DNA of 64,000 nt, taken from positions 105,003-169,002 of the forward strand of contig JBDKRG010000059.1 in assembly GCA_039683515.1 (NCBI GenBank), written 5' to 3'. Positions 1-64,000 of this stretch are shown here, one piece after another. Position 1 is the first letter of the stretch. Each line of letters opens with the position of its first letter. A program made the translations under genes and the position numbers. Source of the stretch: Candidatus Sumerlaeia bacterium. Its GTDB lineage: Bacteria; Sumerlaeota; Sumerlaeia; MVZB01. Below the pieces are notes generated by a model. The model saw only the letters and a list, made by a program, of their open reading frames with translations. It did not search any database and was not told the origin of the DNA.

Positions 1-1
1 G

Positions 2-961
2 CGCCCGGCCAACTACGTGGTGATCGCGCACGGCGACGGCCTCTACACGCGCTACTACCACCTGCGCAAGGGAAGCGTGGCGGTGAAGGCCGGCGACGCC
101 GTCCCCGAAGGCCGGCAGATCGGGCTGGTCGGCAGCAGCGGCAACTCCAATTTCCCGCACCTGGACTTCGCCTACATCGAAAACGACAAGGCGCTCGAAA
201 CGTTCCACGGCGCCGGCAACGCGCTCGAGTCGCGCTGGGTGAGCCAGCCCGCCATGCCGACGGGGCCGATCATCACCGATTTTGCGTTCTTCGACCCCAC
301 GGACAACGTCATCCTGCCCAACGATTTCAGGCGCACCGGCACGTTCCTGAAGAACACCATGATCGCATGGATGTATCACGGCGTGAATTTTCCGAGGAGT
401 TACACGGCCCATTTCACCTTCATCCGCCCGGACGGGACCACGGCCGCGACATACAGCGACACCGCGACGTTCGACCCGCTGAACTCCTACACGTGGGATG
501 CGTGGGACTATACGTTTTTCGACGCCACGCCGGTCGGCACGTGGAAGATTCAGATGCGGGTCGACGGCGTGCTCGTCCTGGAGGCGCCGTTCGCGTTCGT
601 CTCCAACCAGGTCTATATCGTCAACCGCCCCCCCAGGGCGATCACGGCCGAGTTCCGCCTGGCGACCGGGTCGATCGCCACGTGCGCCCCCGTGTGCGCG
701 ATCACGAGTCCGCACCTGTGCGACGACTACGACTACGGGACCGTGCGCTACACGTACCTGTGGAAGATCAACGGCAAGACCGTGCGCACCGTGATCAGCG
801 CGGGGATGTCGGACGTGCTGCCGAAGGGACTGGTCAAATACAACGACAAGCTCGAGTGCGTCATCACGCCGTCCGACGGCGTGATGGACGGGGCCCCCAC
901 GACCATTTCGAGGATCGAGAAGAAGAACGCCGCGGAGCCCGGCTGGCTGGGCGCCAGGTGA
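2..961 (+). CDS. M23/LytM-family peptidase domain protein, 5' end outside window, with ~230-aa C-terminal extension
   Basis: The frame is open from nt 2. 'VIAHGDGLYTRYYHL...GLVGSSGNSNFPHLDFAY' is the M23 HxxxD ... P-H-x-H core, but the last His reads Asp (PHLD). I recognise no motif in the C-terminal part. Confidence 0.7.
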   Translation, partial: RPANYVVIAHGDGLYTRYYHLRKGSVAVKAGDAVPEGRQIGLVGSSGNSNFPHLDFAYIENDKALETFHGAGNALESRWVSQPAMPTGPIITDFAFFDPTDNVILPNDFRRTGTFLKNTMIAWMYHGVNFPRSYTAHFTFIRPDGTTAATYSDTATFDPLNSYTWDAWDYTFFDATPVGTWKIQMRVDGVLVLEAPFAFVSNQVYIVNRPPRAITAEFRLATGSIATCAPVCAITSPHLCDDYDYGTVRYTYLWKINGKTVRTVISAGMSDVLPKGLVKYNDKLECVITPSDGVMDGAPTTISRIEKKNAAEPGWLGAR

Positions 962-1042
962 AACGACGCATGAGGAGTGATGAATGGTGAAAACGCCCTG
1001 AAGGGAAATCCCCCACGGGCGGGCCCTGTGAACAAATCTTTA

Positions 1043-1072
1043 TTGACAGAAGCACTCGGAATTTTTTATAAG
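1043..1072 (+). promoter_or_regulatory. sigma70-like promoter candidate for rplM-rpsI
   Basis: TTGACA (1043-1048), a 17-18 nt spacer, then TTATAAG (1066-1072). It sits in an AT-rich patch about 125 nt upstream of rplM. Confidence 0.5.
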
Positions 1073-1196
1073 GTTGCGTTCGTGCGGTTTGCGCGGAAAA
1101 GCAGGCTGGCCCGCCCTTGAGAGGCGGCGATGCACTTCCGGCGCGTGCAAACCAAGCTGAACCAAGCGTAGAGCACCTGAACAGGAAACTGAAGTC

Positions 1197-1646
1197 ATGG
1201 GTTACACCGCCTCCGCCAACGACAAGACACTTCAAGAGAAGTGGTATGTTGTCGACGCCGAGAACAAAATTCTCGGTCGCCTTGCCAGCGACATCGCCTA
1301 CGTCCTGCGCGGCAAGCACACCCCGCAGTACACGCCGCACGCCAACATGAAGACACACGTCGTCGTGGTCAACGCCGAGAAGATCCGGCTGACCTCCGAC
1401 AAGATGCGGACGAAGACCTACCACCGTCACACCGGTTGGCCCGGCGGCCACCACTCGATGACGGCCGAACAGCTCAACGCGCGCAAGCCGGGCGAGCTGG
1501 TTCGCATGGCAGTCCAGGGCATGATCCCGAAAAACCGGCTGGGCCGCGCGACGATGACGCGCCTGCGCATCTTCCCGGGCCCGGACCACACGCATCAGGC
1601 GCAGAAACCCGAACCGCTGCCCGCTCGCACCGTGGCGGCCATGTAA
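1197..1646 (+). CDS. rplM: 50S ribosomal protein L13
   Basis: 'KWYVVDAENKILGRLAS...LRGKHTPQYTPH...VVVVNAEKI...YHRHTGWPGG...GMIPKNRLG' is typical L13. It is followed by S9 as in the conserved operon. Confidence 0.97.
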   Translation: MGYTASANDKTLQEKWYVVDAENKILGRLASDIAYVLRGKHTPQYTPHANMKTHVVVVNAEKIRLTSDKMRTKTYHRHTGWPGGHHSMTAEQLNARKPGELVRMAVQGMIPKNRLGRATMTRLRIFPGPDHTHQAQKPEPLPARTVAAM

Positions 1647-1711
1647 ATGCAGTAGCCCGCACGTAAGCAAGGGCTTCAAATTTTGAACCGATTACAAGCA
1701 GGGGTTAAACA

Positions 1712-2101
1712 ATGGAGCAATACCTGGGAACCGGAAGGCGCAAATGCTCGGTGGCGCGCGTCTACCTTCGGCCCGGCCGCGGCCGCATCGTCATCAATGG
1801 CAAGGCCCCCGAGGTCTACTTCGCCAAGCACCCGACCATCGAGGACACGTTCCGCGCCCCGCTGCGCGAGACGCACACGATCAGCAAGTATGACGTGATC
1901 GTCACCGTCGACGGCGGCGGCGTGCACGGCCAGGCCGACGCGATCCGCCACGGCATCTCCCGCGCCCTCCAGGTCGCCAACCCCGCCCACCGTCCCGTCC
2001 TCAAGTCGCTCGGGTTCCTGACCCGCGACCCGCGCGAGAAGGAAAGGCGCAAATACGGCCTGGTCAAGGCCCGCAAGGCGTTCCAGTTCTCCAAGCGCTA
2101 G
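1712..2101 (+). CDS. rpsI: 30S ribosomal protein S9
   Basis: '[26 protein letters not shown]...[19 protein letters not shown]...[25 protein letters not shown]' is canonical S9, including the C-terminal KR. Confidence 0.97.
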
Positions 2102-2124
2102 GCCGAACGCAACACTCATTACAA

Positions 2125-2156
2125 AGCCCCGGCTCCAGCCGGGGCTTTTTGTTTTT
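2125..2156 (+). terminator. rho-independent terminator after rpsI
   Basis: Stem AGCCCCGGC / GCCGGGGCT with loop TCCA, followed by TTTTTGTTTTT. Confidence 0.85.
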
Positions 2157-2321
2157 ATTGTACCCATGCCGCGCAGGGGGTCGCCGACGAGCGCGAGCTC
2201 ATGGGACGCGGATGACGCGGATCTGACGGATTTTCCCGCACGGTTTATTTACATACTTCTTACATCCGCGTGACAAGCTTTGTGGCATGATTGCTTCAGG
2301 CTTGGGAGAAGGGAGATTAGC

Positions 2322-2798
2322 ATGAAACGCTTCATTTTCGTCGGGCTCGGACTGATGTGGCTGTGCGGCTGCTCCGGCAGCGCGGACCGGATCGAATCGT
2401 CCCGGAAGACGGACGCAACGCCCGCGCCGGAAACAACCCCGGCTCCGGCGCCAATCCTCAATTCGCTCCAGATGGCCGCCAGCGAAACCTATCGGAAATA
2501 CATGACGGCTGCCGTCGGCGCCGGCGCCAAACACCCGGCCACCGAGATCCCGCCGGCATATTGGGCGGACGCCATCAAAGAACTCAAGCCGATCCGGGTC
2601 TATACCCACCGGGTCAACATCGTCGTCGTTCAGCGCGTCAATGAAGAGGTCGAGGAAGGCAAGTATATCTACATCCCGATTTCCTCGTACCTGCCCGAGA
2701 ACGGCGTGGACGGGTTCACGGTGACGCCCAACCCGCATCAGGGCAACACGTACCAGCTCGGCACCGGCGTCTTCGACTACAGCCGCCGCCTAAAATAA
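2322..2798 (+). CDS. hypothetical lipoprotein
   Basis: The start was chosen at the ATG preceded by GGGAGAAGGGAG. 'MKRFIFVGLGLMWLCGCSGS' is a signal peptide plus lipobox (L-C-G-C). Confidence 0.6.
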   Translation: MKRFIFVGLGLMWLCGCSGSADRIESSRKTDATPAPETTPAPAPILNSLQMAASETYRKYMTAAVGAGAKHPATEIPPAYWADAIKELKPIRVYTHRVNIVVVQRVNEEVEEGKYIYIPISSYLPENGVDGFTVTPNPHQGNTYQLGTGVFDYSRRLK

Positions 2799-2830
2799 GC
2801 CCCTATTTTTAATATTGAGGCACTCCTCGC

Positions 2831-2889
2831 ACTCGTGCTCGTGCTCGTGCGTCGTGCTCGTGCGTCGTGCTCGTGCTCGTAATCGTAAC
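2831..2889 (+). repeat. hexamer composite repeat (CGTGCT)n(CGTAAT)n, copy 1
   Basis: actcgtgctcgtgctcgtgcgtcgtgctcgtgcgtcgtgctcgtgctcgtaatcgtaacc. It lies in a convergent intergenic spacer. Confidence 0.9.
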
Positions 2890-3032
2890 CTGGCGCAGCC
2901 AGAACCAAATTGCCGTTCCTTAAGAACCGCGTCAGCGGTTCCGAAATCATCGGATTTTTTCCGTGTCCTCTGGATTTCTGTGACCTCTGTGTATCGAAAA
3001 TCGAATCGCCCTGGTCCATCGCGCAGGACGCG

Positions 3033-4889
3033 CTACTTGACGTAAACCGACAAATCCTTCCCCTTCCAAGCCGCCGTCCACCCCGGTCCCGCGATTTTGT
3101 CGACGTTGCGATCCATCAGGTTCAGCACGACGAGCGCCTGGGCGTCGAACGGCTCGCGGCGCGGGATCAGGTTGCGGTCGCGGCCGTTGTCCTCGAGCAT
3201 GTGCTCGATCCTCACCTGCCCCGCCTCGGGCTCGCCCAGCATCGTCCAGACGGGGTACTCCCACGTGTCGCCGCCGAGAACGAGACCGACGCGCGCGATC
3301 CCTCGCTCGCGAATCACGTTCGTGACCGCCTCGTACTGCCCGCGCCAGTCGGGCTGGGCGATGAACACGAGTTCGCCCGGCGGCGAGGCGAAGATGTTCG
3401 GTTTCCCGAAGAGCGGCCGGAAGTGGTTCCAGCCGAGCCACCAGGTTGAGGCGGCGATGATCACGATCATCGCGCCCGCGGCAAGCCGGCGGAAGCGGGT
3501 CTCGCCCAGCATGAGGCCCGCCAGCGGCGACCACAGCACAAAGAGCGGCAACTGAAGGCGGCTGTGCCACGGCTGCCACTTCAGGTAGAAGCAGAAGATC
3601 AAGGCGCCGCAGATCGCCACGGCCGCCACCGCCGCGCGGCCGCCCCGGGGGCGGGTTTTGACCAGCCAGGCGAGGCCGGCGAGGATCAGGATAAAATGCA
3701 GCGGGTTGCCGGCCTGGTCCTCGTTCGTGGAGAGCTTCAGGATCCGGAACCTGTCGCGGAGGAATGTGGTCGCGGGGTCGTCGGGATCGGCGCCGATCGC
3801 GCGGTGCGCCATGCGGACGGCGTTTTCGGTCTTCCGGTTCACGGACTCCCACGGCGTCGACAGGTGGATGGCGGCGTTGCGCATGAGGTTCGAGAGGATC
3901 GTGCGCGGCCCGTGGGTCTCGTTGTTGTAGGAGAAGAGGTTGGCCTGGTGCAGCTGGCCCGGGCCGAGCGGGTCCCCATAGCGGCCGTAATTGCGCGCCC
4001 AGTGGCCGGCGTTCAGAACCAGGACGACCAGCGCGACGATCGCCAGCTGACGCAGGCGTTTTTCCCCGATAAACCGCGCCAGAATCCAGACGCCGAGCGG
4101 GGCCGCGAACAGCCAGGCCGTCCCCTTGGTCAGCAGCGCCAGGCCGAGGCAGGCGCCGATCATGACCGGCGAGGATCCCGGCTCGAGCAGCAGCGCCGCG
4201 AGGCAAACCAGCCAGAACGCGGTGACATAATCGTTCTGCGTCGAGGTCGACTGGAGGATGCCCATCGGCAGGGTGGCGCAGAACACGGCGGCGGCGATCT
4301 GGCCGCGAACGGACGCGCCGAGCCGGCGCGCGATGCGCGAAACCACGATCGCCGAGCCGACCATCGCCGCCCACTGGACGAGGCTGACGAGCCGGTCGCC
4401 GCCGGCCAGGAGCTTCAGATGCAGGATCGTCATCTCGGCCCAGGGTGGCTGATACAGCTGGCGGTCGTTGCTGGTCGGGTAATGCGCGAGCGAGCGGTTC
4501 TGGATCCAGTGCGACACGCGCCCGAGGTGATACGTCATCGAGTCCCAGTTGTTGGGCGGGGCGATCAGATCGATGAACAGCGTGACAAACGCGATGCAGG
4601 CGATGGCCGCCAGGAGCGCTCCGGCGAACGGGCAGGCGGGCCGTTGCGCCGGCGCGACCGGCTTCCACGCGCGGATGGCGAAACCGGCGGCGGCGATCGC
4701 GGCAACGGCCCAGACGGCGAGGATCGGGAAGAGCGCGAGGGCGTGGAGGCCGCTCAGCGCCTCGGACGCGATCACGACGCAGACGGCGACGGCGGCCGCC
4801 GCGCGGATGAGCGCCATGCGCACATCCCCGGACCGGCCGAAAGCCAGCCACAGCATGGCGAAAACGAGGAACGGGATGAAACCAGGCAT
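3033..4889 (-). CDS. polytopic membrane protein, GT-C-fold glycosyltransferase-like (ArnT/PMT/PIG-V style)
   Basis: About 12 hydrophobic segments. It has a periplasmic-loop motif 'PPNNWDSMTYHLGRVSHW' reminiscent of the acidic-loop motif of GT-C enzymes, and a ~110-aa soluble C-terminus. Confidence 0.5.
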   Translation of the reverse strand: MPGFIPFLVFAMLWLAFGRSGDVRMALIRAAAAVAVCVVIASEALSGLHALALFPILAVWAVAAIAAAGFAIRAWKPVAPAQRPACPFAGALLAAIACIAFVTLFIDLIAPPNNWDSMTYHLGRVSHWIQNRSLAHYPTSNDRQLYQPPWAEMTILHLKLLAGGDRLVSLVQWAAMVGSAIVVSRIARRLGASVRGQIAAAVFCATLPMGILQSTSTQNDYVTAFWLVCLAALLLEPGSSPVMIGACLGLALLTKGTAWLFAAPLGVWILARFIGEKRLRQLAIVALVVLVLNAGHWARNYGRYGDPLGPGQLHQANLFSYNNETHGPRTILSNLMRNAAIHLSTPWESVNRKTENAVRMAHRAIGADPDDPATTFLRDRFRILKLSTNEDQAGNPLHFILILAGLAWLVKTRPRGGRAAVAAVAICGALIFCFYLKWQPWHSRLQLPLFVLWSPLAGLMLGETRFRRLAAGAMIVIIAASTWWLGWNHFRPLFGKPNIFASPPGELVFIAQPDWRGQYEAVTNVIRERGIARVGLVLGGDTWEYPVWTMLGEPEAGQVRIEHMLEDNGRDRNLIPRREPFDAQALVVLNLMDRNVDKIAGPGWTAAWKGKDLSVYVK

Positions 4890-4974
4890 CAGTTCACAAA
4901 TTTCAATGATCGATCCGATCCATCGGTTCGAGTTGTGTTAAGCCCCAAATCGCATTCCGCATTCGTCTTGCAAC

Positions 4975-5007
4975 AATCCGCAATCCGCAATCCGAAATCC
5001 GCAATCC
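4975..5007 (+). repeat. heptamer tandem repeat AATCCGC x ~4.5
   Basis: aatccgcaatccgcaatccgaaatccgcaatcc. It abuts the stop codon of the 5007..5894 gene. Confidence 0.9.
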
Positions 5008-5894
5008 TAAAGCGCGAGTCCCCAGAGGCCGACGGTGATGCCGGCGCCGAGCATCTCGCCGAAGAGGATCAGCAGCGCGATCGGGATGAACTGGATCGCG
5101 CCCTGGCGCCGGCGATGCTCGCGCACGCTCGCCTGCGCGAGCATCCCGTACATGAACGGCAGGATGAGGCCCAGCATGACCCGCGCCAGCAGGGTGGCGA
5201 TCGTCTCGTTGCGCAGCGAGCCGATCATGGCGCGCATGCCGAGGGGCATGTAGACCACGCCGGTCACGATCGAAAACAGGATGAAGACGGCGCGCAGGGC
5301 CACGCCGATGCACACGAACCGGCCAGCGCGCAGGATGCCCTCGTCCCCCTTCTCCTTCTTCCAACACGCAAGCTCGTTGAGGCCGAGCATCGCGGCGTGC
5401 ATCAGGATCGCGCCGCAAAGCAGCCCGCCGCCGATGGAGAAAAAGATCGCCGGCCGGGGCAGCAGGACGCGCTCGGGCCAGCCGGGATATTTCTGCACGA
5501 AAAACAGGCTCAGCGCCCAGGCGGCCGCCGCGCTCAGGCCGAGCTGAAACAGCAACGTGCCGCCGCGCAGGATGCCGTGCCGGCCGGGATGGCCGCTCAT
5601 GCTGCGCGCCACGACCGCCGACCACGCCAGCCCGCACCCCGCGCCGATGGCGAGGATCAAGGACTTCTCGAACGGCGCGATCGCGCGCCACGCGTGCATC
5701 AGGAGCGACATGGCTGCGACCGTCACGAGCGCGAAGAGGCCGCCGACGACGGCGCCCGGCCGCTGCTCGTCGCGCCTGAGCGCGAAACTGAACAGGGCTC
5801 CGCCGAGCGCGATTTCGAACAGGAAGATCGAGAGGGCGATACGCATGGAACCGGCGACTCGTGGGGTAAAGGGGGGCTGGACAGCGGCGGACAA
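5007..5894 (-). CDS. hypothetical polytopic membrane protein
   Basis: Eight or more hydrophobic helices and no recognisable motif. The start is uncertain (TTG at 5894 or ATG at 5846). Confidence 0.5.
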   Translation of the reverse strand: MSAAVQPPFTPRVAGSMRIALSIFLFEIALGGALFSFALRRDEQRPGAVVGGLFALVTVAAMSLLMHAWRAIAPFEKSLILAIGAGCGLAWSAVVARSMSGHPGRHGILRGGTLLFQLGLSAAAAWALSLFFVQKYPGWPERVLLPRPAIFFSIGGGLLCGAILMHAAMLGLNELACWKKEKGDEGILRAGRFVCIGVALRAVFILFSIVTGVVYMPLGMRAMIGSLRNETIATLLARVMLGLILPFMYGMLAQASVREHRRRQGAIQFIPIALLILFGEMLGAGITVGLWGLAL

Positions 5895-5905
5895 CGCCCC
5901 CAGTC

Positions 5906-6859
5906 ATGATAATGAAAAAATCGGCCGGCGCGAGGAGAATTATGGGAATGATGGGAAGCATCGGGAAGAAACGATGTGCTAGGATGCATCCCATGGACCC
6001 GGCCGGCCAGATCCAGCTTGCGCCCGACGATGCGGCCCAGCCGTGGTCGAAAAACCTGCTTTCGGTCTGCGTGGAGGCGCTGGGGCTCGTGCAGAAACGC
6101 TCCGGGCTCGCGCTCACGGGGCCGCTGCGCGTCCTCACACGGGCCGACGAACGGCAACTGCGGCAGTATCTCGGGGCCGACATCGCGCACGTCGTCGCGG
6201 TCGCGATCCCGGCGCGGCGCGAGATCGTGATCGTGCGCGCCGCCCTCTTCGCGCAGTCGCCCGAGGAACAGCTCCAGACGCTCGTCCACGAGATGACGCA
6301 CCTCGTCATCGCCCAGAACATCCCCGGCCGGCTCCCCGCATGGCTCGAGGAAGGGCTGTGCATGATCTTCGCCAACCAGCAGGGCCTCGGCTTCACGTGG
6401 CGGCTGACGGTGGCCGGCTCGCTCGGCGGCGTGCTGCCGATCGAAGAGCTCGAGAAGACGCTCCTCATCGGCGGCGACCTCCAGTCGCTCGCCTATGCGC
6501 AAAGCCTGTCGATGACGCAGTTCCTCGTCCGGCGCACGCTCGCCGAGGAAGGCCGGGGAGGGGACTCCCCCGCCGAGTTCATGCGGCTGCTGGCCGACCC
6601 GGCCGAAGGGCCCCGGATGCTCGGGGCGATGGCGAACCGGAACTGGGCGGCCTCGCTCGACCGGCAGTGGCGCGGCGAGCACCGCTCGGTCTGGAACTGG
6701 ATCGCGATCCTCACCGGCTCGTCGGTGCTGTGGGTGATCACGACGCTGCTGTTCCTCGTCGCGTGGTGGCGCAAGCGCAGGATGAGCGAACTCGCCCGCG
6801 AGAAAATGGACGACGACGAGGATCCGGTATACAGCGAAGATGAATTTGACGAGCGGTGA
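5906..6859 (+). CDS. peptidase MA-like zinc metalloprotease with C-terminal TM anchor
   Basis: 'LVHEMTHLV' (HExxH) followed about 20 aa later by 'WLEEGL' (third ligand Glu). C-terminal TM 'WNWIAILTGSSVLWVITTLLFLVAWW' and an acidic tail. The start is uncertain (several in-frame Met up to 5984). Confidence 0.6.
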   Translation: MIMKKSAGARRIMGMMGSIGKKRCARMHPMDPAGQIQLAPDDAAQPWSKNLLSVCVEALGLVQKRSGLALTGPLRVLTRADERQLRQYLGADIAHVVAVAIPARREIVIVRAALFAQSPEEQLQTLVHEMTHLVIAQNIPGRLPAWLEEGLCMIFANQQGLGFTWRLTVAGSLGGVLPIEELEKTLLIGGDLQSLAYAQSLSMTQFLVRRTLAEEGRGGDSPAEFMRLLADPAEGPRMLGAMANRNWAASLDRQWRGEHRSVWNWIAILTGSSVLWVITTLLFLVAWWRKRRMSELAREKMDDDEDPVYSEDEFDER

Positions 6860-6954
6860 GCGAGAGGCGGGATGGCGACGGCCTGACTGGAAGTGACATG
6901 ATTTTACGGGCGGTCCCGCCGGCGGGCGTTTTATGGATGCCGCTTCGCGCCGAA

Positions 6955-6983
6955 TTGACATACTGACGGGACGTTATCTAATT
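6955..6983 (+). promoter_or_regulatory. promoter candidate upstream of rhomboid fusion gene
   Basis: TTGACA (6955-6960), a 17-nt spacer, then CTAATT, in an AT-rich leader. Confidence 0.35.
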
Positions 6984-7102
6984 CGCTTATTTTACTTTCA
7001 CAAAAGCATCAAAGATTCAGCCAAATCAACGAAATAGCCTTGCGTCAAAGCGGCCGATTCACCAAGATAGCAACATGCAATAAGCATCGGGAGGAGTGCC
7101 CC

Positions 7103-10100
7103 GTGGCCGACTTGCAACGTGCTGTTGTTTTTCCAATCCTGATCCCGCTCGGGACGACCGCCCCGAGTTCACGCCGGACGTTCGCAACCTATACGCTGAT
7201 CGCGATCAGTTTCTTTGTTTTTCTAGCAGGTTTCAGATCCGCTCTCGTCAGCCAGGCGCTCGCGTTCTACACGAACGACGACTGGTATCGATACCTGACC
7301 TATGCGTTCGTGCACGAGTCGTCGTGGTCGGGACTGGCGCACCTGTGCATGAACATGTTCTTCCTGTGGATTTTCGGCAGCCCGCTCGAGACGCGGATGG
7401 GCTGGTGGCGCTTCATCCTGCTCTACCTGGCGTGCGCGGCGGCGGGGGCGGCGGTGTGGGACCTGTTCCAATCGCTGCCCAACGTCAAGCTGATCGGCTC
7501 GTCGGGGGCGGTGTGGGGGTTGATCGGCTCGTATCTCATCCTGTGGCCGTTTTCGTCGGTCATCTGCTACTTCGTCCTGACGGCCCTCTTCTTCCCCTTT
7601 TACGCGACGACCTACCACGCGCTGGCCGTTTTCTTCCCGATCGTCTATTACGTCCTGGCCGGGCTGATTTACTTCATGGCGTGGAGGTTCGACATCAAGC
7701 TGCCGTTCGGGCCCGTCGCCTGGCTGGCGCACCTGGGCGGCATCGCGGCCGGCCTGGGCCTGACGGCGGCGTTCTACGGGTTCCACGGCTTCACCATCGA
7801 GGCCGACGAGGAGGAGTCGCTCCAGAGGAAGCTCCAGCTCCGGATCGACCGGCAGAGGCTCGGGTTCGCCCCCGACGGCCCCAAGGTCGACGTTGCCGAG
7901 CCGCGGCCGGTCAAGCCGATGTCGGCCAGGCTGATGCCGCTGCATGAGGCGGTCGTCAACGGCGACCGCGAGCGCGCCGTCAAGCTCTGGCACGAGCTGC
8001 TCAAGCCGGCGGAGGGGGCCTCCCTCCTGCCCGGGCCGCAGATGGACCTGGCGCGCATCCTGATCCGCGAGGGCGAAACCGGCGAGGCGACCGAGGCGCT
8101 CGAACGGCTCGTCAAGGCGCATCCGGAGTGCGAACTGGCGACGATGGCGCGGTTCGAGCTGGCCACCCTGCTGGTCGATGCCGCCGAATTTGCCCGGGCC
8201 GCCGCGTTCCTGCGCCAAATCGAGTCCAACGCGCCGCTCGACCTGAGCCGGGAGATCAAGCAGCTTCGGCGCCGGATACCGGACCCGTTTCTGGAAGAGC
8301 CGGCCGCCCCCCGGGCCTCGACGGAGCTGTTCGAACCCGGGTCGGAGGAGACCCCCGGCTCCCCGACGATCGACGATTTCATCCGCGCCGCGGGGGGTGG
8401 GCCTTCCCGCAGCGCCGACAGCCTGTTCGGCAACCCCGAAGACACCGACGCGTTCAAGATGCAGGTCGGCAAGGACGCACCGCCCCAATCCAGGCACCGC
8501 CTGGACCAGACGACGCCGCCCATTTTCCTCGACGCCGAGGAGAAGAAGGCCAACGAGCTGTTCGGCGACCCGAACGATACCGACGCGTTCAAGATGAACA
8601 CCGGCAAGGAGATCCCGCTCCAGCCCGGCCTGATCCACGAGGACACCACGCCGCCGGCGATGCTCGAGGCGGAGGAGGCGCGCGCCAAGGACCTGTTCGG
8701 CGACCCCGAGGACACCGGCTCGTTCCAGATGAACGTCAAGCCGGATGCGCCCAGGTCCGTGCCGCTGACCCGGGACCAAACAGACCCGCCGATCCTGTTC
8801 GATACCGATCCGGGCGAGGCGGCGCCCCCGCCCGATCCGCGCCCGGCCCGCGGGAGCGAGCCGCTCGAAGCCGCCGGCGAACTGTTCGGCAACCCCGAGG
8901 ACACCGGGGCGTTCGAGATGAACATGAAGCCGGATGCGCCGAGGCTCAAGCCGCTCACCAGGGACGACACCCGGCCGCCGATCATGCTCGATACCAACCC
9001 GGACGAGGCGGCGCCCCCGCCCGATCCGCGCCCGGCCCGCGGGAGCGAGCCGGACCAACCGGCGCCCTCGCCCGAGCCGCTGGCGCCGATCTTCCTCGAC
9101 GACGACGATTTGCTCAGCGTCCCGCCCCCGGAGGAGAAGGCGGCCGAGCCGTCACCGAAGCCGTGGGAGCCGAGACCGGCGCAGCCCGAGCCGGCCGCGC
9201 CCGAGCCGAAACCGCGGCCGGAAAAATTCATTTTCCGCTCGTCGATCCTGCCCAAGCACGAGATCAAGCAGCCGCTGGCGCCGGTGCAGTCGAGCATCAA
9301 CCTGGAGCCGCTCGACATCCAGCTGGAACGGCTCAAGACCTCGATCACGCCGGCGAGCGGCCCCAGCCCCGAGGTCTTCATCGGCGACATCACGAATTTC
9401 AGCCCGCAGCCGGAGACGAGCGACACGCACGACAAGCGCCTCGTCCTGCGGCGTGGGGTGAAGTACGCGGCGATCCTGACGCCGGGCTGCCCGGTCGACA
9501 TCCCGCTGGTGTGCGCGGCCATCGCGCCCGTGCTGGGGCTCAGCCCCGACGGGACGCACCACGCGCTGCTGCGCCGGCGCGGGATCCTCGCCGAGGATCT
9601 GACCGCGTCCGAGGCCGAGGCGCTCGCCAAGGACCTCAGCGCCAACGGCCAGTCGGTCTCGGTCGTGGCGTGCGACGACCAGCTCGAGTTCGGACCGCCG
9701 CAGGACGTCCTGACCTACAGCGACGAGGGGGCGTCGGCGCGGTTCTCGATTTCCAACGAGGCCCTGACCTGCCGCTGGAGCCAGGCCGTATTCTTCGCCG
9801 CCGGGCTCGTGCGGCTCGACCCGACGGCGCCCGGCCGCGCGCTGATCGACCTGTTCTTCGCGCAGCCGCGCGCGCACCTGCGGATCTGGGAAAACACGTT
9901 CGTCTACCCCGACCGTGTCGTCGTCGCGGCCAAAGGGATGGAAAACCAGCGCCAGAGCGATTCCGACCACGGCTTCCTGCGCCGCGAATGGTGCTTCCGC
10001 TCGATGGCGGCCGAGATCGACACCCACGGCCGCAACGCCGTCCGCACGCGCAGCTTCAGCTCGTGGCTCGACCTGGCGACGCCGCTGCCGACGGCCCATT

Positions 10101-10189
10101 TCTGGAGCCTGATCGAATACGAAAACTTCCTGCGCTGGCACCTGATGGCCTACCACGTGCCCAAGAAGAAGTTCGAGGCGAAGAAATAA
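7103..10189 (+). CDS. rhomboid-family intramembrane serine protease fused to TPR-like helical region, 4 tandem repeats and a large unknown C-terminal domain
   Basis: The GTG at 7103 is preceded by GGGAGGAG. Rhomboid motifs are present: 'YAFVHES...HLCMNMFFLWIFG', 'GSSGAVWGLIG' (GxSG) and 'AHLGGIAAGL'. The remaining ~750 aa has no known catalytic motif. Confidence 0.8.
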   Translation: MADLQRAVVFPILIPLGTTAPSSRRTFATYTLIAISFFVFLAGFRSALVSQALAFYTNDDWYRYLTYAFVHESSWSGLAHLCMNMFFLWIFGSPLETRMGWWRFILLYLACAAAGAAVWDLFQSLPNVKLIGSSGAVWGLIGSYLILWPFSSVICYFVLTALFFPFYATTYHALAVFFPIVYYVLAGLIYFMAWRFDIKLPFGPVAWLAHLGGIAAGLGLTAAFYGFHGFTIEADEEESLQRKLQLRIDRQRLGFAPDGPKVDVAEPRPVKPMSARLMPLHEAVVNGDRERAVKLWHELLKPAEGASLLPGPQMDLARILIREGETGEATEALERLVKAHPECELATMARFELATLLVDAAEFARAAAFLRQIESNAPLDLSREIKQLRRRIPDPFLEEPAAPRASTELFEPGSEETPGSPTIDDFIRAAGGGPSRSADSLFGNPEDTDAFKMQVGKDAPPQSRHRLDQTTPPIFLDAEEKKANELFGDPNDTDAFKMNTGKEIPLQPGLIHEDTTPPAMLEAEEARAKDLFGDPEDTGSFQMNVKPDAPRSVPLTRDQTDPPILFDTDPGEAAPPPDPRPARGSEPLEAAGELFGNPEDTGAFEMNMKPDAPRLKPLTRDDTRPPIMLDTNPDEAAPPPDPRPARGSEPDQPAPSPEPLAPIFLDDDDLLSVPPPEEKAAEPSPKPWEPRPAQPEPAAPEPKPRPEKFIFRSSILPKHEIKQPLAPVQSSINLEPLDIQLERLKTSITPASGPSPEVFIGDITNFSPQPETSDTHDKRLVLRRGVKYAAILTPGCPVDIPLVCAAIAPVLGLSPDGTHHALLRRRGILAEDLTASEAEALAKDLSANGQSVSVVACDDQLEFGPPQDVLTYSDEGASARFSISNEALTCRWSQAVFFAAGLVRLDPTAPGRALIDLFFAQPRAHLRIWENTFVYPDRVVVAAKGMENQRQSDSDHGFLRREWCFRSMAAEIDTHGRNAVRTRSFSSWLDLATPLPTAHFWSLIEYENFLRWHLMAYHVPKKKFEAKK
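8423..9052 (+). repeat. in-frame tandem repeats (4 units of 45-63 aa) inside the rhomboid fusion gene
   Basis: Units start at 8423, 8558, 8693 and 8882, each beginning 'LFG[ND]P[EN]DT[DG][AS]F[KQE]M'. Units 3 and 4 share an identical 48-nt stretch (8816-8863 = 9005-9052). Confidence 0.95.
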
Positions 10190-10193
10190 ACCG

Positions 10194-10237
10194 TAAAATC
10201 CAAAATCCGAATTTCGATATTCGAATTTCGGATTTCC
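10194..10237 (+). repeat. AT-rich short direct repeats (AAAATCC x2, CGAATTTCG x2)
   Basis: aaaatccaaaatccgaatttcgatattcgaatttcggatttcc, between the rhomboid gene stop and the Hsp70 start. CGAATTTCG recurs at 60871. Confidence 0.8.
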
Positions 10238-10305
10238 CCCCTAAATCTCCGCGCGCCATCGGCCGATACCTGAAATGAGGCTGTATCCCTCGGCTGAGGA
10301 GCGCC

Positions 10306-12195
10306 ATGTCGCACGTCATCGGCATAGACCTGGGAACCACCAACTCCGTCGTCGCCTTCCTGGAAGGCGGCCGCCCGGTCGTCATCCCCAACTCCGAGGG
10401 GAACAAGACGACGCCGTCGGTCATCCATTACGGCGAGGACGGGCGCATCATCGTGGGCGAGCTCGCCAAGCGGCAGCGCCTCATCGGCCCCAAGCGCACG
10501 ATCTACTCCATCAAGCGTTTCGTCGGCTGCCGCTGGGACGAGTGCCAGGACCGCCGCGAAGGGATCGAATACAACCTGGTTGCAGGGCCCGAGGGGCACG
10601 TCGCGGTGCAACTCGACCGCCACCTGATCATGCCCGAACAGGTGCAGGCCGAAGTCCTCAAGAAGATGAAGCGCACGGCCGAGGAATTCCTCGGCGAGCA
10701 GATCACCGGCGCGGTCATCACCTGCCCCGCCTATTTCAACGACAGCCAGCGCCAGGCGACCAAGAAGGCGGCCGAGCTGGCCGGGCTCGATGCGCTGCGG
10801 ATCGTGAACGAGCCGACGGCCGCGGCGCTGGCCTACGGCCTCGGCAAGGGCCAGCGCGGCCGGATCGCCGTGTTCGACTTCGGCGGCGGCACCTTCGATA
10901 TCTCGATCCTCGAGATCGACCGCGACGTGTTCGAGGTCAAGTCGACGTGCGGCGACACGTTCCTCGGCGGCGACGTCATCGACCGCATCCTCATCGACTG
11001 GATCGTCGGCGGCATCAAAAAGGACCTCGGCATCGACGCCGCCCCGGACGCCCAGGCAATGACGCGCATCATCGAGGCGGCCGAGAAGGTCAAGTGCGAG
11101 CTCTCGTCGCTGGAAAAAACCACGATTTCCCTCCCGTTCATCGGCGCCGGCGCCGACGGGCCCAAACACTATATCGCCGAGATCGCGCGCGAACAGTTCG
11201 AGCAGCTCATCGCCCCGACGCTCGAGCGGCTGCGCGCGCCGTGCATGCAGGCGATGCGCGACGCCGGACTGCGCAACGAGGACCTGCAGACCGTGATCCT
11301 CATCGGCGGATCGACGCGCATCCCGGCCGTCCAGCGGCTCGTCGCCGAGATTTTCGAGCGCCCGCCGGACCACTCGGTCAGCCCCGACGAAGCGGTCGCG
11401 CTCGGCGCGGCCATCCAGGGCGGCATCATGACCGGCGACCTCGAGGAGATCCTCCTGCTCGACGTGACCCCGCTGTCGCTCGGGATCGAGCTCGAGGGCG
11501 GCCTGTTCTCGGTCCTGATCCCCCGCAACAGCAACATCCCGACGACCGCGTCGAAACGGTTCACGACCGTCAGGGACAACCAGCCGTCCGTCTCGGTGCA
11601 CGTGCTCCAGGGCGAGCGCCGCGTGGCCGCCGAAAACCGCACCCTGGCCCGGTTCCGGCTCGAGGGGATCGCACCCGCGCCGCGCGAGGTCCCCGAAATC
11701 GATGTCAATTTCAAGATCGACGCCAACGGCATCCTGAACGTCTCGGCCATGGACCTGACCACCGGCGCCTCCCAGCAGGTCTGCATCGAGTCCTACCAGC
11801 CGACGGTCGACGCCGACGTCAAGCGGCTCATCGAGGAAGGCACGACCTGCGCCGACGAGGACCGCGACTTCATCCGCAAGCTGAACATGCGCAAGCAGAT
11901 GGACCGCCTCCGCGAACAGTACGAGGAATACACGCTGGCGCCCGACAACCGACCCGTCACCGAAACGCAGGAGCGGCGCATCCACGAGTGCTTCTTCCGG
12001 TTCGACGCCGCCCTCTCGGGCAACGACTGGGCGCACATCGAGTCGGCCGAGAACGAGCTCAAGATGGTCCTGTCCGAGATCATGGCCACGGCCGTCGACC
12101 TGACCGGCTCGATCGTGTTCGACACCCCGACCGACACCAATCCCGGCGCCGACAAAAACAAGAACAAAACCAACTCCAACGCAACCGTAAGCTAG
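10306..12195 (+). CDS. Hsp70-family chaperone (DnaK paralog, no adjacent grpE/dnaJ)
   Basis: 'IGIDLGTTNSVVA', 'DFGGGTFDISIL', 'VILIGGSTRIPAVQ', 'LLLDVTPLSLGIE'. The divergent C-terminal lid ends in an N/K-rich tail. SD GAGGAG lies 4 nt upstream. Confidence 0.9.
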   Translation: MSHVIGIDLGTTNSVVAFLEGGRPVVIPNSEGNKTTPSVIHYGEDGRIIVGELAKRQRLIGPKRTIYSIKRFVGCRWDECQDRREGIEYNLVAGPEGHVAVQLDRHLIMPEQVQAEVLKKMKRTAEEFLGEQITGAVITCPAYFNDSQRQATKKAAELAGLDALRIVNEPTAAALAYGLGKGQRGRIAVFDFGGGTFDISILEIDRDVFEVKSTCGDTFLGGDVIDRILIDWIVGGIKKDLGIDAAPDAQAMTRIIEAAEKVKCELSSLEKTTISLPFIGAGADGPKHYIAEIAREQFEQLIAPTLERLRAPCMQAMRDAGLRNEDLQTVILIGGSTRIPAVQRLVAEIFERPPDHSVSPDEAVALGAAIQGGIMTGDLEEILLLDVTPLSLGIELEGGLFSVLIPRNSNIPTTASKRFTTVRDNQPSVSVHVLQGERRVAAENRTLARFRLEGIAPAPREVPEIDVNFKIDANGILNVSAMDLTTGASQQVCIESYQPTVDADVKRLIEEGTTCADEDRDFIRKLNMRKQMDRLREQYEEYTLAPDNRPVTETQERRIHECFFRFDAALSGNDWAHIESAENELKMVLSEIMATAVDLTGSIVFDTPTDTNPGADKNKNKTNSNATVS

Positions 12196-12225
12196 CGTCG
12201 CGTCGCGCTCTGATTGTGGCGTATG

Positions 12226-12296
12226 CCTGAAAGCGCTGTCCGGTTAATGCAAAAAGTCAGCGCGCTTCAGCGCGGCTTCTCGATCCCGGCTTCAGC
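12226..12296 (+). repeat. short palindromic CTGAAAGCGC / GCGCTTCAGCGC element (possible fragment of the 200-bp composite element)
   Basis: cctgaaagcgctg...cagcgcgcttcagcgc...ggcttcagcc. It shares the CTGAA(A/G)GCGC core with the elements at 44933 and 56538. Confidence 0.5.
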
Positions 12297-12422
12297 CATT
12301 TTAGGTTTATCGGACAGTGCCTAACATCCTGTGGCCGGCGGTCTTCTCCGCATCTCCCGATCATTTCTCAATTCTCATTTCCGATTCGCTCCCCTACACT
12401 ATGAGGAGACTTTATCGGGAGC

Positions 12423-13568
12423 GTGCCGGCGATGGCTGTTGACCTGAACGTTGAATTCCCCGTCCTTGAAAAAATCAATTTCCTGAACCACGCCGCCGTC
12501 GCGCCGATGCCGCGTCGGTCGGCCGACATGGTTCGCCTGTTCGCGACCGAGGCGATGGAACAGGGCTCGGTGGCGTGGCCGCTGTGGGCGGGGCGCGTCA
12601 AGCAGGCGCGGGTCCGCGCCGCGCAGCTTCTCGGCTGCGGCGAGGACGAAGTCACGTTCTCGCACAACACCACGCACGGCCTGCTGTGCGTGGCCAACTC
12701 GCTCCCCTGGCGGCCCGGCGACAACATCGTCACCGCCGCCGGCGAATTCCCCGCCAACGTCTACCCGTGGCGCAACCTGGCCCCGCTCGGCGTGGCGATC
12801 CGCACCGTCGCCGAGCGCCCCGACCGCTCGTTCTCGGCCGACGATTTCGCCGCCGCGATCGATTCGCGCACGCGGCTGATCGCCATTTCATTGGTTCAAT
12901 ACGGGACCGGCTGCCGGATGCCGGTCGAGGCGATCGCCGAGATCTGCCGCAAGCGCGGCATCCTGCTGTGCCTCGACGCGATCCAGGCGGCCGGCGCGAT
13001 GCCGACGCTCGTCGACGAGCTCGGCTGCGATTTCCTGACCGCCGACGGCCACAAGTGGCTGCTGGGGCCCGAGGGGGCCGGCATCCTGTACGTCAAGCGC
13101 GAGCGGCTCGACATGCTCGGCAACGCGATGACCGGCTGGATCGGCCGCGTCCGCCCCAACGACTACACCGATTTCGAGCAACCGCTCGCCCACGCCGCCT
13201 CGCGGTTCGAGGAGGGCTCGCACAACGCCGTCGGGATCGGCGCCCTCGGCGAATCGATCGGCCTGATCCTCGAAGTGGGCATCGACGAGGTCTGGCGGCG
13301 GATCGAGGCGGTGACGGCGCGAATCGACGAGGGCGCGCGCCGGCTCGGACTTGAAGTCGTCTCGCCGCGCGGCGAAGGGGTCCGCTCGGGGATCATCGCG
13401 ATCACCCGCGCCGGGCTCGACGTCGACACGTGCGCGAAGGCGCTGGCCGAAAAGAAGATTTACGTGGCGGCGCGGCGCGGCTGGCTCCGCCTCTCCCCGC
13501 ATTTTTACAATACACTCGAGCAGATGGATGAATTCATCAACGCGCTGGGCTCCATGACAGGGAAATGA
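12423..13568 (+). CDS. class V aminotransferase / cysteine desulfurase-like PLP enzyme
   Basis: 'FLNHAAVAP', 'FSHNTTHGL' and 'FLTADGHKWLLGPEGAGILYV' (PLP-Lys context). The start could instead be the ATG at 12432. Confidence 0.8.
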   Translation: MPAMAVDLNVEFPVLEKINFLNHAAVAPMPRRSADMVRLFATEAMEQGSVAWPLWAGRVKQARVRAAQLLGCGEDEVTFSHNTTHGLLCVANSLPWRPGDNIVTAAGEFPANVYPWRNLAPLGVAIRTVAERPDRSFSADDFAAAIDSRTRLIAISLVQYGTGCRMPVEAIAEICRKRGILLCLDAIQAAGAMPTLVDELGCDFLTADGHKWLLGPEGAGILYVKRERLDMLGNAMTGWIGRVRPNDYTDFEQPLAHAASRFEEGSHNAVGIGALGESIGLILEVGIDEVWRRIEAVTARIDEGARRLGLEVVSPRGEGVRSGIIAITRAGLDVDTCAKALAEKKIYVAARRGWLRLSPHFYNTLEQMDEFINALGSMTGK

Positions 13569-13660
13569 TTCGAATGATTTTGAATTTCATATATTGAACA
13601 TTTGAAATTGTTTCGAATTTAGACATTAGAATTTAGATATTATAATTTTGGAATTATTTG
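13569..13660 (+). repeat. AT-rich low-complexity spacer with GAATTT/GAATGA-type short repeats
   Basis: gattcgaatgattttgaatttcatatattgaacatttgaaattgtttcgaatttagacattagaatttagatatt..., in sharp contrast with the flanking GC-rich genes. Confidence 0.7.
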
Positions 13661-13662
13661 AT

Positions 13663-14880
13663 ATGCCCACCCCGGCCTCCATTCTCTTCGACGCGCGCAC
13701 GATCATGCCCGGCATGACGGGGGTGGGGCGGTATTGCTTGAATCTGTTGTGGGCGCTCTCGGTGGCGCCGGGCGCGCCGCCGATCCGGGCCCTGTTCCGG
13801 CGCGACGCGATCGACACCGCCCGGCTCGACCCGGCGCTCGAGAACGTCGAGCTGATCGAGGCCCCCTGCACGCAGGAAGAGCACCCGTGGGCCGACTGGT
13901 GGCTGTCGCGCAAAATGCCGCACATGCTCAAGCCGGGCGAGGTCTTCCACGGGCCGGCGTTCATCATCCCGGGCGGCCGGCGCAAGTTCCCGCGCGTCGT
14001 GACGATCCACGACCTGTTCGTCTTCACGCACGCCGATTATTATCCGTGGAAATTCGGCGCGTGGCTGCGCTGGGCGACGCGGCGCGCCTGCCGCTGCGCC
14101 GACCGCATCATCGTCCCGAGCGAATCGGTCGCCCAGCAGCTCGAAACATGGCGCCTCGCGCCGCGTTCGAAAATCCGCGTGATCGCCGAGGCACCCGACG
14201 ACACGAACAACATCTGGGACAAACAATGGATCGGATCGGGCGGCCTGGTCGCCGGGCTGGTCGCCGAATCGACGCGCCCGCTCCTGGTGACGGTCGGCAC
14301 GCTCGACCCGCGCAAGGACCCGCGCACCGCGCGCGCCGCGCACATCGAATTGCTCATCAAGCTGAAGCTGGCGCCGATCACGCCGTCGCCCGATGAGGCC
14401 CCTGACGATCCGCTCAACCGCGCGGTCGATTGGTTCTGGCTGGGCGGGGCCGGCGCGCTCCCCGACCCGACGCCGCTCGAGCTGCGCAACCGCGCCGGCG
14501 AAGCCGGATTCCACGAGGTCGGCCACGTCCCGAAGGAGGCCGTCCGCGCCGCGCTGCGCGCCGCGACGGCTTACGTCACCTGTTCGCACGAGGAAGGGTT
14601 CGGCCTGCCCCTGGTCGAGGCGATGGTCGCCGGCTGCCCGATCGTCGCGACCGACATCCCGGTCCACCACGAAGTCGCCGGCGACGCCGCGCTGTATTTC
14701 CCGCCCGGCGACGCCGACGCCCTCGCCGAAGTCCTGCACCGCCTCCTCACCAAGCCCGCCCTGCGCGAAAGCCTCATCGCGCGCGGCCTCGACCGCCAGG
14801 CCGACTTCCGCTGGAGCAAAGCCGCGGACCTGACGCTGCAAGCCTACCAGGAAGCATCCGAAGAAAAGTTGTCCGTGTAG
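13663..14880 (+). CDS. GT-B glycosyltransferase (family 4/1-like)
   Basis: 'MTGVGRY', 'VTIHDL' and 'SHEEGFGLPLVEAMVAGCPIVATDIPVHHEVAGDAALYFPPGD' (E-x7-E region). Confidence 0.85.
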   Translation: MPTPASILFDARTIMPGMTGVGRYCLNLLWALSVAPGAPPIRALFRRDAIDTARLDPALENVELIEAPCTQEEHPWADWWLSRKMPHMLKPGEVFHGPAFIIPGGRRKFPRVVTIHDLFVFTHADYYPWKFGAWLRWATRRACRCADRIIVPSESVAQQLETWRLAPRSKIRVIAEAPDDTNNIWDKQWIGSGGLVAGLVAESTRPLLVTVGTLDPRKDPRTARAAHIELLIKLKLAPITPSPDEAPDDPLNRAVDWFWLGGAGALPDPTPLELRNRAGEAGFHEVGHVPKEAVRAALRAATAYVTCSHEEGFGLPLVEAMVAGCPIVATDIPVHHEVAGDAALYFPPGDADALAEVLHRLLTKPALRESLIARGLDRQADFRWSKAADLTLQAYQEASEEKLSV

Positions 14881-14925
14881 GTCCGCGCGAGTCCGTGCCT
14901 GTCCGTGTCCTTTAGGTCCCTTGCC
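14871..14925 (+). repeat. decamer-period repeat GTCCGTGNNN (x4, then degenerate)
   Basis: gtccgtgtag gtccgcgcga gtccgtgcct gtccgtgtcc tttaggtccc. It overlaps the GT4 stop codon and fills the convergent spacer. Confidence 0.9.
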
Positions 14926-16503
14926 TCATCTGTGCCGGTTCCACGCAATGGCGAGCGGAGTTGCCGCGAGGGGGGTGAAAAGGATGAGGGACACCATCGC
15001 GCTGATGGAGAGCGCGTCAGAGGGCTTTGGATGGCTCGCGCCGTAGGAAACGGCAGCGGCGATCAGGATGAGCGCGGCAATCGGCATCCACGCGGGTACG
15101 TATTTTCTGCGCCACCCGATAAAGAGGATCCACAGCGAGCCCACTACAAACGCGCCGATGAGGGAATAGCCGACTTGCGAATATTTGGCGGCAAACGGCA
15201 TCACGAACAGGCACGCGAAAAAAATCAGAACGAACCCGGCCTGCATAAACGTCCGGCCGGTGAGGTTGAGCGACATCCCGAGATTGATGATCGCCCAATG
15301 GATGACAATCCCGGCGGCAAAAGCCAGCGGGATCCGGACCGGGAGCGGGAACGGGAGACTCGAATAAGTGCTCCAGAATTTCACGATGGCGGCGTGATCG
15401 CCTCGCGCATAGACGATGGCGTTGACGATGAGGAGGATCGCCAGGAAAGCGATCCATCCCCCGGCGATCTCACGCGCGGCCGATCGCAGGAAACCGGCGG
15501 CGAGCTGACGATCGCTCATCGGGCGCGTGCCGCGGAATGCATCGAAGTCGATGCCGGTGTTTAATTTTCGAGTCGCCCCAAGCATGCCGCCGATCGGGAA
15601 CGCGGTCGCCAGCAACAGGAAGAGCGAAATGTTGATCGATCCCTCGAGCAGATCCCTGTGGCTGGCGCCCATCCAAAGCATCGCCCCGACGATGATGGCC
15701 GGCAGCAGGGTCATCGCGACGAGCGTCGGGCCGCCGCGCGCGCTGCGCTCGAACCAAAGCTGCGCCTCGGCGGCGGATTTGAAGCCGGTTTTGCGCGGCT
15801 TGAGCCGGAGCATGGACGCGCCGAGCGTCAGGGGCGGGCTCGAATTCTCCATCGCGTCGCCGCGGCGCTCGCGCGCCGCGCCGATCACGGCCAGCACGTA
15901 GAAAACGATCCATAATCCTAATATGAGGATGATCTGGTCCCACCCGACCCGCGGCCATGCGCCGCCGGCGTTGTGGTAATGGATTTTGTAAAACCAGCCA
16001 TAGGCGCCCACGCCAAGACCAAACGCGGCGAAGATCCTCAGCCAGACATGCCCGGTGAACACCAAAAGCGAATGAACGGCACAAACCGCCAGGGCCATCA
16101 GCAGGATCGGGAACAGGATCGGCATCAAAACCCAGTGCGTCATGCCGAGAACGGCAGCAACCCCAACGTGCATCACGGCCACCACCGCCGAGCCGATCAG
16201 GACGCGCCACGCGACCAGTTCCCACGTGGAGACGGGCAGCCGGTATTGCCGCCGGCTGATGAGGATGATGGTCTTGTCGCTCACCTGCGCCTGGGCAAGC
16301 ATCGAGATGAACATGAGCGTCTCGCAGAGCATCAGAAGCGGGAAGATATGCATCACCTCGGCGGGAGTGGCCGTCTGACCGACCTCGACCGCTTTCAGCA
16401 TCACCATCATGAAGACCGACATCGACGCGATGGCCAGCAGGAACCACCACCGGCCGCGCCGCCATGTCTCCCACGCCAGAGCCCGACCATGCGCCGTCTT
16501 CAT
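14926..16503 (-). CDS. ABC-transporter-associated polytopic permease-like membrane protein
   Basis: The start at 'MKTAHGRALAWETWRRGRWWFLL' overlaps the ATPase stop as ATGA (16500-16503). About 12 or more TM segments and no named motif. Confidence 0.6.
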   Translation of the reverse strand: MKTAHGRALAWETWRRGRWWFLLAIASMSVFMMVMLKAVEVGQTATPAEVMHIFPLLMLCETLMFISMLAQAQVSDKTIILISRRQYRLPVSTWELVAWRVLIGSAVVAVMHVGVAAVLGMTHWVLMPILFPILLMALAVCAVHSLLVFTGHVWLRIFAAFGLGVGAYGWFYKIHYHNAGGAWPRVGWDQIILILGLWIVFYVLAVIGAARERRGDAMENSSPPLTLGASMLRLKPRKTGFKSAAEAQLWFERSARGGPTLVAMTLLPAIIVGAMLWMGASHRDLLEGSINISLFLLLATAFPIGGMLGATRKLNTGIDFDAFRGTRPMSDRQLAAGFLRSAAREIAGGWIAFLAILLIVNAIVYARGDHAAIVKFWSTYSSLPFPLPVRIPLAFAAGIVIHWAIINLGMSLNLTGRTFMQAGFVLIFFACLFVMPFAAKYSQVGYSLIGAFVVGSLWILFIGWRRKYVPAWMPIAALILIAAAVSYGASHPKPSDALSISAMVSLILFTPLAATPLAIAWNRHR

Positions 16504-17420
16504 CGCGTCTCCTCCTCGTTCATCAAGGCCGGACGAAGCGCCCCCTTGACGCGGGCGACGAAGATTTCTTCGAGCGAGGGGGTTTGTTCCTCGGCGATCC
16601 GCGCGCCCATTTCCCGGATGGCGGAACGGACCGCTTCGCTCGCGCCGTTGACGATGCACGTCCACTCGCGGCCGTCGCCCTCGATCGCCAGCGCGCCGGG
16701 CAGGACGGGTCTGGCCGCCGGCGGCTGGTCAAAGGCGATCGTGATGCGGCGGTGGCTTTCCTTGACCTCATCCAGCGCGCCGGACAGCACCAGCCGGCCG
16801 CCGTGGATCATCGCGACGCGGTCGGCGACGCGCTCGACCTCGTCGAGCAAATGCGACGAGAACAGAACCGTCCGCCCCTCGTCGGCGACCGTGCGGATGA
16901 TCGCCGCCAGGATGTCGCGCCGCACGACGGCGTCCAGGCCCGAGCTCGGCTCGTCGAGCAGGAGCAGCTCGGGCCGGTGCGCCAGCGCGATCAGCAGCCC
17001 CGCCTGCGCCCGCTGCCCCCGCGACAGGCTCCCGACCTTCTGGTCGATCTTGAGCCCGAACGCCCGCAGCAGCTCGCCCGCGTAGCCGTCGTCCCAGCCC
17101 GGGTAAAACGCCCGCGTGTAGTTCATCAGCTCGCCGACGCGCATCCAGTCGGGCAGGTCGCGGTCCTCCGATAAATATCCGATCCGGCCGAGGACGCCCG
17201 GCGGATCGCCCACCGGGTCGAGGCCGAAGACGCGCACGCTCCCCTGCCTGGCGCGCAGGAGCCCGAGGAGGTGCTTGATGAGCGTCGTCTTGCCGGCGCC
17301 GTTTTCGCCGACGAGGCCGAAGACGCAGCCCCGCGGCACGTCGAGCGTGACGCTCTCGATCGCCTGCGTTTTGCCGAACCGGCGCGAGAGTTCGCGAACC
17401 TCGATCACGTTGCCGTCCAT
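16500..17420 (-). CDS. ABC transporter ATP-binding protein (ABC-2 / YtrB-like)
   Basis: Walker A 'GENGAGKTT', signature 'LSRGQRAQ', Walker B 'LLLLDEPSSGLD', H-loop 'SSHLL'. Confidence 0.92.
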   Translation of the reverse strand: MDGNVIEVRELSRRFGKTQAIESVTLDVPRGCVFGLVGENGAGKTTLIKHLLGLLRARQGSVRVFGLDPVGDPPGVLGRIGYLSEDRDLPDWMRVGELMNYTRAFYPGWDDGYAGELLRAFGLKIDQKVGSLSRGQRAQAGLLIALAHRPELLLLDEPSSGLDAVVRRDILAAIIRTVADEGRTVLFSSHLLDEVERVADRVAMIHGGRLVLSGALDEVKESHRRITIAFDQPPAARPVLPGALAIEGDGREWTCIVNGASEAVRSAIREMGARIAEEQTPSLEEIFVARVKGALRPALMNEEETR

Positions 17421-17626
17421 TTGGAACCCCTTTCGGAGAATCGTTCAAAATCGGGCAAAATCATTCAAAAATTCGAAACAAAGCTAATGAAAATACATAT
17501 TCATAATAAATTATCCCAACGCCGGCCGCCGCGCGCAACGAATGGCTTTTGGAATCATTGAAATATTCGATCTTTATTTTCCTCGTCATTGTTTCGAATT
17601 TCCGAATGATTTTGACCGATTTTGAT

Positions 17627-18004
17627 TTATTTCATCATCTCGCTGCGCTGCTTGAGCAATTTCACGAGCTCTTCCATCTCGAAGTCCATCTGGCGCGCCT
17701 CGGCCAGGACCAGGTCGATCCGCTCGGCGAGGATCCGCCGCTGCTCGGCGCGGGTCAGCGGCGAGCCCCCCTCCGCGACGTAGACGCCGGCCCCGCGCCG
17801 GGTCATGATCAGCCCCGCCGTCTCCAGCTCGCGGTAGGCCCGCGCCACCGTGTTCGGGTTGACGACGAGTTGCTCGGCCAGCCGCCGCACGGGCGGGAGC
17901 TGCTCGCCGGGGCCGAGCCGGCCCGAGGCAATGAGGTATTTGACCTGGTTCAGGATCTGCAGGTAAATGGGCAAGCCGTCGTGGGAAGAAATATGGATCT
18001 GCAT
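17627..18004 (-). CDS. GntR-family transcriptional regulator, short YtrA-like subtype
   Basis: 'LPIYLQILNQVKYLIASGRLGPGEQLPPVRRLAEQLVVNPNTVARAYRELETAGLIMTRRGAGVYV' plus a short C-terminal helical tail (125 aa total). Confidence 0.88.
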   Translation of the reverse strand: MQIHISSHDGLPIYLQILNQVKYLIASGRLGPGEQLPPVRRLAEQLVVNPNTVARAYRELETAGLIMTRRGAGVYVAEGGSPLTRAEQRRILAERIDLVLAEARQMDFEMEELVKLLKQRSEMMK

Positions 18005-18027
18005 GGCCGTCTCCGATCTCCTGAATT

Positions 18028-18051
18028 ATTGTATTAATACATTAATACAAT
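18028..18051. promoter_or_regulatory. perfect 11-bp-arm palindrome, candidate GntR/YtrA operator
   Basis: ATTGTATTAAT ac ATTAATACAAT, 24 nt upstream of the GntR start. It contains GT-N6-AC cores. Confidence 0.6.
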
Positions 18052-18161
18052 TCTGTCAAGCAATTTTTGGGGCGGGCCGGAACCCCGGCGGCGGTTTCGG
18101 AGGTGGTTGTCCTAATATGCTACTGATTTATCAAGGTTTAACTGGTCCAAAGTGCTTTTTC

Positions 18162-18196
18162 GTTGACTTGAACTGTCATTATGTCAACAATATTAA
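18162..18196 (+). promoter_or_regulatory. promoter / inverted repeat upstream of marR-like gene
   Basis: GTTGAC (18162-67) ... GTCAAC (18183-88) inverted repeat overlapping TTGAAC-N17-TATTAA. Confidence 0.4.
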
Positions 18197-18229
18197 GTGT
18201 ATCGACTCCCCCCTAAGTGAGGCCGCACG

Positions 18230-18706
18230 ATGAGCCTACAAGAAGAACTCAATTTCCCCAATCCGGTGCTGAATCCCCGGCATGAGACGATGATCAGCCT
18301 GGTGCTGACCGGCGCTCTCCTGACCAAGGAGGGCGACCGGCTCCTGAACCCATACGGCCTGACCGACAGCCAATTCAACGTCCTGATGCTCCTGCGCTAC
18401 CAGACCGAGGACGGGCAGCTGAACCAGACGCAGCTGGGGCGCATGCTCCTCGTCAACCGCTCCAACGTGACCGGCCTGATCGACCGGATGGAAAAGGCGG
18501 GCTGGGTGCAGCGCATCTCCAAGTCGGGCGATCGCCGGGTCAACCAGATCAAGCTGACCAATGCCGGCCGGCGGCTGGTGGAAAAAGCGGAAAAGGCGTA
18601 TTTTGCGCGGATCGAGCAGGTTTTGGCCCCCATCAGCGAGAGCGAGCAGATCGCCCTCAAGGACATGCTGAGCCGCATCCGGCAATCGATCCACGTCGAG
18701 CCGTAA
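18230..18706 (+). CDS. MarR-family transcriptional regulator
   Basis: 'LTDSQFNVLMLL...QTQLGRMLLVNRSNVTGLIDRMEKAGWVQRISKSGDRRVNQIKLTNAGRRL' is a winged-helix MarR core. Confidence 0.88.
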   Translation: MSLQEELNFPNPVLNPRHETMISLVLTGALLTKEGDRLLNPYGLTDSQFNVLMLLRYQTEDGQLNQTQLGRMLLVNRSNVTGLIDRMEKAGWVQRISKSGDRRVNQIKLTNAGRRLVEKAEKAYFARIEQVLAPISESEQIALKDMLSRIRQSIHVEP

Positions 18707-18741
18707 GCCGCGTTTGGATTCGGTGCCATGGACAAGATCCG

Positions 18742-18776
18742 GCCCGCCGCGGGTTGACCCTTGCGGCGGGCTTTTT
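18742..18776 (+). terminator. rho-independent terminator after marR-like gene
   Basis: GCCCGCCGC ... GCGGCGGGC stem followed by TTTTT. Confidence 0.75.
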
Positions 18777-18782
18777 CGTCGT

Positions 18783-18819
18783 CAAAAAGAATGACCCCGG
18801 ACTGGGCCGGTCCGGGGTC
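18783..18819 (-). terminator. rho-independent terminator after pilin-like gene (minus strand)
   Basis: GACCCCGGA ... TCCGGGGTC stem. On the minus strand it is followed by ATTCTTTTT. Confidence 0.7.
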
Positions 18820-18873
18820 GCGTTGCGATGGGAAGGAGGGAAGGAGAGAGAGGGAATCCTTAAAGCCGCCCTT

Positions 18874-19263
18874 TTATTGCTGATTGTGGTCCAGCGGCGA
18901 GACCACGGAACATTCGGCGGCGATTGAAATCGAGTTGATCGTGTATTCGCCGCCGCCGGGGCAGACGGGCTGCTTGTTCAGGTAACCGGTGCCGTCGGCG
19001 CTGACCAGATCGGTCCACTGCGGAACGGCATCGACGTCCTGCTTGTATTCGAGGGCCCACTGTTCCTTGGCGCCATCGATCTTGGTAAGGTTCTCCTGGC
19101 ATACGCGCTGCTGCGACAGGAGTCGCTGCTTCATCCAGGTCGGGGCCGCAATCGCTATGATGATCCCCAGAATCGCCACGACAATCATGATCTCCACGAG
19201 CGTGAAGCCGCGAGAGCCGCGTGCGATCCGTGCTGCGTGATTAACCGGCCTCATGGAATTCAT
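18874..19263 (-). CDS. prepilin-type N-terminal cleavage/methylation domain protein (type IV pilin / pseudopilin-like), paralog A
   Basis: 'RGFTLVEIMIVVAILGIIIAIAAP' then 'CQENLTKIDGAKEQWALE...PVCPGGGEYTI'. Confidence 0.88.
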   Translation of the reverse strand: MNSMRPVNHAARIARGSRGFTLVEIMIVVAILGIIIAIAAPTWMKQRLLSQQRVCQENLTKIDGAKEQWALEYKQDVDAVPQWTDLVSADGTGYLNKQPVCPGGGEYTINSISIAAECSVVSPLDHNQQ

Positions 19264-19282
19264 ATCCGGTCATCCTTGACGG
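19264..19282 (-). promoter_or_regulatory. candidate CsrA-binding site overlapping the SD of pilin paralog A
   Basis: mRNA sense is CGUCAAGGAUGACCGGAU-AUG. The core CAAGGAUG equals the CARGGAUG core of the SELEX consensus RUACARGGAUGU. A second GGA lies 9 nt downstream. Confidence 0.4.
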
Positions 19283-19378
19283 AATTTGGAACCGAGAGGT
19301 CAAAAAGAAGGGCGATAGTCGATTGTGACGATCTACCGCCCTTTTTGTTACCCTAACATCTTGCCACACGCGCGCCGA

Positions 19379-19741
19379 TTACAGGTCGGCCAGGCTGTGC
19401 GGGCTGCCAAGGCTGCAGCTCGGATCGGTGCTGACGCTGCCGATCGTGTAGGTGCCGCCACCGGGGCAGGCCGGCTCTTTCTTCATGTAGCCGGAGCCGT
19501 CCGTCTGGACCAGGTCGGTCCACGCCGGGCTGTCGGAAGCGCCCTTGTTGTTCTCGAGCGCCCACTGTTCCTTCGCGCCGTCGATCTTGGACAGGTTTTC
19601 CTGGCAGGCGCGAGCACGCGACTGGGTACGGGCCTGGACGAAGCCGGGGACCGCGATCGCGATCAGGATGCCGATGATCGCCACAACGATCATGATCTCA
19701 ACAAGCGTGAAAGCCTTCCGTGTCTTTGAGAAAAGCTTCAT
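19379..19741 (-). CDS. prepilin-type N-terminal cleavage/methylation domain protein, paralog B
   Basis: 'KAFTLVEIMIVVAIIGILIAIAVPGF' then 'CQENLSKIDGAKEQWALE...PACPGGGTYTI'. Confidence 0.9.
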   Translation of the reverse strand: MKLFSKTRKAFTLVEIMIVVAIIGILIAIAVPGFVQARTQSRARACQENLSKIDGAKEQWALENNKGASDSPAWTDLVQTDGSGYMKKEPACPGGGTYTIGSVSTDPSCSLGSPHSLADL

Positions 19742-19923
19742 TGATCCACCTCCGTGTATTGATCCGAGTCCCTTGGGGGATTCTCGTTGTTCCCTTCGCC
19801 GATCTGATTCAGCAAAGCTAATGCCAATTCTCGGTTCGATTTTCTATTAGCTTTGATTTCCCTCCTTTTCGGCCAGATATCCAATGTTTTCAGCGTCTTG
19901 TCGGATGTCGTCGATTTTTTCAT
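19738..19923 (-). CDS. candidate 61-aa small protein, translationally coupled to pilin paralog B
   Basis: 'MKKSTTSDKTLKTLDIWPKRREIKANRKSNRELALALLNQIGEGNNENPPRDSDQYTEVDQ'. Its TGA overlaps the pilin ATG as ATGA (19738-19741). There is no clear SD, and the longer 106-aa version is unlikely. Confidence 0.35.
   Translation of the reverse strand: MKKSTTSDKTLKTLDIWPKRREIKANRKSNRELALALLNQIGEGNNENPPRDSDQYTEVDQ
19748..19770 (-). promoter_or_regulatory. candidate CsrA-binding site(s) in leader of pilin paralog B
   Basis: mRNA sense is CUCGGAUCAAUACACGGAGGUGGAUCA-AUG. AUACACGGAGGU matches RUACARGGAUGU at 10 of 12 positions and covers the SD. A second GGA lies 12 nt upstream. Confidence 0.4.
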
Positions 19924-20095
19924 CGGCCGCCGGGGCCGCCGCCGCGGCCGTCCCGCCGGCCTCGGCCTGGGTAATGGGCAGGACATTACCCATTCGCGCG
20001 TGTAACCCCTTACCCGTCGGTGGCCAAAAAAAGAGCCCTTGTTACCGGGGTACAGCAATCAAGGACTCGGGAACCGGCGCGCGGCGGCCGGACGG

Positions 20096-20587
20096 TTACG
20101 AGGCCGCGCGTTCCATTTCCACGAACTCGCACTCTTCATCCGTCTTGCCGCCGCCCAGCGTCGTGAACACGGGCGAGTTGATCTGGTAGCAGTTGGTGCT
20201 CAGCACCACCTGGCGGCCGCGCCGCGTCTCGACGTTGACGACCAGCGGGGCCTTGAGGTTCGCGGTCATCATCAGCGGGGCGTTGTGCGGGATCGTGGCG
20301 ATCGCCATCAGGGCGCAGCAGTTGGGCAGGTCGGTGCCGATGATGCGCTCGGTGTCGACGTCGATCTCGAACCGGTAGTCGGAGACGATCTGGTACGGAT
20401 CGAGCACGATGAACGCGAGGTCGGCGTTGTCCAGCGACTGAAGCCACTTGAACGGGCTGCCGTTGGCGTCATGCTCGAGCAGGATGTAACGCTTGTTGTC
20501 GGGAAAGCCGAGCACGCCTTCAGGGAAGCTCATGACGACTTCGTCGGTGAATTCGATCTCGCCAAAACGTGTGGTCCTGAATTTCAT
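20096..20587 (-). CDS. fliW: flagellar assembly factor FliW
   Basis: 'MKFRTTRFGEIEFTDEVVMSFPEGVLGFPDNKRYILLE...FKWLQSLDNADLAFIVLDP...NLKAPLVVN' is typical FliW. An alternative TTG start at 20626 would overlap the csrA stop. Confidence 0.9.
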   Translation of the reverse strand: MKFRTTRFGEIEFTDEVVMSFPEGVLGFPDNKRYILLEHDANGSPFKWLQSLDNADLAFIVLDPYQIVSDYRFEIDVDTERIIGTDLPNCCALMAIATIPHNAPLMMTANLKAPLVVNVETRRGRQVVLSTNCYQINSPVFTTLGGGKTDEECEFVEMERAAS

Positions 20588-20622
20588 TGCTGCCGTTTCC
20601 TTTGCTGACTGAAATCCGCGCT

Positions 20623-20883
20623 TCAAACCAGGGGCCGCCCCCCCCCGTCACCCTTGTGCTGTTGCCAGATCGAGGTGAGCGCGTCGACCGTTGAGGGACT
20701 GGACTGGGCCGCCATTTCGTTTTCCTGCCGGATCAGCGAGTAAATCTCGTCGCGGTGGACCATGATGTTCTTGGGCGCATCCACGCCCAGCCGAACCTGG
20801 TTGCCGCGAATCTCGATCACCTTGATCGTGATCGAATCGCCAATCCGGATCCCCTCGCCGGACTTCCGTGTCAAAATCAGCAT
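20623..20883 (-). CDS. csrA: carbon storage regulator CsrA
   Basis: '[48 protein letters not shown]' is canonical CsrA, with a ~35-aa C-terminal extension as in FliW-partnered CsrA. Confidence 0.95.
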
Positions 20884-20989
20884 CGGTTAACTTCCTTGTT
20901 CTACGTTCCTTGTGGGGACACCGAATCTGTTAATCTCTACGGTATGAACCGCTCAAATCTTTAGCCGCGGGATAACTTTTCTGTTTCGT

Positions 20990-21865
20990 TTACGGCTGCA
21001 GCGCGGCGCGGGCTTCCTTGCGGTCGCGCAGCAGGTGGCGCTGCACCTTGAACAGGTGATGGATCAGGCGCTCGCGGTCGGCCTCGTGGATGTGGGTGAA
21101 CCGCACGCCGATGTCGTAGCGCTCCGGCCCGCTCTCCCCCGGCTGCTGGACGCGCGCGCAGCGGACGACCGCCCCCATGCACTCGATGTGGATCGCGGGG
21201 GTGGCGCGCAGCTTCATTTCGATCCGGATGTAATCGCCCGCCGTCAGCGGCTGCGCCGCGATGAACCCGACGCCCAGGCTCGAGCAGTCGACGACCATGA
21301 CCGGCCGGACCATCCCGTGCATGGCGGCCACGGGGAGTTCGCCGCGCACGGCGGCCGCCAGGTCCTCGACCTTGCCGGCCAGATCCTGCACGAGCTCCTT
21401 GAGGGAGGCGATTTCCGCGCGCATCTCCTCGAGCGGGTCTTCCTCGGCCTTCAGAAGCTTGTTGGCTTCGCTGCCGGGCTCGTCGGCCATGTTGACGCGC
21501 GACATGACAAGATCGGCGATCTGGCTGACGTCGGCGGCCGGTACGGCCTCGTACCGCAGGTCGACATCGATCCGCCAGCGCGGCGCCTCTCGCCTCTCCT
21601 GAATGATCAACTGGCCCACCAGCTCACTGCCGGTATGGCTGCGCACGAGGAACTGACAGCTGCGCTGCACACTGTCCTTTTCCCACGCGAGCATGTACAT
21701 TTTCTCGATTCGTTGCGGGATCCGGCCGCTCTGGCCTCGATCGAGCTCGACGATCAGGGTCTCGCTGTCGCTGATCTTGACGGAGCCCTTGAAGCGCTCG
21801 CCATTGGTCAACGACAGCGTCGGGATGCTGATCTGTTGGCCGCGGCCAATTTCAACGATCGCCAT
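20990..21865 (-). CDS. PilZ-motif protein (YcgR-like layout) with internal coiled-coil insertion
   Basis: 'RREAPR' (RRxxxR) and 'DCSSLG' (DxSxxG) are both present but about 95 aa apart, separated by 'LEEMRAEIASLKELVQDLAGKVEDLAAAV'. Confidence 0.55.
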   Translation of the reverse strand: MAIVEIGRGQQISIPTLSLTNGERFKGSVKISDSETLIVELDRGQSGRIPQRIEKMYMLAWEKDSVQRSCQFLVRSHTGSELVGQLIIQERREAPRWRIDVDLRYEAVPAADVSQIADLVMSRVNMADEPGSEANKLLKAEEDPLEEMRAEIASLKELVQDLAGKVEDLAAAVRGELPVAAMHGMVRPVMVVDCSSLGVGFIAAQPLTAGDYIRIEMKLRATPAIHIECMGAVVRCARVQQPGESGPERYDIGVRFTHIHEADRERLIHHLFKVQRHLLRDRKEARAALQP

Positions 21866-21990
21866 TCATCCTCACCTCGCCGTATATGGAACGGCTCAGC
21901 CGCATTTACCGGCTCCTTCATCCTATCGGCCGATGGGCGGGAACGAATTAGGGATGATGGGACAATTGGGATGGAAATTTTACCGGGGTC

Positions 21991-22027
21991 CACGGACGGG
22001 CACGGACATACACGGACGAGGCACGGG
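21991..22027 (+). repeat. decamer-period repeat CACGGACNNN (reverse complement of the GTCCGTG family)
   Basis: cacggacggg cacggacata cacggacgag gcacgggg. Confidence 0.9.
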
Positions 22028-22091
22028 GTAAACCAAGCGGGATGGCGGGGTGGACGGCCCGATGGGGGGCTTGGGCCGCCACGACAGCCAG

Positions 22092-22577
22092 CTAGTCGTC
22101 TCCGCGGCGGCCGCGGCGCATGGCGCGGTCCATCTCGCGCGCGGTGTCGCGTTCCTTGATCGACTCGCGCTTGTCGAACGCCTTCTTGCCGCGGGCCACG
22201 CCGACCAGGACCTTGACCCGGCCGCGCTTGAAATAGACCTCGAGCGGGACGAGCGTATAGCCCTTTTGCTGGATCGCGGTCTCCAGCTTGTTGATCTCCT
22301 TGCGGTGCATCAGCAGGCGGCGGGTGCGGACGGGATCGGCGTTGAAGCGGTTGGCCTGCTCGTAGGGCGGGATGTGGAACTGCATGATCCAGGCCTCGCC
22401 CCCCTTGATCTGCGCGAACGACTCCTGGACGCTGCCGTGGCCGAGGCGCAAGCTCTTGACCTCGGTCCCCTTGAGCTCCAGGCCCGCCTCGACGGCGTCT
22501 TCAATAAAGTATTCGTGCCGCGCCTTGCGGTTCTGGCAGATCAGTTTTTCGCGATCGGGGTGTTTGTCTTTGGCCAT
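22092..22577 (-). CDS. smpB: SsrA-binding protein SmpB
   Basis: 'NRKARHEYFIEDAVEAGLELKGTEVKSLR...LLMHRKEINKL...GYTLVPLEVYFKRGRVKVLVGVARGKKAFDKRE'. Confidence 0.96.
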   Translation of the reverse strand: MAKDKHPDREKLICQNRKARHEYFIEDAVEAGLELKGTEVKSLRLGHGSVQESFAQIKGGEAWIMQFHIPPYEQANRFNADPVRTRRLLMHRKEINKLETAIQQKGYTLVPLEVYFKRGRVKVLVGVARGKKAFDKRESIKERDTAREMDRAMRRGRRGDD

Positions 22578-22604
22578 TTTCTCTACATTATTGGATGAGA
22601 ATGA

Positions 22605-22675
22605 TTCGTGCTCGTGCGTCGAGCTCGTGCTCGTGCTCGTGCTCGTAATCGTAATCGTAATCGAAAATCGATCGA
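22605..22675 (+). repeat. hexamer composite repeat (CGTGCT)n(CGTAAT)n, copy 2
   Basis: ttcgtgctcgtgcgtcgagctcgtgctcgtgctcgtgctcgtaatcgtaatcgtaatcgaaaatcgatcg. It begins 28 nt upstream of the smpB start codon, on the opposite strand. Confidence 0.92.
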
Positions 22676-22700
22676 ACCGAAAAACGGTTCTGATATCGCA

Positions 22701-23501
22701 TTATCCCTCCAGCCCGACGAGGAAATCATACAGCAACTCGTTGAACCGCTCGGGGTTTTCGAGGTTGCACATGTGGGCGGCCTGCGGGATGACGTGGAAT
22801 TCGGAGCCGGCGATCCCGGCCTGGATCTCGCGCCCGATCGAGACCGGCGTCAGCGCGTCTTCCTCGCCGTAGAGGATCAGCGTCGGGACGGCGACACTGG
22901 CGAGGCCCGGGGTCAAATCCGGCCGCGTGGCCAACGCCCGGATGGCGCCGATCACGCCGATCGGCTGGTGTCCCTCGATGATCGCCAACTGGTGGTCGAT
23001 GATCTGCGGGGCCTTGACGAACGTCTGCGGCGAGAACAGCCGCTTCAGGAAATCCTCGGCGAACGGGCGCACGCCGCGGTGCTTGACGATCTCGATCCAG
23101 CGCTGGCGCATCTCGAGCGCCTGCTCGTCGTCGGCGTTGGCCCGGGTCGAGAACAGCATCATCGCCCGCACGCGCTCCGGCGCCCGCTCGCAGAGGCGCA
23201 TGCTGACGTAGCCGCCCATCGACAGGCCGCCGACGGCGGCGCGCTCGATGCCGAGCCCGTCCATGATGCGCAGCACGTCGTCGACGTAGTCGTCGAGCTT
23301 CCATTCGCCGGTGCCGGGTTCGCTGCGGCCGAGGCCGCGCACGTCGAACGTGACGACGCGCCAGCGCTCGTTGAGCACCTCGACCTGCGGCAGCCACATC
23401 TCGTGCGTGAACGGGAAGGCGTGCGCCAGGATGACGGCCTCGCCGTCGCGCACGCCGGAATCGGTGTAGAAAACCTTCGGATCGGCCAGGAATTTCTGCA
23501 T
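22701..23501 (-). CDS. alpha/beta-fold hydrolase
   Basis: 'ILAHAFP', nucleophile elbow 'GLSMGGYV', and C-terminal 'AAHMCNLENPERFN'. Confidence 0.85.
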   Translation of the reverse strand: MQKFLADPKVFYTDSGVRDGEAVILAHAFPFTHEMWLPQVEVLNERWRVVTFDVRGLGRSEPGTGEWKLDDYVDDVLRIMDGLGIERAAVGGLSMGGYVSMRLCERAPERVRAMMLFSTRANADDEQALEMRQRWIEIVKHRGVRPFAEDFLKRLFSPQTFVKAPQIIDHQLAIIEGHQPIGVIGAIRALATRPDLTPGLASVAVPTLILYGEEDALTPVSIGREIQAGIAGSEFHVIPQAAHMCNLENPERFNELLYDFLVGLEG

Positions 23502-23532
23502 GGGTGGGCTCCTTGATGGATTGGGGGCATAA

Positions 23533-23570
23533 ACCCCATGGGTCCCATGGGACCCATGAGACGCATGCGT
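23533..23570 (+). repeat. nonamer-period repeat (GGKNCCCATG-type)
   Basis: aaccccatg ggtcccatg ggacccatg agacgcatg. Confidence 0.85.
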
Positions 23571-23611
23571 CGTTACCGCAAAGCGATCTTCACCAAGCCA
23601 CCATTCATTTA

Positions 23612-24313
23612 TCAGTCTTCGTCCGTGCCGGGGTCAAGAACTCGTTGCGCCCGGCGGTCGAGCGAATCGAGCAGCTTGCCGAGCTGCGCCGCGTGCTCGT
23701 GATCGTCGCCGGGCCACTGCCGCGGGTCGATCGGCGGGCCGACGCAGGCGATCATTTTCGCAAACGGCATGGGCAGCCGGGTTCGATCCCATGATTTAAA
23801 AACGATTTGGTTCGAATACGCAAACCCGATCGGCACGATGAGGGCGTCGGCCTTGCGCGCCAGGAGCGCGACGCCGGGCTTGGCCTCGTGCCGCGGCCCG
23901 CGCGGGCCGTCGGGCGCGATCGCCGCTGTGGCCCCGGGCTTGCCGCCCAGATAATGCGCCAGCTCGACGAGCCCCGCGACCGCCCCGCGCGACGAGCTCG
24001 CCCGGACCGGGACCATCCCGAGCCGGCCGATCACCGACGCCAGCTTGTCGCCGTCGCGCGAGCGGCTGATCATGACCGCCACCTCGCCGTGGCCGATCCG
24101 GTTGCGGAAGATCGCGATGCCGGCGAGGTTCTCGTGCCAGAACGCGGCGATGAGCGGCCGGCCCGAATCGAGCGCGCGCCGCACATGCTCGGGCCTGGGG
24201 ATCCGCATCCGCAGCGACCGCCCCAGCAGCCGCAGCAACACCGCGACGACCGGCCCGGCGAACTTTTCCGCGAGCCAATCCAAAGCCTTGCGCGTGATCC
24301 GCTTCTTCTTCAT
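23612..24313 (-). CDS. DUF374-type lysophospholipid acyltransferase-family protein
   Basis: The start at 'MKKKRITRK' overlaps the upstream stop as ATGA. 'AAFWHENL...ISRSRDGDKLASVIGRLGMVPVRASSSRG...APDGPRGPRH' matches my recollection of DUF374 proteins found next to Kdo/lipid A genes. Confidence 0.65.
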   Translation of the reverse strand: MKKKRITRKALDWLAEKFAGPVVAVLLRLLGRSLRMRIPRPEHVRRALDSGRPLIAAFWHENLAGIAIFRNRIGHGEVAVMISRSRDGDKLASVIGRLGMVPVRASSSRGAVAGLVELAHYLGGKPGATAAIAPDGPRGPRHEAKPGVALLARKADALIVPIGFAYSNQIVFKSWDRTRLPMPFAKMIACVGPPIDPRQWPGDDHEHAAQLGKLLDSLDRRAQRVLDPGTDED

Positions 24314-25260
24314 TGTGCCGGCACCAGGTTGAATTCCACCATGCGGTGATCCGAAAGCCACGTGCTGATCAGCCGGCAATAGCCGCACTTCAGCGCCCGG
24401 CCGACCCACACCTGGTCGATGGCGATCACCGGCAGCGGGATGGGCCACGAGGCGAAGCACCCCTGCCCCGCCTGCTCGAAACCATGATTCATCTTTTCGC
24501 GCCAACTGTCGAAAAATACCGAATCGGCGGGGGTGTTGAAATCCCCCACGACGACGAGCGGCGCGTCCGGCCACGCCGTGGAAAACTCGTACAGCTGCCC
24601 GAGCGGCACGCCTCGCGACTGCAGCGGATTGCTCATCACGTCGGCCACCGCAAGCCGGAACGTCAGCCCCGCCGTCTCGATCCGAACCGTCAGGCATCGC
24701 GCGTTGTCGAATCGCTTGTATTGCTCGCCGCTGATCGTTCCGCGCGCGATCACGATCAACCCGCCGTGACAGTTGGAGACGCAATAGCCGGGAAACTGGC
24801 GCGCCCAGAAGCCGGTGTTGTCGACCCGCGCCGCCTCGGCGAACGCGATCACGTCGGGGTCCTCGCGGCGGATCCGCGCCACGATCGCATCGACGCCCAT
24901 CGCCCCCCGCGCGATATTCCAGAACACGATCCGCGGCCCGGCCGCCGGCGTCGCGGCGTTCGCATAAAAAACCCCGTGGTGCCACCACGCCAGGAGCGCC
25001 GCCGCCCCGATCGCGCACGGCGCGGCCAGCCGCCACTTCCTGCGGAGCCCCCACGACGCGCCGGCCACGATCACAAGCGCGGCCTGCACGACGGCCGGCA
25101 ACGCATAATAGAAAACCGAGACGACGGGCACGCGGTCGCGCACCGTCAGCCTGACGAGCAATCCCAATGCGGCAAGACCGAGAAAAGCGATCGGCAATCC
25201 TCGGAGCGCGCGGCGCGCCCAGGACCGGATGCGCGCGCGGCCGTCCGGGCCGCCGCTCAT
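24310..25260 (-). CDS. membrane-anchored endonuclease/exonuclease/phosphatase (EEP) family hydrolase
   Basis: Three N-terminal TM helices, then 'IVFWNIARG', 'DVIAFAEA', 'VVVGDFNTP' and a C-terminal 'LSDHRMV' (EEP catalytic motifs). ATGA overlaps at both ends. Confidence 0.8.
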   Translation of the reverse strand: MSGGPDGRARIRSWARRALRGLPIAFLGLAALGLLVRLTVRDRVPVVSVFYYALPAVVQAALVIVAGASWGLRRKWRLAAPCAIGAAALLAWWHHGVFYANAATPAAGPRIVFWNIARGAMGVDAIVARIRREDPDVIAFAEAARVDNTGFWARQFPGYCVSNCHGGLIVIARGTISGEQYKRFDNARCLTVRIETAGLTFRLAVADVMSNPLQSRGVPLGQLYEFSTAWPDAPLVVVGDFNTPADSVFFDSWREKMNHGFEQAGQGCFASWPIPLPVIAIDQVWVGRALKCGYCRLISTWLSDHRMVEFNLVPAQ

Positions 25261-26450
25261 CCATCCACCTCGGCGGCGTTGACCAGGTCGATCACGTGGC
25301 GCGCCACGCGCTCGCTCGCGCCGCGGCCGCCCATCTTTTCCTTAACCATCGCGAGCTGGTATTTCACCCGCTCGACCTCGCGCGGATCGGTCAGGATCGC
25401 CAGCGCCGAATCGGCCACGTTCTGCGGCGTGCACTGCTCCTGGATCAGCTCGGGGGCGATCATGTCGCCCGCGACGATATTGATCAGGCCGATGTACGGG
25501 ATCTTCACCAGGCTCTTGCCGATCAGCCAGGAGAGGTACGCCACCTTGTAGACGATGATCATCGGCGTGCCGAGCAGGCCCGTCTCCAGGGTCGCCGTCC
25601 CGGAGGCCACGATCGCCATGTCCATCGCCGCGCGCACGTTGTAGCGATACGACTCGACGACCTTGACCGGCACCTGGGCGAGCGTCAGCAGGTGCTCGAC
25701 GATCTCGCGCCGCACGGTCGTCGCGCGCGGGATCACGAACTGGACGTCGGGGCACTTGGCGTAAATTTTCTCGGCCGCCTCGAGCATCGTCGGCAGCAAC
25801 GACTCGACCTCGCGCCGGCGGCTGCCCGGGAGCAGGCCGACGAGGCGCTTGTTCGGGTCGAGGCCGAAATGCTCGAACACCTGCTCGCGGTTCATCGTGA
25901 TCGTCATCAGGTCGAGCCACGGCGTCCCGACGAACTCCGCGTCGACGCCGTGGCGTTTCATGAATCCCTCTTCGAACGGCAGGATCACGAGCGCCTTGTC
26001 GACGTATTTGCGGATCCGTTTGATGCGCCCCTGGTGCCACGCCCACACCTGCGGGCAGACGTAATAGACGACCTTGATGCCGAGGTCGTGGGCTTCCTTG
26101 GCCATGCCGCTGATCAGGAACGTCCCGAGGTTGAACCCCGGGTAGTCTATCAGCACCACGACCGCCGGCCGGTGCTCGCGCAGGTATTTGACCGCTTCGT
26201 CGAAGACGCGCTTGACCTTGGGGTATTTCGTGACCGCCTCGGCAAAGCCGATGATCGCCAGCTCCTTGACCATGTTGTGGAGGATCGTCGCGCCGGCGGC
26301 TTCCATCCGCTCGCCGCCGAGGCCGGAAATCTTCAGCGTCGGGTCGAGCTTCAAAAGCTGCTCGATCAGCAGCGACGCGATCAGGTCGCCCGACAGCTCG
26401 CCGGCGCTGATGAAGATCTCGCGTCCGTTCTGGGCGCTGGCTTCAGCCAT
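25257..26450 (-). CDS. lpxB: lipid-A-disaccharide synthase
   Basis: 'IFISAGELSGDLI', 'DYPGFNL', 'YYVCPQVWAWHQGRIKRIRKYVD', 'LLPGSRRREV', 'ASGTATLE'. Confidence 0.93.
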   Translation of the reverse strand: MAEASAQNGREIFISAGELSGDLIASLLIEQLLKLDPTLKISGLGGERMEAAGATILHNMVKELAIIGFAEAVTKYPKVKRVFDEAVKYLREHRPAVVVLIDYPGFNLGTFLISGMAKEAHDLGIKVVYYVCPQVWAWHQGRIKRIRKYVDKALVILPFEEGFMKRHGVDAEFVGTPWLDLMTITMNREQVFEHFGLDPNKRLVGLLPGSRRREVESLLPTMLEAAEKIYAKCPDVQFVIPRATTVRREIVEHLLTLAQVPVKVVESYRYNVRAAMDMAIVASGTATLETGLLGTPMIIVYKVAYLSWLIGKSLVKIPYIGLINIVAGDMIAPELIQEQCTPQNVADSALAILTDPREVERVKYQLAMVKEKMGGRGASERVARHVIDLVNAAEVDG

Positions 26451-26452
26451 GC

Positions 26453-27448
26453 TTATTGAACCCCGTCCGGCACGGCCTGGATCATCTTCTCGATCGCCGG
26501 CGACTTGGACTGGATCTGCTCGACGATCTGGATCGCCACCTCGAGGGCGTTCTGGCCGTGCTCGCCGGTCACCGCCGGCTCGACCCCGTCGCGCACGCAG
26601 CCCGTGAAGTGGTCCAGCTCGCGCCGCAGCGGCTCCTGCTGCTTGAGCTTGATGCGCCGGCGGACGATCTGCGCCCCCGGCTCGCCGTCGGACGCGTCGG
26701 CGATCGTCTCCTTCTGGTGGATCTCCATCGCCTGTTCCTGGTAGTCGATCGACACGTACGTGTTGGGCTGGAAGATGCGGATCTTGCGCATCTTGTTCGG
26801 CGTCACGCGGCTCACCGTCAGGTTGGCCGTGCAGCCGTTGGCGAACTTGATCCTCGCGTTGGCGATGTCCTCGCGCTCGGAGAGGATCGGCACCCCGACG
26901 GCGTCGATCGACACGATCGGCGAGTTGACGAGCTGCAGCACGATGTCGATGTCGTGGATCATGAGGTCGAGGACGACGCCGACGTCGCGCACGCGCGGGT
27001 CGTAGGGCCCGAGCCGGTGGCTCTCGATGAAGCCGGGGTTGGTGAGGACTTCCTGCAGCTTGACGATGGCCGGGTTGAAGCGCTCGATGTGGCCGACCTG
27101 GAGGACCAGGTTGCGTTCGCGCGCCAGCTCGATCAGCTCGCGGGCCTCGGCGACGGTCGTCGTGATCGGTTTCTCGATGAGGACGTGCACGCCGGCGAGG
27201 ATGAAATCCTTGGCCACCATGTAATGCATCGTGGTCGGCACGACGATCGACACGGCGTCGACCTGGCCGATCAGCATCTTGTAGTCGAACAGTGCCTGGG
27301 TGCGGAATTTGTCGGCGAAACGCGTGGCGGCCTTGCGGTCCTTGTCGACCACGGCCACCAGGTCGACATTTTCCATCTCGCTGTAGTTGCGCGCGTGATG
27401 CTGGCCGAGGTGCCCGACCCCCACCACGCCGACCCTGATCTTTCCCAT
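26453..27448 (-). CDS. Gfo/Idh/MocA-family NAD(P)-dependent oxidoreductase (lipid A operon-associated)
   Basis: 'IRVGVVGVGHLGQHHARNY' Rossmann motif and 'HVLIEKPIT'. The stop lies 2 nt before the lpxB start. The start is at 'MGKIRVG'. Confidence 0.85.
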   Translation of the reverse strand: MGKIRVGVVGVGHLGQHHARNYSEMENVDLVAVVDKDRKAATRFADKFRTQALFDYKMLIGQVDAVSIVVPTTMHYMVAKDFILAGVHVLIEKPITTTVAEARELIELARERNLVLQVGHIERFNPAIVKLQEVLTNPGFIESHRLGPYDPRVRDVGVVLDLMIHDIDIVLQLVNSPIVSIDAVGVPILSEREDIANARIKFANGCTANLTVSRVTPNKMRKIRIFQPNTYVSIDYQEQAMEIHQKETIADASDGEPGAQIVRRRIKLKQQEPLRRELDHFTGCVRDGVEPAVTGEHGQNALEVAIQIVEQIQSKSPAIEKMIQAVPDGVQ

Positions 27449-27573
27449 AACGGCGGCAAATCCTTCTGAAAGGCTGGAGCGCGCGCCGGCCGCCCGAAAG
27501 TGACCGCCGCCGCTCAACCGCCCATTGTCACGAAAACCAGCCCCAATCGGCAATTGAAATATGGACGGAGAGG

Positions 27574-27600
27574 CACGGACGGGCACGGACAAGCACAGAT
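27574..27600 (+). repeat. decamer-period repeat GCACGGACNN
   Basis: ggcacggac gggcacggac aagcacagat, in the divergent spacer before the TPP riboswitch. Confidence 0.8.
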
Positions 27601-27667
27601 AATGGCATCACGGCTCGGGCGAAATCGAATCAGTTTGCCTTTGATCGCCTCCCGCGATAGCCTATGG

Positions 27668-27750
27668 GTCTGAGCTGGGGGTGCTGCGCCGAACGGCGCG
27701 GCTGAGAGAGTCCCTTCGAACCTGATCCGGGTAATGCCGGCGCAGGGAAA
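27668..27750 (+). promoter_or_regulatory. TPP (THI-box) riboswitch aptamer
   Basis: gggggtgc...ggCTGAGAgagtcccttcgaACCTGATCcGGgTAATgCCggCGcAGGGAA matches the conserved TPP aptamer cores (CUGAGA; ACCUGAUCUGGAUAAUGCCAGCG). It lies directly upstream of thiC. Confidence 0.88.
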
Positions 27751-27780
27751 GCTTTCCGGCTTTCTTTCCCCCACACTTAA

Positions 27781-29706
<1,926 letters not shown>

Positions 29707-29728
29707 TATTTACGCTGGTTTGGGAAAT

Positions 29729-31396
29729 TTATTGATAATCCACCCAATCTCGCGCCGCGTTGTGGATCTTCTCGGCATAGACCCCCAGCGATCCCTTGGC
29801 GCCGAATTTGCTTGCCAGGAATACCACCCGGTCATTTTCGGCCCACAACAGCCCCGCGACCGCGAAACCTTTCCCAACCAGGTCGAGTGAATATGTGCCG
29901 CGCGGGCTGCCGTCGCTAATCCATATTTCCAGGTGATTGCTCGTCGGATGGCGCGCAACGAACACGAATTGATCGCTGTCCGGAATCACCTTACAGTTCC
30001 CAGACAGGCTCTTTGTTGTCGAGGGATCGCACTCCTTGAGCTTGACCGTCCCCGCCGCGGTCAGGTCGGTCACCCACGGTTCCTGCACATGCGTGGCGTC
30101 GCTCGCGACGAAGTAATAGCGCCCCTTGCCAATCGGCAACAATCTTCCCGTCGGCGCAGACGGATCTGAATAGATTGACGCGAGCCCGTATGACCCGAAC
30201 GCGGTAAATCCCTTGCAGACCCGCGTGACGGTGGTTCCCTGGTCGCATCGCCAGATGCCCCACCCGTCCGCGCTGGTCGACGCCATGAAAATCATGGTCT
30301 GACCAATGTTGAATTCAGGGGACACGCTGTCGAACTCGGGGCCGATTTGACGAATCGAACAAGGCGGAGACGCCGAAAACCGCCACATCCGCACCTTGCC
30401 TCCCGATTTCGCGAAGAAGTCGAGCGATGACGGTGTCGGAACGCCGCACACATACGATCCGACCGTGACGGGGCTCGGAAGCATGGCCGCGGGTTGTGCG
30501 CCGTAGAGGTCGTAGAACTGGATATCCGACCCATACACCAGCGCCAGAACCGGATGGTTTCCCAGGATCGCGAACTGCGCCGGGGCCGGGGCTCCACCCG
30601 GTCCCATCGAAATGGACGCATACGTCGCCAGGGTCGGGGATGTCTTTGTGGCGTCCCAGACATGAATGACGGCCTGCGGGACCTGTGATCCGTACTCATT
30701 GATGTAATACTTGTTGTTAAAAACGCCGAGCACGCCGCTCAGACTGGCACCCGGGGTATTCGGCTTGATCGTGTAGCGCCTGAACCGCTTCATGTCGAAC
30801 AGGCCATACTCGATCGAACTGGCGTATGGCGTCCACCAGAAATAATTGATCGGCATGATGTTGCCGACCACGGAACCGTAATTCAAGTGCCCGGTTCCAA
30901 TCGTGCTGCCATGGTATTCGAACGCGAGTTTGCCCGTTGGCAAATGGATCAGGTACACGAAATAGCCGTGCATGAACCCGCTGATTACGCCGACATTCAG
31001 AAAATCACCAATCCGAATCATATAATCGATGTGCGACATGCCGCCCGCGTATTCGCCTAACCGGCGGATCGTGCGCCCATCACTCACCCAGACACTCTGC
31101 ATCGAGCCGTCCTCAGGGGTCGCGAAACATATATAATCCGAATTGCATACTGCGGTTGAGAAGCTGGTCTCTTCGGTCCCAAGGAGCGCCCGATTCAGCT
31201 TCACAATCCGCTTGGGCTCGGTCCCGGTATAGGCATAACTGTTCTGAAACCCGACATAGGCATAACCCTCGAGCGTGCCGTAATAGGTGACCCGCGTGGT
31301 GTCGGTCGTAACCGGGATCAACAACTGAGTCCGCGCAGACACGGAAAAAGGAAACAGGGCAAAAATCAGGGATATGAGAATGCAGTGCTTGATCAT
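29729..31396 (-). CDS. secreted repeat protein, ELWxxDGT-like beta-propeller candidate, lower GC than surroundings
   Basis: Signal peptide 'MIKHCILISLIFALFPFSVSA'. Motifs 'SVWVSDGRT', 'EPWVTDLTAAGT' and 'EIWISDGSPRGT' resemble ELWxxDGT repeats. Strong SD AAGGAGGT. Confidence 0.5.
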   Translation of the reverse strand: MIKHCILISLIFALFPFSVSARTQLLIPVTTDTTRVTYYGTLEGYAYVGFQNSYAYTGTEPKRIVKLNRALLGTEETSFSTAVCNSDYICFATPEDGSMQSVWVSDGRTIRRLGEYAGGMSHIDYMIRIGDFLNVGVISGFMHGYFVYLIHLPTGKLAFEYHGSTIGTGHLNYGSVVGNIMPINYFWWTPYASSIEYGLFDMKRFRRYTIKPNTPGASLSGVLGVFNNKYYINEYGSQVPQAVIHVWDATKTSPTLATYASISMGPGGAPAPAQFAILGNHPVLALVYGSDIQFYDLYGAQPAAMLPSPVTVGSYVCGVPTPSSLDFFAKSGGKVRMWRFSASPPCSIRQIGPEFDSVSPEFNIGQTMIFMASTSADGWGIWRCDQGTTVTRVCKGFTAFGSYGLASIYSDPSAPTGRLLPIGKGRYYFVASDATHVQEPWVTDLTAAGTVKLKECDPSTTKSLSGNCKVIPDSDQFVFVARHPTSNHLEIWISDGSPRGTYSLDLVGKGFAVAGLLWAENDRVVFLASKFGAKGSLGVYAEKIHNAARDWVDYQ

Positions 31397-31836
31397 GATT
31401 GCACCTCCTTGAAGGATGCGAACAACTGCGAGAGCGAAACAGCCGAACGGGATGCACGGGCAGGGCGTTCATCCTTCCCGCGCATGCGAAATGAATAAAT
31501 AAGCCGATCGGGAAGAGAAGAGCGCACAGCCCCGCCATGAGAAAACCTCCTTTCAGATGGATGCCACGAAAGATTTTTATGCCGCCGCCGGGTTCAAAGT
31601 CAATGAATATTATTTTTTGATCTCATTGCATTTATAATAAGTCTCAAATAGAATGGATTTTCAAGGTTCCATATTCAAATACTATGAATAATAATATATA
31701 ATGTTATGTTTTGTCGGATAACGCAAAAGGGGACATATCGGCAGAATTCGGCCGCGGCCAGAACACGAAAACGTACAATTTTCACCTTGTGGATTAATCG
31801 CGAACTGCCCGACAAGGGGACCAATCGATTGTGACA

Positions 31837-31866
31837 CTTTTCGCTTTGCCGCTTTTCGCTTTGCCG
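31837..31866 (+). repeat. 15-nt perfect tandem duplication
   Basis: cttttcgctttgccg x2, about 70 nt upstream of the DUF2167-like gene. Confidence 0.9.
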
Positions 31867-31935
31867 CTTGACTCTGTCATTTCCGGGCCGTATCTTTCCC
31901 CTTTCATCGAGTCCCATTCAGAGGAAGGTCTGCAC

Positions 31936-32787
31936 ATGAAGATCCTCACCCGGGCACTGGCAACTTTTCTGCTTTTCGCCAACCTGGCCGTGTTCGCGCA
32001 GGATGACGCCGACACGTCGAAAACCACGGTCGAAAAGATCGAGTCGCAACTGAAGCTCAAATTCCAGAAGGGGCCCGGCGTCGGCAATCTCGGCGGCGCC
32101 GCCGAGATCAAGATCCCGGAAGGATTCGTGTTCCTCGAGGCCAAGGACACGCAGACCCTGCTGGAGGCGATGGAAAACCCGACCGGCGGCGACGAACTCG
32201 GCTTCATCGCCCCCGCCAGCCTCGACTGGTTCGTCGTGTTCGAGTTCGACGACAGCGGCTACGTCAAGGACGACGAAAAGGGCAACCTCGACGCCGACAA
32301 GATGCTCGAATCCATGAAGCGCGGCAACAAGGAAGGCAACAAGGAGCGCAAGCGGCGCGGCTGGGCGGAGCTGAACCTCATCGGCTGGGAGATCAAGCCC
32401 GCCTACAACGACCAGACGCACAACCTGGAGTGGGCGATCAAGTGCGAGAGCGCAGGGAAGATGGTCATCAACCACAACACGCGCGTCCTGGGCCGCAAGG
32501 GCGTGATGGAAGTGACGCTCGTCGCCGGACCCGAGGAACTCGCCCCGAACCTGCCCAAGTTCCGCGAGGTGCTCACCGGGTTCGATTACAAGTCCGGCAA
32601 CAAATACGCCGAATACCGGCAGGGCGACAAGATCGCCGAATACGGCCTCACCGCGCTCGTCGTTGGCGGCGCCTCGGCCGTCGCGCTCAAGTCGGGCGCG
32701 TTCAAGGGGCTGTGGAAACTCATCGTCCTGGCCATCGCCGGCATCGGCGGCCTCTTGGGGAAACTTTTCGGCCGCAAGTCCGAATGA
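31936..32787 (+). CDS. DUF2167-like membrane-anchored protein
   Basis: The ATG is preceded by GAGGAAGG. It has signal peptide 'MKILTRALATFLLFANLAVFA'. 'GWEIKPAYNDQTHNLEWAI' and 'NHNTRVLGRKGV' match my recollection of the DUF2167 family. Two C-terminal TM helices. Confidence 0.55.
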   Translation: MKILTRALATFLLFANLAVFAQDDADTSKTTVEKIESQLKLKFQKGPGVGNLGGAAEIKIPEGFVFLEAKDTQTLLEAMENPTGGDELGFIAPASLDWFVVFEFDDSGYVKDDEKGNLDADKMLESMKRGNKEGNKERKRRGWAELNLIGWEIKPAYNDQTHNLEWAIKCESAGKMVINHNTRVLGRKGVMEVTLVAGPEELAPNLPKFREVLTGFDYKSGNKYAEYRQGDKIAEYGLTALVVGGASAVALKSGAFKGLWKLIVLAIAGIGGLLGKLFGRKSE

Positions 32788-32794
32788 GCAGGCC

Positions 32795-33964
32795 ATGAGC
32801 GACGGACAAAAGCTTTTACTGATCCTGATACTCCTCTACGGCTTCGACTGCCTGGTGTGGATCGGCAGGCGCACGGTCCTGTTTTCCTCGGCGTGGATGA
32901 ACCGCCGACGGGCAGGGTTCGCCGCCGATTTCTTCGGCAACAGCTCGGGGAGCGTGGCGATCCTCAACCCGCTCCCCTTCCTCGAGCCGAACTACCTGGC
33001 CCACTGGCCGCCGGTGTCGATCTCGCCCGAGGGCGTCTGCTCGCTTGCCGTCGAGGCCTTCCCCGGCGGCGACGCCGGGGGCGCCGCCGAAACGCTCGGT
33101 TTCGAGGCGATCGCGAAGTCGGGAACCGACGGCAAGCGCCTCCTGCTGAACGGGGCGCGGTTCGCCATGTGCGGCAGCGAGGAAGAGGCCAGGGCGATTG
33201 CCGGGCTCGTGAGGCGGCTCGGGGCGGCGCCGAAGCACGAGCGCGAGAACATCATCCGCGCCGAACTGGCCGCCCAGTTCAATCGCACGCGGGCCGTTCG
33301 GATGCTCCGGATCATCACGCCGCGGGCCAACGCGCTGCGCCGGGCCGGGACCGCGCTGTTCGCGTTTCTCTACGTCGCCGCCCCGGTCGCGTCTTATTTC
33401 TACGGGGTTGCCAACCTCGTGATCCCGGCCGGGATCGTGATGTTCCTGGCGGCGTGGTCGATCGGCGCCTGTTACTACCGCGCCGACCGGGCGCTCCACC
33501 CGGCGCGGGTTTCCGACCGGATCGCGAACCTCGTCAACATGTGCATCTGCGCGCCGGCCGCGATCAGGGCGGCCGATTTCCTCACGCTTCGCTCGATGAA
33601 CCGGTTCCATCCCGTTCTGCTGGCCGACCTGCTCCTCGGCGAGGACGGCCTCGCTTTCGCGCAAATCGTCGTGCGGAATCTGAAGTACCCGGGCCGCCGC
33701 GACACCTGCGACCCGGTTGCCGCCGCGATTGTCCGGTGGCAGAGGGACCTGCAGCTCGAGGCGTGCGCGGAGTTCGTTGAGAAGCGCCATCAGATTTCGG
33801 TCGAGGAGCTGCTGGTTCAGCCCCAGTGGGACGGCGGCTCGGCGGCGTACTGCCCGCGGTGCCTGGCGCAATACCCCGCCGCCGGCGAGTGCATGGACTG
33901 CCCGGGGACCGAACTGATCCCGTTCAAGACCGCCCAAGAAACGGAGGCGATCCATGAGTCGTGA
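32795..33964 (+). CDS. hypothetical polytopic membrane protein with C-terminal Cys4 zinc-ribbon
   Basis: It starts 8 nt after the previous stop. It has an N-terminal TM helix and central TM helices, and a C-terminal 'CPRCLAQYPAAGECMDCPG'. Confidence 0.5.
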   Translation: MSDGQKLLLILILLYGFDCLVWIGRRTVLFSSAWMNRRRAGFAADFFGNSSGSVAILNPLPFLEPNYLAHWPPVSISPEGVCSLAVEAFPGGDAGGAAETLGFEAIAKSGTDGKRLLLNGARFAMCGSEEEARAIAGLVRRLGAAPKHERENIIRAELAAQFNRTRAVRMLRIITPRANALRRAGTALFAFLYVAAPVASYFYGVANLVIPAGIVMFLAAWSIGACYYRADRALHPARVSDRIANLVNMCICAPAAIRAADFLTLRSMNRFHPVLLADLLLGEDGLAFAQIVVRNLKYPGRRDTCDPVAAAIVRWQRDLQLEACAEFVEKRHQISVEELLVQPQWDGGSAAYCPRCLAQYPAAGECMDCPGTELIPFKTAQETEAIHES

Positions 33965-34196
33965 GGACCTGATCCTGATCGGAACCGTCATCGTGGCGTT
34001 CGTGATCGGTTACGCGGTCGTAAGCGTGATCATCGCGTTCATCAAAACGCCCCGGTTCAAGCCCGAGGACGAGCAGGCGAAGCCGCTCGAGGAGGGCGAG
34101 CTGCCGCTCCTCGAAGACCCGACGCGGGACCCGAAATACACCTCCTCCGGCTACGGCGACCGATACGGCGCCCGGCAGCCGCCGAGGCAAGAGTAG
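33954..34196 (+). CDS. hypothetical 80-aa single-pass membrane protein
   Basis: It overlaps the previous gene by 11 nt. TM 'LILIGTVIVAFVIGYAVVSVIIAFI' followed by an acidic/Pro-rich tail. Confidence 0.45.
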   Translation: MSREDLILIGTVIVAFVIGYAVVSVIIAFIKTPRFKPEDEQAKPLEEGELPLLEDPTRDPKYTSSGYGDRYGARQPPRQE

Positions 34197-34270
34197 GGTT
34201 GGGCCGGAGCGCGAAATACCCTCCGGCGGCACTTTCATGCGGCCATGCCATCCCGGCTGAAATCAAGTGC

Positions 34271-34301
34271 TTGACGGTCGGGCGAGGATTTGGTTTATAA
34301 G
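34271..34301 (+). promoter_or_regulatory. promoter candidate for the Y1 transposase gene
   Basis: TTGACG (34271-76) ... TTTATAAG (34294-34301), followed by hairpin CGGGGAC-N15-GTCCCCG just before the ATG. Confidence 0.4.
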
Positions 34302-34333
34302 CGGGGACAGTCACTGGATCGGAGTCCCCGCAC

Positions 34334-35020
34334 ATGCCCCGCATCGCCCGTTTTGTCCTGCCCGGCCACGCCCACCACATCCTCCAGCGCGGCAATAACG
34401 ATCAGCCCGTATTCCTTTCGGACGAGGATCGGATGGCGTATCTGGAGCTCCTGCGCGACGAGTCCGAGCGCCACGGCCTGCACATCCTAGGCTACTGCCT
34501 CATGGACACGCACCTGCACCTGGTCGCGATCCCGACCGAGGCCGAGTCGCTCGCCCGGGCCGTCGGCCGGGCGCACTTCCGCTATGCGCAGCAGTTCAAC
34601 CTCGCCCACCAGCGCGGCGGGCATTTCTGGAACAACCGGTTCCACTCGTGCCTGCTCGAAGGGCCGTGCACGCTGGCGGCGCTGCGGCTGATCGAGCGGA
34701 ACCCGGTCCGCGCCGGCTCGGTCAAGCAGCCGTGGCAATGGCCGTGGTCGAGCGCCTCGGCGCATTTGGGCGAAATCGACTTCAGCGGCCTGATCGACCC
34801 CGAGCGCTGGTCGGCGCTGTCGCACGGCCGTGACTGGCGCAACGAGCTCAAGCGCAAAGACGACGAGGCCGAGCTCAAGCGGCTGCGCCTGGCGACCAGC
34901 ACCGGCCGGCCGTGGACCAGCGAGGCGTTCCTGAAGAAACTGGAAAACGACCTGGGCAAGCGGTTCCACGCGCTCGCCCCGGGCCGGCCCAAAAAGAAAA
35001 CCGAAACAGCCGTGGCGTAA
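34334..35020 (+). mobile_element. IS200-like Y1 transposase, REP-associated tyrosine transposase (RAYT)-type, solitary
   Basis: 'HAHHILQRGNNDQPVF' (HuH region), 'GLHILGYCLMDTHLHLV', 'YAQQFNLAHQRGGHFWNNRFHS' (catalytic Tyr region). No partner tnpB and no obvious IS ends. Confidence 0.8.
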
Positions 35021-35039
35021 CCGGCCGGACCATCAACAG

Positions 35040-35081
35040 AAAAAGCCGCCGGACTCTCAAGAGCCCGGCGGCTTTGGTTTT
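35040..35081. terminator. bidirectional rho-independent terminator
   Basis: AAAAAGCCGCCGG...CCCGGCGGCTTTGGTTTT, between the convergent transposase and lipoprotein genes. Confidence 0.75.
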
Positions 35082-35082
35082 G

Positions 35083-35125
35083 ATTCCGCAATCCGCAATC
35101 CGCAATCCGCAATCGGCGCAATCGG
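35083..35125 (+). repeat. heptamer tandem repeat AATCCGC (x4-6)
   Basis: attccgcaatccgcaatccgcaatccgcaatcggcgcaatcgg. It uses the same unit as the array at 4975. Confidence 0.9.
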
Positions 35126-35126
35126 C

Positions 35127-35762
35127 CTACTTTTCCATGCGCTCGAGGGTGACGACGTTGCGCTGGAGTTCGCCCTTGAGGGGGGTCTCTTCGATCGCGG
35201 TGACGGTGCGGCCGTCGCCGGCGATCACGAAGGAGAAGCGGGTCTGGCCCTGCTGCGCGCGAAGCATCTTGCCGGTCCACTCGGCCTGGAGGACGGTCGG
35301 CAGCTCGCCGCGGCCGAACAGCGTCACCGTGTAGCCGGGGTATTTCGGCGTGAACGCGTAGTAGACCATCATGTGGCCGCTGGTGGCGGGGCGGTAGACG
35401 CCCGTGAATTCCATCGGCGCCTGGGTCGGCAGGTACCGGTCGATGACCGGCTTGCGGAAATTAAAGATGTAGTAGCCGGTTTCGGGGATCTGCTCGATGT
35501 CGTGAAGCTTGAAGCCCTCCTTGGAGAGCTGATCCATCGAGTGGTTCAGCGCGCCGGCGGGGAGGGTCCGCTCGGTCAGGACCTGCAGCGGCAGCGGGGC
35601 TTCCATCGTCGTGGGAAGGGGCTGGCCGGCCTGGAACACGCGGTAGCGGTATTCGAACGCCTCGGTCGGCGAGGCAGGCGGCAGAATGCGGCAGCCGGCG
35701 AGCAGGAGCAGGACGCAGACGGCGGCCAGATTGCGACAGCAACGGAGAACTTGCGCGTTCAT
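35127..35762 (-). CDS. hypothetical lipoprotein
   Basis: 'AAVCVLLLLAGCRILPP' is a lipobox. No other motif was recognised. Confidence 0.6.
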   Translation of the reverse strand: MNAQVLRCCRNLAAVCVLLLLAGCRILPPASPTEAFEYRYRVFQAGQPLPTTMEAPLPLQVLTERTLPAGALNHSMDQLSKEGFKLHDIEQIPETGYYIFNFRKPVIDRYLPTQAPMEFTGVYRPATSGHMMVYYAFTPKYPGYTVTLFGRGELPTVLQAEWTGKMLRAQQGQTRFSFVIAGDGRTVTAIEETPLKGELQRNVVTLERMEK

Positions 35763-35856
35763 GAGATCCCTCGACTGATAGAATGACGGACACGCCCGGC
35801 CGGGCCGGCGCGATCATATGATGACACAGTAACCGAGCCGCATGGAAAGTCAAGAA

Positions 35857-35968
35857 GATGAATGATGAATGATGAGAGATGAATGATGAATAAGAGAAAA
35901 GAAATTCGCCTTCATCCTTCAAGCATTCATATTCTTTCATCATTCCTCATTCATCATTCATCATTCAG
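35857..35968. repeat. inverted arrays of heptamer GATGAAT
   Basis: Left arm is gatgaatgatgaatgatgagagatgaatgatgaat. Right arm is ttcatcattcctcattcatcattcatcattc. The right arm includes the last codons (NDE-stop) of the 35954..36718 gene. Confidence 0.85.
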
Positions 35969-36718
35969 TCGGAACAGCCTGATGGCGTTGCCGCTCAGGA
36001 TCCGCTCCTTGTCCTCGTCGCTGATCCGGGCGCTGCGGACGCGCAGCGGGCCGACCTCGGGGGGCATCTGCAGGACCATGCACGAGCCGTGCAGGATCCG
36101 GCCCGCCCCGACCTCGCGCACGAAGATCTCGAGCTCGCCCAGGCCCATCATGCCGGAGGTTTCGACCCACGCGTTGGGGCAGTTGCGCAGGATGTCGAGC
36201 GTCGACTGCATCTCGAACAGGTAGTTGACGCACGCGACGATGAACTGGGTCCCGGGGTGCTGGGCGATGAACGCCTTGTAGGCCGGCAGCGACGCCGCCC
36301 CGATCCGCTGGGTCGTCCACATGCGGTTGACGAGCATGACCGGGATCCCTTTTTCCCCGCAGTAGTCGGCCATCGCGGCCAGGCCGGGCTCCTCGCTCAG
36401 GACGAAGTTCTGGTGCTGCGGCAGGAGCTTGACGAGCTTGGGTCCGGGCGCGTCGAGCTGTTCCTTGTATTCCAGGCCGTTGGGGTACGGGTTGAACGTC
36501 AGGGCCGGCCAGAGGCGGCCGGGGTGTTTCGCGCAGGCGGCGAGGGCCTCGGCGTTGCCGTCGCGGTCGCTGGTCAGGTAGCCGCGGATCGGGCTGACGA
36601 ACGCCCGCTCGATCCCGGCGATGTCCATCCGGCTGACGAGCCCGTCGGCATCGTTGTGGCGGAGCTGCCAGTAGGGCAGGTTGCCGATGTATGTATTGAC
36701 GTCGATGATCACTGCCAT
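35954..36718 (-). CDS. amidohydrolase-fold (amidohydrolase_2-like) protein lacking the metal-binding signature
   Basis: TIM-barrel amidohydrolase-like layout. However, the N-terminal HxH reads 'IDVNTY' and the strand-8 'GSD' reads 'HGSC'. Its ATG directly abuts the upstream TAA. Confidence 0.55.
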   Translation of the reverse strand: MAVIIDVNTYIGNLPYWQLRHNDADGLVSRMDIAGIERAFVSPIRGYLTSDRDGNAEALAACAKHPGRLWPALTFNPYPNGLEYKEQLDAPGPKLVKLLPQHQNFVLSEEPGLAAMADYCGEKGIPVMLVNRMWTTQRIGAASLPAYKAFIAQHPGTQFIVACVNYLFEMQSTLDILRNCPNAWVETSGMMGLGELEIFVREVGAGRILHGSCMVLQMPPEVGPLRVRSARISDEDKERILSGNAIRLFRLNDE

Positions 36719-37459
36719 TTACCTCCGCAGGCTCAGGAGCCGTTCGATGTTGCCGCCCAGGATGAGCGCCTTGGCCTCGTCGCTGATCTCGGCCCCCCTG
36801 ACCTTCTGGATCTGCAGGATGGGGTCGAGCAGCGGCGTGTCCGAACCGTAGACGATGCGCTCGGGACCGAGCTCCTCGACGGCGGTCTCGATCATCGCGT
36901 TGTCGAACGAGGAGGTCGTGGTGTCGAGGATCAGGCTCGGGAAGGCCTTGGCCGCGGCGATCGAGCGCTGCCAGTCGCCATGGCCCTGCGGGCTGCCGTT
37001 CATGTGCGCGTTGATGAGCATCGCCTCCGGGATGCGGCTCAGGACGTCCTCGCACTCGTAGGCGTTGCAGTGCGACAGGATCGGGATGCGCATCTGGGCG
37101 GCCTTCTCGATGAGCGGGTACATGTAGGGGTCGACCATCAGGTGCGTCGGCGGCGTCGAGTAGATCTTGAGGCCGACGAAGCCGTAGTCGTTCACGTAGC
37201 GCTCCAGCTCGTCGATGACTTTCTTGCCGTAGCGCGGCGAGGAGACGGTGTAATACGGATAAATGCGGTCGGGGTGCTGCCGGTGGAACTTGCGCATCAG
37301 CTCGTTGCCTTCGAACGAGTCGTACAGCAGCGCGGAAAATTCGGTGACCATCATGCGGTCGATGCCGGCCCGGTCGGCGATGGCGACGAGCCCGTCGGCG
37401 TCGATGTCGACATGAAACATCGTGTTGCGTCCGATATGTACATGGGCGTCAAAAATCAT
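36719..37459 (-). CDS. amidohydrolase-family metal-dependent hydrolase
   Basis: 'MIFDAHVHIG' (HxH), 'ILSHCN', 'INAHMNG' and 'IVYGSDTPLLDP' (Asp of strand 8). Confidence 0.75.
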   Translation of the reverse strand: MIFDAHVHIGRNTMFHVDIDADGLVAIADRAGIDRMMVTEFSALLYDSFEGNELMRKFHRQHPDRIYPYYTVSSPRYGKKVIDELERYVNDYGFVGLKIYSTPPTHLMVDPYMYPLIEKAAQMRIPILSHCNAYECEDVLSRIPEAMLINAHMNGSPQGHGDWQRSIAAAKAFPSLILDTTTSSFDNAMIETAVEELGPERIVYGSDTPLLDPILQIQKVRGAEISDEAKALILGGNIERLLSLRR

Positions 37460-37483
37460 GGGCAATCCCCTCCTTCTCACACG

Positions 37484-37538
37484 AACTCGTGCTCGTGCGT
37501 CGTGCTCGTAATCGTCATCGTAATCGTAATCGAACGCG
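37484..37538 (+). repeat. hexamer composite repeat, copy 4
   Basis: aactcgtgctcgtgcgtcgtgctcgtaatcgtcatcgtaatcgtaatcgaacgcg, 25 nt upstream of the amidohydrolase start (opposite strand). Confidence 0.9.
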
Positions 37539-37576
37539 ATTCCAATGATTTTGGGGTGAGGGCGAAACAAGGCGGA

Positions 37577-37630
37577 TGGGGTGGATCGATTTTCGATTAC
37601 GATTACGAGCACGAGCACGAGCACGACGCA
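37577..37630 (-). repeat. hexamer composite repeat, copy 5 (inverted relative to copy 4)
   Basis: cgattttcgattacgattacgagcacgagcacgagcacgacgcacgagcacgaa is the reverse complement of the family consensus. Confidence 0.9.
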
Positions 37631-37664
37631 CGAGCACGAAAAAAGGCCCACGCTTTTCGGCGTG
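37628..37664 (-). terminator. rho-independent (bidirectional) terminator after the 37690..40488 gene
   Basis: AAAAAAGGCCCACGC-ttttcg-GCGTGGGCCTTTTT. Confidence 0.85.
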
Positions 37665-37689
37665 GGCCTTTTTCATCCAAGGGGTGCGA

Positions 37690-40488
37690 TTAGTATTGTG
37701 TGATCTTGGCGGTCTCGCGCAGCTTGTCCATCCAGTCCTCCAGGTTCGGGAAGATCGGATACTGGTGGCCGGCCACCCAATCCGAGCGGATGCTGTAGGT
37801 GAACTTCTGGCCGACCTGGTAATTCATGATGGCATAGGTCTCGCCCGGCAGTTGCTCCAGCCGATTGAAACGCGCCACCGGGTAAACGACGCCGATGCCG
37901 ATCCAGCCGATGCTCCCGTCCTGGAAGCCGCGGTAGCCCATCACGCCGGCCGTCTCGTCGATGGCGAACGTCGAGCTGGTGATCTTGCGGAGGCCGATGC
38001 CGACCTCGACCTTGTCGCCCTTCTTGCCGCCCTTGATCTGGACCTCGATCGGCGAGTCGGGCCGGCCGGCCAGCGCCGTCGGGCGGAAGATCACGGTGTA
38101 GGGATTGTCCGCCGGGCCGACATTGGTCACGACGCACTCCAGCGTGACCTTGGTCTTCGTGTACTCGATCGGCTCGATCTTGCCGTCCTTGCCCTTGTGC
38201 CACGTGAAGATGGGGTTCATCTTCGGGGCTTCGGGGACGTCCGGCTTGTAGACCGGGTAGTTCTTCCCGTTGATCCACAGCATCAGGCCGCCGCACCCGC
38301 AGGTGTTGCCGATGTGCAGGCAGTCCATCCCCCAGTTCTGCTGTTCGTGGTAGCTGCCGCCGCCGCCGCGATTGGGGCTGGTGATGATGGGGTACAAGAG
38401 GACCGGGCGGGTCTTGCCGAAGCAATCCCAATGGCCGTAATACATGCGGTAGCCCGTCTCCCCGTTCAGGGATTCCCAGCCGACGTTGGGCGGGAGCCAC
38501 GTGTCGTCCCACGCCACCGCCTGGACCTGGGGCTCCTTCTGCAGTTGGGCGCGCCACTTGGCGTAGGCCTTGGGCGCGGGGGCGGCAAAGAGGCCGGCGA
38601 ATTTCTGAACCGGGTTGCAGTATTGCTTGCGGATGAGCCGCGTCATCGCATCGGTGTCGCCCGTGACGCGGGCGGCGACGAGCTTCTCGACGAACGCGGT
38701 CTTGTTGGCGGCGTTGGCCTGCTCCTGGAGGGCGCACAGGCGGCGGTCGGCGGCAAGCCGCATGAAGAACATCATCGATTCGTCGCGGGCGAGCAGCTTC
38801 CTGGACAGCGTCTCGGTCGTGATCGGGCTGAGGAACTTGGCCTCGATGAAGCTCCAGACCTCGTCCTTGCCCGAGCCCGGCTTGATGTTGTTCAGGGCCG
38901 TGGCCAGCGCCTGGTTGAGCGCGTAGAGGCGGGCGGGCTCGTCGTTGACGACCGGCCCGAACGCGCCGTTGACTTCCTGGAAGTTCCACTTGACCGGCTT
39001 GACGCCGCCCTCGTCGAGCTTCCAGTAATCCTCGGTCTCGCCGTCGCCGTTGACGTCGATCTGGACGCGGTCGACGATGCCGTTGGAGTCGGTGTCGAAC
39101 CACTCGTAGCGCATGTCGTTCTTGCCGTCGAAGTTGTAGTCGACGTCCATCCACGCCGTGCTCTGGTCCTTGAGGTGGATGCGCTTGTCGGCGGGGCTGA
39201 AGTAGTATTCAAACGGGCCCTTGGGGGCGTTGATGTATTCGAAGCGGCGGTTGACGGGGCCGCTCGAGGGGCCGCCCACGGCCGGGAAAATGACCTGGCC
39301 GTCGCGTCCCTTGTAGGCCTCGTTCAGGACGCCTTCCCAGCGCTCGCCGGCGGCCTTCTGGACCGCGGGCACGGGGGCGACGTTGTTGCCGTCCTCGACC
39401 CACGTCAGCATCGCGGCCGGGTACGTGACCGAGCCGAGCCATTCGGCGGCGCGGTCGCGGTCGAGCATGATGCCGACCGGCCTGCCCTGGACGGTCCACT
39501 CGGGCCGGGCGTATTCCTGCGGGATGCGCAGCGTGAACGCCGGGCCGGTGCGGCTCGGGTCGACCTTCTGGGTCCAGCCCGGGCCCTCGGCCGAGATCGA
39601 GACGTCGTAGGCGCGCGGGTTATCCTTCGTCCCGGCGTTGGCCGCGTCGAAGCTCCAGCGCAGCGAGCGGACGAGGCCGTCGTCGGCGACCAGGCGGATG
39701 ACTTCCTCGGTCACGCCGTCGCCGTCGCGGTCGTAGAACTCGAACGGGTTCTCGAAGAACGCCGTCCAGCGCGGCTCGCCCGGCTTGATGCGCAACTCGA
39801 CGAACCCCTCGTTGCCGTTGAAGTGTGTGCGCGTCTGGCAGCGGTTCTGGTCGTAGGCATAGTTGACGTCGTACCACAGCAGGTGGTCCTTGCCGACTTC
39901 CTTCTCGGTCGCGCCGTAGTTCTGGGAGTACCAGCAGAGCACCATCCCGCCGTTGTAGGCGGAGCCGGTATACATGCCCATGCGGTCGAGGCCGCCGTCG
40001 CCGTCGACGTCTTCGTAGTCGATCACGGCGTCGAGCATGCCGTCGGCCTTCCAGTCGGCGTAGAACGTGCTGTTGGCCTTGTTGGGCTCGTCGCCCTTCT
40101 TGATCGGGTACTTGGGGACGGCCTTGACGATGATCGGCTTGCGGGCGGCCGAGTGGCGCGAGTCGTTGTCGAGGAACCACACCTCGTCGGGCTGGCCGTC
40201 GTTGTTGGTGTCATAGTAGAAGCGCGGGGCGGGATCCTCGGCCCCCAGCTTTTTGCCCGAGGCCAGGACTTCCGAGACCTTGGCCGGATCGAGCTTGGCC
40301 TTGTCGCCGAAAACATACTCCAGAGCGGCCTGTTTGTCGGCGGGGTTTGGCGCCTGGCGGGCCGGAGCCTTCTTGCCGGCCGCGGCGGCCCCGCGCTGCC
40401 CGTTGCGGCCGGGCCGCTGGGCCTGGACCTCGACCGCCATCGCGAACACAACCACCAGTGCGATTGACAACATCAATCGACTCTTCAT
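37690..40488 (-). CDS. large secreted protein, paralog 1 (Ca-binding-loop repeats; C-terminal DUF4861-like region)
   Basis: The start at 'MKSRLMLSIALVVVFAMAVEVQA' has SD AAGGGAGAG. There are multiple D-x-[DN]-x-DG loops ('DTNNDGQPDE','DVDGDGGLD','DRDGDGVTEE','DVNGDGETED'). The C-terminal 'GWESLNGETGYRMYYGHWDCFGK...NTCGCGGLMLWING' is reminiscent of DUF4861. Confidence 0.6.
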   Translation of the reverse strand: MKSRLMLSIALVVVFAMAVEVQAQRPGRNGQRGAAAAGKKAPARQAPNPADKQAALEYVFGDKAKLDPAKVSEVLASGKKLGAEDPAPRFYYDTNNDGQPDEVWFLDNDSRHSAARKPIIVKAVPKYPIKKGDEPNKANSTFYADWKADGMLDAVIDYEDVDGDGGLDRMGMYTGSAYNGGMVLCWYSQNYGATEKEVGKDHLLWYDVNYAYDQNRCQTRTHFNGNEGFVELRIKPGEPRWTAFFENPFEFYDRDGDGVTEEVIRLVADDGLVRSLRWSFDAANAGTKDNPRAYDVSISAEGPGWTQKVDPSRTGPAFTLRIPQEYARPEWTVQGRPVGIMLDRDRAAEWLGSVTYPAAMLTWVEDGNNVAPVPAVQKAAGERWEGVLNEAYKGRDGQVIFPAVGGPSSGPVNRRFEYINAPKGPFEYYFSPADKRIHLKDQSTAWMDVDYNFDGKNDMRYEWFDTDSNGIVDRVQIDVNGDGETEDYWKLDEGGVKPVKWNFQEVNGAFGPVVNDEPARLYALNQALATALNNIKPGSGKDEVWSFIEAKFLSPITTETLSRKLLARDESMMFFMRLAADRRLCALQEQANAANKTAFVEKLVAARVTGDTDAMTRLIRKQYCNPVQKFAGLFAAPAPKAYAKWRAQLQKEPQVQAVAWDDTWLPPNVGWESLNGETGYRMYYGHWDCFGKTRPVLLYPIITSPNRGGGGSYHEQQNWGMDCLHIGNTCGCGGLMLWINGKNYPVYKPDVPEAPKMNPIFTWHKGKDGKIEPIEYTKTKVTLECVVTNVGPADNPYTVIFRPTALAGRPDSPIEVQIKGGKKGDKVEVGIGLRKITSSTFAIDETAGVMGYRGFQDGSIGWIGIGVVYPVARFNRLEQLPGETYAIMNYQVGQKFTYSIRSDWVAGHQYPIFPNLEDWMDKLRETAKITQY

Positions 40489-40677
40489 CTGACTCTCCCT
40501 TCGATGAAAATATAGTCCGAGGCGCGTCACGGCCGATCCGGCCGCGCAGAGTAACCGTTCATTCAATCAAATACCATTCATCACTCATCAGTCAGGCAAT
40601 GTCAATAAAACTAGTGTCGCGTCAAATGTCATCTGTTGGATTTGTTTTTGAACCGCGAAGCGGTTCGACGTTCAAAG

Positions 40678-40716
40678 CCGTGGGTTGAATCGCCGCTGTT
40701 GCGATTCAACCCACGG
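40678..40716. other. perfect 16-bp stem hairpin
   Basis: CCGTGGGTTGAATCGC-cgctgtt-GCGATTCAACCCACGG, 19 nt beyond the stop of the 40735..43410 gene. There is no U-tract, so it is not a classical terminator. Confidence 0.8.
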
Positions 40717-40734
40717 AACGCGCTCAGTCCTGTT

Positions 40735-43410
40735 TCAATAGTTCGCCAGCTTGGCCGTCCGGCGCAGCTGGTTCATCCAGTCCTCCGGCGACGGCGCGAC
40801 CGGGAACCGGTGGCCGCGGACCCAGTCCGACTGGATGCTGTAGGTGAACGTCTCGCCGACCTTGTATTTCAGCACGGCGAAGTGCTGGAACGGCATCGTC
40901 TCGACGCGCAGGAACCGGTCGGCCGGGAAAACCACGCCGAAGCCGGCCCAGCCGATCGACGGGTCCTGCCAGCCGCGGACGCCCATGACGCCGGCCTGGC
41001 CGTCGATCATGAACGTCTCGCTCCCCATCGGCCGCCCCTGGGACTGGAAGCCCAGGCCGACGCCGACCTCGAGCTTGTCGCCCGGGTCGCCGCCGGTGAT
41101 CGTGACCTCGATTGGGGAGTCGGCGCGGCCGGCCAGCGCGCTCATCCGGAACCGAACCGTGTACGGCGTGGTTCCGGTCGTGCCGACGTTGGTCGCCACG
41201 CACTCGAGCGTGACCTTGTCGCGCGTCGAAACGACCGGGCCCGCCGTCCACGTGAACTCGGGCCCCGCCTTGCCGATCTTGTAAACCGGGCAGGGCGTGC
41301 CGTTGACCCACAGCATGAGGCCGCCGAGGCCGCACGTCTGGCCGCCGTGCAGGATGTCCATCCCCCACGACGTGTTGTTGCGGATCATGGCTTCCTTGTC
41401 GGCGTTGAGGATCGGGTAGCACAGCACGTCGCGGCTCTTGCCGAACGTGTCGAAGTGGCCGTCATACATCCGGAACGCCCCCTGCAGCGACTCCCAGCCG
41501 TAGTTGGGCGGCAGCCACTGGTTGTCCCAGCCGACGAGTGGGCCCTGGGGCCTGGCGCGCAGCGCGCCGATCCAGTCGGCGTAGGTCTGCGGCGGGGCTG
41601 AGACCTTGAACGCCTTGCGGACAAGCCTCGTCATCGCGTCGATGTCCCCCCGGCTCCTGGCCGCCTCGAACCTGCCCAGGAACTTCGCGTCGCCCGCGGC
41701 CTGCGCCTTGAGCGCGCACAGCGCCTGGTCGGCCGAAAGCCGCAGGTAGAACAGGATCGACTCGTCGCTCGACAAAAGCTTCTGCTGGAGCGCCTCGGTC
41801 GTAGTCGCGCACCGGAACCGGTTGTTGAGGAGCGTCCATGCCGCGTTCCACGGCGTGTTGGGCCGGTTCTTCTCGATCGCCCGCAGGAGCGCGCAGTTGA
41901 GGGCATAAAGCTTGGCGGGTTCCTGTTTTTCGACCGGGCCGGTCGCCTGGTTGATCGCCTCGAACGTCCACGCCACCGGCGCGATCCCCGCCTGGTCGAG
42001 CGGCCACGCGTCGTCGATTTTCCCGTCGCCGTTGACGTCGACCGTCATCTTGTCGACGTAGCCGTTGCGGTCGGCGTCGACGAACTCGTAGAACATGTCG
42101 GTCCGGCCGTCGCGGTCCATGTCGACGTCGATGAACGAGCGGTCGGCGCCCTTGAGATGCAGGCGCTTGTCGGCGGGCAGGAAGTAGTATTCGAGCGGGC
42201 CCTTCGGGGCCGCCAGGTATTCGTTGCGCTTGTTGAACCGGCTGCACGGCGGCCCGCCGACCTGCGGGAAGACGACCTTGCCGTCTTCCGAATACGCGTG
42301 GTTGAGGATCCCCTCCCAGCGCTCGCCGAGACCGGTGTCGCGCGGGGTGACGTTGTCGTCGTCCTCGTCCCACGTCATGAGGGCCGCCGCCCACGTGACC
42401 GGCATGAGCCAGCCCACGCACTTGCCGGGGTCCATCATGAGGTTCGTCTTGAAGCCGCGGACCGTCTCGGTCTTGCAGACGTCCTCGCCGTAGCGGAGCG
42501 TCAGGCTGCTGCGGTCGCCCTGCGCGAGCGTCCAGCCCGGGGCGCGCGCCGAAATGGAGACGTCGTAGTCGCGCGGCGAGTCGGCCGCGCCGTCGCCGTC
42601 GGCGTCGAAGCTCCAGCGCAGCGAGGCGACGAGGCCGCCTTCGCTCACGACGCGGACGACTTCCTCGGTCACGCCGTCGCCGTCGCGGTCGAAGAACAGG
42701 AACGGGTTTTCGTAGCGGCAGGTCCAGCGGTCCTCGCCCGGGCGGATGCGCAGGGCGTAGAACGATTCGCTCCCGCCGAAGTGGGTGCGGTACTGGCATT
42801 CCGTCTGGCTGTAGCGGTAGTCGATGTCGTGCCAGAGGAGGTTGTCGTCGCCGTCGTCGCGCGACCACCAGCAGTCGACGCTCTCCTTGCGGGCGGTGAA
42901 GATGCCCATGCGGTCCAGGTCGCCGTCGCCGTCGGTGTCCTCGTAATCGACGACCGAGTCGACGAGGCCGTCGGCATGGCAGTCGGCCACGAACGTCGCG
43001 TTGGCGCGGCCGACTTCGTCCCCTTCCTTCAGCTTGCCGGTCTTGTCGATGGCGCGGACGAGGAGCGGCCGGTTGCCGGGCATCGCGCCCGGGTCGATGA
43101 ACCAGGCCTCCTCCGGCTTGCCGTCGTTGTTGGTGTCGGCATAGAAACGCTGGCCGGGCCGGGCGGCCCTGACCTTGGCGATCATCGCCGGGTCGAGCTT
43201 GACCTCGCCGCCGAACACGTACTCGAAGTTGGCCTGCCGGGCCTCCGCCAGCGCCTTCTGTTCGGGCGTCATGACGAACGGCGGATAGACCGGCGCCGCG
43301 TCCGCGCGCCGGCCCCGGCGCGCCGGCTGGGGCTCGTCGCCTTCCTGCGCGTGGACGGCAACCGCGCTGAAAAACAAAAACAGAGCAGCCAGGATCAATC
43401 GACTCTTCAT
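40735..43410 (-). CDS. large secreted protein, paralog 2
   Basis: The start at 'MKSRLILAALFLFFSAVAVHA' has SD GGGAG. It is colinear with paralog 1: 'ENPFLFFDRDGDGVTEEVVRVV', 'LRWSFDA', 'YDVSISA', 'PKGPLEYYFLPADKRLHLK', 'WGMDILHGGQTCGLGGLMLWVNG', 'FTYSIQSDWV'. The N-terminal 440 aa of the 1335-aa ORF in the track is spurious. Confidence 0.6.
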   Translation of the reverse strand: MKSRLILAALFLFFSAVAVHAQEGDEPQPARRGRRADAAPVYPPFVMTPEQKALAEARQANFEYVFGGEVKLDPAMIAKVRAARPGQRFYADTNNDGKPEEAWFIDPGAMPGNRPLLVRAIDKTGKLKEGDEVGRANATFVADCHADGLVDSVVDYEDTDGDGDLDRMGIFTARKESVDCWWSRDDGDDNLLWHDIDYRYSQTECQYRTHFGGSESFYALRIRPGEDRWTCRYENPFLFFDRDGDGVTEEVVRVVSEGGLVASLRWSFDADGDGAADSPRDYDVSISARAPGWTLAQGDRSSLTLRYGEDVCKTETVRGFKTNLMMDPGKCVGWLMPVTWAAALMTWDEDDDNVTPRDTGLGERWEGILNHAYSEDGKVVFPQVGGPPCSRFNKRNEYLAAPKGPLEYYFLPADKRLHLKGADRSFIDVDMDRDGRTDMFYEFVDADRNGYVDKMTVDVNGDGKIDDAWPLDQAGIAPVAWTFEAINQATGPVEKQEPAKLYALNCALLRAIEKNRPNTPWNAAWTLLNNRFRCATTTEALQQKLLSSDESILFYLRLSADQALCALKAQAAGDAKFLGRFEAARSRGDIDAMTRLVRKAFKVSAPPQTYADWIGALRARPQGPLVGWDNQWLPPNYGWESLQGAFRMYDGHFDTFGKSRDVLCYPILNADKEAMIRNNTSWGMDILHGGQTCGLGGLMLWVNGTPCPVYKIGKAGPEFTWTAGPVVSTRDKVTLECVATNVGTTGTTPYTVRFRMSALAGRADSPIEVTITGGDPGDKLEVGVGLGFQSQGRPMGSETFMIDGQAGVMGVRGWQDPSIGWAGFGVVFPADRFLRVETMPFQHFAVLKYKVGETFTYSIQSDWVRGHRFPVAPSPEDWMNQLRRTAKLANY

Positions 43411-43448
43411 CGTTTTCTCCCTCGGGTAGGTATATTCCTCTGGTGATT

Positions 43449-43492
43449 GGATCCTATGAGTCCCATGAGTCCTATAAGTCCTATGGGACTCA
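43449..43492 (+). repeat. nonamer tandem repeat GAGTCCYAT x ~4.5
   Basis: ggatcctat gagtcccat gagtcctat aagtcctat gggactc. Confidence 0.9.
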
Positions 43493-43508
43493 ATGGCGGC
43501 GATGTCTT

Positions 43509-44825
43509 TTACCAGGTCTTGGCCATCGCGGCCATTGCATCGCCGGCGGCTTCGAGCGTCTGCTCGACCTCGCGGTCGCCGTGCGCCGTCGAGACGAACA
43601 TCAACCCGGCCGGCGTCGAGCGGATGCCGCGTTCCTGGAATTCCCGGAACAGGCGCCGCGTCCTCGCCGTGTCGGTCTGCGCGTAGGTGCGCGAATCGAC
43701 GACGGGCGCGGCGTCCGGCGGCAGGAACGACACGTGCATGATCGGGCCCGCCCCGCGGACGGCCAGCGGCAGCTCGAGCTTGCGGCCGATCTCGCGGAAA
43801 CCCTCGCGCAGCCGCTCGGCGACGCCGTGCGCCTGGTTGAGCAGCATGGCGTCGTCGGCGCTGAGCATGTTGAGCGCCGCCTTGACCGCGGCCATCATCA
43901 TCGGCATGGCGTTGTAGGTGCCGGCGTGGACGGTCTTGAGCGCCCCGATCCGGTCCATGTACTCGGCCTTGCCCGCGAACGCGCCGACCGGCATGCCGCC
44001 GGCGATCGCCTTGGCGAACGTGGCGAGGTCGGGGGTCACGCCGTAGTAGCCCTGGCCGCTGGAAAGCGCCAGGCGGAAGCCGGTGATGACCTCGTCGAAG
44101 ATGAGGAGCGAGCCGTGCTTGTCGCAGACCGCGCGCAGGCCGGCGAGGAAACCTTCCTTGGGCGCGACCGCCCCGTTGTTGGCCATCAGCGGCTCGGTGA
44201 TGATCGCGGCGATCTCGCCGCCGTGCTCGGCAAAAACCTGCTCCACGAGCGCCGGGTCGTTCCACGGGATGACGATCAGGTTCTTCGCGTCGTCGGGGTT
44301 CATCCCCTCGCTGCTCGGGATGACGTTCGGGCGCTCGCGCGGGCCGGCCTTGTCGAGCGGGCAGCCGTTGCTCCACGCGATGTTGTCGAACCAGCCGTGG
44401 TAGCCCGACTCGAACCTCAGGATCTTGCGGCGGCCGGTGACGGCGCGCGCCAGCCGGAGCGCGGCGTGGACCGATTCGGAGCCGGACGACGTGAACCGCA
44501 CGCGCTCGGCGCAGGGGGTGAACTGGCAAACCAGCTCGGCGGCCTCGATTTCGACCTCGGTCTGGCCCGAGTAGATCAGCCCCTTGTAGAGCTGCTCGGC
44601 GACCGCCTCGATCACCGGCCGCGGGCTGTGGCCGAGCAGCGCCGGCCCCCGCCCCAGCACGTAGTCGATGAATTCGTTGCCGTCGGCGTCCCACACGCGC
44701 GCCCCTTCGCCGCGCGCGTAGAACATCGGGTGCGGGTCCCACATGGCCCGCACGTTGCTGTTGATCCCGCCGGGGATCACGCGCCGGGCCCGTTCGAACA
44801 GCCGTGCCGATTCATCGAATCTCAT
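43509..44825 (-). CDS. class III (GSA-aminomutase-like) PLP aminotransferase
   Basis: The start at 'MRFDES' has SD GGAGGAG. 'IPGGINSNVR', 'GEGARVWDADGNEFIDY', 'SSGSESVHAALRLAR', 'FESGYHGW', 'LIFDEVITGFR'. It is not clearly HemL itself. Confidence 0.75.
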   Translation of the reverse strand: MRFDESARLFERARRVIPGGINSNVRAMWDPHPMFYARGEGARVWDADGNEFIDYVLGRGPALLGHSPRPVIEAVAEQLYKGLIYSGQTEVEIEAAELVCQFTPCAERVRFTSSGSESVHAALRLARAVTGRRKILRFESGYHGWFDNIAWSNGCPLDKAGPRERPNVIPSSEGMNPDDAKNLIVIPWNDPALVEQVFAEHGGEIAAIITEPLMANNGAVAPKEGFLAGLRAVCDKHGSLLIFDEVITGFRLALSSGQGYYGVTPDLATFAKAIAGGMPVGAFAGKAEYMDRIGALKTVHAGTYNAMPMMMAAVKAALNMLSADDAMLLNQAHGVAERLREGFREIGRKLELPLAVRGAGPIMHVSFLPPDAAPVVDSRTYAQTDTARTRRLFREFQERGIRSTPAGLMFVSTAHGDREVEQTLEAAGDAMAAMAKTW

Positions 44826-44932
44826 AATGACTCCTCCACAACTGACCAACGGCCGAATACAAATCCCATTACGGATACAAACAGCAAACAAGCCGAAAGG
44901 AGACGAAACCCGATATGTGCTTAGCTGGTTCT

Positions 44933-45128
44933 AAGCGCTGAAAGCGCGGGAGATTTCAGCCTGGGGTGGAGCGAAGCGTAGCCCCAGGAATAAGGCGTAA
45001 CATTGACAGGAGCGCTGAAGGCGCGAGAGAAACTTATGTCACGCCTTCAGCGCTCGTTATTTCTTCGTCCGACACCTGGGGCTGCGCTTCGCTCCACCCC
45101 AGGCTTAATTCTCTTGCGCCTTCAGCGC
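44933..45128. repeat. ~200-bp composite nested-palindrome element, copy 1
   Basis: Module order: AAGCGCTGAAAGCGCG / CCTGGGG-N15-CCCCAGG / GAGCGCTGAAGGCGCG / CGCCTTCAGCGCTC / CCTGGGG-N15-CCCCAGG / GCGCCTTCAGCGC. The outer, middle and inner pairs are mutually complementary. Confidence 0.9.
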
Positions 45129-45174
45129 ATGATTCAAATCACACGCCAAACGCGTTTCTCGAAACGCGGTCCGC

Positions 45175-46209
45175 TCAGCTCAGATCGATCGCCTTGCCCG
45201 TGCGCTGCGATTCGTAGCAGGCGAGCACGGCGGCGACGGCCTGGCGGCCGTCCCAACCGGTGATCGGCGGTTCCTTGTCGTTGATGATCGCGGCGAAGAA
45301 GGTCTTCAGCAGCCGCGTGAACGACGCGAGGCGGACCTGGTCGAGATAGCCCTTGCCCTTCCAGTCGATCGGCTCCTGAACGGCGATCGTCTCCCACTGG
45401 CCGCCCCTGATGGCCATCTTGGCGTGGCTGTACGAATCGACGTCGAGGAGACCGTCCTGGCAGAAGATCTGGAAGTTGTACTTTTCCTTGAAGCTCGGCG
45501 GCGGCAGCTCGAACGAGTTGAAGATGTATGCGGTCGAGCCGTCGGCCATCTCCATGAGCGCCTCGACGGTGCCGTCCGACGGCAGGTGCGGCATGTAATT
45601 GCGGCACTTGGCGTAGATGGACTTGATTTCCTGGCCGGTGAAGAACCGGATCGAGTCATAGGTGTGGATGCAGTGGCCGAGGATCAGGCCGCCCTGCTCC
45701 GGGTCCAGGTTCCAGCGCGGGACGTTGGCCTTGGCCTCGGGCTCCATGCACAGGCCCCGGATCTGGTGGACCTTGCCGATCTTGCCCGAATCGATCGCCT
45801 CTTTGGCGATGTAATTGCAGATGCGGTGGCGCTGCGTCTGGGCGACGGTGATCTTGACGTTGTTCTTCTTGGCGGCCTCGATCATCTTGTCGCAATCCTC
45901 GACCGTCGTCGCCATCGGCTTCTCGACCATGACGTGCTTGCCGGCGTTGAGCGCCGCCAGGGCGATCCTGGCGTGGAAGAGCTGCGGCGTGGGGGTCAGG
46001 ACGACGTCGATCTCGTCGCTGTTGACGAGGTCTTCCCACCGGTCGTACTGCTTCACCTTGTATTCAGTGGCGATTTCGTCGGCTCCGCGCTCGGCGGATA
46101 CGCCCGTCAGTTGGGCCTCCGGGAGATTCTTGGCGACGCAGGCCGCATAGGTCTTGCCCATGAAGCCGGCCCCGACAATGCCGATTCTCAGCTTTTCACC
46201 GTTGCTCAT
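45175..46209 (-). CDS. Gfo/Idh/MocA-family oxidoreductase
   Basis: 'LRIGIVGAGFMGKTYA' and 'KHVMVEKPMA'. Confidence 0.88.
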   Translation of the reverse strand: MSNGEKLRIGIVGAGFMGKTYAACVAKNLPEAQLTGVSAERGADEIATEYKVKQYDRWEDLVNSDEIDVVLTPTPQLFHARIALAALNAGKHVMVEKPMATTVEDCDKMIEAAKKNNVKITVAQTQRHRICNYIAKEAIDSGKIGKVHQIRGLCMEPEAKANVPRWNLDPEQGGLILGHCIHTYDSIRFFTGQEIKSIYAKCRNYMPHLPSDGTVEALMEMADGSTAYIFNSFELPPPSFKEKYNFQIFCQDGLLDVDSYSHAKMAIRGGQWETIAVQEPIDWKGKGYLDQVRLASFTRLLKTFFAAIINDKEPPITGWDGRQAVAAVLACYESQRTGKAIDLS

Positions 46210-46398
46210 GATTGGTCCCTTTCTACAGGCAATTTTCCTGGCCGCATTAGGGCGGCCGATTTTTCACGACGACTCGGCTGACGGATCGTAAGCCGCCGTC
46301 CATTGTCAACGGGGAGAAAATGTTTTCAAGTTATTTGAGCCTGCGGCCTTATCTCATCGAGATATTGTTTCAAACACGAAACTTGCCGCAACCCGTTT

Positions 46399-46431
46399 GG
46401 GCCTTGGGTCCCTTGGGTCCCTTGGGTCCTT
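46399..46431 (+). repeat. nonamer tandem repeat TTGGGTCCC x3
   Basis: gggccttgggtcccttgggtcccttgggtcc, ending 5 nt from the FAH gene stop. Confidence 0.9.
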
Positions 46432-46435
46432 TTTC

Positions 46436-47254
46436 TCACCCTATTTTCGACGCGTTGGGCAGGCCCTTGCGCACCGGGTTGCGCAGCGTGCCGACCCCCT
46501 CGATCTCGACCTCGACCGTCTCGCCCTCGCGCATGAACCGCGGCGGGGTGCGCATGTGGCCGACCCCCTCGGGCGTGCCGGTCAGGATGATCGTCCCCGG
46601 CAGCAGCGTGAACTGGTGCGACAAGTAACTGACCAGCGTCCGGCAGCTGAACAGCATCTCCTTCGTGCAGGCCTCCTGCATGAGCTCCCCCTCGAGCCGG
46701 GTGCGGATCGCGAGGTTGTCGGGGTCCCCCTCCGTCTGGATGCACGGGCCGATCGGGCAGAACGTGTCGAAGCTCTTGGCGCGCGTCCACTGGACGTCGA
46801 GCCGCATCTGGCAGTCGCGGGCGCTGACGTCGTTGGCGGCCGTCCAGCCCAGGACGTAATCCATCGCCTCGTCGCGGCTGATGCCGCGGGCCTTGCGGCC
46901 GATCACCAGCGCCAGCTCGCCCTCGAAATCGACTTCGTTGGGCGCCTGCGGCGGCAGCAGGATCGGGTCGCCGGGGCCGGCGAGCGAGGTCGTGGCCTTG
47001 AGGAAAACGACCGGGGCCGTCGGCAGCTTCATCTCGGTTTCGCGCGCGTGGCCGACGTAATTCAGGCCGATCGCAACGATGTTGGGCGGGTCGACCGGGG
47101 CCAGCATCCGCTCGATCGATTCGGCGGCGACGGCGTCCGGGCCGACGCTCCACTTGCCGAGGATATTGCCCTCGATCCGGCGCACCGAGCCATTTTCTTC
47201 CATCACGCCGTGGCACACCTCGCCGGCGTGAGTCCGAACGCGCACGATCTTCAT
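46436..47254 (-). CDS. fumarylacetoacetate hydrolase (FAH)-family protein
   Basis: 'IVAIGLNYVGHA', 'PVVFLKATTSL', 'VDFEGELALVIG' and 'ILTGTPEGVG'. Confidence 0.88.
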   Translation of the reverse strand: MKIVRVRTHAGEVCHGVMEENGSVRRIEGNILGKWSVGPDAVAAESIERMLAPVDPPNIVAIGLNYVGHARETEMKLPTAPVVFLKATTSLAGPGDPILLPPQAPNEVDFEGELALVIGRKARGISRDEAMDYVLGWTAANDVSARDCQMRLDVQWTRAKSFDTFCPIGPCIQTEGDPDNLAIRTRLEGELMQEACTKEMLFSCRTLVSYLSHQFTLLPGTIILTGTPEGVGHMRTPPRFMREGETVEVEIEGVGTLRNPVRKGLPNASKIG

Positions 47255-47384
47255 GATGCCTCTCCCCCGGTGAATTCAACCAGACAACGAACGACCTATA
47301 GCAAAGCGTCAACATATTTGGAATGATGAATGATTGTCGGATCATGGATGCTGACCGGCAGACTTGCACTCGGGAGGGACCGCG

Positions 47385-47702
47385 ATGACCGAGGCGATCA
47401 TGGTGACGATCACGTTCGACAGCGCCGAGAAGGCCAATGAGATGGCGCGGTTGATCCTGGAGCGACGGCTCGCGGCCTGCATCCAGGTGCTGGGGCCGGT
47501 GACCAGCACGTACCGCTGGAACGGCCCGATCGAGTCGGCCCAGGAATGGCTGGCGCTGATCAAGACGCGCCACGAGCACTTCGAGTCGCTCGAGCTGCTC
47601 GTCAAGGAACACCATTCCTACGAGGTCCCCGAAATCCTCGCCGTCCCCATCGTCGCCGGCAGCAGGGACTACCTGGACTGGCTGATGAACGAAACCGAAT
47701 GA
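47385..47702 (+). CDS. cutA: divalent-cation tolerance protein CutA
   Basis: 'ERRLAACIQVLGPVTSTYRWNGPIESAQEWLALIKT...HSYEVPEILAVPI'. SD GGGAGGGA. Confidence 0.9.
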   Translation: MTEAIMVTITFDSAEKANEMARLILERRLAACIQVLGPVTSTYRWNGPIESAQEWLALIKTRHEHFESLELLVKEHHSYEVPEILAVPIVAGSRDYLDWLMNETE

Positions 47703-47777
47703 GCATCGACCGGTCAACAATCAGAGGTTGAACTATTTCGTCGCGCCCTGCAAAATGGCCCTGAGAGGTTGTTTACG

Positions 47778-48587
47778 ATGCCCGATTCGAAGACATGGTG
47801 GCCGGAAGCGGCCCGCGGCTGGAGCGCCGAGGAGCAACAACTGCTGGGCTTGCTCGACCCCGGCCGCATGCCGGCCCACGTCGCCATCATCATGGACGGC
47901 AACGGCCGCTGGGCGCGCCAGCGCGGCTACCTCGACCGCATCCGCGGCCACGAGGCCGGCATCGAATCGGTCCGCGAGGCCACGCGCACGAGCGCCCAGC
48001 TGCGCCTCGAGGTCCTCACCCTCTACGCCTTCAGCAAGGAAAACTGGCGCCGCCCGGCCGCCGAGGTCGCCGCGCTCATGGAGCTGCTGCGGCGGTTCCT
48101 GATCGCCGAGCGCGACGAGCTGATGGAGAACAACATCCGGCTGCTGACGATCGGCAACGCGGACGACCTGCCCTCGGGCGCGCGCGCGGCCCTCGACGAG
48201 ACGATCCGCATCACGGCCGGCAACACCGGCATGAAGCTCGTCCTGGCGCTCAGCTACGGCGGGCGCGACGAGCTCGTGCGCGCCGCCCGGCGCATCGCCG
48301 AGCAGGCGCGCGACGGCCGGCTCGACCCCGCAAAAATCGACGAGAGCCTGATCGATGCGCAGCTCGACACGGCCGGCATGCCCGACCCCGACCTGCTCAT
48401 CCGCACCAGCGGCGAGCTGCGCGTCAGCAACTTCCTGCTGTGGCAGATCGCCTATGCCGAGATTTTCGTCACCCCCGTGCTCTGGCCCGATTTCCGGCGG
48501 CGGCAGCTGCTCGAGGCGCTGGTCGACTACCAGCGGCGCGAGCGGCGCTACGGCGGCGTCGGTCAATCCACCGCCCCGCGAGGATAA
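47778..48587 (+). CDS. uppS: isoprenyl transferase (undecaprenyl-diphosphate synthase)
   Basis: 'HVAIIMDGNGRWA', 'LTLYAFSKENWRRP' and 'IRTSGELRVSNFLLWQIAYAE'. Confidence 0.95.
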   Translation: MPDSKTWWPEAARGWSAEEQQLLGLLDPGRMPAHVAIIMDGNGRWARQRGYLDRIRGHEAGIESVREATRTSAQLRLEVLTLYAFSKENWRRPAAEVAALMELLRRFLIAERDELMENNIRLLTIGNADDLPSGARAALDETIRITAGNTGMKLVLALSYGGRDELVRAARRIAEQARDGRLDPAKIDESLIDAQLDTAGMPDPDLLIRTSGELRVSNFLLWQIAYAEIFVTPVLWPDFRRRQLLEALVDYQRRERRYGGVGQSTAPRG

Positions 48588-48593
48588 TCGCCC

Positions 48594-49445
48594 ATGCTGT
48601 CGATGCGACTGCTCTCCGGCATCGTTTTCTTCATCCTGTTCTTCGTCGGCCTGTTCGCGCCGCACATGCAGTTCCTGCTGGTCGTCCTGCTGGCGTTCGG
48701 CGCCCTCATGGGCGTGCACGAGTTCATTTATTTCAGCCGCGAGAAACCGCCCCGCTGGCTCGTCCGCCTCACGCTCGTCGCGGCCCTCGCCATGCTCGTC
48801 AACGCCTACTGGTTCCACTACGAATACACGTTCATCGTCATCAGCCTGGCCGCCGTCCTCGCGCTCGGGATCATCACGTTCACCGACGATCCCAACCCGA
48901 CCGACCACGCCTCGCGCGCGATCATGTCGCTGATCTACGTCGCCATGCCGCTGTCGCTCATCATGGCGATCTGGCACACCCTCAGCGGCAAGCCCGACTT
49001 CGACAGCCCGCAGCACTACATCATCTTCCTCGTCCTGGTCACCTGGTCCTCCGACATCGGCGCCTATTTCGTCGGCCGCGCCTTCGGCAAGCACAAGCTC
49101 GCCCCGAAGATCAGCCCGGGCAAAACGATCGAGGGCCTGGCCGGCGGCGTCGCCATGACGCTCCTGGTCGCCGTCTGCATGAAGCTGTTCTGGAACAATA
49201 TCGACCGCATCTTCCCCGGCCCCAAGGGGTGGTTCGAGGTCCTCGGCCTGGCGATCGCGTTCAGCCTGATCGGCCCGTGGGGCGACCTCGCCGAGAGCCG
49301 CATGAAACGCTCCACCGGCGTCAAGGATTCGGGCCAGACCTTCACCGGCCACGGCGGCATGCTCGACATCATCGACAGCCTGCTGTTCACGACGATCGTC
49401 TTCTACGCCTACCTGAAGTTCTTCCGCGATTTTTCGCTGTTTTAA
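48594..49445 (+). CDS. cdsA: phosphatidate cytidylyltransferase
   Basis: 'SDIGAYFVGRAFGKHKLAPKISPGKTIEG' and 'GDLAESRMKRSTGVKDSGQTFTGHGGMLDIIDS'. Confidence 0.93.
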   Translation: MLSMRLLSGIVFFILFFVGLFAPHMQFLLVVLLAFGALMGVHEFIYFSREKPPRWLVRLTLVAALAMLVNAYWFHYEYTFIVISLAAVLALGIITFTDDPNPTDHASRAIMSLIYVAMPLSLIMAIWHTLSGKPDFDSPQHYIIFLVLVTWSSDIGAYFVGRAFGKHKLAPKISPGKTIEGLAGGVAMTLLVAVCMKLFWNNIDRIFPGPKGWFEVLGLAIAFSLIGPWGDLAESRMKRSTGVKDSGQTFTGHGGMLDIIDSLLFTTIVFYAYLKFFRDFSLF

Positions 49446-49487
49446 TACCTCCCCTTTGGTTAAATTCAGAAGTGGAGGACGCGCAAT

Positions 49488-49715
49488 ATGCGAAAAATTG
49501 CCCCCCGCATCGTGGCGGACGAAAAAGTCCGATTTGGAAAGCCCGTCATCGAGGGCACACGCGTCCCGGTGGATCTTGTGCTTGGCAGGCTCGCCGCCGA
49601 AATGAGCATTGAGGAAATCTGCGAGGAATACGGCATTGTTCGTGAAGACGTGTTGGCGGCATTGAGCTACGCCGCGACCGTCCTGGCCGAAGAACAAATC
49701 CGGGCGGTCGGCTGA
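49488..49715 (+). CDS. DUF433-family antitoxin-like protein
   Basis: 'VRFGKPVIEGTRVPVDLVLGRLAAEMSIEEICEEYGIVREDVLAAL' is the DUF433 pattern. The stop overlaps the next start (TGATG). Confidence 0.75.
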   Translation: MRKIAPRIVADEKVRFGKPVIEGTRVPVDLVLGRLAAEMSIEEICEEYGIVREDVLAALSYAATVLAEEQIRAVG

Positions 49716-50076
49716 TGCCTCAATTTCTAACCGACGAGGACATGCCTCGTTCACTTGCCCGCTTTTTGACCGAGTCAAATGTGGATACCCTTGACGTGCG
49801 CGACGCGGGTCTTCGCGGCCAACCCGATGAAGCAATACTCGCTTATGCAAAAACAAATCAGCGCACAATCATCACGGCCGATGTTGAATTCGGAAACATA
49901 TTAAGATTTGCACTCGGAACCCATCCGGGAATCATTGTCGCGCGCTTCCCCGTCCAGATTCCGATTCGGGAAGTGAATGCAGCAATTCTCGCCGCGATCC
50001 AATCTTTGAGTGAATCCGATCTCGCCGGAAATGTCGTTACCATCACGCCGACGCAAATCCGTATCCGCCGGCATTC

Positions 50077-50080
<4 letters not shown>
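49715..50080 (+). CDS. DUF5615-family PIN-like toxin candidate
   Basis: '[11 protein letters not shown]...[36 protein letters not shown]' is the DUF5615 (Mut7-C/PIN-like) pattern, commonly paired with DUF433. Confidence 0.7.
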
Positions 50081-53781
<3,701 letters not shown>

Positions 53782-53804
53782 GGGTGGATCCTTCCCCCTA
53801 AATC

Positions 53805-53830
53805 ACTATATCCGGATTTAAGGATATAGT
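53805..53830. promoter_or_regulatory. 9-bp perfect inverted repeat in the metH / flavoprotein divergent spacer
   Basis: ACTATATCC-ggatttaa-GGATATAGT, 24 nt upstream of the metH start. Confidence 0.4.
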
Positions 53831-53934
53831 TTCGGCGCCCGCTTTGTCAAGCCCTTGCGGCACGAACGCAATCGAATGTTGCATGCCCGCGACACATCCC
53901 TAAAATGGCTCCTACGTTCCGGCCGGAGGCGCCC

Positions 53935-54570
53935 ATGCGGATCTCGATCATCCTCGCCCATCCATCGAATTCGAGCTTCAACCATGCGATCGCCCGCAGG
54001 GCGCATGAATCCGCCGCGGCCAACGGCCATGAAGTCGCCTTCCACGATCTCTACGGCGAAGGCTTCGATCCGCTCATCGGCGCGGACGAACTCGGCCGCG
54101 ACGCGCATCTGGCCGAGACGATCGCCCGCCACTGCGACGAGATCCGCCGGGCGGACGGCATCGTCATCGTGCACCCGAACTGGTGGGGGATGCCGCCGGC
54201 CATCCTCAAGGGCTGGATCGACCGCGTGATCCGGCCCGGCGTCGCCTATGAGTTCATCGAAGGCGACAACGGCGAAGGGATTCCGAACGGGCTGCTGCGC
54301 GCGCGAACGGCCGTCGTGTTCAACACGGGCGACACGGAAGCCGGCCGCGAGCGGGACGTTTTCGGCGATCCGCTGGAGACCATCTGGCGCAACTGTATTT
54401 TCGGCTTCTGCGGCGTCGCCGATGTTCGCCGCCGGCTGTTCGGGATCGTCATCACGAGCGACGCCGAGCAGCGCGCCCATTGGCTCGACGAAGCGGCGGC
54501 CATTGTTGAGGACGCATTCCCATCGGCAAAAAATGCTGATCAAACCGGGGACCGGAAAGTTACGGCCTAG
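53935..54570 (+). CDS. flavodoxin-like-fold NAD(P)H dehydrogenase (quinone) / NQO-KefF-type
   Basis: 'MRISIILAHPSNSSFNHAI', 'DLYGEGFDP' and 'ADGIVIVHPNWWGMPPAILKGWIDRV'. Confidence 0.8.
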   Translation: MRISIILAHPSNSSFNHAIARRAHESAAANGHEVAFHDLYGEGFDPLIGADELGRDAHLAETIARHCDEIRRADGIVIVHPNWWGMPPAILKGWIDRVIRPGVAYEFIEGDNGEGIPNGLLRARTAVVFNTGDTEAGRERDVFGDPLETIWRNCIFGFCGVADVRRRLFGIVITSDAEQRAHWLDEAAAIVEDAFPSAKNADQTGDRKVTA

Positions 54571-54575
54571 CAACC

Positions 54576-56405
54576 ATGCAGATCTTCTTACTATGGCGCG
54601 ACCGCGATGAGCCGCTCGACCCGCGCCGGGTCGAGAGCCGGCTGCGCGGGTTTTATGAGCCGCTCCTGCGCGGGCGGCCCGCCTCGACGCATCTTCGCGC
54701 CGGCGGCGCGTCGGCGGTTTACCTCGAGTTGCCGGTCGACGGCTGGATCCCCCCCTTCCTCGAGCAAACCGAGTCTTCCTGGACGCTGGGGCTGGACTAC
54801 CCGGTCGAGGCGCGGCGCGCGCTCGAGACGCGCGGCATCAAGCCGCGGCCGGGAGGCGTTCTCGCGGCCTTCGCCGACGAACTCGAAAAAGACCCCGCGC
54901 CGCTCCTGCGCGAGGTCTCGGCCCCGTTCGTGATCGCGTGGCGGTCGCGCCGCGACCCGAACGTCCTGATGATCCAGAACGACGGCATCGGGATCGGCCA
55001 GATTTTCGTCTACGACGACGGCCGGCGCTGGGCGGCCTCCAACCGCATCTTCGCGTTCAAGGCGCTGGGGCTTGACGTCAAAATGGAGCCCGCGCAGTGG
55101 GCCACGCAGGCCGTGCTCGGCTGGTTCCCGCTCAACGACACCGGCTACAGGAACATCTCGGTCATCCCCCCGGCCACGCGGCTGCGCGTCGAAGACGGCA
55201 ACGTCGCGGGCGAGACATTCGACGTTCTGGATTTTCTCATGAACGACACCGTGCCGCGCGAGGAGGCGCTCGAGCTCGGCCGCCAGGCGGCGCTCGATTA
55301 CGCCAGGAGCGCGGGCGAGCTGTTCGGCACGGCCTCGGCGGGGCTGACCGGCGGCTGGGACACGCGCGCCGTCGTCTCGTCGTTCCTGGCCGCCGGCGTC
55401 GATCACTTCCGCCTCCACGTGCGCGGCCGCCGCGACGTCGACGACGTCGTCGTCGCCGAGCGCCTCGCGCAGATCATCGGCAAGCCGCTCAACGTCAAAA
55501 CCCGCGGCGGCCTCCCGCCGGCCACAGCCTCAATGCTCGAGAAAAGCATGGACGAGGCGCTGCGCTGGCAGGCGGGCCACGCCGAGTTCAAGGGCGCCAA
55601 GATGTTCCTCAACAGCAACGGCCGGCTCGACGGCGGCTGGGTCAACATCATGGGCCAGCACGGCGCGGTCGGGCGCGGGTTCTACATCGGCCGCACCCAT
55701 GCGATGGAGCTCGACCCGTCGCAGTTCGAGGACAAGCTGCTCGAATACGTCTCGCAGTGGACGCGCTCGTTCATGCGGCCGCCGATGCGCGAGCACGCCG
55801 AGGAGACGATCCGCGCGGCCTACCGCGCCGCCGACCGCCACGGCGTCGAGGGCTACAACCGCCTCGACTTTTTCTACATGTACGAGCGGACGCGGCGCTG
55901 GGCGTCGGGCGGCCAATACAACCAGCCCGGCAAGGTCCTGACGCCGTTCCTCACGCCCGGCTACATCCGCGCCAGCTTCAGCTTCCCCGGCCCCGAGCGT
56001 GTCCTCAACCCGGTGCACCGCTACATCATCGACACGAACATGCCGGTCTGGTCGAAGGTCCCGTTCCACTACGAAGTCACGCCGAAGCTGCGCGACGAGT
56101 GGGCGCGCCAGTGGCGGCGGGCCAGCCGCGGGAATCGGGCGATCGCGCGCTGGCGCATATGGCGGGAGCGGCTCGACGCCATGGCCCTGTTCGGCGGGCA
56201 ACTCAAAAACTACCGCGAATCCGGCCGGCGCGGGTTCAACAACGGCAATTACTGGAAGGCGGTCGGCCGCCCGCTCATCGAGCGCGCGCTGCGCGACGGC
56301 GGCCTGTGGACGGAAGTTTACGATCCGCGGCTGGCGTCGCAGAAGTGGGCCGAGGGCCCCGACGACATCGTGGTCCTGTGGCTACTGGAGAAGATTTGTT
56401 CGTAG
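54576..56405 (+). CDS. asparagine-synthase-related PP-loop protein without the N-terminal Cys nucleophile
   Basis: It starts 5 nt after the previous stop. 'ASAGLTGGWDTRAV' resembles the SGGxDS PP-loop of AsnB-type synthetase domains. The N-terminus 'MQIFLLW' lacks Cys2. Confidence 0.45.
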   Translation: MQIFLLWRDRDEPLDPRRVESRLRGFYEPLLRGRPASTHLRAGGASAVYLELPVDGWIPPFLEQTESSWTLGLDYPVEARRALETRGIKPRPGGVLAAFADELEKDPAPLLREVSAPFVIAWRSRRDPNVLMIQNDGIGIGQIFVYDDGRRWAASNRIFAFKALGLDVKMEPAQWATQAVLGWFPLNDTGYRNISVIPPATRLRVEDGNVAGETFDVLDFLMNDTVPREEALELGRQAALDYARSAGELFGTASAGLTGGWDTRAVVSSFLAAGVDHFRLHVRGRRDVDDVVVAERLAQIIGKPLNVKTRGGLPPATASMLEKSMDEALRWQAGHAEFKGAKMFLNSNGRLDGGWVNIMGQHGAVGRGFYIGRTHAMELDPSQFEDKLLEYVSQWTRSFMRPPMREHAEETIRAAYRAADRHGVEGYNRLDFFYMYERTRRWASGGQYNQPGKVLTPFLTPGYIRASFSFPGPERVLNPVHRYIIDTNMPVWSKVPFHYEVTPKLRDEWARQWRRASRGNRAIARWRIWRERLDAMALFGGQLKNYRESGRRGFNNGNYWKAVGRPLIERALRDGGLWTEVYDPRLASQKWAEGPDDIVVLWLLEKICS

Positions 56406-56537
56406 CCCCGCCTTCAGGCGGAATCCATGAATGTCGTCGGTTTCCCGCCTGAAGGCGCGATGGCGACGAATCCATTTTCGAGAATCCTCTCATACTGCTC
56501 TGCCATATGGCGTATGTTTTGGGATGCAAGCGATCCC

Positions 56538-56736
56538 AAGCGCTGAAAGCGCGAAAGAATACAGCCTGGGGCGCAGCGAAGCGCAGCCCCAGGTAAGCGG
56601 CGCCATATCATTGGAGCGCTGAAGGCGCGGAAGAAGCCGATTTCTCTCGCTCCTTCAGCGCTCCGGTTTGGTGCGGTTCGTGACCTGGGGCTGCGCTGCG
56701 CTTCGCCCAGGCTATGATCTCTTGCGCCTTCAGCGC
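56538..56736. repeat. ~200-bp composite nested-palindrome element, copy 2
   Basis: Same module order and spacing as 44933-45128: AAGCGCTGAAAGCGCG ... CCTGGGG-N15-CCCCAGG ... GGAGCGCTGAAGGCGCGG ... GCTCCTTCAGCGCTCC ... CCTGGGG-N15-CCCAGG ... GCGCCTTCAGCGC. Confidence 0.9.
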
Positions 56737-56770
56737 AAAAAAACTGATCACATGGAGTGGCCGAGTCGTA

Positions 56771-57355
56771 CTAAAAATCGTGGCTGTCGATGATTTGCGT
56801 CTCGAACGCGGAGAGCCGGGTCTCGCCCAGCGGCACGCTCGGGTCGATCCCCGCCTTGCGGTAGAGATGCGCCAGGAACGTCGGCACGTCCCAACCGTGC
56901 TCGCTGGCGACGTCGGGCAGCAGGAGCCCGCGCTGATAATCGTGCTCGATCAGCAGCCCGTCGCGTCCGATCACGATTTCGGCCGGGGAATGAATGCGGC
57001 GGCTCGGCGTGAGGATCGAGAGCTTGAAATCAAGCCGGGCGAGCTCGTCGGGGCGGACCGGATCGAACCGCGGGTCGAGCCGGGCCGCGCGCCACGCGCA
57101 CCTGGCCACCACGCGCGCGACGGGATCCTCGGCGCGGATCTCGCCGAGGCAGCCGCGCAGCTCTTGATTCACGTACACGGTCGTGAACGCCGCGCGCGGA
57201 TCGGCCAGGGCCGGATTCCGCCCGATCGCCTCGTCGATGCAGTCCAGATCGTATCCGGCGGTGTCGCGAACGGACGCCTCGATCGCCGCCCACGCCACCT
57301 CGACAAGGGCCTTCTGGCAGGAAGCATCCAGCAGTTTTTTCTCTTCGCTCATCAA
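56771..57355 (-). CDS. AMMECR1-domain protein
   Basis: 'LRGCLGEI', 'DPRFDPV' and 'LLIEHDYQRGLLLPDVA'. Confidence 0.88.
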   Translation of the reverse strand: MMSEEKKLLDASCQKALVEVAWAAIEASVRDTAGYDLDCIDEAIGRNPALADPRAAFTTVYVNQELRGCLGEIRAEDPVARVVARCAWRAARLDPRFDPVRPDELARLDFKLSILTPSRRIHSPAEIVIGRDGLLIEHDYQRGLLLPDVASEHGWDVPTFLAHLYRKAGIDPSVPLGETRLSAFETQIIDSHDF

Positions 57356-57430
57356 TGCCGATTATAGCCTCGACGCGATTTCAAAGCGATTCGATTCTCG
57401 ACGATTGCCCGCGCGGGCATGGGCACGTTC

Positions 57431-58792
57431 TTAGAATCCGACCCGGCTCATGCCGTGCACGTAGGCGATGACGGCCGAGGCGACCGCCGAGGCGACCCGG
57501 CCGGCGTCCTCGGGATCGGGCGTCTCCTGCCTGGCGCCCATCGGGACGACGACGGCCGCCGACGGGGCGTCGACGCGCCGCAGCAGATACGACGGGGCCA
57601 GCTCGTAGGCGATCGTCTGGTCGGGGAACTGTCGGCCGAGCTCGGTCCTCAGCAGCGAACCGAGCGCCAGCGACTGGAATTCGTGCTGGGCGAAACGCTG
57701 GGCCACGGGCTCGCCCGATTGCCGCTCGGGCCACAGCGCGCTATTGACCACCCAGATCGCGTAGCTCTTCGGGTCGTCCGCTTTCTGCGATGCCGGCCTC
57801 GTCGCCATGACGTCGATCACGAGCTGGGGCGACTGGCCGTAGACCTGCGTGACCAGGGAGTCCTGCGCGCGCTGGCCGTTGGGGGCGATCAGCACCGAAC
57901 TTTCGAGCTGGATGCGCTCCTCGAGCTCCTGGCCGATCTTCTGCGCGATCGGCTCGAGCGCCCGGTCGCACACGATCGTGATGCGGCTGGGCGGCTGGCG
58001 GTGCGCCAGGTCCGAGAGCTGCGCCCAGGAAAGCCCGACCGTGCCGGCCAATGCTTGCGGCGGCTGCAGGACGGCTTCGTCGCCATTGGACGGGCTCTTC
58101 TTCTGCCTCGGCTCGGGGCGGCTGGGAACGATCACCGTGCGGCGCGCCTCGTCCGGCGGCGCGGGGGCGACGGTCGGCTCGGGCGTCGGCTCGGCAATGG
58201 CGGGGGCGGCGGTCGGGGCGGCGGTCGGCGTCGGCGAAGGGGTCGGCGTCGGCCGGTTCAGGACGCCGGTCGGGATGTCCGGCAGCGCCGGGACGGCCGG
58301 CGCCGGCGTGGGCGTGGGCGTCGCCGCGACGGGCGCCGGGGCGGCCGGGACGGAAGCCGGCGCCTTCTGGCCCTCGCCGGAGACTTCGATGTTGAGCGCC
58401 GTCAGGACCTTGCGGACGGTCGCCTCGGGGACGAGCACGCGCCCCTCGCGCAGCGTGAGCTGCCGGTCGACGCCGCTCATCCTGCCGTCGATCACGATCG
58501 CCGGCTGGCGGCCGAGGATGTCGAACTGCTTGCCGCCGGCGTTGATCCGCACGCTCTGGCTGCGCGAATCGTAGCCGCCCCGGGCCTGCGGGTCGAAGTG
58601 CTGCACGACGCGCAGGAAGTCCTGCATGAGCAGGTAATGCTCCCCTGCCTCGCTGATCAGGGTCATGGTGACCTCGCCCGACGGGGTCGGGGCGGCGGTT
58701 TGCGCGGCGGCGAACCGGGCCGCCAGGATCACGGCGGCGAGCAGCATCAGGATGCGGGTCAAGGCGGTCGGCAGGTTCATGGAGGGGGTCAT
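57431..58792 (-). CDS. secreted protein: stalk-like beta domain, P/A/T-rich linker, degenerate amidase_3-like C-terminal domain
   Basis: Signal peptide 'LTRILMLLAAVILAARFAAA'. 'IDGRMSGVDRQLTLREGRVLVPEATVRKVLTAL' is like the copper-amine-oxidase-N/stalk fold. The linker is 'PAPVAATPTPTPAPAVP...PTPSPTPTAAPTAAP'. The C-terminal 'LLRRVDAPSAAVVVPMG' is like the amidase_3 end, but the GHGG and His motifs are absent. Confidence 0.35.
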   Translation of the reverse strand: MTPSMNLPTALTRILMLLAAVILAARFAAAQTAAPTPSGEVTMTLISEAGEHYLLMQDFLRVVQHFDPQARGGYDSRSQSVRINAGGKQFDILGRQPAIVIDGRMSGVDRQLTLREGRVLVPEATVRKVLTALNIEVSGEGQKAPASVPAAPAPVAATPTPTPAPAVPALPDIPTGVLNRPTPTPSPTPTAAPTAAPAIAEPTPEPTVAPAPPDEARRTVIVPSRPEPRQKKSPSNGDEAVLQPPQALAGTVGLSWAQLSDLAHRQPPSRITIVCDRALEPIAQKIGQELEERIQLESSVLIAPNGQRAQDSLVTQVYGQSPQLVIDVMATRPASQKADDPKSYAIWVVNSALWPERQSGEPVAQRFAQHEFQSLALGSLLRTELGRQFPDQTIAYELAPSYLLRRVDAPSAAVVVPMGARQETPDPEDAGRVASAVASAVIAYVHGMSRVGF

Positions 58793-58835
58793 TTTCGGCT
58801 CTGGGAATCGGTCTCAAGCGTGTGAAAAAAACAGC

Positions 58836-58863
58836 TTGACATTCGTGTCATATATGCTATAAG
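58836..58863 (+). promoter_or_regulatory. near-consensus sigma70-type promoter with no downstream ORF
   Basis: TTGACA (58836-41), a 16-nt spacer, then TATAAG (58858-63). Confidence 0.5.
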
Positions 58864-59200
58864 TCCACACAATGTTTTCACAACCATACAACATCTTGAC
58901 ATGGGAGGTCAAGACGAGGTTGGAAATTCAGTAAGTGTTGTTCCTTAAAACGACCGTCAGCGGATTCTCCAGTTGTTCCAGCTCAAGTTCCCGCTCAACC
59001 TGGTCGGGTCGGTCGATTTAAGGGGCAAGGGGACGACCTGGTGGCGGGTCGAGGGTTCCTGCCCATCAACAACCCATCCACACTCAGGTCCCTTCCTGCG
59101 ACAAGCCTGATTTCGGCACGCCGCCCGCCGTTTTCCCCCGACCGGGCACGCGTGTCTGGCCCTGGTTCGTCACAGGTCGTCCCCATCACCTCCCAATCTT
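58864..59200 (+). ncRNA. candidate structured non-coding RNA (family unknown)
   Basis: No plausible ORF on either strand. Hairpin CTTGAC-atgggag-GTCAAG (58895-58913). An exact 12-bp long-range pairing GGGGACGACCTG (59029-40) / CAGGTCGTCCCC (59173-84) encloses GC-rich complementary segments. The strand is assigned only from the promoter. Confidence 0.35.
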
Positions 59201-59250
59201 AAATCCCCAGCATTGAGCTTCCAATCGGAAAAAAACAAAATTGATGGAAT

Positions 59251-59286
59251 GGATCCTTTGGGTCCCATGAGTCCTATGGGTCCTAG
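59251..59286 (+). repeat. nonamer tandem repeat (GGATCCTTT GGGTCCCAT GAGTCCTAT GGGTCCTAG)
   Basis: Same family as 43449-43492 and 23533-23570. Confidence 0.9.
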
Positions 59287-59307
59287 AGCGCTTGACGAAA
59301 GTTATCG

Positions 59308-59350
59308 GTTCGTGCTCGTGCTCGTGCTCGTGCTCGTAATCGTAATCGAA
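59308..59350 (+). repeat. hexamer composite repeat, copy 6
   Basis: ttcgtgctcgtgctcgtgctcgtgctcgtaatcgtaatcgaat. Confidence 0.92.
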
Positions 59351-59361
59351 TCAGCACCAGG

Positions 59362-59432
59362 AAATTCGGTGAAAATTCGGTGACAGCGACCGCATTTGTC
59401 TCTATTGAAAATCAATGCGGCCGCTGTCACCG
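59362..59432 (+). other. 11-nt tandem duplication feeding into a 19-bp hairpin
   Basis: AAATTCGGTGA x2. Then CGGTGACAGCGACCGCATT - 17-nt loop - AATGCGGCCGCTGTCACCG, with one mismatch. Confidence 0.85.
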
Positions 59433-59450
59433 GATGAACCGGATCGCTGT

Positions 59451-59495
59451 GGGGCCGGCGCCCCGCCGGCCATTCACGCATCTTTTTTGTCACCC
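59451..59495 (+). terminator. terminator-like hairpin
   Basis: GGCCGGCG-ccc-CGCCGGCC followed 12 nt later by TTTTTT. The spacing is not ideal. Confidence 0.4.
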
Positions 59496-59506
59496 ACATA
59501 GCCAAA

Positions 59507-59535
59507 GGCCGGCGTTTGTGCGCCGGCCTTTTTGA
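59507..59535. terminator. rho-independent terminator (bidirectional; also ends the GspF-like gene)
   Basis: GGCCGGCG-tttgtg-CGCCGGCC followed by TTTTTGATTTTT. Confidence 0.8.
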
Positions 59536-59558
59536 TTTTTGGACTTATCTCGTCGTTT

Positions 59559-60794
59559 TTACTTCACGCCGACCACCTGCGCCATGTTGAAGTAGGGCAG
59601 CAGGACGGCCGTCGCGATGAAAATCACCACGCCGCCGAGCATGATGATCAGGACCGGCTCGATGATGCTGGCCATGCCGGCCAGCGTCGTGCTGACTTCG
59701 GTGTCGTAGGTATCGGCGATCTTGTTGAGCATCGTGTCGAGCGTGCCGGTTTCCTCCCCGACCGCGATCATGTCGACGACCATCGACGGGAAGATCCGCG
59801 CCTGCGCGAGCGGTTCGCTCATCCGGCCGCCGCGCTCGACCTCGTCGCGCACGTCGTACCAGGCGTCGGCCACAAGCAGGTTCTCGCTCGAGTCGCCGGT
59901 GATCCGGATCGCGTCGGTCAGCGGGATGCCGGCCGAAACCAGGCCGCCCAGCGTCCGGCAGGAGCGGGCCACGGCGATCTTGCGGTTAATGCCGGACACG
60001 ATCGGGATCCGCAGCCCCAGCCACGAATACACGCGCCGCCCTGACGGGACCCGGCCCCACAGGCTCAGGCCGATGACGCCGGCCACGAGCGCGACAATGA
60101 TCACGGGCCACGCGGCCGCGAAGAAATCCGACATCCCGATGATGACCGTCGTGGGCCGCGGCAGGTTGACGTCGTTCTGCTTGTAGACCTCGGCGAAGGT
60201 CGGGATCGCCTTGACCATGATGACCATCACGACCATGATCGCCACGCACAGCGCCACGATCGGGTACATCGCCGCGGACCACGCCTGCCGGCGGATGCGC
60301 GCCTTGGATTCCATGATGTCGGCCAGGCGCCGGAGCGATTCCTCCAGGATGCCGCCGACCTCGCCGATGCGGACGATCGAGACGACGAGCGTCGAGAACG
60401 TGCGCTCGTGGCGGGCAAGCGCCTGGTGGATCGGCTCGCCTTCCTCGACACCCTTGGCGGCGTCGGCGATGGCGTTGCGCAGGCGGCCGTTGCTCGTGCG
60501 CTTGGAGAGCATCTGGAGCGACTTGAGGACCGGGATGCCGACCTGGATCAGCGTCGAGAACTGGCGGCAGAACACCGCCTTCTCCAGGAACGTCGGTCCG
60601 AACACCGAGATCGGCTTGGCCAGCGTGCTGACCATGGCGTCGGTCGTGCCGCCGGCTGCCGGACCCGTCTCGAGCGCTTCGCCTTCGCGCGCCAGCGGCG
60701 CGTCCTTCTCGTGGGGCAGGCCGGCCTTGGCAAGGGCCTCCTGCAGAGATGAACGCCCGGAACTGGCCTTGTTGGTGTCTTTACGAGGTTGCAT
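59559..60794 (-). CDS. type II secretion / type IV pilus platform protein (GspF/PilC family)
   Basis: Two T2SSF repeats: 'FCRQFSTLIQVGIPVLKSLQML...GEPIHQAL' and 'SCRTLGGLVSAGIPLTDAIRI...GGRMSEPL'. Three TM segments. Confidence 0.9.
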   Translation of the reverse strand: MQPRKDTNKASSGRSSLQEALAKAGLPHEKDAPLAREGEALETGPAAGGTTDAMVSTLAKPISVFGPTFLEKAVFCRQFSTLIQVGIPVLKSLQMLSKRTSNGRLRNAIADAAKGVEEGEPIHQALARHERTFSTLVVSIVRIGEVGGILEESLRRLADIMESKARIRRQAWSAAMYPIVALCVAIMVVMVIMVKAIPTFAEVYKQNDVNLPRPTTVIIGMSDFFAAAWPVIIVALVAGVIGLSLWGRVPSGRRVYSWLGLRIPIVSGINRKIAVARSCRTLGGLVSAGIPLTDAIRITGDSSENLLVADAWYDVRDEVERGGRMSEPLAQARIFPSMVVDMIAVGEETGTLDTMLNKIADTYDTEVSTTLAGMASIIEPVLIIMLGGVVIFIATAVLLPYFNMAQVVGVK

Positions 60795-60920
60795 CGCCTG
60801 TTTCCTCCGCTTGGCTGTTTGCCTTTGTGTTCAATCCTTATCCAGTTTAAACGATCCCGCGGTTGAAATTCGAATTTCGCGACCGGTTCGGATCCCGAAA
60901 TGCGAACGTTGTGCTTCTCC

Positions 60921-63152
60921 CTAGATCTCGAACAGTATCTTGCGGCTCACCTCCTCGACGGTCGTGTGCCCGTCGAGAACCTTGAGGCCGGCGGCCTGTT
61001 CCAGCGCGATCATCCCCGACTCGCGCGCCACCTTCTCGAGCTCGGCCGAGCTGTTGGAGTCCGAGATCAGCAGGCGCATCGCTTCGCGGATCGCGACGGT
61101 CTCGAAAACGCCCGTCCGGCCCAGGTAGCCCGAGTGCAGGCATGCATCGCAGCCGCCCGCCTTGTAAATCCGCTTGCGCGTCCCCTCGGGCAGCCGCAGC
61201 CGCGTGACCTCGTCGGCCTTGAGCATGTATCCCTTGCGGCAATCGCCGCACAGCTGGCGGACGAGGCGCTGGCTGAGGATGCCGACCAGCGAGGCGGCCA
61301 CCATGAAGCGCATCGCCCCCAGGTGGATGAGCGCGTCGATGGCCCCGAGCGCCGTGTTGGTGTGCAACGTGGACAGGACCAGGTGGCCGGTCATCGCGGC
61401 GCGGATGGCGATGTGCGCCGTGTCGCCGTCGCGAATCTCGCCGACCATGATCACGTCCGGGTCCTGGCGCAGGATCGAGCGCAGCCCCTGGGCGAATCCC
61501 ATGTTGATGTTGGAGTCGACCTGGACCTGGTTGACGCCGACGAGCTGGTACTCGACCGGGTCCTCGATGGTGACCAGGTTGCGGCTCTCGAGGTTGAGCT
61601 TGGAGAGCGCGGTGTAAAGCGTCGACGTCTTGCCGCTGCCGGTCGGGCCGGTCACGAGGATCATCCCGAACGGGCTCTCCAGCATCTGCTCGAACAGCTT
61701 CTGCTGGTCGGCGAGCATCCCGAGGTCGGCCAGGCCCATGCTGACCCGCGCCGAGTCCAGGATTCGAATCACAACCTTTTCGCCATGAATCGCGGGCAGC
61801 GTCGAGATCCGGAAGTCGATGCCGCGGTCGTCCAGGCGCAGCTCGAAGTGGCCGTCCTGCGGCCGGCGCCGCTCGGTCACGTCCATCTCGGCCAGGACCT
61901 TGATGCGCGACACGACCGGCTGCATGAGCCCCGGCGGGATCGTCAGGATCCGGCGCAGCTCCCCGTCGATGCGGAACCGGACGGTCATGCCGTCGGCCAT
62001 CGGCTCGAGGTGGATGTCCGTGGCGCGCGTGTCGAGCGCGCTCTCGATGAGCGAACTGACGAGCTGCACGGCCGAAACGTTGTCGGCCACGGTGACCTCG
62101 GCGTGATCGGTCCACGACACGGTCGGGGTCGGTTCGGCCTTGCCCTCGCCGGCGCCCCCCTTGGCCCGCGGCGGCTGCTTCTGGACGGGCGGCTTGACGG
62201 GGGCCGGCGGCGGCACGAAGGCCGGCGCCGGGCTGGCCGGCGCCTCGCTCGCCTTGTAGAAACTGTTGATCTGGTTGATGATGTCCTGGGCGGGGGCCAG
62301 GAACGGCTGCGGCCACATGCCGGTCGCCCAGCGGATCAGCCCCCACAGCGGCAGGTTCATCGGGTCGGCGGTCACGATCCCCAGCCGGCCGTCCTGCTTG
62401 AACAGCGGGACGATCATGTGCCGGCGCAGGAAACTCTGCGGGAAGAGCCCGAACATGACCGGGTCGGCCTGGAATTCGGCGGGCGGCTCGAACGGCAGCC
62501 GCAGCCCCTCATCGATCTGCTTCATGAGCGATTCGGAGGTCAGGCCGCTCTTGGCCAGCCGGCCGACGAGCTCGGAGTCCTCGATCAGCTTCGGGGCCTG
62601 GGCGAGCAGGTCGTCGCCGACGAGGTCGTTGGCGCGGGCCAGCACCACCGCGACCCACATCGCCGCCTCGCGCGACGGCATCCCCTGCGGGTTGCTCAGC
62701 CACTGGCAGACGGCCTGGGCCGAAACCATCTCATCGATCACGATCCAGCCCGGGTCGTTCGAGCCGCGCCGGCCGGCCTCGGCCATGATCTGGCCGGCCC
62801 GGTCCGGGCTGATCACGCCGTCGCGCTCGAGCGGCCCGATCAGGCCCGCCATCGGCGGCCGGTGCAGCGAAAGCAGCTGCGCCAGCTCCTGGTCGTTGAT
62901 CATGCGCGACGATGTCAGGCCCGAGTGAAGCGCCTCGTGGCCCTGACCGCTCTTGAGGGTGATTTCGGCGTTGAGCAGGTCGCGGAAGGTGTCGAGCGAA
63001 ACCTCCTGGAAGAGCACCCCGAGGATCGGTTTGTGCTTCTGGTTGCGCTTGATGAACGCGGACCACTCGTTTTCGCTCAGCAGGCCGGCCGTGTGGAAAA
63101 GTCGCACCAACTGCGGGGACTGCTTGGACTTGGGGGTAGTTACCTGGTTCAC
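60921..63152 (-). CDS. GspE/PilB-family secretion ATPase with ~330-aa N-terminal extension
   Basis: Walker A 'GPTGSGKTST', Asp box, Walker B 'IMVGEIRD', His box 'GHLVLSTLHTN' and tetracysteine 'CGDC...CDAC'. A T2SSE_N-like region 'FLRRHMIVPLFKQDGRLGIVTADP' and a Pro-rich linker precede the ATPase. Confidence 0.92.
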   Translation of the reverse strand: MNQVTTPKSKQSPQLVRLFHTAGLLSENEWSAFIKRNQKHKPILGVLFQEVSLDTFRDLLNAEITLKSGQGHEALHSGLTSSRMINDQELAQLLSLHRPPMAGLIGPLERDGVISPDRAGQIMAEAGRRGSNDPGWIVIDEMVSAQAVCQWLSNPQGMPSREAAMWVAVVLARANDLVGDDLLAQAPKLIEDSELVGRLAKSGLTSESLMKQIDEGLRLPFEPPAEFQADPVMFGLFPQSFLRRHMIVPLFKQDGRLGIVTADPMNLPLWGLIRWATGMWPQPFLAPAQDIINQINSFYKASEAPASPAPAFVPPPAPVKPPVQKQPPRAKGGAGEGKAEPTPTVSWTDHAEVTVADNVSAVQLVSSLIESALDTRATDIHLEPMADGMTVRFRIDGELRRILTIPPGLMQPVVSRIKVLAEMDVTERRRPQDGHFELRLDDRGIDFRISTLPAIHGEKVVIRILDSARVSMGLADLGMLADQQKLFEQMLESPFGMILVTGPTGSGKTSTLYTALSKLNLESRNLVTIEDPVEYQLVGVNQVQVDSNINMGFAQGLRSILRQDPDVIMVGEIRDGDTAHIAIRAAMTGHLVLSTLHTNTALGAIDALIHLGAMRFMVAASLVGILSQRLVRQLCGDCRKGYMLKADEVTRLRLPEGTRKRIYKAGGCDACLHSGYLGRTGVFETVAIREAMRLLISDSNSSAELEKVARESGMIALEQAAGLKVLDGHTTVEEVSRKILFEI

Positions 63153-63165
63153 GACGGCTGCCTTT

Positions 63166-63630
63166 CTAGCGGGTGATGGGTTGCGCGGCCAGGCGAACCA
63201 TGCCTCGGCGGCGCGACTGGGTGTTGATGAGGACGCGGTCGACCGTGCCGGCCGCGGGTCCGCCCGTCCAGCGGATGTTCAGGAGCATGTCGCCCGGACG
63301 CTGGCGCATGCCGGGCATCGAGCCCCACGCCTCGTCGGCCGCCGCCAGCGGGCGGACGCCGACCTGCGCCGAAAACGCCATGTCCGTGATGATCGGCTTC
63401 TCGGCGGTGGACGTGATCGTGATGGTGGTCGCGGTGTCGACGGGCGAGACGATCCCCGCCATCGCCGCCAGCGCCCCGGCGTGCTCCATCCGGCCGCGGC
63501 CGGTGTCGTCCTGGTGGACGGTCTGGCTGACGGAGCCCTGCACCGCGGCCAGGTAGAAGATGAGCACGGTCAGGACGCCGATGACCGCGATGAGCGCGAA
63601 ACCGCGCCGGCTGCGTGAATGTTGCATCAT
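63166..63630 (-). CDS. minor pseudopilin / GspK-like hypothetical protein
   Basis: The start at 'MMQHSRSRRGFALIAVIGVLTVLIFYLAAV' overlaps the upstream stop as ATGA. The hydrophobic N-terminal helix is typical of GspK-like components. The 267-aa ORF in the track is an over-extension. Confidence 0.4.
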   Translation of the reverse strand: MMQHSRSRRGFALIAVIGVLTVLIFYLAAVQGSVSQTVHQDDTGRGRMEHAGALAAMAGIVSPVDTATTITITSTAEKPIITDMAFSAQVGVRPLAAADEAWGSMPGMRQRPGDMLLNIRWTGGPAAGTVDRVLINTQSRRRGMVRLAAQPITR

Positions 63631-64000
63631 GGCCGTGCCTCCCTGGCGGGCCGCGCCGCCACGAGCCCCGGGATCGCCGCCGTCTCCAGCGCGATCGTCC
63701 GGCTGTCTTCGAGCTTCGCCTCGACGCGCACCTGGATCAGCGCCGGCCACCCCGGCGAAGTCCATTGATCCTGGTAATGCGGGCGCTGGCCCGGCGGGGT
63801 CGTCGCCGCGTAGGCGAACCGGATGCTCGGCTTGAAGCCGGCCGGCTTGATCCCCCCGAGGTCCCCCGTCATCTGCACGGCCTGGGAGCCGGCCGAGCCG
63901 ACCGCCCCGATCGGGTCGTGCGCCAGGACGATGCCGGAGTCGGCGCTCTGCGCGATCCGCGCATGGCACAGGCCGCCGGCGTTGTAGGTCAGCAGGTCAA
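63627..64000 (-). CDS. hypothetical protein, 5' end outside window (same operon)
   Basis: The frame stays open from the window edge ('...DLLTYNAGGLCHARIAQSADSGIV...'). Its stop is coupled to the next gene. No motif was recognised. Confidence 0.35.
   Translation of the reverse strand, partial: DLLTYNAGGLCHARIAQSADSGIVLAHDPIGAVGSAGSQAVQMTGDLGGIKPAGFKPSIRFAYAATTPPGQRPHYQDQWTSPGWPALIQVRVEAKLEDSRTIALETAAIPGLVAARPAREARP

Follow-up and report, generated by a model that had tools for sequence, protein, structure and literature searches.

The locus and its transcript

The window analysed here is the whole stretch of DNA, 64,000 nucleotides long. Within it, positions 58793-59558 separate an amidase-like gene, which runs leftward from its ATG at 58792, from a convergent GspF gene on the minus strand, whose stop codon lies at 59559. 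The earlier note had read this gene-free region of ~750 bp as a candidate novel noncoding RNA behind a TTGACA/TATAAG promoter. No open reading frame longer than 67 aa was found inside the region on either strand, in line with that note, which had seen no credible one, and none was conserved among the homologues. However, the flagged region is two things rather than one RNA of ~750 nt, namely an RNA gene on the left and a spacer of repeats and terminators on the right. The novelty, the promoter and the plus-strand transcript were borne out, whereas the extent was not: the mature RNA measures 321 nt, and the nonamer and hexamer arrays, the 11-nt duplication, the 22-bp hairpin and the terminator hairpins all lie outside the conserved RNA. 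On balance, window positions 58836-59209 seem to constitute an independent gene encoding a structured noncoding RNA: it has its own promoter, its transcript is discrete and has defined ends, no open reading frame is conserved, and compensatory changes preserve its secondary structure. Its features are as follows.

58836..58863, plus strand: sigma-70-type promoter, from sequence (-35 TTGACA, 16-nt spacer, -10 TATAAG)
58870..58888, plus strand: predicted 5' leader, present in the primary transcript but not in the mature RNA (start set from the promoter position)
58887..58899, plus strand: motif M1, TACAAsATmTTGA, nearly invariant (alignments A1 and A2)
58889..59209, plus strand: mature noncoding RNA, 321 nt (X2 metatranscriptome contig, adaptors at both ends)
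58894..58914, plus strand: hairpin P1, UCUUGAC-N7-GUCAAGA (sequence and fold)
58938..59028, plus strand: domain A, closed by stem A1, 58938-58956 / 59010-59028 (inverted repeat I2)
58995..59007, plus strand: motif M2, UCAACCUGGUCGG, near-invariant, just 5' of the 3' strand of stem A1
59029..59184, plus strand: domain B, closed by stem B1, 59029-59040 / 59173-59184, which extends inward (inverted repeat I4 and folds)
59185..59209, plus strand: C-rich 3' tail of the mature RNA, without a terminator hairpin (adaptor joined at 59209)

Transcription was detected in metatranscriptome data from wastewater samples, which consisted of assembled contigs of one study (X2, partly X5) and not of raw stranded reads. 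The X2 contig spanned exactly 58889-59209, with library adaptors at both ends and a depth of 65.4, the highest among the listed non-repeat contigs in 44-64 kb. Coverage of the flanks was zero, including everything left of 58889, and no sign of read-through was seen. The expression level was about that of well-expressed mRNAs, without the large excess typical of housekeeping RNAs.

Homologues were found in 11 other distinct loci, plus one promoter-only fragment, making 12 distinct sequences together with the window. In the nhmmer search of relatives, homologues outside the seed alignment had E-values from 4e-20 to 4e-3, and both sequence and structure proved to be kept. Common to the homologues are a promoter of TTGACA/TATAAT type, a pair of near-invariant motifs, and two domains, each with a long closing stem. 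The use of M1 as a search pattern retrieved L017 and L018; another locus from the pattern scan, L019, was set aside as a chance match, having neither the amidase-like gene nor the ABC gene described below and no nhmmer or covariance-model match. The hosts are probably uncultured bacteria of Candidatus Sumerlaeota (formerly BRC1), as indicated by the RpoC of one carrier (L023), while ThiC was uninformative as a taxonomy marker. A literature search returned nothing on noncoding RNAs for Candidatus Sumerlaeota, and a search of the literature by accession was likewise empty.

The near-consensus promoter was present as described, with TTGACA at 58836-58841 and TATAAG at 58858-58863; in addition, a TG at 58855-58856 precedes the -10 element, and an A-rich stretch (58824-58833) lies upstream. 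A consensus promoter scan skipped this site because it requires T at the last -10 position. A TTGACA box and a TAnnAn -10 element, set 16-17 nt apart by a spacer whose sequence varies, are kept in most full-length homologues (L012, L014, L016, L020, L021, L022, L023, L025 and L026, as well as the L024 fragment), and the L022 promoter scored 11/12 in the scan tool. The exceptions are L017, which has TTGACT, and L015, in which no clear promoter was recognised. The leader sequence is conserved in all homologues, with UUnCACAGnnAUA immediately before the mature 5' end, and, depending on the homologue, 22 to 35 nt separate the -10 element from the motif. The mature 5' end, 58889, falls inside M1 (UA|CAAC) and lies 26 nt after the -10 element, so that a processing step must be assumed. 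Transcription would start near 58870 from the conserved sigma-70-type promoter TTGACA-N16-TGcTATAAG, and the transcript may then undergo cleavage within AUA|CAAGAU, a conserved motif, and trimming of its 3' end. The sequence AUCUUAAAUCyCCC in the 3' tail is common to the window RNA and L012.

The RNA was assigned to the plus strand from the type of adaptor and the orientation of promoters and terminators. An i7-type adaptor was joined at the low-coordinate end (58889) of the RNA contig, opposite to the minus-strand GspF and metH genes, which carried i5 at the low end and i7 at the high end; from this we infer the plus strand, a call that depends on a single discriminating adaptor base and on three ends used for calibration. 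Nearly all full-length homologues have their promoters on this strand, and six have strong terminators on it. Strand calls from folding energy, which was equal on both strands, or from G-U counts were rejected as uninformative or biased.

The strand bears directly on another reading, in which the element acts on the divergent amidase-like gene, either by promoter interference or as that gene's minus-strand 5' leader. The element lies immediately upstream of this gene in 15/15 loci including the window, where 43 nt separate the ATG from the -35 box of the RNA; the 5' portion of the RNA gene contains a minus-strand promoter-like site (TTGACC 58912 ... TATGGT 58883), and the equal folding energies would fit either strand. 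However, the adaptor orientation and the conserved promoters and terminators point to the plus strand, coverage stops at 58889, and the amidase-like gene is almost silent (depth 0-2). Furthermore, the minus-strand site is not conserved in distant homologues, and promoter interference has no need of a co-varying structure of 300 nt. We therefore consider an action on the amidase-like gene quite improbable.

Fold, conserved motifs and comparison with known RNA families

Compared with dinucleotide shuffles, 58865-59545 folded with z = -7.6 and 58889-59215 with z = -3.8, in line with the earlier description of a highly structured region. Each homologue, folded separately, adopted a broadly similar two-domain layout. 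Near the 5' end, the hairpin CTTGAC-N7-GTCAAG (58895-58900 / 58908-58913) was present as had been reported; in the homologues a hairpin is kept at this position with a different sequence (AUAUGGU/GCCAUGU in L020), and in the four-sequence alignment 1/7 pairs of P1 changed on both sides and 4 were broken in L020. Domain A encloses small hairpins and motif M2, and its closing stem was seen, again with different sequence, in the separate MFE folds of most homologues. The core of M2, CCTGGTC, is exact in 11/12 homologues and AACCTGGTCGG in 9; no conserved pairing partner for M2 was found in the homologue folds or by a complementarity search. Domain B is closed by the exact 12-bp long-range pairing that had been noticed earlier, which is stem B1. 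Inside it lie a hairpin whose loop is rich in C and U, the sequence CCUGCGACAAGCC (59095-59107), which is single-stranded, and hairpin B3 (59115-59156), whose loop at 59130-59140 is C-rich. Of the unpaired positions of the RNA, C makes up 35% and G 14%.

The two long closing stems, A1 and B1, co-vary. In a sequence-only MAFFT alignment of four homologues, 91.5% of cells were paired and 14 pairs had changed on both sides, compared with 4.5±1.8 double-sided changes in the shuffle control (0/500) and 0-4 in the slid controls; 4 of the changed pairs were in the B1 helix. For the distant group, MAFFT with RNAalifold failed to yield a consensus, the sequences having diverged too far, and a structure-annotated MAFFT alignment was likewise unusable, so an alignment-free swap test was performed, whose windows were placed solely by their fixed distance from a sequence motif. 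With its own partner, A1 had an energy of -28.8 kcal/mol versus -23.0±1.1 kcal/mol with permuted partners (matched by 0/50,000 permutations), and B1 had -41.9 versus -31.1±1.4 kcal/mol (0/50,000). Stem sequences differ between homologues while their complementarity is kept.

A covariance model of domain B (R1), built from four close sequences, recovered L017 and L015. With filters off it still failed to find L016, L021, L022 and L023, and its true hits were interleaved with hits to the reverse strand. R1 was therefore rejected as too narrow a basis for a family alignment, and since it missed the most distant homologues, the similarity of the inner architecture of domain B is shown by separate folds only.

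The RNA matched no catalogued RNA family and is a previously uncatalogued noncoding RNA. The earlier note had seen no resemblance to tmRNA, RNase P, SRP or 6S RNA, and searches with Rfam 15 (4227 models), ARAGORN and folding agreed: no match reached the gathering score in 58793-59558, and at E<=10 the region gave only terminator-hairpin matches plus one match at E=9.7. At E<=1, eight homologue loci yielded nothing except two tRNAs elsewhere.

These searches also bear on whether the RNA is a highly divergent housekeeping RNA (6S/Ms1-like, RNase P, tmRNA or SRP) missed by current models. In favour of this are its presence as a single copy throughout the lineage, its strong consensus promoter, the processing of both its ends and a length in the usual range of RNase P RNA, tmRNA or Ms1. 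Nevertheless, we regard a missed housekeeping RNA as very improbable. ARAGORN detected no tmRNA, standard or permuted, in the window and no tRNA, and neither a T-arm nor a tag ORF was present in the RNA. Pairing between the 5' and 3' ends was absent from every fold. For RNase P, no Rfam match was obtained at E<=10, and the P4 sequences (GGAAAGUCC..., ...ACAGAA...) are absent from 58889-59209. No SRP RNA match was found by Rfam in the window region or in the eight homologue loci; ACCUGGUCGGGUCGG in the window resembles ACCAGGUCAGGUCCGG of 4.5S RNA, but the homologues do not keep what follows GGUCGG. With regard to 6S RNA and mycobacterial Ms1, the window RNA resembles them as a stable RNA of a few hundred nucleotides with its own strong promoter and maturation at both ends. 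However, neither was matched by Rfam, the folds show two side-by-side domains with free termini instead of a rod with a central bubble, and the abundance was at mRNA level in one data set.

Gene neighbourhood and possible function

The neighbours of the RNA are constant on one side and usually the same on the other. The amidase-like gene always adjoins it divergently, and on the downstream side an ABC_tran gene, encoding a LolD/FtsE-like ABC ATPase, follows on the same strand in 11/14 loci with sequence on that side, ~35-110 nt from the RNA. Synteny through GspF was rejected, since the RNA travels with the amidase-like gene; on the GspF side, the only close relative, L002 (81% identity), has different downstream genes and no RNA. 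AMMECR1 and ECF sigma proteins are also encoded in the neighbourhood of the RNA.

This arrangement raises the question of a cis-acting 5' leader, riboswitch-like or a protein-controlled attenuator, of the ABC ATPase gene, with the terminator as the switch and the window copy orphaned by rearrangement. Six homologues have strong terminators, each a hairpin with an energy between -22 and -33 kcal/mol and a T-run behind it, and the scan tool confirmed two of them; a simple terminator scan had missed those with long loops, which were re-checked by folding. These terminators start ~15-45 nt after stem B1 and ~35-85 nt before the ABC start, and near-invariant junction nucleotides with variable stems form an aptamer-like pattern. 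In these respects, the RNA is similar to the riboswitch and attenuator leaders of transporter genes. However, the window, L020 and L023 have no ABC gene after the RNA, which is kept and structurally intact there and is expressed. The terminators are self-contained, lie off the structured domain without overlapping stem B1 and show no evident alternative pairing, so that competition between a terminator and a sensor part was not found, and they are missing in 5/12 homologues (the four close ones and L015). The ABC genes, moreover, appear to have their own promoters and leaderless starts: they lack a Shine-Dalgarno sequence and have a -10-like box only 5-11 nt upstream of the ATG, and in L017 a full TTGCTA-17-TACAAT promoter lies between the terminator and the ATG. 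The discrete ends of the window RNA, with no read-through seen, also argue against a leader. A leader of the ABC gene is accordingly the less likely reading.

Our best guess is that the RNA is a stand-alone, trans-acting RNA or RNA-protein particle. It would act in trans, not as a leader, and probably work as a protein-bound particle or regulator, with the near-invariant single-stranded motifs CAAGAUAUUGA and M2, together with the C/U-rich loops, as the likely contact surfaces. A search for local targets complementary to the invariant motifs found only the motifs themselves. The constant position back-to-back with a secreted amidase-like gene, usually facing the LolD/FtsE-like ABC ATPase, suggests a role linked to the cell envelope.

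Among known systems, OLE RNA is similar in several respects: like raiA, ROOL and GOLLD, it is lineage-restricted and mid-to-large, with an elaborate conserved fold and invariant unpaired nucleotides, and it has a fixed neighbourhood with envelope- or membrane-related genes. OLE adjoins the gene of its partner, oapA, and forms a membrane-associated particle. In contrast, the window RNA is about half the size of OLE, and comes from another, uncultured lineage, probably Candidatus Sumerlaeota, and none of these four families was matched in Rfam at any threshold used. A likeness to Staphylococcus RNAIII and to RsaE/RoxS lies in several unpaired C/U-rich stretches in hairpin loops and junctions; the C-rich loops of those RNAs pair with G-rich ribosome-binding sites. 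However, no target was found for the window RNA, its neighbouring genes lack Shine-Dalgarno sequences, and its best-conserved motifs are not C-rich loops. It is also much more structured than typical base-pairing sRNAs.

Few bacterial RNA families are known that combine a length of several hundred nucleotides with an elaborate conserved fold, and the functionally solved ones known to us are ribozymes, riboswitches or cores of RNA-protein machines. The window RNA might, rather doubtfully, represent a new functional class, a catalytic RNA or the core of an RNA-protein particle tied to envelope maintenance, confined to an uncultured lineage, probably Sumerlaeota, and perhaps cutting off its own leader at AUA|CAAGAU. 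As a basis for follow-up, its ends are known exactly, 12 diverse sequences are available, co-variation supports two of its stems, and its fixed gene neighbourhood gives a hint where partners may be sought.

The repeat and terminator spacer

To the right of the RNA, positions 59210-59558 form a strain-variable spacer of dispersed tandem repeats plus terminators, and tandem-repeat arrays with hundreds of copies per genome make up half of the flagged structured region. The strain X3, which is 97% identical, lacks 59255-59373 and 59433-59503. The features of the spacer are as follows.

59249..59285, plus strand: nonamer array, GGGTCCTAT-like, ~4 copies (TRF), a dispersed repeat family outside the RNA
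59310..59350, plus strand: directional hexamer array (TCGTGC)4(TCGTAA)2TCGA, a dispersed repeat family outside the RNA
59362..59435, plus strand: 11-nt tandem duplication overlapping a 22-bp inverted repeat (repeat and inverted-repeat scans)
59453..59488, plus strand: GC hairpin GGCCGGCG-CCC-CGCCGGCC at 59453-59471 with a distant T-run at 59483-59488 (sequence)
59504..59541, no strand assigned (T-run on plus): intrinsic terminator, hairpin 59504-59531 plus T-run (scan: 12 pairs, 8 G-C)

The repeats listed by the earlier note all exist. Nonamer arrays similar to that at 59249-59285 occur at window positions 23540, 43449 and 46406 and in L002, L012 and L014, and the array is absent in strain X3. 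The hexamer element (about 59310-59352), also absent in X3, is one of six such arrays in the window, with more in L012 and L021, and its metagenome depth was 13,909 versus 37 in the flank. The 11-nt duplication (59362-59383) and the supposed 19-bp hairpin, which is an inverted repeat with 22-nt arms (59375-59396 / 59414-59435, 91% complementary), are unique in the window; the pair is kept in strain X3, where its flanks differ.

The variability of this right half, together with the ease with which GC-rich sequence folds, could suggest that the whole region is functionless intergenic DNA that happens to fold and is padded with repeats. For the region as a whole such an explanation is scarcely credible: the left half is conserved where the neighbouring protein is only 34-61% identical across the relatives keeping the RNA, its stems co-vary, its promoter and terminators are conserved, and it gives a discrete, abundant transcript. 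A lack of function is contradicted for 58836-59209 and stands for 59210-59503.

Of the two terminator-like hairpins that had been proposed, the one at 59504-59531 is canonical and follows the convergent GspF gene at a distance of 18 nt from its stop codon, whereas the one placed at 59451-59495 has its T-run ~12 nt off and was not called by the scan. The GC hairpin at 59453-59488, at best a weak terminator, is one of the repeated elements, with a metagenome depth of ~1,850 versus 37, and is absent in strain X3.

Extent and strand of the transcript

The earlier note had proposed that the stretch of about 750 bp between an amidase-like gene and the GspF gene encodes a novel noncoding RNA. All of the elements that it listed were found in place by sequence, promoter/terminator, inverted-repeat and tandem-repeat scans, and no ORF longer than 67 aa was present in the region. 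A genuine, uncatalogued RNA family does occur here, but it is smaller than proposed, and the remainder is repeat-rich spacer. The region folds better than its shuffled controls do (z = -7.6 over 58865-59545; z = -3.8 over 58889-59215).

The flagged region and its flanking genes
57431-58792, minus strand: gene for a 453-aa secreted, amidase-like protein (ORF map)
58836-59209, apparently plus strand: RNA gene, with the mature RNA placed at 58889-59209
59210-59558: spacer
59559-60794, minus strand: GspF, T2SS/T4P platform protein (ORF map and domain search)

The public sequencing runs containing window sequence included two wastewater metatranscriptomes from one study. In run X2, a single contig corresponded exactly to 58889-59209 at a depth of 65.4, with no coverage of either the 453-aa coding sequence or 59216-59270. 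Adaptors were joined to both ends of this contig (GAGATGTGTATAAGAGACAG plus T preceding 58889; A plus CTGTCTCTTATACACATCT following 59209). Because adaptor junctions outlast assembly only when many fragments end alike, we infer that an RNA of 321 nt naturally begins at 58889 and ends at 59209. The depth of this contig exceeded that of the other listed non-repeat contigs in 44-64 kb (16 to 55); the RNA is thus mRNA-like in abundance, with no vast excess.

The base preceding AGATGTG separates the Illumina adaptors, with G on the i7 side and C on the i5 side. To calibrate adaptor type, we used two genes from these libraries whose strand is known, GspF and metH, both on the minus strand. The i5 type was found at the low-coordinate end of GspF (59690) and metH (50124), and the i7 type at the high end of GspF (60795). 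At the low end of the RNA contig the adaptor was of the i7 type, the reverse of these genes, which, together with the promoter and terminator orientation, indicates that the RNA lies on the plus strand. The i7 junction of GspF lies one base before its ATG (60794), suggesting that the GspF mRNA is leaderless or processed.

Homologues and conserved structure

GspF synteny was a dead end as a route to homologues. No Pfam domain matched the 453-aa protein above threshold, and Cu_amine_oxidN1 did so weakly; the protein has distant relatives with Amidase_3, and a search of 5.8 billion proteins gave only about 20 relatives. Upstream of the genes for these relatives, every fetched contig contained 445-930 nt without a credible gene, and these stretches, reverse-complemented, aligned to 58820-59215. 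The nhmmer E-values of homologues outside the seed alignment were 4e-20 to 4e-3. A DNA pattern from the two best-conserved motifs retrieved two further metagenome contigs, L017 and L018, both adjoining an amidase-like gene; another hit, L019, was rejected as a chance match. The resulting set comprised 12 full-length sequences, all distinct, and a fragment with the promoter alone (L024). The named relatives of the RpoC on contig L023 belong to Candidatus Sumerlaeota (formerly BRC1). Shared synteny suggests that the window comes from this lineage too, whereas ThiC gave no taxonomic signal. Identity between the window RNA and its three nearest homologues was 71%, 66% and 51%, and the neighbouring amidase-like proteins were 34-61% identical across the set.

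In the flagged region, Rfam 15 gave no match at the gathering score and, at E<=10, only terminator hairpins and one E=9.7 match; eight homologue loci gave no relevant match at E<=1. ARAGORN found no tmRNA, and the RNA lacks the features that define RNase P, SRP, tmRNA and 6S RNAs. No account of noncoding RNAs in Sumerlaeota turned up in a literature search, and the homologues share no conserved ORF. Elsewhere in the window, the Rfam motif Acido-Lenti-1 matched twice on the minus strand, at 56539-56593 (46.9 bits), just downstream of the AMMECR1 gene that follows the amidase-like gene, and at 44934-44988 (38.1 bits).

When the homologues were folded singly, a broadly similar plan was obtained each time.

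Elements of the individual folds (window positions)
58887-58899: short 5' single strand containing near-invariant motif M1
58894-58914: hairpin P1, variable
58938-59028: domain A, closed by long stem A1, with near-invariant UCAACCUGGUCGG (motif M2, 58995-59007) just 5' of the A1 3' strand
Between domains A and B: A-rich linker GCAAAGAAAGG
59029-59184: domain B, closed by long stem B1, enclosing a hairpin with a C/U-rich loop, single-stranded CCUnCGACuuGCC and hairpin B3 (59115-59156) with a C-rich loop

Stem sequences diverge widely: for B1, the window has GGGGACGACCUGG/CAGGUCGUCCCC, locus L016 has GGGCGACCC/GGGUCGCCC and locus L015 has GAGACCCGAUCCGGGGAAUC/GAUUCCCCGGAUCGCGUCUC. Two structure tests were performed, both independent of a structure-fitted alignment. 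When the four closest sequences were aligned with MAFFT, 91.5% of cells were paired and 14 of 59 pairs had changed on both sides (shuffle control 4.5±1.8, 0/500 reaching 14; slid controls 0-4). In the swap test, windows were placed in all 12 sequences solely by fixed offsets from M2. B1 strands gave -41.9 kcal/mol with their own partners and -31.1±1.4 with permuted ones, and A1 strands -28.8 and -23.0±1.1 kcal/mol, respectively; 0/50,000 permutations reached the own value for either stem, and the outcome was unchanged without close relatives. Sequence aligners fail on the distant homologues, and a covariance model from the close sequences misses them. The inner structure of the domains appears broadly similar, as judged by separate folds alone. 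Unpaired segments are C-rich (35% C, 14% G).

Transcription signals and mode of action

Most full-length copies begin with TTGACA, a 16-17-nt spacer whose sequence is unrelated between copies, and a TAnnAn -10 element, often preceded by an A-rich stretch; L017 has TTGACT, L015 lacks a clear promoter, and the L022 promoter scores 11/12 in the scan tool. The conserved UUnCACAGnnAUA|CAAGAUAUUGA, where the bar marks the mature 5' end in the window, lies downstream of the -10 element at distances of 22-35 nt. Since this distance is variable and too great for a start site, the mature 5' end seems to be made by processing; a slightly longer primary transcript would be trimmed to the 321-nt RNA. Six homologues are closed by strong intrinsic terminators (hairpins of -22 to -33 kcal/mol plus a T-run) 230-254 nt past M2, tool-confirmed in L017 and L026. 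Scanning and folding found no such terminator in the window RNA, its three closest relatives or L015; the window RNA ends 25 nt past its last stem.

These results show a conserved, structured RNA that is independent and whose ends are defined. The main alternative is that it is the leader of a LolD/FtsE-like ABC ATPase gene (labelled by best NCBIfam matches, below cut-off), which lies next downstream in 11 of 14 loci. However, the RNA is kept and expressed where this gene is missing, and the homologue terminators lie outside the RNA fold without overlapping it. Moreover, the ABC genes have their own -10-like box 5-11 nt upstream of an ATG without a Shine-Dalgarno sequence, with a full promoter in L017, and these genes beside the RNA are probably transcribed as leaderless mRNAs.

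TAnnAT-like boxes by ABC genes (locus positions)
L012 3413-3440
L016 3411-3440
L017 3286-3322
L021 938-965
L022 824-850
L025 761-790
L026 774-800

Promoter interplay with the amidase-like gene would be compatible with the invariable back-to-back arrangement, the RNA pointing away from that gene in all copies, but is ranked lower, as it would need no co-varying fold of 300 nt. We favour an RNA that acts in trans, whose near-invariant single-stranded motifs and C-rich unpaired segments are likely contact surfaces for protein or other RNAs; no local targets complementary to the motifs were found.

Repeats and terminator in the spacer

A 97% identical strain in run X3 keeps 58873-59254 and lacks 59255-59373 and 59433-59503, and with them the hexamer array of the RNA locus. 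Its amidase-like gene carries a 9-nt in-frame deletion at 58162, in a proline/alanine-rich linker. Six copies of this array, (TCGTGC)n(TCGTAA)n then TCGA, are present in the window (about one per 10 kb), all of them intergenic and alike in internal polarity, and further copies occur in both close and distant relatives. The metagenome depth of the array was 13,909 versus 37 for the flanks, about 375 times. A second dispersed intergenic family consists of GGGTCCTAT-like nonamer arrays.

Dispersed arrays
Hexamer, window: 2827-2888, 22606-22660, 27794-27829, 37487-37529 (plus), 37597-37639 (minus), 59310-59350
Hexamer, L012: 895-924, 5377-5400, 6224-6259
Hexamer, distant L021: 2950-2979, 5473-5490, 5658-5675
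Nonamer, window: 23540-23557, 43449-43484, 46406-46432, 59251-59286
Nonamer, relatives: L002 6091-6135; L012 372-407, 3486-3533; L014 3432-3449

The GC hairpin GGCCGGCG-CCC-CGCCGGCC (59453-59471) is repeated about 50-fold, its depth with flanks (59444-59496) being about 1,850 versus 37. The sole canonical terminator in the right half is the hairpin at 59504-59531, 18 nt beyond the GspF stop codon.

Many other window spacers contain short tandem arrays with 7-15-nt units (e.g. 4974, 17439, 21991, 27565, 35085, 35857 and 35936). A TPP riboswitch (Rfam, 69 bits) was found upstream of thiC (27667-27862). The hexamer array at 27794-27829 lies in sense orientation between the TPP aptamer and the thiC ATG (27862), indicating that such an array is tolerated within a regulated 5' UTR.
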